Assembly: GCA_964016885.1 (NCBI GenBank) | Contig: OZ024751.1 | Location: 23,684,001-23,748,000 of the forward strand | Reading direction: 5' to 3' | Origin: Eledone cirrhosa | Taxonomy: Eukaryota | Length of the DNA stretch: 64,000 bases | Shown here: in pieces, positions 1 to 64,000 of the stretch | Position numbering within the stretch: the first letter of the stretch is position 1 | Layout of the letters: each line of letters opens with the position of its first letter | Position numbers and translations under genes: made by a program | The notes under the pieces: generated by a model | What the model saw: only the letters and a program-made list of their open reading frames with translations | Database searches by the model: none | Told to the model about the DNA's origin: nothing

Positions 1-146
1 TTATCCAGTACATTACTGGTACTTTATTTTATCGACCCCGTAAGGATGAAAGGCAAAGTCAACCTCGGCGGAATTTGAACTCAGATCATAAAGGGAGGTA
101 ACTCTATGCTTCAAAGCATGGCGCCCGACCCTCTACCGATACTGCA
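1..146 (-). mobile_element. tRNA-derived SINE (truncated by window edge)
   Basis: Reverse complement of the ~190 bp repeat with a B-box (GAGTTCAAAT) and core GCCTTTCATCCTTACGGGGTCGATAAAATAAAGTACCAG; a further partial copy at ~168-267. Confidence 0.85.
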
Positions 147-264
147 ATAATAATAATAATAATAATAATTGTTTCTACTTTTGGCACAAGGCCAGCAATT
201 ACCCAATGCATTACTGGTACTTTATTCTATCGACCTCGGAAGGATGAAAGCCAAAGTTAACCTC

Positions 265-309
<45 letters not shown>

Positions 310-640
310 GAGAGTGCAAGAGAAGGAGAGGGAGAAAATTAACCGATACCAGGACCTAAAGTGGGAGGTGAAAAGTATTTGGAACTGCCATGAAGTCAAA
401 GTGATCCCGATTGTCATAGGCGCACTGGGGACTATCTCCAAAGGTTTCCAGGGATGGTTAAAGAAAATCGGTCCCTTCACGCTTTTTGGAACGCTTCAAA
501 AGGCATGCTTGCTTGGAACAGCAAGAACCCTCCGATACGTCCTGAATATCTGAGGCTGCAGGTAGTGGCTTGATATTCAATCCAACGGACTTTCCAGTTA
601 ACCAACATCAATGACTGAGATTCAAGGAATAACAATAACA
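310..640 (+). mobile_element. 3' end of an RLE-type non-LTR retrotransposon (R4/Dong-like)
   Basis: ORF 314-553 reads EKINRYQDLKWEVKSIW...VIPIVIGALG...LQKACLLGTARTLR, typical of the C-terminus of restriction-like-endonuclease LINEs. It is embedded in (TAA)n on both sides, the known Dong target. Confidence 0.75.
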
Positions 641-662
641 ATAATAATAATAATAATATATA

Positions 663-733
<71 letters not shown>

Positions 734-969
734 GCAGTATCGTTATAGGTCGAGCGCCATGCTTTGAAGCATAGAGTTACCTCCCTTTGAGTTTGCTCAA
801 TGTAAATTATTAGATGTATTACAGAGCAGAAATACATTTTTACATTAACTCCAATATAAACGTCTTTGAATGCAACTAATTCGCCATACAATATTTACAT
901 AATATTTATATCAATGCTATAATTATGTAGCTGTTCTACCTTAATGCATGCTATTATTTATTAATTGAC

Positions 970-1190
970 TGGGCGGTGGATTGGCAGTATTGTTCTACCT
1001 TAATGCATGCTATTGGCAGTATCGGTAAGGGTCGGACGCCATGCTTTCCAGCATAGTTACGTCCCTTTACGATCTGAGTTCAAATACCGCCGAGGTTGAC
1101 TTTGCCTTTCATCCTTACGGGGTCGATAAAATAAAGTACCAGTAATGCACTGGGATAATTGCTGGCCTTGTGCCTAACGTAGAAACAATT
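970..1190 (+). mobile_element. tRNA-derived SINE (Nin/Deu-domain-like core)
   Basis: A-box TGGCAGTATCGG, B-box GAGTTCAAATAC, conserved core and 3' TAGAAACAATT; short internal duplication near the 5' end. Confidence 0.85.
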
Positions 1191-1204
1191 ATTTATTAAT
1201 TCAC

Positions 1205-1384
1205 TGGGCGGTGGATTGGCAGTATTGGTAGAGTGTCGGATGCCATGCTTTGGCGCATAGAGTTACGGCCTTTGCCATTCTGAGTTCAAATCCCGCCGAG
1301 GTTAACTTTGCATTTCATCCTTACGGGGTCGATAAAATAAAGTACCAGTAATACACTGGCCTTGTGCCTAAAGTAGAAACAATT
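1205..1384 (+). mobile_element. tRNA-derived SINE
   Basis: Second head-to-tail copy of the same family. Confidence 0.85.
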
Positions 1385-1398
1385 ATTTATTAATGTAC

Positions 1399-1588
1399 TG
1401 AGGGTGGTGTATTGGCAGTAACGGTAGAGGGTTGGATGCCATACTTTCTAGCATAGTTACATCCCTTTAGATTCTGAGTTCAAATCCCGCCGAGGTTAAC
1501 TTTGCCTTTCATCCTTACGGGTCGATAAAATAAAGTACCAGTAATGTACTGGATAATTACTGGCCTTGTGCCTAACGTAGAAACAATT
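1399..1588 (+). mobile_element. tRNA-derived SINE
   Basis: Third head-to-tail copy. Confidence 0.85.
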
Positions 1589-1868
1589 ATTTATCTTCTG
1601 TGTATAATATGCTTGATATCTTCACTTTTACTTCTACTCTTCTTTTAACACATTTCAATATTTTGATATCTTTTTACTGTAATATCATGTATATGCTTGC
1701 TATCATTTTGCCTCTGTACTACCTTAATGATTTTCCGTGTAATATGCTTGATGTACTCACTTTTGATAATACCCTTTTGATAACTTCCAGTATTTGGCTA
1801 TCTTTTCAATGTAATATCATTTTATTACTCTTGTTTTTCAATATGATGTCAGTGACACTGTTAGTAAT

Positions 1869-2047
1869 AATTGTTTCTACTTTTGGCACAAGGCCAGCAA
1901 TTACTCAGTGTATTACTGGTACTTTATTTTATCGACCCCGTAAGAATGACAGGCAAAGTTAACCTCGGCAGGATTTTAACTCAGATCTGAAAGGGGCGTA
2001 ACTCTGTGCTACAAAGCATGTTGTCCGACCCTCTACCGATACTGCCA
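1869..2047 (-). mobile_element. tRNA-derived SINE
   Basis: Reverse-complement copy with A/B boxes and core. Confidence 0.85.
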
Positions 2048-2201
2048 GCAATAATGTATCTTAATGAATGTTCTAATGACTAGGAATGTAATTACTTGTT
2101 TAAACATTGTCTATGCTCCGATCGATACCAGACAGTTGTCTAGAAGAAACGATCGTCAGCAATTAAATGTATTAAATAAAAATTCGATTGTTTTATATTC
2201 C

Positions 2202-2358
<157 letters not shown>

Positions 2359-2377
2359 TATCTACACTTAACGTCGT

Positions 2378-2525
2378 TGTTGGAGTGATCCAGCGTGACA
2401 CGGAATGTGGCAAGGCTGGTCTCTTTCAATTACATGTATACCTCACATTTACCAGCCGAGTGTACTAGAGTAACGTTAAATAAAATATCCTGACGCCGGG
2501 AATCGATCTCACGACCTTTCGAAGC
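2378..2525 (-). mobile_element. Degenerate SINE of a second family
   Basis: GC-richer island ending in GCCGGGAATCGATCTCACGACC (reverse complement of a tRNA B-box region); resembles another octopus SINE from memory only. Confidence 0.4.
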
Positions 2526-3109
2526 AACGCCCCTTCATTCCTCTCATTTATAGAAGTATACAAAGGAGTAATATCAACACTCTACAATTTTCCTTAACGT
2601 TGTACTTAACATAAAACATCAATTCATCGTTGTTTCCGTTACATTATTTGTAACCGTCAACATTAAATTCTGCTTGCGTCTCTTCAGATATTAAATGCTC
2701 CGCTAGATCTTTCTCAAGTGGACAACATCACGAGCGATCGATATTGGTAAATACTTTCAACTTAAAACCCGATAGATATTGATTAACAAACACTTGTCAA
2801 GAACATACGTGGACTCCGGTTTTCCGTTAGCTTGACTTTGTACAGAATATTTAAACATATTCTAAAAACACTATTTTATGTCTAGACACATGACATAAGA
2901 GTTGTTTTATTAAGATGTTTATCTCCAAGCAGTAGACAGATCATTGAACTGAAAATTTGGTGCTTCATTATATGCGATGAAATGAGAGATCACAACTTTT
3001 AAGTTATGATGATTGAGTGTTAAAGTGTCCTTATATATCTGATCAGTTGTTACACATGTTATTGTTTTCAATATTCAGTTGGGTTTGGTTTTAGTGTATG
3101 CATGCATGA

Positions 3110-3218
3110 TCCTGTCATTCCTGAAGGTACGTTTCTTAGTTATCCAGTCCAAATACTTTTCAATTCCCATTTTTATCATTCCAAGTGTGCTGACTATCAC
3201 TGGTACTCCAAATGCACT
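3110..3218 (-). mobile_element. R4/Dong-like LINE C-terminal fragment
   Basis: Minus-strand VPVIVSTLGMIKMGIEKYL resembles IPIVIGALGTISKG of the 314-553 fragment. Confidence 0.45.
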
Positions 3219-3221
3219 GAC

Positions 3222-3432
3222 AATTGGCAGTATCGGTAGAGGGTTGGACGCCATGCTTTGCAGCATATAGTTATGGCCCTTTATGATCTGAGTTCAAATC
3301 CCGCCGAGGTTAACTTTGCCTTTCATCCTTACGGGGTAGATAAAATAAAGTACCAGTCACGTACTGTGGTCGATTTAATAGACTTTCCCCTCCCCCAAAA
3401 TTGTTGGCCTTGTGCCGAGAAAAGAAACCATT
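3222..3432 (+). mobile_element. tRNA-derived SINE, longer variant
   Basis: A/B boxes and core, plus ~35 extra nt (GTACTGTGGTCGATTTAATAGACTTTCCCCTCCCCC) missing from most other copies. Confidence 0.85.
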
Positions 3433-5207
3433 ATTATGATTATTATAACCACTACTTTGTAAATTTATAACACTTCTTTTCAGATTTCATACTATCTTTA
3501 CATGAGCAAGACAAGAATTATATAAGAGGATATATATAGTTAAATAATAAGGGAGAAGATGAATAAACAATTATATTTGTATTGGATTTTAGATTCAGGT
3601 ATATGTAATGTTTTCTTACTTTTTCAGTCACCAACATGTTGCGTGGTAATTCTTACTTATCTAACACTGACCATATTTATTTAGCCATTTCTCAATAGAC
3701 ACACAGTAAAATTATCACTGTATATCCCTTAAGACAATACTGCTATACGTCGTCGCAAAATCCAATATGTAGATCTATACATAGATTTATATGTACAACA
3801 TACATACAGACATATAAATACGCACATAAATATATATCTATCTACATATATATGTATATATATGTATATATATGTATATATATATATACATATATATATA
3901 TACATATATATATATAGTAATATCTCGCAAATTTTACCTGCCCTAGATATATAGTAATAATAATAAATGTGAAGACTAAAGACTAAAATGCGAAGAGGGC
4001 TCGATAGGTAATATATATACAAATATTTAAAAACCGTAGAGTAAATATTTATTAAAATAACAGATTAAAGTTTAAGCAAAGAATCGCTGCTTTCACCCTC
4101 GGTGAAGAACAAACAATAAGGTAAGATAATTGTGTCGTGATAGCATACATATGGGTGTTATATATTATAAGCCTTAAATGATATATTAGTTATAGGCGAA
4201 GATATTTATGCAAAAAGTATTATAAAAGATTTTATGAAGTTTATGGAGAAAATGTTAATATCTATAGTTATGGCGTGTGTATGCAATAAGTATAGAGTTG
4301 TAAAGTTCAAACAATATATACAAAACAAACATTTAATGTTGTGATTACATTTGTAGTACTAAATCGATGTCTTTGTTTCTGTGTCATAATTGGTGTTTCG
4401 TTATTATCCTTTATAAACAGTGGTTTATATTGATTGAATGTATGTACAAATAATGTAGATGATATTTGACATTCCTCAAAGTTCAAACAAAAGCTTGCAA
4501 AAACCCTTAAGTTTGGGATGGTGTTAACAGATTCAAATTGACAGTTAGATTTTGAAGAGGTTTAATAAAGAGAGTTAATTAAATAAGAGAGGTAATTATG
4601 AAAAGTGAAAAATTATATATTACAAATCTATAAACAATATATATATATTTTATATTATTTCTATATTTATTTCTATATATTTATAAATTAATTAATTAAT
4701 TAATTAATTAATTTATTTATTTATTTATTTATCCTTTTCCAAATTGATTAAAGAATGTCGAAGTATTATTATGGAGAGGAATTTATTCAGTAGTGGATTA
4801 AAGTATGTATCTAATTTATGAACACTATTACTAGCTAATTATTGAGTGTTATATTTATTCAAAAATGAAATAATAAAATGGAAGATACTTTAAGAAGGAT
4901 AATATTGGAAGGTACATAATGTATTTATTTAATCTATTTTAAGGGAATAATGTATAAATAAAGTATAAGATCTGTAGTAGAGAAAAGAAGTTACAAAAAG
5001 TGTATTACTATATTAAGATTTTGGAAATAGTTTTATTATCAAGTGAGAAAAGAGGATATAGGATAAAAATATATATATGTGTATATATATATTGGCACTG
5101 TGGCTGTAGTATGTGATTGAGTTGTTGCCAGCTTTGTGTTAGTGTCTGAAAGCTGGTCACCATTAGCATAGATTATAATTTTGAATCTTTGAGTTATATT
5201 GTATTTT

Positions 5208-5310
5208 CTAACAAGTCTCTCTTTGATTTCAGGTAGACGATTCTTCTGGTTACTATAAAACCTTGTATATCTGTAACAGCGACTCATTTCTTCAATAAGA
5301 ACCTAAGAAC
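5208..5310 (+). promoter_or_regulatory. Conserved upstream block: branch-point/acceptor-like CTAAC...TTTCAG|G followed by TATAAAA and Inr-like TCATTT
   Basis: CTAAC 5208, CAG 5230-5232, TATAAAA 5254-5260, TCATTT 5284-5289 (A 32 nt from the TATA T). Copies at ~11361, 18033, 29005, 41789; diverged homolog at 53430-53530. Confidence 0.55.
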
Positions 5311-5384
5311 TTGAAAACTACTATTTCCTGCAGATATTGTTACTGAAATATTCATCTCTCTCTCTCTCTCTCTCACTCACTCTC

Positions 5385-5466
<82 letters not shown>

Positions 5467-5650
5467 ATCTATCGTGATATATGTATATATCGCGATAAAT
5501 TAACGAAGCCATAGACTCTCACTATTCCCTGTAAATATATATATGTATATATACTCTGCATGTGCATCGAATATTCATTCATTTCGTGGTTGTCACAAGT
5601 AATTTACTAAATCACATACATTTACACACACACGCATACACTACACACAC

Positions 5651-5705
<55 letters not shown>

Positions 5706-6013
5706 CACACAGCCAGACACACACATACACATATATTCATATATAATGAAACACAACTTCCTAAATGATAAAAAAGAGGGACTATTTAATATGTTATTAT
5801 ATAATCCTCGTATATGTTAACAATCAGTTCTTATTATAACTTTTACTTGCGCCTATAACAGTGACCTAACACTTACTAAATGAAACACATAAAACTTTGA
5901 CAAATCAATATTTATATTTATTAGAGAAAGTTAATATTTAATGGAGTGAATTTATATGTATCAGAGAAACATTAATACAAAAACTAAAATTGGCTCGTTT
6001 ACAAATAGGAAAG

Positions 6014-7213
6014 ATGAAGATGTTGATAAACTATTTTGTTTTAATCCTGACAGCAACTCTATCGCTAGTAAATCTCAGCCCTACGCACGTAGATGAAATT
6101 CAACTACATACTAATTTGTTATCCACTTATAACAAACAAATAAGGCCTGTTTTAAATTTGAATAAATCTGTCGATATAGAGGTTCTGTTACTCCTTAAGA
6201 CGCTCTATAATTTCGATTTTGTAAATAACCGACTAATTGCACAATACTTCATTATCTTCTACTGGGAAGATGAACTGCTGAGATGGAATCCAGAAGATTA
6301 CCATAACCTCACACGTACATACTTACCGAAAGCTAAGGTATGGACACCAGATTTCATAATGTGTAATTCAATGAAGGAATCAGACGATAAAGATAGTTTT
6401 CCCGAGGTAATAGTTTATAATGAAGGGTGGATAGAAATGCGGGCAATAAAATCAGTAGAGACATATTGTGAAGTAGATGCTTACAACTACCCATTTGATA
6501 AACAGGAGTGCCCAATCACCATATGTGTCGCTGTGCACGAACCTCAGCATACCAAATTTGTATCAATTAATTGCGAGGTTTATGAATTTGAAAATAACTA
6601 CCAATGGGGTATCAGCATGGATGGTCAAGTATACCCAAAGAACGACAAATACAGCTCCGTAACAGCTATGATGTTCTTACGACGTAAACTCAAAGTAGGT
6701 ATTTTGGCTATGCTAATTCCAACTGTAATGATGACACTTTTAACTATCTTTGTGTTTCTGCTGCCCCCTGAATCAGGAGAGAAAGTCTCTTTAGCAACAA
6801 CGATATTTTTATCAAATGTCTTATACCTCGTTCAAATAGATAAAACGACGCCTAAAAGCTCAAAATCCCCTTCACTTCTGATGTTGTATTTAATGTTGTT
6901 ATCAATGTGCAGTGGAGTTGCCACACTTGGTTCAGTGGTTATCAGTAAATTGTATGTAAACCAATCAGCTAAAGAAAAGAATTCTTCGGCTTTAGATCAA
7001 AATAATACCAAACCTCACGGTAACAAAATTGCTGATGTTTCACTAATTTCCACAGCACAACCTTATCCTGCCATGACACAGGAAAGGTCAAAGTTAAAAC
7101 AATGGTTCTCTGACTACGTACGACTGGATGATATATTTCTAAAACTTAGCGTTGTATCAACAATAATTATTGCAATATTATTTGTAAGCTTGTTGTTTAC
7201 AGCTCCGGATTAA
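6014..7213 (+). CDS. Chemotactile receptor (CRT-type, atypical nAChR-like Cys-loop cation channel subunit), paralog 1, 399 aa
   Basis: First ATG 6014; signal peptide, IRPV, WxD..L.WNP, Cys-loop C-x13-C (CEVDAYNYPFDKQEC), no loop-C CC, PPESGEK before M2, four TM segments; uninterrupted CDS. Confidence 0.93.
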   Translation: MKMLINYFVLILTATLSLVNLSPTHVDEIQLHTNLLSTYNKQIRPVLNLNKSVDIEVLLLLKTLYNFDFVNNRLIAQYFIIFYWEDELLRWNPEDYHNLTRTYLPKAKVWTPDFIMCNSMKESDDKDSFPEVIVYNEGWIEMRAIKSVETYCEVDAYNYPFDKQECPITICVAVHEPQHTKFVSINCEVYEFENNYQWGISMDGQVYPKNDKYSSVTAMMFLRRKLKVGILAMLIPTVMMTLLTIFVFLLPPESGEKVSLATTIFLSNVLYLVQIDKTTPKSSKSPSLLMLYLMLLSMCSGVATLGSVVISKLYVNQSAKEKNSSALDQNNTKPHGNKIADVSLISTAQPYPAMTQERSKLKQWFSDYVRLDDIFLKLSVVSTIIIAILFVSLLFTAPD

Positions 7214-7283
7214 GTAATTCTAAAATATTGAAAAATAAACTAAACGTACATTCATACATAGTTATTTCAGAGCACCAATAATA

Positions 7284-7346
<63 letters not shown>

Positions 7347-7357
7347 TCTCTCTCTCT

Positions 7358-7442
<85 letters not shown>

Positions 7443-7650
7443 AATTTTAGCACAGCATCAACGAACCTTTTGGATGCAGCCAAGCTAACGTATGCAGTTT
7501 CGGTGGGCAGCTAAACACTCAATAGGGAATGATCTCTAGAGGTTTAACATTACGTTTAGACAGCTTTGCAAATCAAATACAGCGACCGATAGACGGGCCG
7601 CATTGACCATAGCGACGAAGAAAACCGAACTCAGGAAAAATTAATCACTC

Positions 7651-7691
<41 letters not shown>

Positions 7692-7796
7692 ATATATATA
7701 TATAGTAATAATAATCAATTTGAAGACTCAGATCCAAAGAAGGCTCGATAAGGATAAACATATATTGTCGTACTACTAATTTATTTATATTATCCT

Positions 7797-7911
7797 TAAC
7801 GATCTGAGTTCAAATCCCGCCGAGGTTGACTTTGCCTTTCGGGGTCGATAAAATAAAATACCAGTAATGCACTGGGTATTTGCTGGCCTTGTGTCAAAAG
7901 TAGAAACAATT
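7797..7911 (+). mobile_element. 5'-truncated tRNA-SINE (duplicated at ~13937-14051 and ~20442-20556)
   Basis: B-box plus core with a shared small deletion. Confidence 0.75.
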
Positions 7912-9483
7912 ATCCTTAACTCCGAAGCCTATAATCATTCGGTTCCCTATGTAGAATATTAGTCTACGACTTCATTTATACCATAAACGTGGTTTTGTCT
8001 TTGCGTGTAATTGTTCTCACCGTTCCACATAACGACGAATTATCTTCGCTACTTTCCTTAACGGGATCTTCTGAAACTAAAAAAATCAATCTGTGAACGC
8101 AGAAGTAAATATTTCGAAAAACGTTGCGACCGAAGGAAAACAGGAAGACGATACTTTGGTTCGTGAAGACGTTCCCTGGCAATGAACGGAAAATGGCGAA
8201 CATAATACGTCATCAATGTTTGTCAGAATGTCGAAAATCAGAGACTCAGGCATACAGACAGATATTATCATGACGCGAGATATTATAAGGGCGCGACGGA
8301 GATGGATAACCGGAGATGGATAACACCCCTTTAACAACAGTAAATTGTTAATATCTTTAGACCGCAAGGAATATATAAATGCAAGTTTGAAGTCAATCGG
8401 AGTAGAAATGTGGGTTTGTATAGACTTTTCAAAAAATGAGGACACACACGCACAGACAACTACAGTTTTATATATATGTATAGATAATATATGTCATATA
8501 TATAATATATATATATACGTAATATATTATATGTATATTTATATAATTTATAATATATAAAATATATTATATATATAATATATATAATATATAATATATA
8601 TAATATATATGATATATATATATATATATATATGATATTATATAATATATATATAATTGTTTCTACTATTGGCACATGGCCAGCAAATACCCAGTACATT
8701 ACTGGTACTTTATTTTATCGACCCTATAAGGATGTAAAGCAATATATATATATATATATAATACATACATATATAATATATATATAATATTATATATGTA
8801 TATTATATATATAATATATATGTATATATGAGATATAATATATATATAATTTATATATATTATATTATATATATATAATATATCTATATATAATATATAT
8901 ATGTAATATATATTACTGCGATTCTTTGCTTAAACTTTAATCTGTTATTTTAATAAATATTTGCTCTACAGTTTATATATATATATATATTTAAATATAT
9001 ATATATATATATATATTCCTTATCGAGCCCTCTTCGGATTTTAGTTAGTCTTCACATTTATTATTATTACTATATGTGAAGGGAACGTTTCCACAAATCA
9101 AAGTCTCGTCAAACACGAACACACATCAAACACTAAACACACACGCAAACGCATGCGCAGAGAAGAAGACAAAAATAAATAAATAAATAAATAAACAGAT
9201 TAAATAAAGATGGCGTAGACATACAATACAAAAGGAGGAAACATAATAGCACCACTGACGATCTTGCAGATGTGCAACGAAAGAACTTTGTTAGACTATA
9301 TATATATATGTGTTTATATCTATATTATATCTGTATTTTTGACCGTTGGTCAGTGAATGGTAAACATTGAGGACCGAATAAATTAACTGATATAAAAGTT
9401 ACAGAAGAGAAAACCAACCAAACAGTGAGTGTGTTCTGTTATTAATTCTGGCAATATTATTACAATATGACCCTCCCCAAGTA

Positions 9484-9537
<54 letters not shown>

Positions 9538-9665
9538 CACACATACACACACACATATATATATATATATAATATAATATATCATATATATATATAATTG
9601 TTTCTACTTTTGGCACAAGGCTAGCAATTACCCAGTGCATTACTGGTACTTTAGTGCACTCAGTC

Positions 9666-9835
9666 CATGGAACAAGATTGGTAGAAGTAGTTCCAGAACA
9701 GTTAATTCATCATATCTAAAACAAATGTTACACCATATTCGGACCCTCATTTCGTTCTAGACAGAGCTGAGGATCCGAAGAAGGTGAAACATTTGTTCTC
9801 GGTATGGTGTACTAACTTTTGTGGAACTAACTCTA
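9666..9835 (+). mobile_element. Foldback mini-element with hammerhead-like core (Penelope-end-like); relatives at ~32828-32954, ~46458-46560, 54061-54155
   Basis: gag-CTGAGGA-tccgaagaaggt-GAAAC-attt-GTT-ctc at 9764-9800, inside inverted arms and ending at (TA)n. Confidence 0.55.
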
Positions 9836-9938
9836 TAATATATATATATAGTAATAATAATAAATTTGAAGACTAAAATCCAAAGAGGGCTCGATAAGGA
9901 TAAATATATATCAAATATATACGAACCGTAGAGAAAAC

Positions 9939-10335
9939 ATTTATTAAAATAACAGATTAAAGTTTAAGCAAAGAATCGCTGCTTTGACCCTTAATGGGAT
10001 CTTCTGAAACTAAAAAAATCAATCTGTGAACGCAGAATCTACGAACCACATATTAGTCTACGACTTCATTTATGACATAAACGTGGTTTTGATTTTTGCG
10101 TGTAATTGTTTTCACCGCTCCAAATAATGACGTATTATCTTCGTTTTTCCCCGTTCTTTGCCAGGGAACGTTTCCACGAAATAAAGTATCGTCTTCCTGT
10201 CTTCCTTCAGTTGCAACATTTTTTGAAATATTAACTTCTGCGTTCACAGAGTGATATTTTTAAGTTTCAGAAGATCCCGTTAAGGGTGAAAGCAGCGATT
10301 CTTTGCTTAAACTTTAATCTGTCATTTTAATAAAT
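9939..10335. repeat. Inverted repeat with ~100 bp arms (9939-10037 / 10236-10335) from a dispersed repeat family
   Basis: Arms are reverse complements; family fragments also at ~3955-4105, 7950-8190, 8915-8960, 14095-14270, 20600-20800, 35200-35355. Confidence 0.8.
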
Positions 10336-11504
10336 ATATATTAGTTATAGGCGAAGATATTTATGCAAAAAGTATTATAAAAGATTTTATGAAGTTTATG
10401 TAGAAAATGTTAATATCTATAGTTATGGCGTGTGTAACCAATACGTATAGAGTTGTAAAGTTCAAACAATATATATAAAACAAACATTTAATGTTGTGAT
10501 TACATTTGTAGTACTAAATCGATGTCTTTGTTTCTGTGTCACAATTGGTGTTTCGTTATTATCCTTTATAAACAGTGGTATATATTGATTGAATGTATGT
10601 ACAAATAATGTAGATGATATTTGACATTCCTCAAAGTTCAAACAAAAGATTGCAAAAAACCTTAAGTTTGTGATGGTGTTAACAGATTAAAATTGACAGT
10701 TAGATTTTGAAGAGGTTTAATAAAGAGAGTTAATTAAATAAGGGAGGTAATTATGAAAAGTGAAAAATTATATATTACAAATCTATAAACAATATATATA
10801 TTTTATATTATTTCTATATTTATTTCTATATATTTATAAATTAATTAATTAATTAATTAATTTAGTTATTTATTTATTTATTTATCCTTTTCCAAATTGT
10901 TTAAAGAATGTCGAAGTATTATTATGGAGAGGAATTTATTCAGTAGTGGATTAAAGTATGTATCTAATTTATGAACACTATTACTAGCTAGTTATTGAGT
11001 GTTATATTTATTCAAAAATGAAATAATAAAATGGAAGATACTTTAAGAAGGATAATATTGGAAGGTACATAATGTATTTATTTAATCTATTTTAAGGGAA
11101 TAATGTATAAATAAAGTATAAGATCTGTAGTAGAGAAAAGAAGTTACAAAAAGTGTATTACTATATTAAGATTTTGGAAATAGTTTTATTATCAAGTGAG
11201 AAAAGAGGATATAGGATAAAAATATATATATGTGTATATATATATTGGCACTGTGGCTGTAGTATGTGATTGAGTTGTTGCCAGCTTTGTGTTAGTGTCT
11301 GAAAGCTGGTCACCATTAGCATAGATTATAATTTTGAATCTTTGATTTATATTGTATTTTCTAACAAGTCTCTCTTTGATTTCAGGTAGACGATTCTTCT
11401 GGTTACTATAAAACCTTGTATATCTGTAACAGAGACTTATTTCTTCAATAAGAACCTAAGAACTTGAAAACTACTATTTCCTGCAGATATTGTTACTGAA
11501 ATAT

Positions 11505-11628
<124 letters not shown>

Positions 11629-11811
11629 ATCTATCGTGATATATGTATATATCGCGATAAATTAACGAAGCCATAGACTCTCGCTATTCCCTGTCAATAT
11701 ATATATGTATATATACTCTGCATGTGCATCGAATATTCATTCATTTCGTGGTTGTCACAAGTGATTTACTAAATAACATACATTTACACACACACACACA
11801 CACGCATACAC

Positions 11812-11893
<82 letters not shown>

Positions 11894-12195
11894 GCCAGAC
11901 AGACACATACACATATATTCATATATAATGAAACACGACTTCCTAAATGATAAAAAAGAGGGACTATTTAATATATTATTATATAATACTCGTATATGTT
12001 AACAATCTGTTCTTATTATAACTTTTGCTTGCCCCTATAACAGTGACCTAACACTTACTAAATGAAACACATAAAACTTTGACAAATTAATATTTATATT
12101 TATTAGAGAAAGTTAATATTTAATGGAGTGAATTTATATGTATCAGAGACACATTAATACAAAAACTAACATTGGCTCGTTTACAAATAGGAAAG

Positions 12196-13395
12196 ATGAA
12201 GATGTTGATAAACTATTTTGTTTTAATTCTGACAGCAACTATATCGCTAGTAAATCTCAGCCCTACGCGCGAAGATAAAATTCAACTACATACTAAGTTG
12301 TTATCCACTTATAACACACAAATAAGGCCTGTTTCGAATTTGAATAAATCTGTCGATATAGAGGTTAAGTTATACCTTGACACACTCTATAATTTCGATT
12401 TTGTAAATAACCGACTAATTGCAAAATACTTCATTTTCTTTTGCTGGAGAGATGAACTGCTGAGATGGAATCCAAAAGATTACCATAACCTCACACGTAC
12501 ATACTTACCGAAAGCTAAGGTATGGACACCATATTTCATAATGTGTAATACAATGAAGGAATCAGACGATAAAGATAGTTTTCCCGAGGTAATCGTTTCT
12601 AATGATGGGCGGATAGAAATGCTGGCAGTAAAATCAGTAGAAACATATTGTGAAATAGATGCTTACACCTACCCATTTGATAAACAGGAGTGCCCAATCA
12701 GCATATCTGTCGCTGTGCACGAACCTCAGCATACCAAATTTGTATCAATTAATTGCGGGGTTTTTGAATTTGAAAATAACTACCAATGGGGTATCAGCAT
12801 GGATGGTCAAGTAGACCCAAAGAACGACAAATACAGCTCCGTAACAGCTACGATGTTCTTACAACGTAAACTCACACTAGCTATTATGGCTATGCTAATT
12901 CCAACTGTAATGATGACAATTTTAACTATCTTTGTGTTTCTCCTGCCCCCTGAATCAGGAGAGAAAGTCTCTTTGGCAACAACGATATTTTTAGCAAATG
13001 TCTTATACCTCGTTCAAATAGATAAAACGACACCTAAAAACTCAAAATCCCCTTCACTTCTGATGTTGTATTTAATGTTGTTATCAATGTGCAGTGGAGT
13101 TGCCACACTTGGTTCAGTGGTTATCAGTAAATTGTATGTAAACCAATCGGCTAAGGAAAAGAATTCTTCGGCTTTAGATCAAAATAATACCAAACCTCAG
13201 GGTAACAAAATTGCTGATGTTTCACTAATTTCCACAGCACAACCTTATCCTGCCATGACACAGGAAAGGTCAAAGTTAAAACAATGGTTCTCTGACTACG
13301 TACGACTGGATGATATATTTCTAAAATTTAGCGTTGTATCAAAAATAATTATTGCAATATTATTTGTAAGTCTGTTGTTTACAGCTCCGCATTAA
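12196..13395 (+). CDS. Chemotactile receptor (CRT-type), paralog 2, 399 aa
   Basis: Same architecture as paralog 1; Cys-loop [15 protein letters not shown]; GEK motif; intact ORF. Confidence 0.93.
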   Translation: MKMLINYFVLILTATISLVNLSPTREDKIQLHTKLLSTYNTQIRPVSNLNKSVDIEVKLYLDTLYNFDFVNNRLIAKYFIFFCWRDELLRWNPKDYHNLTRTYLPKAKVWTPYFIMCNTMKESDDKDSFPEVIVSNDGRIEMLAVKSVETYCEIDAYTYPFDKQECPISISVAVHEPQHTKFVSINCGVFEFENNYQWGISMDGQVDPKNDKYSSVTATMFLQRKLTLAIMAMLIPTVMMTILTIFVFLLPPESGEKVSLATTIFLANVLYLVQIDKTTPKNSKSPSLLMLYLMLLSMCSGVATLGSVVISKLYVNQSAKEKNSSALDQNNTKPQGNKIADVSLISTAQPYPAMTQERSKLKQWFSDYVRLDDIFLKFSVVSKIIIAILFVSLLFTAPH

Positions 13396-13472
13396 GTAAT
13401 TCTAAAATATTGAAAAATTAACCAAACGTACATTCATACATAGTTATTTCAGAGCACCAATAATAATGTCTC

Positions 13473-13568
<96 letters not shown>

Positions 13569-13781
13569 AATTTTAGCACAGCATCAACGAACCTTTTGGA
13601 TGCAGCCAAGCTAACGTATGCAGTTTCGGTGGGCAGCTAAACACTCAATAGGGAATGATCTCTAGAGGTTTAACATTACGTTTAGACAGCTTTGCAAATC
13701 GAATACAGCGACCGATAGACGGGCCGCATTGACCATAGCGACGAAGAAAACCGAACTCAGGAAAAATTAATCACTCGCCCC

Positions 13782-13827
<46 letters not shown>

Positions 13828-14399
13828 ATATATATATATATATAGTAATAATAATCAATTTGAAGACTAAAATCCAAAGAAGGCTCGATAAGGATAAACA
13901 TATATTGTCGTACTACTAATTTATTTATATTATCCTTAACGATCTGAGTTCAAATACCGCCGAGGTTGACTTTGCCTTTCGGGGTCGATAAAATAAAATA
14001 CCAGTAATGCACTGGGTATTTGCTGGCCTTGTGTCAAAAGTAGAAACAATTATCCTTAACTCCGAAGCCTATAATCATTCGGTTCCCTATGTAGAATATT
14101 AGTCTACGACTTCATTTATACCATAAACGTGGTTTTGTCTTTGCGTGTAATTGTTCTCATCGTTCCACATAACGACGAATTATCTTCGCTATTTTCCTTA
14201 ACGGGATCTTCTGAAACTAAAAAAAGCAATCTGTGAACGCAGAAGTAAATATTTCGAAAAACGTTGCAGAAGTACCATCAGACAGATATTAATAATTGAT
14301 ATTTATCAGAAATTGTGTGAAAGGACCTACAACACTCATCTAAGGTTTTATCAAAATTGAATATCTGTAAGTGATTGTGTAATTGACCCATGTATATTA

Positions 14400-14455
<56 letters not shown>

Positions 14456-14692
14456 ATATACAGACACATGTGTGTGTCTGTGTGTGTGTATTAATGTGTG
14501 TGTGTATTTAATGAAATATGTGCAAAGGAGATAATCATTATTGAAAGTTGTCTATATTTGAATTTTCCGTTAAATATTAATTTGTTACCTACTTAGCTAT
14601 GTGTACTTACACTCTACAAATTAAAATTATCTCCTGTGATCGTTTGGTGTGTTTATCTTAAATATATACATGTCAATCGATTTACTTGAATC

Positions 14693-14758
<66 letters not shown>

Positions 14759-14767
<9 letters not shown>

Positions 14768-14828
14768 AATGAATAATAACAGGTAGACATCATATGATTT
14801 CTACCTGTTATTATTCATTCTTTATATA
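14759..14828. repeat. Near-perfect ~70 bp palindrome at a (TA)n edge (copies ~25440-25510, ~38698-38767)
   Basis: TATAAAGAATGAATAATAACAGGTAGACATCAT|ATGATTTCTACCTGTTATTATTCATTCTTTATA, one mismatch. Confidence 0.9.
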
Positions 14829-14966
14829 CACTCCGGAATACAGAAGGATCAGGAACTAAATTTCTTCAACAATTCTTCCATAACTCGTAGAGTAATCTGT
14901 CACCGTGCGTCAACCATATCTAGTGTAGTAATTAACCATTACTACATATTGGATAATCCTATACCT

Positions 14967-15001
<35 letters not shown>

Positions 15002-15583
15002 AACAAGTAAGACCCCGACGGCTGAGCTCAAGCCGTTACGACGGCTAATTCTGGAACGTTATATGGAACGTTTTGACGTCTAACTTATACAGATGCCGGA
15101 GCAGACACTTTAGGACAGGCTTATAACCAATTTGATGAAACCCAGGACTGAAATACCAGCTATTTTCTCAGAGCAGGAAAAGTGAAAAATGAATTTGCTG
15201 CTAGTTCTTGACTAGTGTACTTATTTTATTCATCCTGGACTGATGAATGGTGAAGATGGCGTCGGTTTCGAACTGAACTCATTGTACGAAGAAACGCAAC
15301 GATTTATCCACTAGGTGTGATATATTCTTACAGAGCACGGCACTATGTTAACGCTGGGGCATCCTACATTTTAGCGATATACCTTTATCAATTGCAGTGA
15401 CAGTGTTATCCGAGACGAAGAAAAAAGCATTCCATCTAATACATTTGACGAAGAAACGTAGCGATAAACCAACTAGGTATGGTGTATTCTTTAAAATCAC
15501 GACACTATGTTTTATTTATTGGTATTTTTGTGCAAAACATTTACGTAATTGTGTAATTACATATTCTTTTTTATGTGTTTGTT

Positions 15584-15619
<36 letters not shown>

Positions 15620-15799
15620 AAAGTAAGTAAGTAAAAAATTTTTTAAAAATTTTTTAAAAGATATTTTCTTATTTTACGTCTTTTATATTATTGTTCTGCA
15701 CCCTCCTGCATTGAACCACCTAGGTACTATGACATAACCTGTGTATTTGCTGGCATGGACGTACATCTGTGCGCCTATGTTAGTTGATATATTAAATTA

Positions 15800-15834
<35 letters not shown>

Positions 15835-15839
<5 letters not shown>

Positions 15840-15946
15840 AACCAGTAAGACCCCGACAGCTGAGCTCAAGCCGTTTCGACGGCTAATTCCAGAATTAGCC
15901 GTCGAAACGGCTTGAGCTCAGCTGTCGGGGTCTTACTGGTTCCTAT
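15835..15946. repeat. Perfect 112 bp palindrome (55 bp arms, 2 nt spacer); copies 26519-26630 and 39582-39693
   Basis: ATAGGAACCAG...GGCTAATTC-CA-GAATTAGCC...CTGGTTCCTAT, arms checked base by base; single arms at ~14997-15050, 20867-20925, 25675-25730, 38932-38990. Confidence 0.95.
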
Positions 15947-16022
15947 TACCCACTCTACTACCCCAAGTATTGAGTACTTTGGTGCGTTATGGTCCACCTG
16001 GTTCCTTACCACATTTCCTTCG

Positions 16023-16062
<40 letters not shown>

Positions 16063-16215
16063 TTCACCCCACTATGTCGCATTTCAGGCAAATCTCTTCT
16101 ACTGTAACCTTGGTTTTGGTTCTAATAGGTCTGCTATACACCACTACAGTTCTTATATATTTGATATATATTTCTCGTTATCGAGCCCTCTTTGGATTTT
16201 AGTCTTTAAATTTAT

Positions 16216-16291
<76 letters not shown>

Positions 16292-16514
16292 ATTTATGTA
16301 TGGGTATGTGTCTATATGTATATGTATGTATGTGTGTATGTGTAAATATATATATATGTTTATATATATATGTATGCATATATATATGTATATATATATG
16401 TATATATGCATATGTATATGTATAGTGTAGTTACATAATTTTTATATGTATGTGTGTGTTTTTATTTATATATGAGCATGTATGTATATATGTCTATGTG
16501 TATGTATATGGATG

Positions 16515-16561
<47 letters not shown>

Positions 16562-16662
16562 ATATGTATTTGTGTGTGTACATATGCATGTGTTTATGTG
16601 CGTATATATGTATACATGCATGGACGTGTGCGTATGTGTATATATAAATATATATATATATT

Positions 16663-16711
<49 letters not shown>

Positions 16712-16942
16712 TTATATTTTTTTATTTTTTGCTTCTTTCTTTGCACTTTTATGTATACATGTATGTATATGTTTGTGCATATTTTATGTGTGTATGTGTG
16801 TGTTTGTGTGTATGCGTATATACATAATTGTGTGTTTATATATATATATATGCAGAAATTATGTTTAATTTGTTGGGATTCCAAAAAACTTAAAAGTGTA
16901 TAACTGATATAGAGCACTCAACAGCTACCTGGCGTTTCGAAA

Positions 16943-17180
16943 ACATTAGCAGTACATATGCAAGCGTATAGATAGTGCAAATCTGTTAGTCATGTACAGA
17001 ATAGATAATTAGGAAACAGGCAATGGTAAAACATCTGATGTAATTACATTGAGAAAAATCACAGACCCTCTCTCTGAACTTTACTTTTGTAAAGCAGAAG
17101 AACTGCGAAAACGGTAAAGGAACCAAATAAATATATATATATATTTAAAAATAAGACTCCAGTTGCATTTTCCATTTCAT

Positions 17181-17256
<76 letters not shown>

Positions 17257-17457
17257 TATATAATAATATTATTATTTATTCTTATATAATTATAAACAGG
17301 ATAGGTCAGTAATTCATTACTACCTTATTATCAGTAAGAAAAATAGCTCAATGTAAATACATCAGATGTTTTACCATTGCCTGTTTCCTAATTATCTATT
17401 CTGTACATGACTAACAGATGTGCACTCTCTCTACGCTTGCATATGTACTGCTAATGT
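16943..17457. repeat. Inverted repeat, 111 bp arms (16943-17053 / 17347-17457); copies ~28057-28514 and ~40731-41247
   Basis: ACATTAGCAGTACATATGCAAGCG...TACATTGAG versus its reverse complement, few mismatches. Confidence 0.9.
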
Positions 17458-17813
17458 ACCCGTTTTGCGAGTAACTTTCTGCCTTAATGCCTCTTTAATT
17501 GTTATACTATTCTTTTGTAATCTTTGTCACATCTACTGACACTGATCTTAACATCTCCACTCTGTAAATATGAAACTGTTGATGACAACATTAATATCTA
17601 TGTATCTATATGAGTGTTCTGTCTAATAGGAAGTTAATTATATTTCTAAACTTTGCTAGTGATCCGATGATTCCAAACGAAAGTTTGGAACAAACGATTT
17701 TCATCAATAGAATGTTTTGAACATAGTTTTGATTATTCTGTAATTTATATATATATATATATATGTAATTATGTATTTATATATGTATATTTATATTTGT
17801 ATTTATGTATATA

Positions 17814-17916
<103 letters not shown>

Positions 17917-18192
17917 ACTGTGGCAACTGTCTATTTTTGTGACGTTGTCACCCTTATATTAATGTCTGAAAGCTGGTCACCATTAGTATAGTTCATGAAT
18001 TTTGCTTCAAGCTTTGATTTAGATTGTATTTTCTAACAAGTCTCTCTTTGATTTCAGGTAGACGATTCTTCTGGTTACTATAAAACCTTGTATATCTGTA
18101 ACAGAGACTCATTTCTTCAATAAGAACCTAAGAACTTGAAAACTACTATTCCTGCAGATATTGTTACTGAAATATTCATCTCTCTCTCTCAT

Positions 18193-18226
<34 letters not shown>

Positions 18227-18305
18227 ACTCACTCTCGGTATATATATATATATATATACTCATCCTGTGCATCGAATATTCATTTTGGTGCAGTAATTTA
18301 CGGAA

Positions 18306-18367
<62 letters not shown>

Positions 18368-18667
18368 CCAGACAGACACATACACATATATTCATATATA
18401 ATGAAACACGACTTCCTAAATGATAAAAAAAGGGACTATTTAATATGTTATTATATAATCCTCGTATATGTTAACAATCAGTTCTTATTATAACTTTTAC
18501 TTGCGCCTATAACAGTGACCTAACACTTACTAAATGAAACACATAAAACTTTGACAAATTAATATTTATATTTATTAGAGAAAGTTAATATTTAATGGAG
18601 TGAATTTATATGTATCAGAGAAACATTAATACAAAAACTAAAATTGGCTCGTTTACAAATAGGAAAG

Positions 18668-19867
18668 ATGAAGATGTTGATAAACTATTTTGTTTTAATC
18701 CTGACAGCAACTCTATCGCTAGTAAATCTCAGTCCTACGCGCGAAGATAAAATTCAACTACATACTAAGTTGTTATCCACTTATAACAAACAAATAAGGC
18801 CTGTTTCGAATTTGAATAAATCTGTCGATATAGAGGTTAAGTTATACCTTGACACACTCTATAATTTCGATTTTGTAAATAACCGACTAATTGCAAAATA
18901 CTTCATTTTCTTTTGCTGGAGAGATGAACTGCTGAGATGGAATCCAAAAGATTACCATAACCTCACACGTACATACTTACCGAAAGCTAAGGTATGGACA
19001 CCATATTTCATAATGTGTAATACAATGAAGGAATCAGACGATAAAGATAGTTTTCCCGAGGTAATCGTTTCTAATGATGGGCGGATAGAAATGCTGGCAG
19101 TAAAATCAGTAGAAACATATTGTGAAATAGATGCTTACACCTACCCATTTGATAAACAGGAGTGCCCAATCAGCATATCTGTCGCTGTGCACGAACCTCA
19201 GCATACCAAATTTGTATCAATTAATTGCGGGGTTTTTGAATTTGAAAATAACTACCAATGGGGTATCAGCATGGATGGTCAAGTAGACCCAAAGAACGAC
19301 ATATACAGCTCCGTAACAGCTACGATGTTCTTACAACGTAAACTCACACTAGCTATTATGGCTATGCTAATTCCAACTGTAATGATGACACTTTTAACTA
19401 TCTTTGTGTTTCTCCTGCCCCCTGAATCAGGAGAGAAAGTCTCTTTGGCAACAACGATATTTTTAGCAAATGTCTTATACCTCGTTCAAATAGATAAAAC
19501 GACACCTAAAAACTCAAAATCCCCTTCACTTCTGATGTTGTATTTAATGTTGTTATCAATGTGCAGTGGAGTTGCCACACTTGGTTCAGTGGTTATCAGT
19601 AAATTGTATGTAAACCAATCGGCTAAGGAAAAGAATTCTTCGGCTTTAGATCAAAATAATACCAAAGCTCAGGGTAACAAAATTGCTGATGTTTCACTAA
19701 TTTCCACAGCACAACCTTATCCTGCCATGACACAGGAAAGGTCAAAGTTAAAACAATGGTTCTATGACTACGTACGACTGGATGATATATTTCTAAAATT
19801 TAGCGTTGTATCAAAAATAATTATTGCAATATTATTTGTAAGTCTGTTGTTTACAGCTCCGCATTAA
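18668..19867 (+). CDS. Chemotactile receptor (CRT-type), paralog 3, 399 aa
   Basis: Intact ORF; differs from paralog 2 at six residues by my count. Confidence 0.93.
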   Translation: MKMLINYFVLILTATLSLVNLSPTREDKIQLHTKLLSTYNKQIRPVSNLNKSVDIEVKLYLDTLYNFDFVNNRLIAKYFIFFCWRDELLRWNPKDYHNLTRTYLPKAKVWTPYFIMCNTMKESDDKDSFPEVIVSNDGRIEMLAVKSVETYCEIDAYTYPFDKQECPISISVAVHEPQHTKFVSINCGVFEFENNYQWGISMDGQVDPKNDIYSSVTATMFLQRKLTLAIMAMLIPTVMMTLLTIFVFLLPPESGEKVSLATTIFLANVLYLVQIDKTTPKNSKSPSLLMLYLMLLSMCSGVATLGSVVISKLYVNQSAKEKNSSALDQNNTKAQGNKIADVSLISTAQPYPAMTQERSKLKQWFYDYVRLDDIFLKFSVVSKIIIAILFVSLLFTAPH

Positions 19868-19937
19868 GTAACTCTAAAATATTGAAAAATTAACTAAACG
19901 TACATTCATACATAGTTATTTCAGAGCACCAATAATA

Positions 19938-20090
<153 letters not shown>

Positions 20091-20807
20091 CAAATTTTAG
20101 CACAGCATCAACGAACCTTTTGGATGCAGCCAAGCTAACGTATGCAGTTTCGGTGGGCAGCTAAACACTCAATAGGGAATGATCTCTAGAGGTTTAACAT
20201 CACGTTTAGACAGCTTTGCAAATCGAATACAGCGACCGATAGACGGGCCGCATTGACCATAGCGACGAAGAAAACCGAACTCAGGAAAAATTAATCACTC
20301 GCCCCCCTCTCTCTCTCATTCTCTCTCTCTCTCTCTTTATATATATATAGTAATAATAATCAATTTGAAGACTAAAATCCAAAGAAGGCTCGATAAGGAT
20401 AAACATATATTGTCGTACTACTAATTTATTTATATTATCCTTAACGATCTGAGTTCAAATACCGCCGAGGTTGACTTTGCCTTTCGGGGTCGATAAAATA
20501 AAATACCAGTAATGCACTGGGTATTTGCTGGCCTTGTGTCAAAAGTAGAAACAATTATCCTTAACTCCGAAGCCTATAATCATTCGGTTCCCTATGTAGA
20601 ATATTAGTCTACGACTTCATTTATACCATAAACGTGGTTTTGTCTTTGCGTGTAATTGTTCTCACCGTTCCACATAACGACGAATTATCTTCGCTATTTT
20701 CCTTAACGGGATCTTCTGAAACTAAAAAAAGCAATCTGTGAACGCAGAAGTAAATATTTCGAAAAACGTTGCAGAAGTAAATATTTCGAAAAAATATTTC
20801 GAAAAAC

Positions 20808-20864
<57 letters not shown>

Positions 20865-20955
20865 TATAGGAACGGGTAGGACCCCGACGGCTGAGCTCAA
20901 GCCGTTTCGACGGCTAATTCTGGAATCTATCTACCTATCTATCTCTCTCTATATT

Positions 20956-21028
<73 letters not shown>

Positions 21029-22010
21029 TTATATCCAATCCAGATAAATACATATTTGATTACTCCGGTATGTTTGTTCAAGCCTTGTATAATAAAATTG
21101 TAATATTGTAATAATTATCTGAATAAAATATTTCAACAAAATATTTTTTACTTTGTATAATTTTATAACACACATTTTATAACTCTATTCCATTAAGTTT
21201 GTTGTTCGATGCTCTACTGATTACAGCAACAAAGTAAATAGCAACATCTCTTTTCGTGTAGTGAGCAAGGAGGTGAGGGAAATGAGTCACATTTGTCTCA
21301 AATTTGACGTGATTTTCATTGAATGAATAGAAGCATATAATTTGGTATGTTGACAAATCAATATATAGTAAGAAATATTCCTACACTATCCTGAGATATG
21401 GTGTATATCTTCTCAAATAAAAGATGAATATAAATCGATCACATGCATGGTCCAGTTAGTTCTGAGAGCCTCATATGGGTGCCGTATTCACAGAGGATAT
21501 TTCTAGGTCATGTTGAAAAGCTGGCTGAGCTCATCTCATACAGTCGATTATTTACAGAGAAGGAAAAAAGGTTGAGAGAAGAGAAGTGAGAAAAAAGGCA
21601 CCGAGGAAGACTCGACCCCAGAACTTGACTGTTACTTTTTTTATCGACCTCAAATGGACGAAAGGCTAAGTTGCCCTCGGTGGGATTTGAATTCAGTAAG
21701 CTGAGAGCCGAAACGAATACCGCAGAGTATTCTTTCTAACGACTCTGTCATATGTTTTGTTTTATTAAATATAGCTAAATAGAAGAAAACCCCACTACGA
21801 AATATCTTTGAAGAAAATCAAACTTTCAGAGTATGTTTTACTGACCAAGTTAGTCTCATGGAATAACCAAACGAGGTTTATTTTTCTACATATTCCTAGA
21901 AAAAAAAAGATTTAAAATTAATACATGCAACAGTTTACAGCTCAAGCATATCTCATTCATAGTCAACCTATGAACTTTTCAGCCAACCCTCGTGTATATA
22001 TATTATCTTT

Positions 22011-22046
<36 letters not shown>

Positions 22047-22122
22047 AATAATAATAAATTTGAAGACAAAAATCCATATGTATATATATACAGCGATTCA
22101 TTGCTTAAATTTTAATCTGTTA

Positions 22123-22203
<81 letters not shown>

Positions 22204-22284
22204 GTAATAATAAATTTGATTATTTGCTTAAACTTTAATCTGTTATTTTAATAATATATATATATATTTATATATATATATATA

Positions 22285-22915
22285 CTAGCTGAATTATCCG
22301 CGCCTTGTGCCGTTTCACACATTTTCTCTAAGAAAATGATGATTGATTTTAAATCAGTGACATAATTTATGGAGAAAAACTCTGCATTTCAATGTTACTC
22401 AATGTAAAATGTAATGCATGAAAAACTGCAAAACATTATGTTTTGTAATATATCAAATCTAAATTATATTATTAAATCTTACTCTTATTTTGTGTCTTGT
22501 AGATAATCCTTTTCAAAATATAAATTCAAACCTTTTGTGAATAGGCAACATATCTTGTCATCTACCTATAGTTTACATTTCATATAAATAGAAGGGAAAA
22601 CATTTCAGCCGGGGTTTGTGCCTCCGGGAACCCTAATAGGCGCTTTAACCCCCATTAGGGAGTCGTAGTATTATTGAAATTTGCTGAAATTTTGTGAATA
22701 AACATCATATCCTCTCATTTACCTTTGGTTTAAAATTCATATAAATCGAAGGTTAAGAAGATTCAGCGGGGATTTATGCCCCTGGAGAACCCTTTGAATA
22801 AAATAAAATATACTTATCCAAGTACCCTGGGCAATGTAGTTTCAGAATATATATGGTTATATAACCATAGAAGTAGTTCTAGAACAAACAAACAGACAGA
22901 AATACAACTTTATAT
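22285..22915 (-). mobile_element. Non-autonomous Helitron-like element (copy at ~35581-36213)
   Basis: On the minus strand it begins TATATAAAGTTGTATTTCTGTCTGTTTGTTTG and ends GC-rich ...GGCGCGGATAATTCAGCTAG (CTAG terminus), the layout of Lep1-type Helitrons. Confidence 0.55.
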
Positions 22916-23348
22916 ATATATGTTTATACTTGGGGAGGGTCATATTGTTGTAATAATATTGCCAGAAATAATAACAGAACACACTCACTGTTTGAAAAGA
23001 GTGAGGACCCCGATGGCTGAACTCCGGCCGTTTGGACAGCTAGGTCTGTTCAGACCAAACTGTCCAATCGGCCGGAGCCGTCTTTTGCTATTATCCACTC
23101 CACAATCCTACTTTTTCGACGACCCTTGTAAGTTCTTCTGACGGAAATTGGTAGACTGAATAGAGTAGATTTCTTCCAGAGAAAGATAGAGAGAGAGAGA
23201 AGAAGTGTGAAATAGATATAGAGGAAGAACCTACCCTAGTACTAAGTCACGTTGGCTAATATACTCCTACGTTTAACTAATAGCTTTTGCACTATTTAGA
23301 TTGACGATGAGTTTAACACCATCACCATCACCATCACCATCATTTTCG

Positions 23349-23421
<73 letters not shown>

Positions 23422-23967
23422 TGCCATCACCATCATCACCATCATCATCATTATCATCATCGAGAATAACAACAACCTAATCATTATCCTTGTAGTCAAA
23501 ACAAAGCTAAAAAAAGAAAGCAACAAATCTGTACAAAGGAACTATGGAAAGAAGTCACTAGAAAAAAACGATACCAAGCGACAAATTGATACGAAGATCG
23601 ATTTATTGAATAAGGAAGCGATATAATATATGAAACATCCGGGTTGCTAGAAAACGTATGAGATGAGAGAAAATATATTTAAGCAGCGTTTATTGTTCTT
23701 GACCACATATCATAAGAGTGGTGCTTGTTGGTTTGGGTGGTAATTGTAAATATAAAAATAAATATAAATATATATATACACATATATAACAATACAGATA
23801 CTGACACACACACGCACTCACATGCACACGCACACACATACACACACCCGCACACACACATAGAGATGTATATATATATTCATATAAATATATAGTTTTA
23901 ATACTAGCCCCCATTGCATGCGCGACCATTTTTCTTACCTTATATATATATATTCATATAAATATAT

Positions 23968-24830
23968 AAGGTAAGAAAAATGGTCGCGCATGCAATAGGG
24001 GCTAGTATTAAAACTACCCTAAAGGGCCACATATTCAAATTCAACGAAATGATCTACACCCAAAATGAGGGAGAAGCCATTAGTGTCAGCATAGCTGTGA
24101 CGTTGCCAACCTTTTTATGATATGGTGGGAAAGGAGACTCAAAGATCTCCTTGATGAGAGCTCCATAGACCTCATCATGTACTCTCGTTACGTAGACAAT
24201 ATTAATATAGTAATAAGGACATCCCCACACGAGAGTACTAACAAGTATGATTTAGAATGTAGCACAATGGAAAGCATCCGGCAGATAGCTAACTCCATAC
24301 ACCAGAGTATAACTGTAACTATCGACTACCCTTCCAAACACCCTAACAGTAGACTACCTGTATTAGACACGGAACTCTGGATTAACACTATAGACGCAAG
24401 GCCCAAATTCTCCACTCACACTACGCAAAACCCATGGCCTCCAAAAACCTGATACTCAAAAACTCAGCAATGTCCAGTAGTGCTAAGTTTAATATTGTGA
24501 TCTCAGACTTGGTACGAGTGATGAAGAACGTGTCCCGCATATGCGACCCAACAGAAATGGAAAGACACATCCAACACTTCATCAACCGCATGCAGTTCTC
24601 TGGCCTCAACCAAAGAGACAGAATCAGAGTATACAAAGGAGCCACGGAGAAGTATAAGACCCTGATAGAACTGGACATGAAAGTAATTTGTCCATTATAC
24701 AGGAGCAAATCATGGAATAGCTTAGATAGGGAATGCCACCTCACGGTACGACAATCTGGAGGGAAATTAGCTAACCAGTGTAGAAAGGCTCTGAGAAAGA
24801 CCCGGTTAAAAATTAAAGTGGTAGAAAAGT
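23968..24830 (+). pseudogene. Penelope-like element reverse transcriptase fragment (frameshifted)
   Basis: FKFNEMIYTQNEG.AI, YSRYVDNI (catalytic D mutated), LPVLDT and YAKPMASK motifs spread over shifted frames. Confidence 0.75.
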
Positions 24831-25091
24831 CACGCAAACGCAAACGCATGCGCAGAGAAGAAGACAAAAATAAATAAATAAATAAACAAATAAAATGAAA
24901 ATGGCGTACATATGTCTCCCTCACCATCCTCTAGGGCAGCGTTTCCTCCCTTCTGTTCGCTGGGACCATCAGACAGATATTAATAATTGATATTTATCAG
25001 AAATTGTGTGAAAGGACCTACAACACTCATCTAAGGTTTTATCAAAATTGAATATCTGTAAGTGATTATGTAATTGACCAATGTATATTAT

Positions 25092-25165
<74 letters not shown>

Positions 25166-25400
25166 ATACACACACATGTGTGTGTCTGTGTGTGTGTATT
25201 AATGTGTGTGTGTATTTAATGAAATATGTACAAAGGAGAGAATCATTATTGAAAGTTGTCTATATTTGAATTTTTCGTTAAATATTAATTTGTTACCGAC
25301 TTAGCTATGTGTACTTACACTCTACAAATTAAAATTATCTCCTGTGATCGTTTGGTGTGTTTATCTTAAATATATACATGTCAATCGATTTACTTGAATG

Positions 25401-25449
<49 letters not shown>

Positions 25450-26467
25450 AATGAATAATAACAGGTAGACATCATATGATTTCTACCTGTTATTATTCAT
25501 TCTTTATATACACTCCGGAATACAGAAGGATCAGGAACTAAATTTCTTCAACAATTCTTCCATAACTCGTAGAGTAATCTGTCACCGTGCGTCAACCATA
25601 TCTAGTGTAGTAATTAACCATTACTACATATTGGATAATCCTATACCTAATAATATATATATATATATATATATATAGGAACAAGTAAGACCCCGACGGC
25701 TGAGCTCAAGCCGTTACGACAGCTAATTCTGGAACGTTATATGGAACGTTTTGACGTCTAACTTATACAGATACCGGAGCAGACACTTTAGGACAGGCTT
25801 ATAACCAATTTGATGAAACCCAGGACTGAAATACCAGCTATTTTCTCAGAGCAGGAAAAGTGAAAAATGAATTTGCTGCTAGTTCTTGACCAGTGTACTT
25901 ATTTTATTCATCCTGGACTGATGAATGGTGAAGATGGCGTCGGTTTCGAACTGAACTCATTGTACGAAGAAACGCAACGATTTATCCACTAGGTGTGATA
26001 TATTCTTACAGAGCACGGCACTATGTTAACGCTGGGGCATCCTACATTTTAGCGATATACCTTTATCAATTGCAGTGACAGTGTTATCCGAGACGAAGAA
26101 GAAAGCATTCCATCTAATACATTTGACGAAGAAACGTAGCGATAAACCAACTAGGTATGGTGTATTCTTTAACATCACGACACTATGTTTTATTTATTGG
26201 TATTTTTGTGCAAAACTTTTACGTAATTGTGTAATTACATATTCTTTTTTATGTGTTTGTTTATATATATATACATATATATATATAAAAGTAAGTAAGT
26301 AAAAAATTTTTTAAACATTTTTTAAAAGATATTTTCTTATTTTACGTCTTTTATATTATTGTTCTGCACCCTCCTGCATTGAACCACCTAGGTACTATGA
26401 CATAACCTGTGTATTTGCTGGCATGGACGTACATCTGTGCGCCTATGTTAGTTGATATATTAAATTA

Positions 26468-26523
<56 letters not shown>

Positions 26524-26706
26524 AACCAGTAAGACACCGACAGCTGAGCTCAAGCCGTTTCGACGGCTAATTCCAGAATTAGCCGTCGAAACGGCTTGAG
26601 CTCAGCTGTCGGGGTCTTACTGGTTCCTATTACCCACTCTACTACCCCAAGTATTGAGTACTTTGGTGCGTTATGGTCCACCTGGTTCCTTACCACATTT
26701 CCTTCG

Positions 26707-26748
<42 letters not shown>

Positions 26749-26901
26749 TTCACCCCACTATGTCGCATTTCAGGCAAATCTCTTCTACTGTAACCTTGGT
26801 TTTGGTTCTAATAGGTCTGCTATACACCACTACAGTTCTTATATATTTGATATATATTTCTCGTTATCGAGCCCTCTTTGGATTTTAGTCTTTAAATTTA
26901 T

Positions 26902-26961
<60 letters not shown>

Positions 26962-27186
26962 ATTTATGTATGGGTATGTGTCTATATGTATATGTATGTA
27001 TGTGTGTATGTGTAAATATATATATATGTTTATATATATATATATGTATGCATATATATATGTATATATATGTATATATGCATATGTATATGTATAGTGT
27101 AATTACATAATTTTTATATGTATGTGTGTGTTTTTATTTATATATGTGTATGTATGTATATATGTCTATGTGTATGTATATGTATG

Positions 27187-27220
<34 letters not shown>

Positions 27221-27226
<6 letters not shown>

Positions 27227-27656
27227 TTGTAGCTCTGAAATAGCAATATATATATGGATGTAAATATAATGTATCTTGCAATACACTTTATGCTTAATTA
27301 AAAGCATTTTGAAGACCGTAAGCTATTGTTTTAAAGTAGTGACAAATTCACTCACTTCGATCTCAGCAAACAGGAGGAGATAAGCCGACATGACATGTTT
27401 CGCTTTTGTTGAAGCTTATCAAGGCCAACTACCCCGCCCGTCTGCTGAGATCAATGATGTTATATTCTTATAGAAATCTAGTAAATAATCAGGAGCTGAT
27501 TATGCAGAGCGAAACATGTCATGTCGGCTTATCTCCTCCTGTTTGCTGAGATCGAAGTGAGTGAATTTGTTACTACTTTAAAACAATAGCTTACGGTCTT
27601 CAAAATGCTTTTAATTAAGCATAAAGTGTATTGCAAAATACATTATATTTACATCC

Positions 27657-27660
<4 letters not shown>
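27221..27660. mobile_element. Foldback insertion with 153 bp inverted arms (27252-27404 / 27508-27660) and hammerhead-like cores
   Basis: Arms nearly identical; absent from the paralogous (TA)n tracts near 16540 and 40280. Confidence 0.8.
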
Positions 27661-27688
<28 letters not shown>

Positions 27689-27749
27689 GTATCTATTTGT
27701 TTATGTGCGTATATATGTATTTATGCATGTGCGTGTGCGTATGTGTTTA

Positions 27750-27834
<85 letters not shown>

Positions 27835-28759
27835 TTATATTTTTTAGTTTTTGCTTCTTTCTTTGCACTTTTATGTATACATGTATGTATATGTTTGTGC
27901 ATATTTTATGTGTGTATGTGTGTATGTGTATGCGTCTATACATAATTGTGTGTTTATATATATATGCAGAAATTATATTTAATTTGTTGGGATTCCAAAA
28001 AACTTAAAAGTTTATAACTTATATAGAGCACTCAAAAGCTACCTGGCGTTTCGAAAACATTAGCAGTACATATGCAAGCGTATAGATAATGCAAATCTGT
28101 TAGTCATGTACAGAATAGATAATTAGGAAACAGGCAATGGTAAAACATCTGATGTATTTACATTGAGAAAAATCCCAGACCCTCCATCTGAACTTTACTT
28201 TTGAAAAGCAGAAGAATCGCGAAACCGGTAAAGGAACCAAATAAATATATATATATATTTAAAAATAAGACTCCAGTTGCATTATCCATTTCATCTCTTT
28301 TTCTTTATATATATATATAATAATATTATTATTTATTCTTATATAATTATAAACAGGATAGGTCAGTAATTCATTACTACCTTATTATCAGTAAGAAAAA
28401 TAGCTCAATGTAAATACATCAGATGTTTTACCATTGCCTGTTTCCTAATTATCTATTCTATACATGACTAACAGATTTGCACTCTCTATACGCTTGCATA
28501 TGTACTGCTAATGTCCCCGTTTTGCGTGTAACTTGCTGCCTTAATGCCTCTTTAATTGTTATACTATTCTTTTGTAATCTTTGTCACATCTACTGACACT
28601 GACCTTAACATCTCCACTCTGTAAATATGAAACTCTTGATGACAACATGACAACATTAATATCTCTTTGCTAGTGCTCCGATGATTCCAAACGAAAGTTT
28701 AGAACAAACGATTGTCATCAATAAAATGTGTTGAAGATAGTTCTGATTATTCTGTAATT

Positions 28760-28792
<33 letters not shown>

Positions 28793-28841
28793 GTAATTAT
28801 GTATTTATATATGTATATTTATATTTGTATTTATGTATATA

Positions 28842-28888
<47 letters not shown>

Positions 28889-29148
28889 ACTGTGGCAACT
28901 GTCTATGCTTGTGACGTTGTCACCCTTATATTAGTGTTTGAAAGCTGGTCACCATTAGCATAGTTTATGAATTTTACTTCAAGCTTTGATTTAGATTGTA
29001 TTTTCTTACAAGTCTCTCTTTGATTTCAGGTAGACGATTCTTCTGGTTACTATAAAACCTTGTATATCTGTAACAGAGACACATTTCTTCAATAAGAACC
29101 TAAGAACTTGAAAACTACTATTTCCTGCAGATATTGTTACTGAAATAT

Positions 29149-29211
<63 letters not shown>

Positions 29212-29357
29212 TCCCTCTCTCTCACTCACCCTCGGTATATATATATATATATATATATGTGTATGTATATACTCAGCCTGTGAATCGAATATTCATTTTG
29301 GTGCAGTAATTTACTGAATCACATACATTTACACACACACACACACATACACACACA

Positions 29358-29502
<145 letters not shown>

Positions 29503-29801
29503 CCAGACAGACACATACACATATATTCATATATAATGAAACACGACTTCCTAAATGATAAAAAAGATGGACTATTTAATATATTATTATAGAATCCTCG
29601 TATATGTTAACAATCTGTTCTTATTATAACTTTTACTTGCGCCTATAACAGTGACCTAACACTTACTAAATGAAACACATAAAACTTTGACAAATTAATA
29701 TTTATATTTATTAGAGAAAGTTAATATTTAATGGAGTGAATTTATTTGTATCAGAGACATTAATACAAAAACTAACATTGGTTCGTTTACAAATAGGAAA
29801 G

Positions 29802-30998
29802 ATGATGTTGATAAACTATTTTGTTTTAATCCTGACAGCAACTCTATCGCTAGTAAATCTCAGTCCTACGCGCGAAGATGAAATTCAACTACATACTAAC
29901 TTGTTATCCACTTATAACAAACAAATAAGGCCTGTTTCTAATTTGAATAAATCTGTCGATATAAATGTTGAGTTATACATTGACACACTCTATAATTTCG
30001 ATTTTGTAAATAACCTACTAATTGCACGATACTTCATTATCTTTTACTGGGAAGATGAACTGCTGAGATGGAATCCAGAAGATTACCATAATCTCACATA
30101 TACATTCTTACCGAAAGCTAAGGTATGGACACCAGGTGTCATAATGTGTAATACAATGAAGGAATTAAACGATAAAGATATATTTTTACAGGTAATAGTT
30201 TATAATAATGGGTGGATAGAAATGAGGACACAAAAATTAATAAAGACATATTGTGAAGCAGATGCTTACACCTACCCATTTGATAATCAGAAGTGTCCAA
30301 TCACCATATGTGTCGCTATGCACGAACCTCGGCATACTAAATTTATTTCAATTCAGTGCTATTTCAATACAACGGATAAAAACTACCAATGGGGTATGAG
30401 GATGGATGGTCAAGTAGGCGCAAATATGGACAGATACAGCTACGTAACAGCTTCGATATCCTTACAACGTAAACTCACACTAGCTATTATGGCTATGCTA
30501 AGTCCAGCTATAATGATGACACTTTTAACTATCTTTGTGTTTCTCCTGCCCCCTGAATCAGGAGAGAAAGTCTCTTTAGCAACAACGATATTTTTATCAA
30601 ATGTCTTATACCTCGTTCAAATAGATAAAACGACGCCTAAAAACTCAAGATCCCCTTCACTTCTGATGTTGTATTTAATGTTGTTATCAATGTTCAGTGG
30701 AGTCGCCGCACTTGGTTCAGTGGTTATCAGTAAATTGTATGTAAAGCAATCAGCCAAGGAAAAGAATTCATCGGCTTTAGATCAAAATAATACCAAACCT
30801 CAGGTTAACAAAATTGCTGATGTTTCACTAATTTCCACAGCACAACCCTACCCCATCATGACACAGGAAAGGTCAAATTTAAAACAATGGTTCTCTGACT
30901 ACGTACGACTGGATGATATATTTCTAAAACTTAGCGTTGTAACATCAATAATAATTGCAATATCATTTGTAAGTTTGTTGTTTACAGCTCCGGTTTAA
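29802..30998 (+). CDS. Chemotactile receptor (CRT-type), paralog 4, 398 aa
   Basis: First ATG 29802; Cys-loop [15 protein letters not shown]; GEK; four TM segments; intact. Confidence 0.93.
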   Translation: MMLINYFVLILTATLSLVNLSPTREDEIQLHTNLLSTYNKQIRPVSNLNKSVDINVELYIDTLYNFDFVNNLLIARYFIIFYWEDELLRWNPEDYHNLTYTFLPKAKVWTPGVIMCNTMKELNDKDIFLQVIVYNNGWIEMRTQKLIKTYCEADAYTYPFDNQKCPITICVAMHEPRHTKFISIQCYFNTTDKNYQWGMRMDGQVGANMDRYSYVTASISLQRKLTLAIMAMLSPAIMMTLLTIFVFLLPPESGEKVSLATTIFLSNVLYLVQIDKTTPKNSRSPSLLMLYLMLLSMFSGVAALGSVVISKLYVKQSAKEKNSSALDQNNTKPQVNKIADVSLISTAQPYPIMTQERSNLKQWFSDYVRLDDIFLKLSVVTSIIIAISFVSLLFTAPV

Positions 30999-31124
30999 GT
31001 AATTCTAAAATATTGAAAAATATACTTTACGTACACTCATACATAGTTATTTCAGAGCACCAATAAGAGTATATATATATCAATGATGTATATATATATA
31101 TGTATATACATATATACATATATG

Positions 31125-31309
<185 letters not shown>

Positions 31310-31375
31310 GTACATATATCATATATATATATAATATAGTACATATATATATATATATGTACTATATTATATAGA

Positions 31376-31560
31376 GGACGGTGGATTGGCAGTATCGGTA
31401 GAGAGTCGGACGCCATGCTTTCCAGTATAGTTACGTCCCCTTACAGTCTGAGTTCAAATCCCGCCGAGGTTTACTTTGCCTTTCATCCTTACGGGGTCGA
31501 TAACATAAAGTACCAGTAATACACTGTTATTTGCTGGCCTTGTGTCTAAAGTAGAAACAA
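31376..31560 (+). mobile_element. tRNA-derived SINE
   Basis: Full-length copy with A/B boxes. Confidence 0.85.
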
Positions 31561-31897
31561 CTATATTATAGATATATATATAATATTATATACATAATAT
31601 ATTATATATATATAATATATATATATAATATTTATATATATAATATTTATATATATATATATAATATACTAGTTATATATATATTATATATATAGTAATA
31701 ATAATAATAATAATAACACTTTAATCTGTTATTTTAATAAATATATTATATATATATATATTTTATATATATATATATATAAATGTATAATATATATATA
31801 TATATGTATATATATATTGTTATACTTTGGGAGGGTCATGTTGCCAATAAGATGTATATATATATATATATATAATATATATTTATAATATATAAAT

Positions 31898-32079
31898 AAT
31901 TGTTTCTACATTAGGCACAACGCCAGCAATTACCCAGTGCATTACTGGTACTTTATTTTATCGACCCCATAAGGATGAAAGGCAGTTGAACCTCGGCGGG
32001 ATTTGAACTCAGATCGTAAAGGGACATAACTATGCTGGAAAGCATGGCCTCCGACCCTCTACCGATACTGCCAATCCAC
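31898..32079 (-). mobile_element. tRNA-derived SINE
   Basis: Full-length reverse copy. Confidence 0.85.
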
Positions 32080-32111
<32 letters not shown>

Positions 32112-32686
32112 CATAATTTTATATATGTATATTATACATATAATATATATATGTATATATGATACATTATATATGATATATGATATATATATCAATTATA
32201 TATACGTTATATATAATTTGCTTAAAATTTAATCTGTTCTTTTAATAAATATTTAATTTACTTGTTTTATACATATTTATATCTATATAATCCCTTCACT
32301 CTTCACATTTATTCTTATTACTATATATATATCAATGGAAACTATATTTATGAAACCATATTTATTCTATTATATATATTTCAATGGTACCAGAACTAAC
32401 GTACGTTCTCATCAGATGAAAATCAAAGTTTGTTTCATAAATATATGACATACCCAGGAATGAACCCTTAACGGATCAAGTTTCGTCGTGATATAACCCA
32501 CCAGCGCTCTCCTATATTATATATATATATAGTAATAATAATAATAATAACAATAATAACAATAATATTAACACTTTAATCTCTTATTTTAATAAATATA
32601 TCATATTTATATATTTTATATATATATAAATATATAATATATATATATATTATATATATTATAAATATATTATATGTATATAATAT

Positions 32687-32746
<60 letters not shown>

Positions 32747-32982
32747 TATACATATAATATATTTATAATATATATAATATAGTAGAGCACTGGAGGTCTA
32801 TATCCTTAGTAGTAGACCACTCTCTCCATGGAACAAGATTGGTAGAAGTAGTTCCACAACAGTTAGTTCACTATATCGGATAGAGCTGACTATCCGAATA
32901 AGGTGAAACATTTGTTCTCGGGATGGTGTACTAACTGTTGTGGAACTACATCTATAATATATATATATATATATATATTATT

Positions 32983-33718
32983 TTGGTTGGTCAATAATTA
33001 TAATAAATTTCGCGCCAGTTCGCGTTACAAAGTTCTTCAACCAGGGGTGGGGTGGGGCTCAGGTTGTTTTTTTCATATATGAATGTTTGAATTTCTTTTT
33101 ATTTAAAAAAACGGGGCTCACGAAGGCCTTTTTTTTAAATAAACGTAATTTGATTGCTTATAAATGAAATTATGACTGTTAGGTGAACAAGTTTTCATGA
33201 AATTTCGTGCCCGTATTTGGAAATTTATTCTGTAGCCTCTTTTAGAGAATTTTATGACAAGAAAAAGATAATGGTCAAGAGAAATGGGATGGAAGAATTG
33301 TTCTGGTTCAGTGAATATAGTTAGTTCGCTGGGGTGATAGAATTCAGATTTTCTATTGAAAGAAAGAAAGTAAAGATATGTATGTTTATTTGTGTGCTTA
33401 TGTGTGTGTATGTGTGTGTGTTGTGTGTGTGTGTTTGAATTTCTTTTACTTAAAAAAGGTCACAGAATAAATTTCCAAATACTGGCGCGAAATTTAATGG
33501 AGACTTGTTCACGTGACAGAATAATTTCATTTATAACCAATCAAATTACGTTTATTAAAAAAAAAAAGCTTTCGTGAGCCCCCTTTTTTTAAGTAAAAAG
33601 AAATTCAAAGTCTCATATATGAAAAAAAAAAAACCTTAGCCCCCCCCCCCCCACCCTTGTTTGAAGAACTTTGTAACGCAAACTGGCGCGAAATTTATTA
33701 TAATTATTGACCAACCAA
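32983..33718. mobile_element. Long-TIR foldback/MITE-like element (~250 bp arms 32983-33233 / 33462-33718); copy ~46586-47290
   Basis: TTGGTTGGTCAATAATTATAATAAATTTCGCGCCAG... mirrored by ...CTGGCGCGAAATTTATTATAATTATTGACCAACCAA. Confidence 0.75.
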
Positions 33719-35167
33719 TCAAATTACTTCTCTAAAAACCTGGCGTTTCGAGCCACTTTTTTCCATATAAAACAAGTAACATTCAAAGACCAACCAGATG
33801 TGAGAAAAACAACAGACCCTCCATCTCAACTCTACGTTTGAAAAGCAGAAGAACTGCGAAAACGGTAAAGATATCTACAAACCACTCTCTCCTATTTCTC
33901 CAACCCCTGCATATCTTTCTCTCTCTCTCCCTCTCCCCTACTTTTCTCTCTTACTTTTCTACTCTATCTTCTCCAACAACCCCACTTAATGGTATTTACA
34001 TTGTACATTTTAACCATTCTGCTTTGAGGATACAGTGGTCACAGCATTGGATATTTGAGTTCTGCAAATAGTCGTAAATTTGGACATAGCATAACTTGGC
34101 TGTAGTACCACCGTGGAAACATTTGTAAGCACACGGAATAAATTACCTTTTTATGATGTCTACCTGTTATTATTCATTCTTTATATATATATATATATAT
34201 ATATATACTTATATCCAGATATATACATATTTGATTACTCCGGTATGTTTGTTCAAGCCTTGTATAATAAAATTGTAATATTGTAATAATTATCTGAATA
34301 AAATATTTCAACAAAATATTTTTTACTTTGTATAATTTTATAACACACATTTTATAACTCTATTCCATTAAGTTTGTTGTTCGATGCTCTACTGATTACA
34401 GCAACAAAGTAAATAGCAACATCTCTTTTCGTGTAGTGAGCAAGGAGGTGAGGGAAATGAGTCACATTTGTCTCAAATTTGACGTGATTTTCATTGAATG
34501 AATAGAAGCATATAATTTGGTATGTTGACAAATCAATATATAGTAAGAAATATTCCTACACTATCCTGAGATATGGTGTATATCTTCTCAAATAAAAGAT
34601 GAATATAAATCGATTACATGCATGGTCCAGTTAGTTCTGAGAGCCTCATATGGGTGCCGTATTCACAGAGGATATTTCTAGGTCATGTTGAAAAGCTGGC
34701 TGAGCTCATCTCATACAGTCGATTATTTACAGAGAAAGAAAAAAAGGTTGAGAGAAGAGAAGTGAGAAAAAAGGCACCGAGGAAGACTCGACCCCAGAAC
34801 TTGACTGATACTTTTTTTATCGACCTCAAATGGACGAAAGGCTAAGTTGCCCTCGGTGGGATTTGAATTCAGTAAGCTGAGAGCCGAAACGAATACCGCA
34901 GAGTATTCTTTCTAACGACTCTGTCATAGGTTTTGTTTTATTAAATATAGCTAAATAGAAGAAAAACCCCGCTACGAAATATCTTTGAAGAAAATCAAAC
35001 TCTCAGAGTATGTTTTGCTGACCAAGTTAGTCTCATGGAATAACCAAACGAGGTTTATTTTTCTACATATTCCTAGAAAAAAAAGATTTAACATTAATAC
35101 ATGCAACAATTTACAGCTCAAGCATATCTCATTCATAGTCAACCTATGAACTTTTCAGCCAACCCTC

Positions 35168-35205
<38 letters not shown>

Positions 35206-35532
35206 TAAAATAACAGATTAAAGTTTAAGCAAAGAATCGCTGCTTTCACCCTTAACGGGGTCTTCTGAAACTAACAAAGTCAATCTGTAAACGCAGAACT
35301 GGATATTTCAAAAAACGTTGCAACCGGAGGAAGGCAGGAAGACGATACTTTGGTATATATATATATATTTATATGTAATAATAATAAATCTGAAGACAAA
35401 AATCCATATGTATATATATGTATACAGCGATTCATTGCATAAACTTTAATCTGTTATTTCAATATATATATATATAGTGTAATAATAATAAATTTGATTA
35501 TTTGCTTAAATTTTAATCTGTTATTTTAATAA

Positions 35533-35581
<49 letters not shown>

Positions 35582-36640
35582 TAGCTGAATTATCCGCGCC
35601 TTGTACCGTTTCACAGATTTTCTCTGTAAGAAAATGATGATTGATTTTAAATCAGTGACATAATTTATGGAGAAAAACTCTGCATTTCAATGTTACTCAA
35701 TGTAAAATGTAATGCATGAAAAACTGCAAAACATTATGTTTTGTAATATATCAAATCTAAATTATATTATTAAATCTTACTCTTATTTTGTGTCTTGTAG
35801 ATAATTTTTTTCAAAATATAAATTCAAACCTTTTGTGAATAGGCAACATATCTTGTCATCTACCTATAGTTTACATTTCATATAAATAGAAGGGAAAACA
35901 TTTCAGCTGGCGTTTGTGCCTCCGGGAACCCTAATAGGCGCTTTAACCCCCATTAGGGAGTCGTAGTATTATTGAAATTTGCTGAAATTTTGTGAATAAA
36001 CATCATATCTTCTCATTTACCTTTGGTTTCAAATTCATATAAATCGAAGGTTAAGAAGTTTCAGCGGGGATTTGTGCCCCTGGAGAACCCTTGGAATAAA
36101 ATGAAATATACTTATCCAAGTACCCTGGGCAATGTAGTTTCAGAATATATATGGTTATATAACCATAGAAGTAGTTCTAGAACAAACAAACAGACAGAAA
36201 TACAACTTTATATATATATGTTTATACTTGGGGAGGGTCATATTGTTGTAATAATATTGCCAGAAATAATAACAGAACACACTCACTGTTTGAAAAGAGT
36301 GAGGACCCCGATGGCTGAACTCCGGCCGTTTGGACAGCTAGGTCTGTTCAGACCAAACTGTCCAATCGGCCGGAGCCGTCTTTTGCTATTATCCACTCCA
36401 CAATCCTACTTTTTCGACGACCCTTGTAAGTTCTTCTGACGGAAATTGGTAGACTGAATAGAGCAGATTTCTTCCAGAGAAAGATAGAGAGAGAGAGAAG
36501 AAGTGTGAAATAGATATAGAAGAAGAACCTACCCTAGTACTAAGTCACGTTGGCTAATATACTCCTACGTTTAACTAATAGCTTTTGCACTATTTAGATT
36601 GACGATGAGTTTAACACCATCACCATCACCATCATTTTCG

Positions 36641-36701
<61 letters not shown>

Positions 36702-37266
36702 TGCCATCACCATCATCACCATCATCATCATTATCATCATCGAGAATAACAACAACCTAATCATTATCCTTGTAGTCAAAACAAAGCTAAAAAAAGAAAG
36801 CAACAAATCTGTACAAAGGAACTATGGAAAGAAGTCACTAGAAAAAAACGATACCAAGCGACAAATTGATACGAAGATCGATTTATTGAATAAGGAAGCG
36901 ATATAATATATGAAACATCCGGGTTGCTAGAAAACGTATGAGACGAGAGAAAATATATTTAAGCAGCGTTTATTGTTCTTGACCACAGATGGTAAGAGTG
37001 GTGCTTGTTGGTTTGGGTGGTAATTGTAAATATAAAAATAAATATAAATATATATATGCACATACATAACAATACAGATACTGACACACACACGCACTCA
37101 CACGCACACGCACACACATACACACCCCCGCACACACACCCCCGCACACACACATAGAGATGTATATATATATATATTCATATAAATATATAGTTTTAAT
37201 ACTAGCCCCATTGCATGCGCAACCATTTTTCTTACCTTATATATATATATATTCATATAAATATAT

Positions 37267-38130
37267 AAGGTAAGAAAAATGGTCGCGCATGCAATAGGGG
37301 CTAGTATTAAAACTACCCTAAAGGGCCACATATTCAAATTCAACGAAATGATCTACACCCAAAATGAGGGACCAGCCATTGGTGTCAGCATAGCTGTGAC
37401 GTTGCCAACCTTTTTATGATATGGTGGGAAAGGAGACTCAAAGATCTCCTTGATGAGACCTCCATAGACCTCATCATGTACTCTCGTTACGTAGACGATA
37501 TTAATATAGTAATAAGGACACCCCCACACGAGAGTACTAACAAGTATGATTTAGAATGTAGCACAATGGAAAGCATCCGGCAGATAGCTAACTCTATACA
37601 CCAGAGTATAACTGTAACTATCGACTACCCTTCCAAACACCCTAACAGTAGACTACCTGTATTAGACACGGAACTCTGGATTAACACTATAGACGCAAGG
37701 CCCAAATTCTCCACTCACACTACGCAAAACCCATGGCCTCCAAAAACCTGATACTCAAAAACTCAGCAATGTCCAGTAGTGCTAAGTTTAATATTGTGAT
37801 CTCAGACTTGGTACGAGTGATGAAGAACGTGTCCCGCATATGCGACCCAACAGAAATGGAAAGACACATCCAACACTTCATCAACCGCATGCAGTTCTCT
37901 GGCCTCAACCAAAGAGACAGAATCAGAGTATACAAAGGAGCCACGGAGAAGTATAAGACCCTGATAGAACTGGACATGAAAGTAATTTGTCCATTATACA
38001 GGAGCAAATCATGGAATAGCTTAGATAGGGAATGCCACCTCACGGTACGACAATCTGGAGGGAAATTAGCTAACCAGTGTAGAAAGGCTCTGAGAAAGAC
38101 CTGGTTAAAAATTAAAGTGGTAGAAAAGTC
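37267..38130 (+). pseudogene. Penelope-like element RT fragment (duplicate; YVDD intact)
   Basis: QNEGPAIGVS, YSRYVDDI, LPVLDT, KPMASK motifs; same frameshifts as 23968-24830. Confidence 0.78.
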
Positions 38131-38390
38131 ACGCAAACGCAAACGCATGCGCAGAGAAGAAGACAAAAATAAATAAATAAATAAACAAATAAAATGAAAA
38201 TGGCGTACATATGTCTCCCTCACCATCCTCTAGGGCAGCGTTTCCTCCCTTCTGTTCGCTGGGACCATCAGACAGATATTAATAATTGATATTTATCAGA
38301 AATTGTGTGAAAGGACCTACAACACTCATCTAAGGTTTTATCAAAATTGAATATCTGTAAGTGATTATGTAATTGACCAATGTATATTAT

Positions 38391-38433
<43 letters not shown>

Positions 38434-38657
38434 TGTGTGTGTCTGTGTGTGTGTATTAATGTGTGTGTGTATTTAATGAAATATGTACAAAGGAGAGAAT
38501 CATTATTGAAAGTTGTCTATATTTGAATTTCTCGTTAAATATTAATTTGTTACCTACTTAGCTATGTGTACTTCCACTCTACAAATTAAAATTATCTCCT
38601 GTGATCGTTTGGTGTGTTTATCTTAAATATATACATGTCAATCGATTTACTTGAATC

Positions 38658-38706
<49 letters not shown>

Positions 38707-39518
38707 AATGAATAATAACAGGTAGACATCATATGATTTCTACCTGTTATTATTCATTCTTTATATACACTCCGGAATACAGAAGGATCAGGAACTAAAT
38801 TTCTTCAACAATTCTTCCATAACTCGTAGAGTAATCTGTCACCGTGCGTCAACCATATCTAGTGTAGTAATTAACCATTACTACATATTGGATAATCCTA
38901 TACCTAATAATATATATATATATATATATATATAGGAACAAGTAAGACCCCGACGGCTGAGCTCAAGCCGTTACGACAGCTAATTCTGGAACGTTATATG
39001 GAACGTTTTGACGTCTAACTTATACAGATGCCGGAGCAGACACTTTAGGACAGGCTTATAACCAATTTGATGAAACCCAGGACTGAAATACCAGCTATTT
39101 CCTCAGAGCAGGAAAAGAGAAAAATGAATTTGCTGCTAGTTCTTGACTAGTGTACTTATTTTATTCATCCTGGACTGATGAATGGTGAAGATAGCGTCAG
39201 TTTCGAACTGAACTCATTGTACGAAGAAACGCAACGATTTATCCACTAGATGTGATGCATTCTTTCAGAGCACGGCACTATATTAACGCTGGGGTATCCT
39301 ACATTTTAGCGACATACCTTTATCAATTGCAGTGACAGTGTTATCCGAGACGAAGAAGAAAGCATTCCATCTAATACATTTGACGAAGAAACGTAGCGAT
39401 AAACCAACTAGGTATGGTGTATTCTTTAAGATCACGACACTATGTTTTATTTATTGGTATTTTTGTGCAAAACTTTTACGTAATTGTGTAATTACATATT
39501 CTTTTTTATGTGTTTGTT

Positions 39519-39586
<68 letters not shown>

Positions 39587-39769
39587 AACCAGTAAGACCC
39601 CGACAGCTGAGCCCAAGCCGTTTCGACGGCTAATTCCAGAATTAGCCGTCGAAACGGCTTGAGCTCAGCTGTCGGGGTCTTACTGGTTCCTATTTCTCAC
39701 TCTACTACCCCAAGTATTGAGTACTTTGGTGCGTTATGGTCCACCTGGTTCCTTACCACATTTCCTTCG

Positions 39770-39815
<46 letters not shown>

Positions 39816-39968
39816 TTCACCCCACTATGTCGCACTACAGGCAAATCTCTTCTACTGTAACCTTGGTTTTGGTTCTAATAGGTCTGCTATACACCACTAC
39901 AGTTCTTATATATTTGATATATATTTCTCGTTATCGAGCCCTCTTTGGATTTTAGTATTTAAATTTAT

Positions 39969-40014
<46 letters not shown>

Positions 40015-40243
40015 ATTTATGTATGGGTATGTGTCTATATGTATATGTATGTATGTGTGTATGTGTAAATATATATATATGTTTATATATATATGTATGC
40101 ATATATATATGTATATATATATATATATGTATATATGCATATGTATATGTATAGTGTAATTACATAGTTTTTATATGTATGTGTGTGTTTTTATTTATAT
40201 ATGAGCATGTATGTATATATGTCTATGTGTATGTATATGTATG

Positions 40244-40302
<59 letters not shown>

Positions 40303-40403
40303 GTATGTATCTGTGTGTGTACATATGCATGTGTTTATGTGCGTATATATGTATACATGCATGGACGTTTGCGTATGTGTATATATAAATATATATATAT
40401 ATT

Positions 40404-40500
<97 letters not shown>

Positions 40501-40982
40501 TTATATTTTTTAGTTTTTGCTTCTCTCTTTGCACTTTTATGTATACATGTATGTATATGTTTGTGCATATTTTATGTGTGTATGTGTGTGTTTGTGTGTA
40601 TGCGTATATACATAATTGTGTGTTTATATATATATATATGCAGAAATTATGTTTAATTTGTTGGGATTCCAAAAAACTTAAAAGTGTATAACTGATATAG
40701 AGCACTCAACAGCTACCTGGCGTTTCGAAAACATTAGCAGTACATATGCAAGCGTATAGATAGTGCAAATCTGTTAGTCATGTACAGAATAGATAATTAG
40801 GAAACAGGCAATGGTAAAACATCTGATGTAATTACATTGAGAAAAATCACAGACCCTCTCTCTGAACTTTACTTTTGTAAAGCAGAAGAACTGCGAAAAC
40901 GGTAAAGGAACCAAATAAATATATATATATATTTAAAAATAAGACTCCAGTTGCATTTTCCATTTCATATTTTTTTTTTATA

Positions 40983-41046
<64 letters not shown>

Positions 41047-41599
41047 TATATAATAATATTATTATTTATTCTTATATAATTATAAACAGGATAGGTCAGT
41101 AATTCATTACTACCTTATTATCAGTAAGAAAAATAGCTCAATGTAAATACATCAGATGTTTTACCATTGCCTGTTTCCTAATTATCTATTCTGTACATGA
41201 CTAACAGATGTGCACTCTCTCTACGCTTGCATATGTACTGCTAATGTACCCGTTTTGCGAGTAACTTTCTGCCTTAATGCCTCTTTAATTGTTATACTAT
41301 TCTTTTGTAATCTTTGTCACATCTACTGACACTGATCTTAACATCTCCACTCTGTAAATATGAAACTGTTGATGACAACATTAATATCTATGTATCTATA
41401 TGAGTGTTCTGTCTAATAGGAAGTTAATTATATTTCTAAACTTTGCTAGTGATCCGATGATTCCAAACGAAAGTTTGGAACAAACGATTTTCATCAATAA
41501 AATGTTTTGAACATAGTTTTGATTATTCTGTAATTTATATATATATATATATATATGTAATTATGTATTTATATATGTATATTTATATTTGTATTTATG

Positions 41600-41688
<89 letters not shown>

Positions 41689-41948
41689 ACTGTGGCAACG
41701 TTGTCACCCTTATATTAATGTCTGAAAGCTGGTCACCATTAGTATAGTTCATGAATTTTGCTTCAAGCTTTGATTTAGATTGTATTTTCTAACAAGTCTC
41801 TCTTTGATTTCAGGTAGACGATTCTTCTGGTTACTATAAAACCTTGTATATCTGTAACAGAGACTCATTTCTTCAATAAGAACCTAAGAACTTGAAAACT
41901 ACTATTCCTGCAGATATTGTGACTGAAATATTCATCTCTCTCTCTCAT

Positions 41949-41986
<38 letters not shown>

Positions 41987-41996
41987 ACTCACTCTC

Positions 41997-42053
<57 letters not shown>

Positions 42054-42100
42054 TCATCCTGTGCATCGAATATTCATTTTGGTGCAGTAATTTACGGAAT

Positions 42101-42173
<73 letters not shown>

Positions 42174-42478
42174 CCACATCCACACACACACACATATATA
42201 TATATATATAATGAAGCACAACTTATTAAATGATAAAAAAGATGGACTATATAATATATTATTATAGAATCCTCGTATATGTTAACAATCAGTTCTTATT
42301 ATAACTTTTACTTGCGCCTATAACAGTGACCTAACACTTACTAAATGAAACACATAAAACTTTGACAAATTAATATTTATATTTATTAGAGAAAGTTAAT
42401 ATTTAATGGAGTGAATTTATATGTATCAGAGAAACATTAATACAAAAACTAAAATTGGCTCGTTTACAAATAGGAAAG

Positions 42479-43678
42479 ATGAAGATGTTGATAAACTATT
42501 TTGTTTTAATCCTGACAGCAACTCTATCGCTAGTAAATCTCAGTCCTACGCGGGAAGATGAAATTCAACTACATACTAACTTGTTATCCACTTATAACAA
42601 ACAAATAAGGCCTGTTTCGAATTTGAATGAATCTGTCGATATAGAGGTTCTGTTACTCCTTAAGAGACTCTATAATTACGATTTTGTAAATAACATATTA
42701 ATTGCACGATACTTGATTAGCTTTTACTGGAAAGATGAACTGCTGAAATGGAATCCAGAAGATTACCATAACCTCACACGTACATACTTACCGAAAGCTA
42801 AGGTATGGACACCAGGGGTCATAATGTGTAATTCAATGAAGGAATTAAACGATAAAGATATATATCCAGAGGTAGTAGTTTATAATGATGGGCTGATAGA
42901 AATGCCGACACAAAAATTAATAAAGACATATTGTGAAGCAGATGCTTACACCTACCCATTTGATAATCAGAAGTGTCAAATCACCATATGTGTCGCTGTG
43001 CAAGAACTTCGGCATACTAAATTTATTTCAATTAAGTGCCATTTTAATATAACGGATAAAAACTACCAATGGGGTATTAGGATGGATGGTCAAGTAGACC
43101 CAAAGAACGACATATACAGCTCCGTAACAGCTACGATGTTCTTACAACGTAAACTCACACTAGCTATTATGGCTATGCTAATTCCAGCTATAATGATGAC
43201 CCTTTTAACTACCTTTGTGTTTCTCCTGCCCCCTGAATCAGGAGAGAAAGTCTCTTTAGCAACAACGATATTTTTATCAAATGTCTTATACCTCGTTCAA
43301 ATAGATAAAACGATACCTAAAAACTCAAAATCCCCTTCACTTCTGATGTTGTATTTAATGTTGTTATCAATGTTCAGTGGAGTTGCCACACTTGGTTCAG
43401 TGGTTATCAGTAAATTGTATGTAAAGCAATCAGCCAAGGAAAAGAATTCATCGGCTTTAGATCAAAATAATACCAAACCTCAGGGTAACAAAATTGCTGA
43501 TGTTTCACTAATTTCCACAGCACAACCCTACCCCATCATGACACAGGAAAGGTCAAATTTAAAACAATGGTTCTCTGACTACGTACGACTGGATGATATA
43601 TTTCTAAAACTTAGCGTTGTAACATCAATAATAATTGCAATATTATTTGTACGCTTGTTGTTTACAGCTCCGGTTTAA
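42479..43678 (+). CDS. Chemotactile receptor (CRT-type), paralog 5, 399 aa
   Basis: First ATG 42479; Cys-loop [15 protein letters not shown]; GEK; intact. Confidence 0.93.
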
Positions 43679-43704
43679 GTAACTCTAAAATATTGAAAAA
43701 TATA

Positions 43705-44215
<511 letters not shown>

Positions 44216-44463
44216 TTTTAAATCAACTGCACTATCCACAAGTGTTTTTTAGCCTTCATATCATGTTCTCCTGTTTTATCTGATGAAAACACAAATATTA
44301 TTGCATGATGATGTTTGTTTTTGAAATGCGCATAATAAAATACATGGAACTCCTTTAACCATCTTTTGATCTTATATTATGTATACTCCAGTCCTACAAA
44401 CTGTAGAGTGCTTCTTATCCGATATCTGCATTGCTTTATTGTACTACAATAAAACTCACCTCC

Positions 44464-44498
<35 letters not shown>

Positions 44499-44511
44499 TA
44501 TATATATATAT

Positions 44512-44698
44512 AATTGTTTCTACTTTAGGCACAAGGCCAGCAATTACCCAGTGCATTACTGGTACTTTATTTTATCGACCCCGTAAGGATCAAAGGCAAA
44601 GTCAACCTCGGCGGGATTTGAACTCAGATCGTAAAGGGACGTAACTATGCTGGAAAGCATGGCGTCCGACCCTCTACCGATACTGCTAATCCACCGCC
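44512..44698 (-). mobile_element. tRNA-derived SINE
   Basis: Full-length reverse copy. Confidence 0.85.
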
Positions 44699-44772
44699 TT
44701 TATATATATAATATAGTACATATATATATATATATATAATATATATATATATATATGTACTATATTATATAG

Positions 44773-44960
44773 AGGGAGGTGGATTGGCAGTATCGGTAGA
44801 GAGTCGGACACCATGCTTTCCAGCATAGTTACGACCCTTTACAGTCTGAGTTCAAATCCCGCTGAGGTTTACTTTGCCTTTCATCCTTACGAGGTCGATA
44901 AAATAAAGTACCAGTAATACACTGATTAATTGCTGGCCTTGTGCCTAATGTAGAAACAAC
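44773..44960 (+). mobile_element. tRNA-derived SINE
   Basis: Full-length copy, paralog of 31376-31560. Confidence 0.85.
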
Positions 44961-45002
44961 TATATTATAGATATATATATAATATTATATACATAATATA
45001 TT

Positions 45003-45034
<32 letters not shown>

Positions 45035-45083
45035 ATATTTATATATATATATTTATAATATATTAGTTATATATATATTATAT

Positions 45084-45262
45084 ATCTATCTAAGGCGGGT
45101 AAAATTCCCGAGATCCATGGACGAGTTCTCTCCAGCGGTCTCTGTCCCTCATTATCGTTGCCATATCCTGCATCTCCAACAGACCAGTGTCTGTCGTTAG
45201 GGCATCAACATATGTTAACCTTGGTCTTCCTCTTCTAGTGTGTCCATGTAGGGGCTCCCAAA
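45084..45262 (-). mobile_element. 3' end of an RTE-like LINE (shorter + strand copy at ~50596-50712)
   Basis: WEPLHGHTRRGRPRLTYVD...MRDRDRWRELV, the RGRP...DR..WR C-terminal signature, followed by a TAGA tail. Absent from the paralogous site near 31690. Confidence 0.7.
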
Positions 45263-45378
45263 GTAATAATAATAATAATAATAACAATAATAATAATAAT
45301 AATAACACTTTAATCTGTTATTTTAATAAATATATTATATATATGTATTTTATATATATATATATATATAAATGTATA

Positions 45379-45410
<32 letters not shown>

Positions 45411-45443
45411 TGTTATACTTTGGGAGGGTCATGTTGCCAATAA

Positions 45444-45484
<41 letters not shown>

Positions 45485-45500
45485 TTTATAATATATAAAT

Positions 45501-45683
45501 AATTGTTTCTACATTAGGCACAACGCCAGCAATTTACCCAGTGCATTACTGGTACTTTATTTTATCGACCCCGTAAGGATGAAAGGCAGTTCAACCTCGG
45601 CGGGATTTGAACTCAGATCGTAAAGGGACGTAACTATGTTGGAAAGCATGGCCTCCGACCCTCTACCGATACTGCCAATCCAC
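45501..45683 (-). mobile_element. tRNA-derived SINE
   Basis: Paralog of 31898-32079. Confidence 0.85.
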
Positions 45684-46309
45684 ATATATATAATATATAT
45701 ATATATATATACATAATTTTATATATGTATATTATACATATAATATATATATGTATATATGATACATTATATATGATATATGATATATATATCAATTATA
45801 TATACGTTATATATAATTTGCTTAAAGTTTAATCTGTTCTTTTAATAAATATTTAATTTACTTGTTTTATACATATTTATATCTATATAATCCCTTCACT
45901 TTCACAATTATTCTTATTACTATATATATATCAATGGAAACTATATTTATGAAACCATATTTATTCTATTATATATATTTCAATGGTACCAGAACTAACG
46001 TACGTTCTCATCATATGAAATTCAAAGTTTGTTTCATAAATATATGACATACCCAGGAATGAACCCTTAACGGATCAAGTTTCGTCGTGATATAACCCAC
46101 CAGCACTCTACTATATTATATATATATATATAGTAATAATAATAATAATAACAATAATAACAATAATATTAACACTTTAATCTGTTATTTTAATAAATAT
46201 ATCATATTTATATATTTTATATATATATAAATATATAATATATATATATATATTATATATATTATAAATATATTATATGTATATAATATTATATATATAT
46301 ATATATGTA

Positions 46310-46377
<68 letters not shown>

Positions 46378-48636
46378 TATACATATAATATATTTATAAT
46401 ATATATAATATAGTAGAGCACTGGAGGGTTATATCCGTAGTTGTAGACCACTCACTCCATGGAACAAGATAAGTTCACTATATCGGATAGAGCTGACTAT
46501 CCGAATAAGGTGAAACATTTGTTCTCGGGATGGTGTACTTACTGTTGTGGAACTACCTATATAATATATATATATATATATTATTTTGGTTTGTCAATAA
46601 TTATAATAAATTTCGCGCCAGTTCGCGTTACAAAGTTCTGCAATATATGAGTGTTTGAATTTCTTTTTATTTAAAATTAAAGGGGCTCACGAAGGCCTTT
46701 TTTTTAATAAACGTAATTTGATTGCTTATAAATGAAATTATGGCTGTTACGTGAACAAGTTTTCATGAAATTTCGCGCCCGTATTTGGAAATTTATTCTG
46801 TAGCCTCTTTTAGAGAATTTTATGACAAGAAAAAGATAATGGTGAAGAGAAATGGGATGGAAGAATTGTTCTGGTTCAATGAATATGGTTAGTTCGCTGG
46901 GGTGATAGAATTCAGATTTTCTATTGAAATAAAGAAAGTAAAGATATGTATGTTTATTTGTGTGCTTGTGTATGTGTATGTGTGTGTGTGTGTGTGTGTT
47001 GTGTGTGTGTGTTTGAATTTCTTTTTACTTAAAAAAGGCCACAGAATAAATTTCCAAATACGGGCGCGAAATTTAATGGAAACTTGTTTACGTGACAGCT
47101 TAATTTCACTTATAACCAATCAAATTACGTTTATTAAAAAAATCTTTCGTGAGCCCCCTTTTTTTTTAAGTAAAAAGAAATTCAAAGTCTCATATATGAA
47201 AAAAAAACAACCTTAGCCCCCCCCACCCTTGTTTGAAGAACTTTGTAACGCAAACTGGCGCGAAATTTATTATAATTATTGAACAACCAATCAAATTACT
47301 TCTCTAAAAATCTGGCGTTTCGAGCCACTTCTTTCAATATAAAACAAGTAACATTCAAAGACCAACCAGATGTGAGAAAAACCACAGATCCTCCATCTCA
47401 ACTCTACGTTTGAAAAGCAGAAGAACTGCGAAAATGGTAAAGATATCTACAAACCACTCTCTCCTATTTCTCCAACCCCTGCATATCTTTCTCTCTCTCT
47501 CCCTCTCCCCTACTTTTCTCTCTTCCTTTTCTACTCTATCTTCTCCAACAACCCCACTTAAGGGTATTTACATTGTACATTTTAACCATTCTGCTTTGAG
47601 GATACAGTGGTCACAGCATTGGATATTTGAGTTCTGCAAATAGTTGTAAATTTGGACATAGCATAACTAGGCTGTAGTACCACCGTGGAAACATTTGTAA
47701 GCACACGGAATAAATTACCTTTTTATGATGTCTACCTGTTATTATTCATTCTTTATATATATATATATATATATATACTTATATCCAGATATATACATAT
47801 TTGATTACTCCGGTATGTTTGTTCAAGCCTTGTATAATAAAATTGTAATATTGTAATAATTATCTAAATAAAATATTTCAACAAAATATTATTTACTTTG
47901 TGTAATTTTATAACACACGTTTTATAACTCTATTCCATTAAGTTTGTTGTTCGATGCTCTACTGATTACAGCAATAAAGTAAATAGCAACATCTCTTTTC
48001 GTGTAGTGAGCAAGGAGGTGAGGGACATGATTCAGATTTGCTTCAAATTCTAAATGTTTGACGTGATTTTCATTGAATGAATAGAAGTATATAATTTGGT
48101 ATGTTGACAAATCAATATATAGTAAGAAATATTCCTACACTATCCTGAGATATGGTGTATATCTTCTCAAATAAAAGATGAATATAAATCGATCACATGC
48201 ATGGTCCAGTTAGTTCTGAGAGCCTCATATGGGTGCCGTATTCATATAGGATATTTCTAGGTCATGTTGAAAAGCTGGCTGAGCTCATCTCATACAGTCG
48301 ATTATTTACAGAGAATGAAAAAAGGTTGAGAGAAGAGAAGTGAGAAAATAAGGCACCGAGGAAGACTCGACCCCAGAACTTGACTGTTACTTTTTTTATC
48401 GACCTCAAATGGACGAAAGGCTAAGTTGCCCTCGGTGGGATTTGAATTCAGTAAGCTGAGAGCCGAAACGAATACCGCAGAGTATTCTTTCTAACGACTC
48501 AAAGTTTCAGAGTTTGTTTTGTCTGACCAAGTTACTCTCATGGAATAACCAAACTGGGATTATTTTTCTACAAATTGCCTAGAAAGAAACAATGTAGTTA
48601 TTAATAAGAAGAGTTGAAATTAATACATGCAAGAAT

Positions 48637-48709
<73 letters not shown>

Positions 48710-48802
48710 ATAACAATAAATTTGAAGACTAAAATCCAAACAACCAACATATACTCAATATATATATATACTCAATATGTATATATATATATATATATAT
48801 AC

Positions 48803-48898
<96 letters not shown>

Positions 48899-49736
48899 TG
48901 AGTATATGTTGGTTGTTTACAAACACCTCAGTATGCAGATTGGAGCACTCGACGAAGTACGCAGGTTGGTTTGTTTACTTTATGAAATCTGTAAAATTTG
49001 GCTTCGTTTATTATAAATTATAGATACACTGCTATATATATTTCTGTGACAGCCATTATTGGCTGTAACCGCTTCAGGCAGTCTGAATTAGTGTGGGAAA
49101 GACAAGTAGACAGTTGTTGAAGTGTGTTTTACTCCGTCAATACATCGATATGTTCAGCTCCTGGTTGTGATGTTATTCTCCTGAGGATCTGGAATCTTAT
49201 AGGGTAGAACAACCAAATTTCGGCATCATAGGACACGCTCGCATCCCATTGTTCAGTTATGAGAACATTCCTCAGTAATAAGTCTATAGAAATTTTTCTG
49301 AGGGGAGACAATCTGTTGTAGTTGTTTTTGTTTACGTACAGCTGACCTCCTCCATTGTGTTGGTAGTGGTAGTGGTGTTAAGGGGTCAGCTGGCAGGTTA
49401 GCATTAGTGTGCTGCTGCTATGTTCTGAAGAATTTGTGAGTGTAGGTTAGCATCTATCCTGCCACCTTTTCACGTGGTGGTGGTGGTGGGTGGGGCCAAA
49501 CAAATAAAAAAATAAATAATGCGTGTGTTACCAATGTCAAAATTTGAAAGATTTATATATATATATATAAAATGAGGTTTATTTTTCAATATATATATTG
49601 ACTATATACTATACATATATATAGTATATATATATATATAAATATATATATATATATGTATATATACTATATATACTATATATATATATATATAATATAT
49701 ATACTATATATAGATGTGTATGTATATATACTATAT

Positions 49737-49807
<71 letters not shown>

Positions 49808-50173
49808 TATACAAGGAAGTGTAAATATAGAAAACATCTTAAAAAATAAATTTAAAAAATTCACTGTACTTACTATATGTGCCCTTACCGCGGTTTCAAA
49901 TCCCAAACGAATAGATAATCCAAGCGGCTTTCCACGGAGAAAGAGATCATCGTCAGAAGGCATTTCTCTCTCGGAGAATATAAAATCCCCGAGTTAAAAT
50001 TACAAACTGGCGCCATTCCAAACTGCCTCAGAATAAGAGCAAATGAATGATAAAACAGTTTTGTCATGGTACCGTGTGCAAAGGCAAAAGCACGTTGGGC
50101 AGGTCAAGCCTGTACTGCTAAAAATAGCAGCCATTGAAACGACCAAAGGATTCTCTACCATTGGGGAGAATAA

Positions 50174-50360
50174 TAATTGTTTCTACTTTTGGCACAAGGC
50201 CAGAAAATACCCAGTGCATTACTGGTACTTTATTTTATCGACCCCGTAAGGATGAAAGGCAAAATTAACATCAGCGGGATTTGAACTCAGAATGGCAAGG
50301 GCCGTAACTCTATGCGTCAAAGCATGGCGTCCGACCCTCTACCGATACTGCCAATCCACT
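50174..50360 (-). mobile_element. tRNA-derived SINE
   Basis: Full-length reverse copy. Confidence 0.85.
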
Positions 50361-50556
50361 GCAATTTTTGTGGAGAATAATAATAAAAGTATGTGTTCCT
50401 ACATGTAATTAATACACACATGGACACAACGCCCTACATATCTATACATATACGATGTATGTATATCATCATCATTTTACGTCCACTTTTCACTGCTTGC
50501 TATATATAGTATGCATATATATATATATATTATATATAAAAAGTATATAGTATATG

Positions 50557-50590
<34 letters not shown>

Positions 50591-50865
50591 ATACCTAAGG
50601 ACAGACACTGGTCTGTTGGAGACGCAGGACATGGCAGCGATAATGAGGGACAGAGACCGCTGGAGAGAACTCGTCCATGGATCTCGGGAATTTTAGCCGC
50701 CTTAGATAGATATACCTATGTATATACTATATATACATACGTTTGCGTATGTATATATGTGTTTATGTATATGGATGATTATGTGTGTGTATTTAAGTAT
50801 GTTTATAAAGTTATATTAGAGACGAATAAACTTTTAAATAATGTATCTATCTATATATCTATATA

Positions 50866-51062
50866 TTAATTAGTATTTTCTGTGTGTGTTTGTGTGTGGT
50901 GTATGCGTGTTTATGATTAGTGCATGTGTGCTTATGTTTGGTGTATGTGTGGTTATGTATTTCTTGTGTATGCTTATGTGCGTTTATATCTGTTTGTGTT
51001 TCCTTTAAAGATGTTTATGTATCTTTATGTGTGTTTATGTTGACTTTATGTAGGTCTATGTA

Positions 51063-51149
<87 letters not shown>

Positions 51150-51264
51150 ACACATAGACATACATAAATCAACATAAATACACATACACCAAACATAAGC
51201 ACACATGCACTAATCATAAACACGCATACACCAAACACAAACACACATCGAAAATACTAATTAA
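50866..51264. repeat. Inverted repeat (~85 bp arms) around (TA)n
   Basis: 50866-50950 is the reverse complement of 51180-51264. Confidence 0.8.
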
Positions 51265-51786
51265 CACTGTAGGTTATTTAGTAGATTCGCAGGTAGATCG
51301 TTTATTGTAATTACATCTTTATTAATTATTCACAATCAGCTTTGAGAAGATCATTTAGTAGTAACAATGCAGGCTATAGTATATGAATGATTATTTGTAT
51401 CAATGTGGTTTAGTAATATATTTTTTTGCAATCAATATTTGCGAATTCCCCTGTCGGTATTAAAGTTAAGTCTTCATAAAGTATTATCAAAGACTCTAAT
51501 GCCTATCATGAGTAGAGTAGTTTTGTTATATTACGCTTACTCCAATCCATACAGTTATGTGCTCTAAAAATCTCATCACATACAATAGAAGGAGATATAC
51601 AGCCAATCTCTTTTATCTATATACCACACCTGGAAAGTACAATTAAACATATATATATATATATATATATATATACACCCAGAAACACACACAAAAAACA
51701 CCCCCATATATACATATAATCATATATTCACAATAACAGAAGAAAAAAATACACTTACACACACACACAAACACACACACGCACTC

Positions 51787-51943
<157 letters not shown>

Positions 51944-52439
51944 TATATATATTTACATACACACATATATTTTTATATTTATATTCACACTTACATAACA
52001 CAAAAAACACACACCTATAAACACACCTCCATATACACATATTCACACTTACATAAGACAAAAACACACTCTCACACATACAAACCCATACATATATATA
52101 TATACATATAAAATACATTTATAAAGAACGTGTCATATACATATATATTTCTGCAAGCTAAGCTTTCCCACAGAAGTGTTTAATATCTGCACCTATTTAT
52201 AATCGCTGTCTATGCTGGTTGAATATCAACATCAGATATATATTTAGAAAGTGTACGTTGCGCTAGTAAGGTAATTATTTCAATATATCTACATGGTCAG
52301 TGCATGAATTTTATAACTTACCGATATTATAACTAACTTCGTTAGTGTCTCCAGATTTAAAATTCTTAATAATGAGTGCATACAATTATATACGATATAT
52401 ATGCCCTGCGAAATTAAAAATGTATAATGTGTACGCCGT

Positions 52440-52463
52440 AACTTTTCAGCCGACCCTCGTGTA
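52440..52463 (-). mobile_element. Mariner-type TIR remnant (also ~21972-21995, ~35149-35172)
   Basis: Minus strand TACACGAGGGTCGGCTGAAAAGTT next to TA repeats. Confidence 0.45.
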
Positions 52464-52482
52464 TATATACATACATACATAC

Positions 52483-52537
<55 letters not shown>

Positions 52538-52710
52538 TAAACGGAATAGAAAATGCTGACAAATTGTTCACAGTTGAAAAATGGTTTACTTAGGAATAAA
52601 AGAGTATTAGTGATTGTATGGGTTAGTATTCAGTTGTGGTTTTAAGTTTTTAAAACTTAAAAACTTAAAACCACAACTATAATCACTTGTGTGTTACACC
52701 TCTATTCTTT

Positions 52711-52906
<196 letters not shown>

Positions 52907-53119
52907 TGAAAGGAATTCCAACTTTGTCTGATTTACTCGTTTTGTTTACAATCCTTTAAAATTATAATGATATAATGAAATAGTATGGTAGAATATTAAA
53001 TGTTAAGTGTTAATTGAACAAATACTTTCATGCTTTCGTAATCTTCAGGTTCATATTCAGTGGTGACAGTCAAGTTTGCAATTTTCAACTGTAATATATA
53101 TATATATATATATATATAC

Positions 53120-53255
<136 letters not shown>

Positions 53256-53429
53256 GTATATCCTTGTGGTTAGAGTGATGATCTGAAAACCATAAGGTTG
53301 TGGGTGATATTCCTGGATTGGGTGGTGAGTGGCCTTGACGTTGTAGTTGTGTGTTTGTGTACTTATGACACGCCTCCTAATCGAGATATGTGGTTTGGTT
53401 TCCTAACATTGATTTATTTGTCATTATGA

Positions 53430-53530
53430 CTAACAAATTATTCATTTCTTTCAGGTAGCTGCTTCTTCTAGTCAATATAAAGTGAAGGATTTGTCTGACA
53501 GCTATTCTTTTCTTCAATAACATCCAAGAA
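53430..53530 (+). promoter_or_regulatory. Diverged homolog of the conserved upstream block, 5' of CR gene 6
   Basis: CTAACAA...TTTCAGGTAG...TTCTTCT.GT...TATAAA...ACAGC...TTCTTCAATAA..CCAAGAA in the same order and spacing as 5208-5310. Confidence 0.6.
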
Positions 53531-54060
53531 TATCAAGTCTTCTGGTTCATGTGGATACTTTCATTTGAATTACAAAGCAGGAATTGTAGCCCATGGCTGG
53601 ATACATTTTCGGAAAAACAAGTTCATACATTAGAAAAGCTTTTAATTATGTCAATAAATAAACTACTGATATATCTAAATCTAATGGGATAAATAATATA
53701 TCAAAATATTACGACGTTTGAGATTGCACCACAGCTACGTTTTATTCTACTGTAAAGCTAAAAATTATACAAATTCACTGCTATCTGTATGATTTCAAAG
53801 CATGAGACTTTCCATAGCTTCTAGTGGAAATTAATGGATGAGGAATATAGATATTTCTATTCTATTGTATGATAAAACTCTAATTTGAATGTTATCGATC
53901 TACGCCTGTATTAATTTCTTATATTAATGTCAACAGATATAATATTCCTTTAAAAAAGTGACAAACAATTTAAGAAAACAATTCTTAACATAAGAATAAT
54001 TTGATATTTGTGAGAGAAAACAGCGATACAAAAAATAAAAAAAGGATATTCCCGTATAAC

Positions 54061-54155
54061 CATGACCAGTCCGAGCTGAAGATCCGCTAAGGTGAAACAA
54101 TTTTTCTCGGTATGGTGAACTAACTGTTGTGTTACCACTTCTATATATATATATA
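54061..54155 (+). mobile_element. Short hammerhead-like mini-element insertion flanked by a TATAAC direct repeat
   Basis: TATAAC at 54055-54060 and 54156-54161; homologous to 9761-9835. Confidence 0.65.
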
Positions 54156-54170
54156 TATAACTTACACATA

Positions 54171-55373
54171 ATGCTCTTAGTAGGCTATTTTGTTGTGATT
54201 TTGACTGCGTTTATATCGAGAGTAATTTCCAGTCCAAATTACAATGATGAAAAAATGGTGCAACATAATTTATTATATAACTATAGCAAATATATACGAC
54301 CTGTTGAAGATTTGAGTAAAAGTACTGATATATATAGTTCCTTGCTTCTTCACACGCTCTATGACTTGGACTTTGGAAATAGCCTTCTTATGGTGCATTA
54401 TTTATTGAGGCATGTTTGGATCGACGAACGGATGAAATGGAATCCAGAGGATTATAACAACATTTCAAATATATACCTACCAAAACATAGTATATGGACA
54501 CCAAGTATCCTAATGTGCAATGCAATGTTGGAATCAGACGTTGATGAGAATTTTAACCAAGTAAAGATTTCTAATAATGGATGGGTAGAAATGTGGTCAT
54601 TTAAATTATTACATACTTATTGTCAAGTCAACGCATACACTTATCCTTTTGATGAACATAAGTGCGAAATTTACATGTGTATCGCTATGTATGAACCTCA
54701 ACATACACGAATTAAAACTCTCCTTTTTACTAATCTAAATTATACAGAAAATTACAAATGGTATATCCACATAGATGGTGAAGTTAATGGCATTGACGCT
54801 TCCTCCAGCTACGCATTTGCCTCAATATTCTTACGACGTAAAGTCACAGTAGGTAATATAGCGATGTTGAGCCCCTTAATAATGATGACCGTTTTAGTTA
54901 TATTTGTGTTTATTCTACCTCCTGAATCAGGAGAGAAGGTTTCTCTGGCTGTGACAATATTTACATCAAACGTCTTGTACCTTGTTCAAATAGATAAGAC
55001 TCTGCCAACAAATTCAAAATACCCTTCACTCTTTATGCTGTATTTAATGTTGTTATCAATGTCAAGTGGATTCGCCACACTTGGTTCAGTGGTTATAAAT
55101 AAATTGTATGTAAACCAATCAGCTAAAGAAAAGAAATCAAAGGTCTTCGACCAACATAATGCCAAAACTCACGGTAATGAAATTGCGGATGTTTCAGTAA
55201 TTTCCACGCCACATCCTTATCCTGTAATGACACAGGAAAAGTCAATATTAAAACGATGGTTTTGTATCCCCGACTACGTAAAACTCGATGACATTTTTCT
55301 AAAATTTAGCGTTGTATTAGGAATAATAGTTTCAATATTATTTATGTCTGCCTTGTTTATACCTCTAGATTAG
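54171..55373 (+). CDS. Chemotactile receptor (CRT-type), paralog 6, 400 aa; M2 9' Thr
   Basis: First ATG 54171; Cys-loop CQVNAYTYPFDEHKC; [18 protein letters not shown]; four TM segments; intact. Confidence 0.93.
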   Translation: MLLVGYFVVILTAFISRVISSPNYNDEKMVQHNLLYNYSKYIRPVEDLSKSTDIYSSLLLHTLYDLDFGNSLLMVHYLLRHVWIDERMKWNPEDYNNISNIYLPKHSIWTPSILMCNAMLESDVDENFNQVKISNNGWVEMWSFKLLHTYCQVNAYTYPFDEHKCEIYMCIAMYEPQHTRIKTLLFTNLNYTENYKWYIHIDGEVNGIDASSSYAFASIFLRRKVTVGNIAMLSPLIMMTVLVIFVFILPPESGEKVSLAVTIFTSNVLYLVQIDKTLPTNSKYPSLFMLYLMLLSMSSGFATLGSVVINKLYVNQSAKEKKSKVFDQHNAKTHGNEIADVSVISTPHPYPVMTQEKSILKRWFCIPDYVKLDDIFLKFSVVLGIIVSILFMSALFIPLD

Positions 55374-56001
55374 AAAATTCCGCAATATTTAATTCTTTCC
55401 TTCGTTCTTCTTTTAATTTATATAGACATTATCTATTCTTCTGTAGTCATTCAAATATTTCCCTTAAAAGCCTTGGAGTTTGTATTGTTTAGGAGTTTCC
55501 AATAGAACTGAAATTATTTAAGTTCTACATAAGACCATGTTTAACATGCACTGAATTAGGAGTTTTGCTCCTATCACTATGTAACGAATTCGTCATTTAG
55601 AAAATGATTGTTCCCATCAATAAGTTGTTAGTAATAACGAAAATAGATTGCTTCTATTAGTTTGAAATCTGAGAGTTAATTAACTACACTACCAATAAAT
55701 ATTGCCATGTGATTTACATGGTGAGGTCATTGAAATCGTAATATATTATCCGGAGTCTAGAGAGCCTGCAAATTACCCAAGTACTGAAATAGATAAATAA
55801 AGGGTTTGAGGAGAATGATCACGAAGAACCTATGGAATATTTCTCTAGAAGGACGTATTATTATATAGAGAAATGTGCATCAATGCATTCTTAATACCTG
55901 ATGGAGTTACATATGAAATATGGTGGCTATTCAAAAATGACGAAGCTCATATATATATATATATATGTTATATATATATTTTATATATATATATGTTATG
56001 T

Positions 56002-56116
<115 letters not shown>

Positions 56117-57303
56117 GCTTGTTTTACTAGCAAGATCACATTGTTGTATGTTTCATATTATTTATTCTATTTCTACTTCGATCCCTGAATTTAAGTATAC
56201 ATTCTCCCAGTGGATACATCTACGTGGTAAACTAATAAATAATTAAACATCTCAACTATCATATTGACAATATAAGCCCATCCCGTCCTCAAACCTGACA
56301 TTCATACTCTAGACAATTGTTTGAATTAGATAATGTTTCATCACCATAAATATATTAGACAACATCCATTATGGTTTTCTGTTTTTGTTTTTTCTATTCA
56401 TTTCTATTTGTTAACGTTGTTATTCTTATTGATATTTCTCAGTATGTAATGTGAATCTAGGATTGTCGTTGGTTGTTTTTTTTATGTACCGACTGTTGCT
56501 ACTCTTCTTGTTGATATGGTTTTATTTTTAGTTACTTACGGATATATATATATACATAGAGTTGCGTTTATACTGAATGGTTTCATTTCGTATCATCCAG
56601 CGACGTCTAGATTCTTCTATTGCTGCTTTATATATTTCGTTACTTTACAATTACCTAGAAATATTGAATAAATGAATGAGTTATTAATTTACCACCCAAG
56701 AAGGTAAAACAAGTGAATGAATATTAGTACTGGAATAATAAAACAGGAATTATGAGTTCCACTACATATTTGGGAATCTAACGATCATTTGGATACACAA
56801 CCCGCTCATAAGTAAGGAAATATTTACTAGTAACAATAAATACTTTTACCAACTCAATTTTAATGTCTTGGACAATAACAACATCACTTCTATTCAAATA
56901 TATTTTACCTCTGTAAAACGGACCAAAATAACAATTCTCATGAAGGTATTAGAGTTTTCATGTTTTTCGATGAGAGAACTTTTCCGAAGATTTTCACTCC
57001 GTAATCTCAATTCAAACTTAAAGTTAGATTTCACCGTTTTAAAAATTATATCATTCTATATTGTATTTTACTGATCTAATTTGATAATGTTTTCGAATAT
57101 CACGAATAACCTTCATTTTATGGAAAATATATTTTAATAAATATAAAGTGTAACAGATTTACCCAATTTAGTCCACATATAAAGTTTAACATATATACAC
57201 AGTTTAACACATAAATAGACTGTAGCAAATGAAACAAATATAAAACTTAAAAACATTGATATTTATGATCATTACTACACACTTCGACTTACAGCAAAGA
57301 AGG

Positions 57304-58539
57304 ATGGAGCTTAAAATTTCCGAAATAATACAGATAATGCTATTAACGTTGTATTTTGCTTTGATTATGTCTCCGAATATATCGGTAGTAAACTCCCAAG
57401 CTACATACGACGATGAAAAACTACTGCATGCTAAATTGTTGTCCAACTATAACAAAGATATAAGACCAGTTATTAACGTGACTACTACTGTTGAATTATA
57501 TACTTTGTTACATCTTAACACGCTCTATGACTTGGACTTTGTAAATAACATACTTAAGAGCCAATTCTACTTTGGAATAATGTGGTCTGATCAACATATG
57601 ACCTGGGACCCAGAGGAATATAACAACATTACATCTATATATCTACCGAAAAATAAGATATGGATGCCAAATATAGCAATGTGTAATTCAATGAAAGAAT
57701 CAGAAGATGCAGACAGTTCTTCAGAAGTCAAAATCTCTTATACTGGATGGATAGAATCATGGTCACCGAAATCGTTACAAACATTTTGTCAAGTAAATGC
57801 TTACACCTATCCATTTGATGATCATATGTGCGAAATTTATGTCTGTGTCGCAATGCACGCTGCTGTACATACGAGAATAAAAACACTCACATACGAGGAT
57901 TTCAATTTTATAAAAAACTATAAATGGCATATTCAATTAACTGGTGTAGTCAATGGCACAGGTGACGACTTCAGCTACGCATTTGCTCAGATGTTCTTAC
58001 GACGTAAAGTCACTGTAGGTATTATTGCGATGTTGAGCCCTTCAATCATGATGACACTTTTAACTATCTTTGTGTTTCTTCTGCCCCCTGAATCAGGAGA
58101 GAAAGTCTCTTTAGCAACAACGATATTTTTATCAAATGTCTTATACCTCGTTCAAATAGATAAAACGACGCCTAAAAACTCAAAATACCCTTCACTTCTG
58201 ATGTTGTATTTAATGTTGTTATCAATGTTCAGTGGAGTCTCCACACTTGGTTCAGTGGTTATAAGTAAATTGTATGTAAACCAATCAGCTAAAGAAAAGA
58301 ATTCATCGGCTTTAGATCAAAATAATACCAAACCTCAGGGTAACAAAATTGCTGATGTTTCACTAATTTCCACAGCCCAACCTTATCCTGCCATGACACA
58401 GGAAAGGTCAAATTTAAAACGATGGTTTTACATCTCTGACTACGTACGACTTGACAACATTTTTCTAAAACTTAGCGTTGTAACATCAATAATAATTGCA
58501 ATATTATTTGTAACTTTGTTGTTTACACCTCTGGATTAA
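57304..58539 (+). CDS. Chemotactile receptor (CRT-type), paralog 7, ~411 aa (start uncertain: 57265, 57304 or 57337)
   Basis: Cys-loop CQVNAYTYPFDDHMC; GEK; four TM segments. ATG 57304 follows an acceptor-like TTACAG. Confidence 0.92.
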   Translation: MELKISEIIQIMLLTLYFALIMSPNISVVNSQATYDDEKLLHAKLLSNYNKDIRPVINVTTTVELYTLLHLNTLYDLDFVNNILKSQFYFGIMWSDQHMTWDPEEYNNITSIYLPKNKIWMPNIAMCNSMKESEDADSSSEVKISYTGWIESWSPKSLQTFCQVNAYTYPFDDHMCEIYVCVAMHAAVHTRIKTLTYEDFNFIKNYKWHIQLTGVVNGTGDDFSYAFAQMFLRRKVTVGIIAMLSPSIMMTLLTIFVFLLPPESGEKVSLATTIFLSNVLYLVQIDKTTPKNSKYPSLLMLYLMLLSMFSGVSTLGSVVISKLYVNQSAKEKNSSALDQNNTKPQGNKIADVSLISTAQPYPAMTQERSNLKRWFYISDYVRLDNIFLKLSVVTSIIIAILFVTLLFTPLD

Positions 58540-59344
58540 GCAATTCTAAAATATGGGAAAATGAATCCCTAGTAGTTTATCATAAATTACTGTAAACAGA
58601 TTTCGAAAAACAATGCCTTTCAAAATTCGTGAAACTTAATAACACATACACAAACAAGAAATAAAAATAAATGTCTCATACCTTTGTATTTATGCTTTAG
58701 TATGGATGTACTTACATTCATATATGTATATGTGAAAACATAAAATAAAATACGTGTTAAACTATTTTCCAACATCCCAGTAAATTTATTAATATAAATT
58801 TATATCCTATACTTCACATATTTATATCCTATATTTCATTTATATATATACATTTAAACATATTTCACTCACAAACCCAAGTTTATAAACTCATGCAGAG
58901 AAACACAACACACAGAGACACATATACAGACGCATCTATGTATATAAATGTCTATCGATTTATATATCTATTCATATATTTGCATCTTTGTCTATATCTA
59001 TTCATATATAATTTTGAGTATGTGTTGGTTGTTTACTGACACTTCAGTAAGCAGGTTCATACCCCCCCCTATATATATATATATATATATATATTATTCA
59101 AAATTTTAATAAATGAAAAATATTCTCATAAATATAATTATTATTATATATATTTCAAAGGTACAATGGTCTTTAAGTACGTTTTCATCAGACAAAATAT
59201 ATGATTTGATATGTCACATACCGCTACGGTTTTGATTATTCAATTCCACTATTGGCAGTGATTTATTTCATCAAATCTCAACGTTTGTATACATACGTGT
59301 TTATGTATTCGTTAAGTAATCAACGAACCATATTAGTCTCTCTC

Positions 59345-59479
<135 letters not shown>

Positions 59480-59939
59480 GATAGATAGATAGATACAGAT
59501 ATGGAGAGAATTGATTCCTTATAGGTAACTTGTACTTATACACCTGGAAATAAGGAAAGATTAAATTGAGTTCATATTCGATAATACAAAGCACTCTATC
59601 CTATGTATTAATGATTCTGCTATTTCAACGGCGCGTACAATGGATAACATATAGAAAATTATTACGAATAATGAACAAATTCTAAAAGAGACGTGGAGAA
59701 AAACGCTTCGCCAGTGATAGCAAGAATATAAGACTTGCTCATTTCCTACAAGGTTACATAAAATGCAGGATTTGTCAGAGTTAAGCTTCGCACCCAGTCC
59801 CACAGCATGTCATCTTGAGCATGTGTCTTTTAGTATACTCTTTTGTGATGACAATGCCTTACGAATTAGACTTGCTAGAGCGCAACAGCATGAGAGCCCT
59901 CTCTATCTCTCTCTATTTCTATATATATCTCTCTCTATT

Positions 59940-60042
<103 letters not shown>

Positions 60043-60097
60043 GCTGACATGCCACCGGTTCAAGCAGCGAAACATATGCTAGTTTCGTCAACATTCT

Positions 60098-60159
<62 letters not shown>

Positions 60160-60162
<3 letters not shown>

Positions 60163-60842
60163 AGTTTATTTAACCTATTATTAAAATTCTTTTACAGATG
60201 AAATACAACAAAATATCGTGTAATTAATAACGGAGAAATACTTTTTAATATTATAAACCTTATTAATATACAATTTAGAAATTAATATATAAATTAATTT
60301 TAATTTAGTTAACCTATAATTTTAATTTAGTTAGCTTATAATTAAAATTCTAATACAGATGGATTGCAGAATATCGTGTAATCATAAACTGAGAAAAACT
60401 TTTAAATATATACCTAATTAATATACACTTTACAAATTAATATATAGGTTTTTTTTATTTTAGTTAACCTATAATTAAAATTCTACTATAGATAAAATAC
60501 AAAATTTTGCTTTAATTATTATAAACCTAATTAACATATACTATAGAAATTAATATATCATTTTTAATTTAGTTAACCTATAATTAATATTCTACTACCG
60601 ATGAAATACTTAATTTGGCTTTCCCTATTACAAATTTCCTAAATTTGATACCATCATGTTAATATATGTAATTATTTTTAATTTAGTTATGCTATAATTA
60701 ATACTCTACTACTGTTTAACTTCAAAATTCCGCTTTAAATATTATAAACCTAAGTAGTATACACCTTAGAAATTAATATATTAACTATTTTTATCTTAGT
60801 TAACCTATAATTAATATTCTACTTATATTAAAATACATAATT
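60160..60842. repeat. Diverged AT-rich tandem repeat, ~115-135 bp period, about 6 units
   Basis: Recurrent TTAGTTAACCTATAATTAA.ATTCTA and ATTATAAACCTAA.TAATATACA motifs. Confidence 0.7.
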
Positions 60843-60884
60843 TAGCCTTCTTTCTTACAAATACTATTTCCTAAAACCGATACA

Positions 60885-61310
60885 ACTATGTAAACACATA
60901 TGTTTTGGCTGCAGATTAATATTCTATGTTCCTTGAAACCTATATATTTACTATTTCCCACTAATAATTTTAATCCCCCCCCCCAATAATTATTTGTATT
61001 TGTAAACGTAGATGTATGGATGTGTATGTAAGTGTGTATGTATGTTTGTGTGTTTGTATGTGTGTATAAAAATACATATGTGCGCATGTATATATGTGTG
61101 TGTACTATGTTAACACATATAATGATTTAACTGCAGATTAATATTCTATGTTCCTTGAAACCTATATATTTACTATTTCCCACTAATCATTTTAATCCCC
61201 CCCCCCAATAATTATTTGTATTTGTAAGCGTGGATGTACGTATGTGTATGTAAGTGTGTATGTATGTTTGTGTGTTTGTATGTGAGTATAAAAATACATA
61301 TGTGCGCATG
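60885..61310. repeat. Tandem direct duplication of ~220 bp
   Basis: CTGCAGATTAATATTCTATGTTCCTTGAAACC...CCCCCCCCAATAATT...TGTGCGCATG occurs twice. Confidence 0.85.
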
Positions 61311-61455
61311 GAAATGTGTGTATGAGTGTATATACACATATATATATATATTATATGTATGTATATATATGTGTATGTATGTATGTGTATGTATATGTAT
61401 TTGTAGAGATGTGTGTATGTATGTGTATGTGTGTGCATATGTGTCTGACTGTGTG

Positions 61456-61520
<65 letters not shown>

Positions 61521-61601
61521 ATGTCTCTATATATATGTATGTCTGAGTGTGTGTGTGTGTGTGTGGTTGTGTATATATACATGGGTGTGTGTGTGTGTTT
61601 C

Positions 61602-61700
<99 letters not shown>

Positions 61701-61764
61701 ATATGTATGTGTGTGTGTATATGTATATATATGTATGTGTGTGTATGTGTGTGTATTATACATA

Positions 61765-61834
<70 letters not shown>

Positions 61835-62196
61835 TGTATTTATATGTATGGGTATATGTTTTACTTATTTTTATGTGTATGCATACAAACAGGTTAATAT
61901 GCGTGAGGTTAAGTATGTGTATGTGTGTGTGTGTACGTATGTATGTATCGAACGTATGGATGTGTAAATGTGCGTATGTATATAAGCATGTATATTTTAT
62001 GTCTCTCTTTTATGTTTTTTTATGTTTTTTTTATATTTCTTGTGGATACATTCTTATTAGTATGTCAAGGTTGATACCTTCCTTTAATTACTTCCTCCCT
62101 TACCTCCTTTACTTCTGCATCTGAATGTAAGTGTGTGTGGGCGTGTTTATGTGAGCGCCTCAATATCCATATAGTTATAATAATAATATATTTGTA

Positions 62197-62275
<79 letters not shown>

Positions 62276-62303
62276 GTGTGCATGTATGTATGTGTATGTA
62301 TAT

Positions 62304-62349
<46 letters not shown>

Positions 62350-62356
62350 GTGTATG

Positions 62357-62397
<41 letters not shown>

Positions 62398-62968
62398 TGT
62401 CTGTAGATTGTAGACATTAGCCCTAAATTTTTATATTTACATACACTTTTTCAACATGCGTATACATATGAATATACAATTTTATGCACATCTGTGAACG
62501 GATTTACATACATATATACACACACCTAACTGTATTTTCTTGATAAATTTTTATGTATTTCATTGGTCTATTTAAAATCTGTTCCCAAACAGACCTGTAA
62601 TTTTGAATTATCGTTATTATCAATACATATGCATCATTATTTCTGAAGACAGCATATATATGTGAAGGTATGTATATTCTCTTTGGTAGTTTGTATAATT
62701 TTGTACATAGATCTTTTGAATATGCATACCAATTCTAACACATATATGTCCTAGAAACGATCGTAAAATAATGAACTTTTTTTGTTTAATATAAGGAACT
62801 GTTTCTTTGTTTATTCATTATTTTTTTAATAATTTATCTTGACTCTGTATTCCGTTTATCTTTCACCGAAAGTGATTTTTGAATGCATCTCTTCTTTTCA
62901 TGATATCCGGATTACATTGAGTTCTTCATACGGATTGGACACTACCGTAAACTTTTGGTAGATTTATC

Positions 62969-63009
<41 letters not shown>

Positions 63010-63388
63010 CAAAGGGCGGAAGAACTCATAAGAGTCAACGGCCATCCAAAAGTGTGTAAATATGTATATACACATGTACCGCACGGTTAAACCACTGGGA
63101 GTGAAGGACACCTAGCCTTTGTCAGGGCATTCTTCTAGGAGAAGGCAACTCAGGAAACTGGGATGACTCCGATATAAAGCCTGCGGCTCAGTAGTTACCA
63201 ATGATGTTGAACTTTTCTTCTTTCGGGTTATAGCTACTGTCGCTCAGAGAGTGGGATTGGCTCAGTGCACAGTCTTTCCTCACTTTAAAAAATATCTTCA
63301 TGCACAGGCATTGCACGATAGAATTACATAATACTTATTAATAATGGTATATCACGCAATGGCCATACTCGATAACGAGGGGGCAGCC

Positions 63389-63432
<44 letters not shown>

Positions 63433-63433
<1 letters not shown>

Positions 63434-63810
63434 GAGGGCACTCCCAAAAGTAAGGTCTCCTTCCGATATTGCAACTTTTCCGTTAAAATCCTGTGGATGG
63501 TGCTTCGGGAAATCTCAGGAAACAAAGTGCAGAGAGCATCCAGAGTGATCCGCCGATCTTTGGGCATGTTTTCCTCGGAAGGAGACCTTAATTTTGGGAT
63601 TGCCCTCGTATATAATAACTTGGCAGCAGCGTTCAACGGGAGCTCCATTCTCAACGGCTGCCAAGCCAAGATTGAGCATCCCAGCGAAGCGCGCGAATGC
63701 TTGTTTGGGAGTGAAGGAAGCAACAATCACAACAGTGTTGCCAACAGCCGTACAAACAGTTTCTCTGCGTCCCCATCGCTTTGGAGACCTTACTTTTCGG
63801 ATTACCCTCC
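63433..63810 (-). mobile_element. Rearranged Tc1/mariner relic with three 28 bp TIRs
   Basis: TA-CGAGGG...AAGTAAGGTCTCC at 63433-63460, inverted copies at 63581-63608 and 63783-63810; minus-strand DRRITLDALCTLFPEISRSTIHRILTEKLQYRK is a mariner HTH segment. Confidence 0.8.
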
Positions 63811-63873
<63 letters not shown>

Positions 63874-63874
63874 T

Positions 63875-63905
<31 letters not shown>

Positions 63906-64000
63906 TAGTTTTGCGAGGTTTTTTATATGAAATCGTGTGTCGAAACAAATATTGTTATACTTGGGGAGGGTCATATTTGTGTAATATTGCCAGAATTAAT

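Follow-up and report, generated by a model that had tools for sequence, protein, structure and literature searches.

Evidence for positive selection at ligand-pocket codons, mainly on the complementary face, in nine young tandem chemotactile receptor genes of Eledone cirrhosa

An intronless cluster of chemotactile receptor (CR) genes has been described in Octopus bimaculoides (PMC9068888; PMC13174522). In CRT1 of that species (PDB 8EIS, 9E6B, 9YI4) ligand contacts have been mutated at L37, Y39, Y58, W122, F124, C150, V151 and A152 and further at L153, E167, D168, S169, E190, L191 and F192, and the substitutions W122L and F124V abolished responses to progesterone and norharmane (bioRxiv 10.1101/2025.10.28.685082). 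Known CR ligands include a carboxylic acid and chloroquine (bioRxiv 10.1101/2025.03.03.641191). In the human alpha7 nicotinic receptor, S36, W55, Q57, Q117 and L119 are complementary-side ligand contacts (PMC3066128). Site models have placed a concentration of positively selected sites in the octopus CR ligand pocket, a result credited to Allard et al. 2023 (PMC11526382). Positive selection at Y39, W122 and L191 is reported in both bioRxiv preprints, whereas Y58 and F124 are under purifying selection in 10.1101/2025.10.28.685082 and positively selected in 10.1101/2025.03.03.641191. The general claim of pocket selection in octopus CRs is therefore already published, and specialists will find little surprise here; the young clade described below is a clean new instance, statistically robust, and its value is practical. 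The published pocket analyses concern deep divergences, whereas here the Y58 and F124 positions vary among young copies. Recombination is strong in the young clade, whereas the main text of 10.1101/2025.10.28.685082 contains neither 'recombination' nor 'gene conversion'; in PMC9068888, 'gene conversion' refers to protocadherins.

We analysed a 64-kb stretch of E. cirrhosa DNA (the window), whose ORF list holds seven intronless CR ORFs of ~400 codons each, all on the + strand and all with PF02931 and PF02932 above the Pfam cut-off. They are g1 (6014..7213, 399 aa), g2 (12196..13395), g3 (18668..19867), g4 (29802..30998), g5 (42479..43678), g6 (54171..55373) and g7 (57304..58539, start codon uncertain). 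g3 is a near-identical duplicate of g2, with 6 amino-acid differences, and g6 is an older CRT-type paralog that served as a comparison gene. A genome search gave 28 matches from 88 candidates, and 24 of these CR-like genes are clustered on one contig (C11) over a span of about 310 kb; thirteen genes in the genome are of CRT type. Nine form a young clade, comprising g1-g5 and four genes upstream of the window, u1-u4 (L003, L004, L007 and L002). In ectodomain DNA the nine have 87-96% identity to g1, and the ectodomain tree unites them with a bootstrap of 100 and a long stem branch (0.54). Their top match among the 27 sequences retrieved from the databases has 57% identity. All nine frames are intact and open, and protein and DNA searches of the genome found no broken copies. 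The 290 bases 5' of the start codon differ by a mean of 3.2% among the young copies. As in the O. bimaculoides array, described as 26 clustered AChR-like genes on chromosome 15 (PMC9068888), the cluster is tandem and intronless. It differs from that array, as far as PMC9068888 describes it, in that nine of its 24 genes belong to a single recent burst and lack close relatives in the set of 27 retrieved sequences.

The best PDB match of g1 was CRT1 (E 1e-135), followed by squid CRB1 (7e-40) and then by 5-HT3A and nicotinic subunits, among them alpha7 (5e-29). An alignment-based model of g2 (pLDDT 78.5) likewise matched the CRT1 fold best (TM 0.79), with CRT1 and CRB1 at Foldseek ranks 1 and 2; a single-sequence AlphaFold model of g1 (pLDDT 44) was not used. 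CRT1 has 56% identity to g1, aligns with it gap-free over the ectodomain, and shares its fold and M2. The sequence of M2 and the acidic motif before it are nearly identical to those of CRT1, and the M2 pore sequence is almost fixed among the nine young genes. All nine have the Cys-loop cysteines C152 and C166. The ectodomains have no cysteine past codon 187 and hence no loop-C vicinal cysteines, and the acetylcholine-binding aromatics of human alpha7 and AChBP are absent too. The canonical acetylcholine site is lost, with C117 at alpha7 Y93 by the offset of the alpha7 match; extending that offset would put A/T173 at the loop-B tryptophan position. The alpha7 complementary-contact positions are conserved in cephalopod AChRs, unlike in the young clade. 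By their architecture, their intronless tandem clustering and their closest relatives, which are CRs and not nAChRs, the nine genes are cephalopod chemotactile receptors. They are not CRT1 orthologs: CRT1 lies outside the nine-gene ectodomain clade, grouping with P0001 and P0004, and the highest identity to CRT1 of any gene in the genome is 64%.

The ectodomain aligns gap-free, and g1 codon numbers equal CRT1 mature residue numbers plus 21. In the alpha7 match, query 2-101 pairs with full-length alpha7 42-141, segments of equal length, and the 5-HT3A alignment sets F79 on the loop-D tryptophan. With the resulting offset of 24, codons 60, 79, 81, 141 and 143 align with alpha7 S36, W55, Q57, Q117 and L119, and codons 77 and 83 with N53 and S59. 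The original prediction had anchored the beta2 sites to alpha7 loop-D positions 53/55/57/59, and this mapping stands, with F79 at W55 and Q77/I81/Y83 at 53/57/59, assuming no compensating gaps. In g1, beta1 (codons 56-62, 6179..6199) contains CRT1 L37 and Y39 at codons 58 and 60; beta2/loop D (codons 76-85, 6239..6268) contains Y58 at codon 79; and beta6/loop E (codons 139-147, 6428..6454) contains W122 and F124 at 143 and 145. In the hypervariable loop F (codons 187-193, 6572..6592), codons 188-190 correspond to E167/D168/S169, and in loop C (codons 207-213, 6632..6652) codon 212 corresponds to L191 and is I, K or R in the clade. All of these CRT1 contacts, L37, Y39, Y58, W122, F124, E167-S169 and L191, are variable positions in the young clade. 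Our pocket set was the full list of 15 mutated CRT1 contact residues, chosen before any codon model was run; these residues are also part of the subunit interface. We divided the set into eight complementary and seven principal sites by standard loop assignments. Twelve of the 15 are variable among the nine genes and nine have at least three states, and 200,000 random sets included none with as much variation.

The peptides quoted in the original prediction for beta1, beta2 and beta6 of g1 lie at the positions just given, with equivalents in g2-g5. The contrast drawn there between g1 and g2 was also reproduced, with 35 residue differences before codon 231 and 7 after (32 and 10 if the boundary is moved to codon 228, where M1 is predicted to begin). 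The strands implied by the g2 model are codons 53-68, 73-85 and 139-151. Variation at every second residue, as had been proposed, is clean in two of the three strands. Among the nine genes, beta1 has 3, 5, 3 and 3 amino-acid states at codons 56, 58, 60 and 62 against 1, 1, 2 and 2 at 57, 59, 61 and 63, and beta2 has 3, 4, 3, 2 and 3 at 77, 79, 81, 83 and 85 against 1, 1, 2, 1 and 1 at 76, 78, 80, 82 and 84. The alternation is imperfect in beta6, where outward codons 139, 143, 145 and 147 vary but E141 is fixed in all nine, and where 142, 144 and 148 vary too. Among the five window genes, 13 of 14 alternating sites were variable compared with 3 of 14 inward partners (P = 0.0003, Fisher). In the four upstream genes, which are out-of-sample, 9 of 14 alternating sites varied, whereas elsewhere in the ectodomain 42 of 192 did (P = 0.0014), and the comparison with their inward partners (4/14) was not significant (P = 0.13). 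Variable sites number 89 of 206 in the ectodomains of the nine, 36 of them with at least three states; the transmembrane and intracellular parts have 41 of 172, of which 4 show at least three. The variable region is not limited to beta1, beta2 and beta6, as the original prediction had it. Loop F, which was overlooked, is equally variable (codons 188-193, with 5 states at 188), and loop C, also beyond the coordinates first considered, is highly variable at codons 207-212. Nor are charge changes a particular feature of the alternating sites: they make up 21 of 50 state pairs there and 51 of 134 elsewhere in the ectodomain, with no enrichment.

In pentameric channels, every second residue of beta1, beta2 and beta6 points to the interface between subunits, and the residues in between pack into the beta-sandwich core. 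The alternating variation would follow from this arrangement, side-chain direction here being assigned by homology to CRT1, alpha7 and AChBP rather than from coordinates.

We fitted codon models to the nine sequences with a purpose-written GY94 implementation, using NEB and fixed relative branch lengths. The M1a/M2a LRT fell from 81 with one segment to 49 with three and 34 with six; omega2 was 7.3, 6.1 and 4.0, respectively, and the selected class held 10-23% of sites. The M8a/M8 LRT was 49. Codons 58, 62, 79, 139 and 188 had NEB >0.95 under all three segmentations. Other selected codons (73, 130, 137 and 219) lie outside the CRT1 contact list. With six segments, the 15 pocket codons had a fixed-site omega of 4.8 (P = 4e-10). 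The complementary eight reached 8.2 and the principal seven 2.0, the latter not significant (P = 0.11); the value was 5.5 at the alternating sites and 0.52 at the inward partners of those sites. The predicted diversifying selection is thus borne out and, at an omega of 8.2 after six-segment partitioning, is centred on the complementary pocket face. An ectodomain-wide dN/dS above 1, against which the original prediction was to be judged, was not upheld with significance: with six segments it was 1.18 and not significant (P = 0.3), or 1.59 in the window five (P = 0.057), and on one tree the whole-ectodomain omega was 1.43 (P = 0.011). Selection is confined to a minority of ectodomain sites and is not domain-wide. 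The rest of the ectodomain had an omega of 0.99 and the transmembrane part 0.54-0.83, indicating weak constraint over the clade with a focused peak. Tree-free pN at the complementary eight was 0.446. Tree-free pS was 0.075 in the ectodomain, 0.088 in the transmembrane part and 0.032 in the 5' flank. Synonymous divergence is therefore equally high in the transmembrane part, and we rejected homogenisation of that part as the source of the contrast between the two domains among the nine.

Correction for recombination, for which the original prediction had called, proved necessary. The PHI test was significant over all sites (P = 0.0002) and over codons without amino-acid change (P = 0.012), and a breakpoint search favoured three segments under BIC and six under AICc. 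We simulated neutral fine mosaics with a new tree every 20 codons. Of 61 runs, 46 were nominally significant at 5%, so the nominal P-values exaggerate significance. None of the 61 reached the single-tree LRT of 81 (maximum 38.6), and the observed pocket divergence was reached in 0/150 and 0/150 mosaics. This calibration covers the single-tree LRT and not the partitioned ones. LRTs of ~21 for the window five and for the upstream four fall inside the neutral range and are not decisive alone. Thus, recombination is strong and inflates site tests, yet it fails to explain the pocket signal. We also rejected the old paralogs g6, g7 and d2 as donors of the pocket codons, since their residues are mostly unlike the young variants; their nearest distance to the young clade is 19-44% all through the ectodomain.

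The explanation that we consider probable is that positive selection has made the pocket codons of nine young tandem CR copies diverge, mainly on the complementary face, and that each subunit has likely gained its own chemical preference on a near-unchanged channel body. Tandem duplication of an intronless CR produced the nine copies, and unequal crossing-over and conversion would have reshuffled pocket segments among them. Selection would have fixed changes at outward residues of the inner beta-sheet and in loop F, the putative complementary wall of the orthosteric site, while the inward residues and the M2 pore stay nearly fixed. Expression would presumably be in the sensory cells of the suckers, and homo- or heteropentamers of these subunits would bind contact chemicals different from the steroids and beta-carbolines of CRT1. 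CR subunits combine into varied multimers (bioRxiv 10.1101/2025.03.03.641191), so a variable complementary face beside a conserved principal face could allow every subunit in a mixed pentamer to add a specificity of its own. Since the principal face is less variable, most of the specificity would come from the subunit that contributes the complementary face.

The same varied multimers would also suit selection on subunit assembly, with the varying face deciding heteropentamer neighbours and not ligand. The selected sites do lie at the subunit interface, and codons 73, 130, 137 and 219 are selected although off the contact list. However, the peak falls on CRT1 contacts whose mutation kills responses with the protein still expressed (bioRxiv 10.1101/2025.10.28.685082), and the principal face should co-vary but its omega is not significantly above 1; we consider this account improbable. 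The CRT1 mutagenesis gives good grounds to infer that the selection acts on ligand specificity. An antagonist could act on the same pocket: escape from a defensive chemical of prey, or from a protein made by a pathogen, that binds at the orthosteric site, rather than tuning to new tastants, would accord with fast, repeated change on an exposed binding face of very young copies, and antagonists contact loops D, E and F in both alpha7 and AChBP (PMC3066128). No such antagonist is named in the literature consulted, and Y39, W122 and L191 are tied to agonist tuning (bioRxiv 10.1101/2025.10.28.685082), which leaves escape very improbable indeed.

A neutral origin, in which relaxation after duplication, gene conversion and multi-base mutation make the pattern, is largely refuted, and its chances lie between those of the two accounts above. 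The gene-wide omega of about 1.0, the PHI result, the frequent nominal significance of neutral mosaics and g7, which proves that large conversion or crossover events occur at the locus, all speak for it. But pN is four to six times pS, beyond the reach of relaxation, and pS at the alternating sites (0.051) is not raised. No simulation attained the observed values, transmembrane synonymous divergence is as high as that of the ectodomain, and the signal is retained with doublet mutations allowed (LRT 34, three segments), so that doublet mutation was rejected as the cause. Assembly artefacts, by which collapsed or duplicated haplotypes or long-read errors create copies or differences, might be suspected from the near-identical pairs g2/g3, u2/u4 and g7/d1, and short-read runs X1-X3 may derive from the assembly's own sample. 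Nevertheless, the variant bases at pocket codons occur in short-read contigs of X1-X3 and so are not assembly errors, g2/g3-type contigs have a depth of about 11-12 compared with about 5-7 for single-gene types, as two loci predict, and an LRT of 47.5 remains after u2 and g3 are dropped. We regard artefact as the most remote of these explanations. Positive selection on the pocket accordingly remains our preferred reading. It is detectable at very low divergence once recombination is modelled, and nine receptors that are 80-99% identical and differ mainly at about twenty pocket residues amount to a natural mutagenesis panel, of use for deorphanising CRs and for finding the interface face that sets specificity.

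The pocket differs from that of CRT1. At the positions of the CRT1 aromatics Y58/W122/F124/F192, each young gene has one or two aromatic residues of four. The W122 position is Arg in six of the nine, Leu in two and Pro in one, and the F124 position is I, L, V or Q and never Phe. g2 and g3 have Leu143 and Val145, the equivalents of the CRT1 null substitutions W122L and F124V, and by this analogy they likely do not share the CRT1 ligands. At least one charged residue occurs among the eight core pocket positions in 8/9 young genes and in 17/27 retrieved relatives; g5 has none, and the core pocket of g4 is the most polar of the clade. Net charge over 14 face residues ranges from -2 to +2, and D62/K77-type pairs, in the expected strand register, may neutralise each other. 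A pocket for polar ligands, as first proposed, is possible in the young clade, although charged pockets are common in other CRs and such a pocket would not be unique. At its outward beta1 and beta2 residues (N56, E58, Y60, D62 and R77; 29964-29984), g4 agrees site by site with P0016, a distant receptor from O. sinensis, a likeness that is possibly convergence.

Two genes, g7 and d1 (L012), are chimeric, with an old ectodomain and, in g7 from ~58048, a young-clade channel domain. Their nucleotide distance from the young clade is 23-47% across the ectodomain and 0-9% from codon 251. Codons 226-250 retain a distance of about 20%; the switch falls near codon 239 and the junction near window position 58048. 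Among fourfold sites, 10-13 of 28-33 differ in the ectodomain and 6-10 of 65-75 in the transmembrane part. The 13 CRT-type genes form one clade by their transmembrane domain (bootstrap 100) and not by their ectodomain, pointing to concerted evolution of the channel domain. With channel domains homogenised within a species and ectodomains not, whole-protein CR trees can mislead.

The ectodomains of all nine young genes contain exactly five cysteines, of which 117, 152, 166 and 187 are fixed and one moves. It is at codon 171 in most genes, at 169 in u2/u4 and at 83 in g2/g3, C83 having been gained and C171 lost in g2; in g1 these codons are at 6524 (171), 6518 (169) and 6260 (83). C117 and C171 are lost jointly in four relatives (P0008, P0016, P0023 and P0024), suggesting that they form a disulfide from loop A to beta7. 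Our literature search, which left the main CR papers and their supplements outside its scope, found no account of this clade, of CR gene conversion, of the g7 chimera or of the moving cysteine; the genome is perhaps among the 30 in a 2025 preprint's Table S6. It is conceivable, though we think it rather unlikely, that the locus is a modular recombining library. Conversion would keep the channel domain and principal face interchangeable and selection would rewrite the complementary face, a greasy CRT1-type pocket giving way to one lined with Arg, Glu and Lys for charged or water-soluble cues, with the mobile fifth cysteine rewiring disulfides.

From a second sample, run X4 yielded one 1,420-base contig (window 12034-13453) spanning the whole g2/g3 frame and no long contig of another paralog type. 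It has five differences from g2, mixes the states of g2 with those of g3, and may represent either a transcript or a recombinant allele. X4 is without cover over most of 10400-11900, which X1 covers, and has no splice joint. u1 has an in-frame six-codon deletion in the intracellular loop and several private transmembrane changes, and is possibly the copy with the weakest constraint. Eleven further divergent intronless CR-like genes extend the cluster (G000:C11 23.82-23.93 Mb), and a single related CR copy lies apart from it on contig C23 (G000:C23:18648368-18648841). Judged by eye, a duplicated block (22184-25126 and 35462-38425) contains fragments resembling a frame of retroelement type at 24084-24874, with a copy near 37400-38200, and a transposase-like fragment lies at the end of the window (63332-64000).
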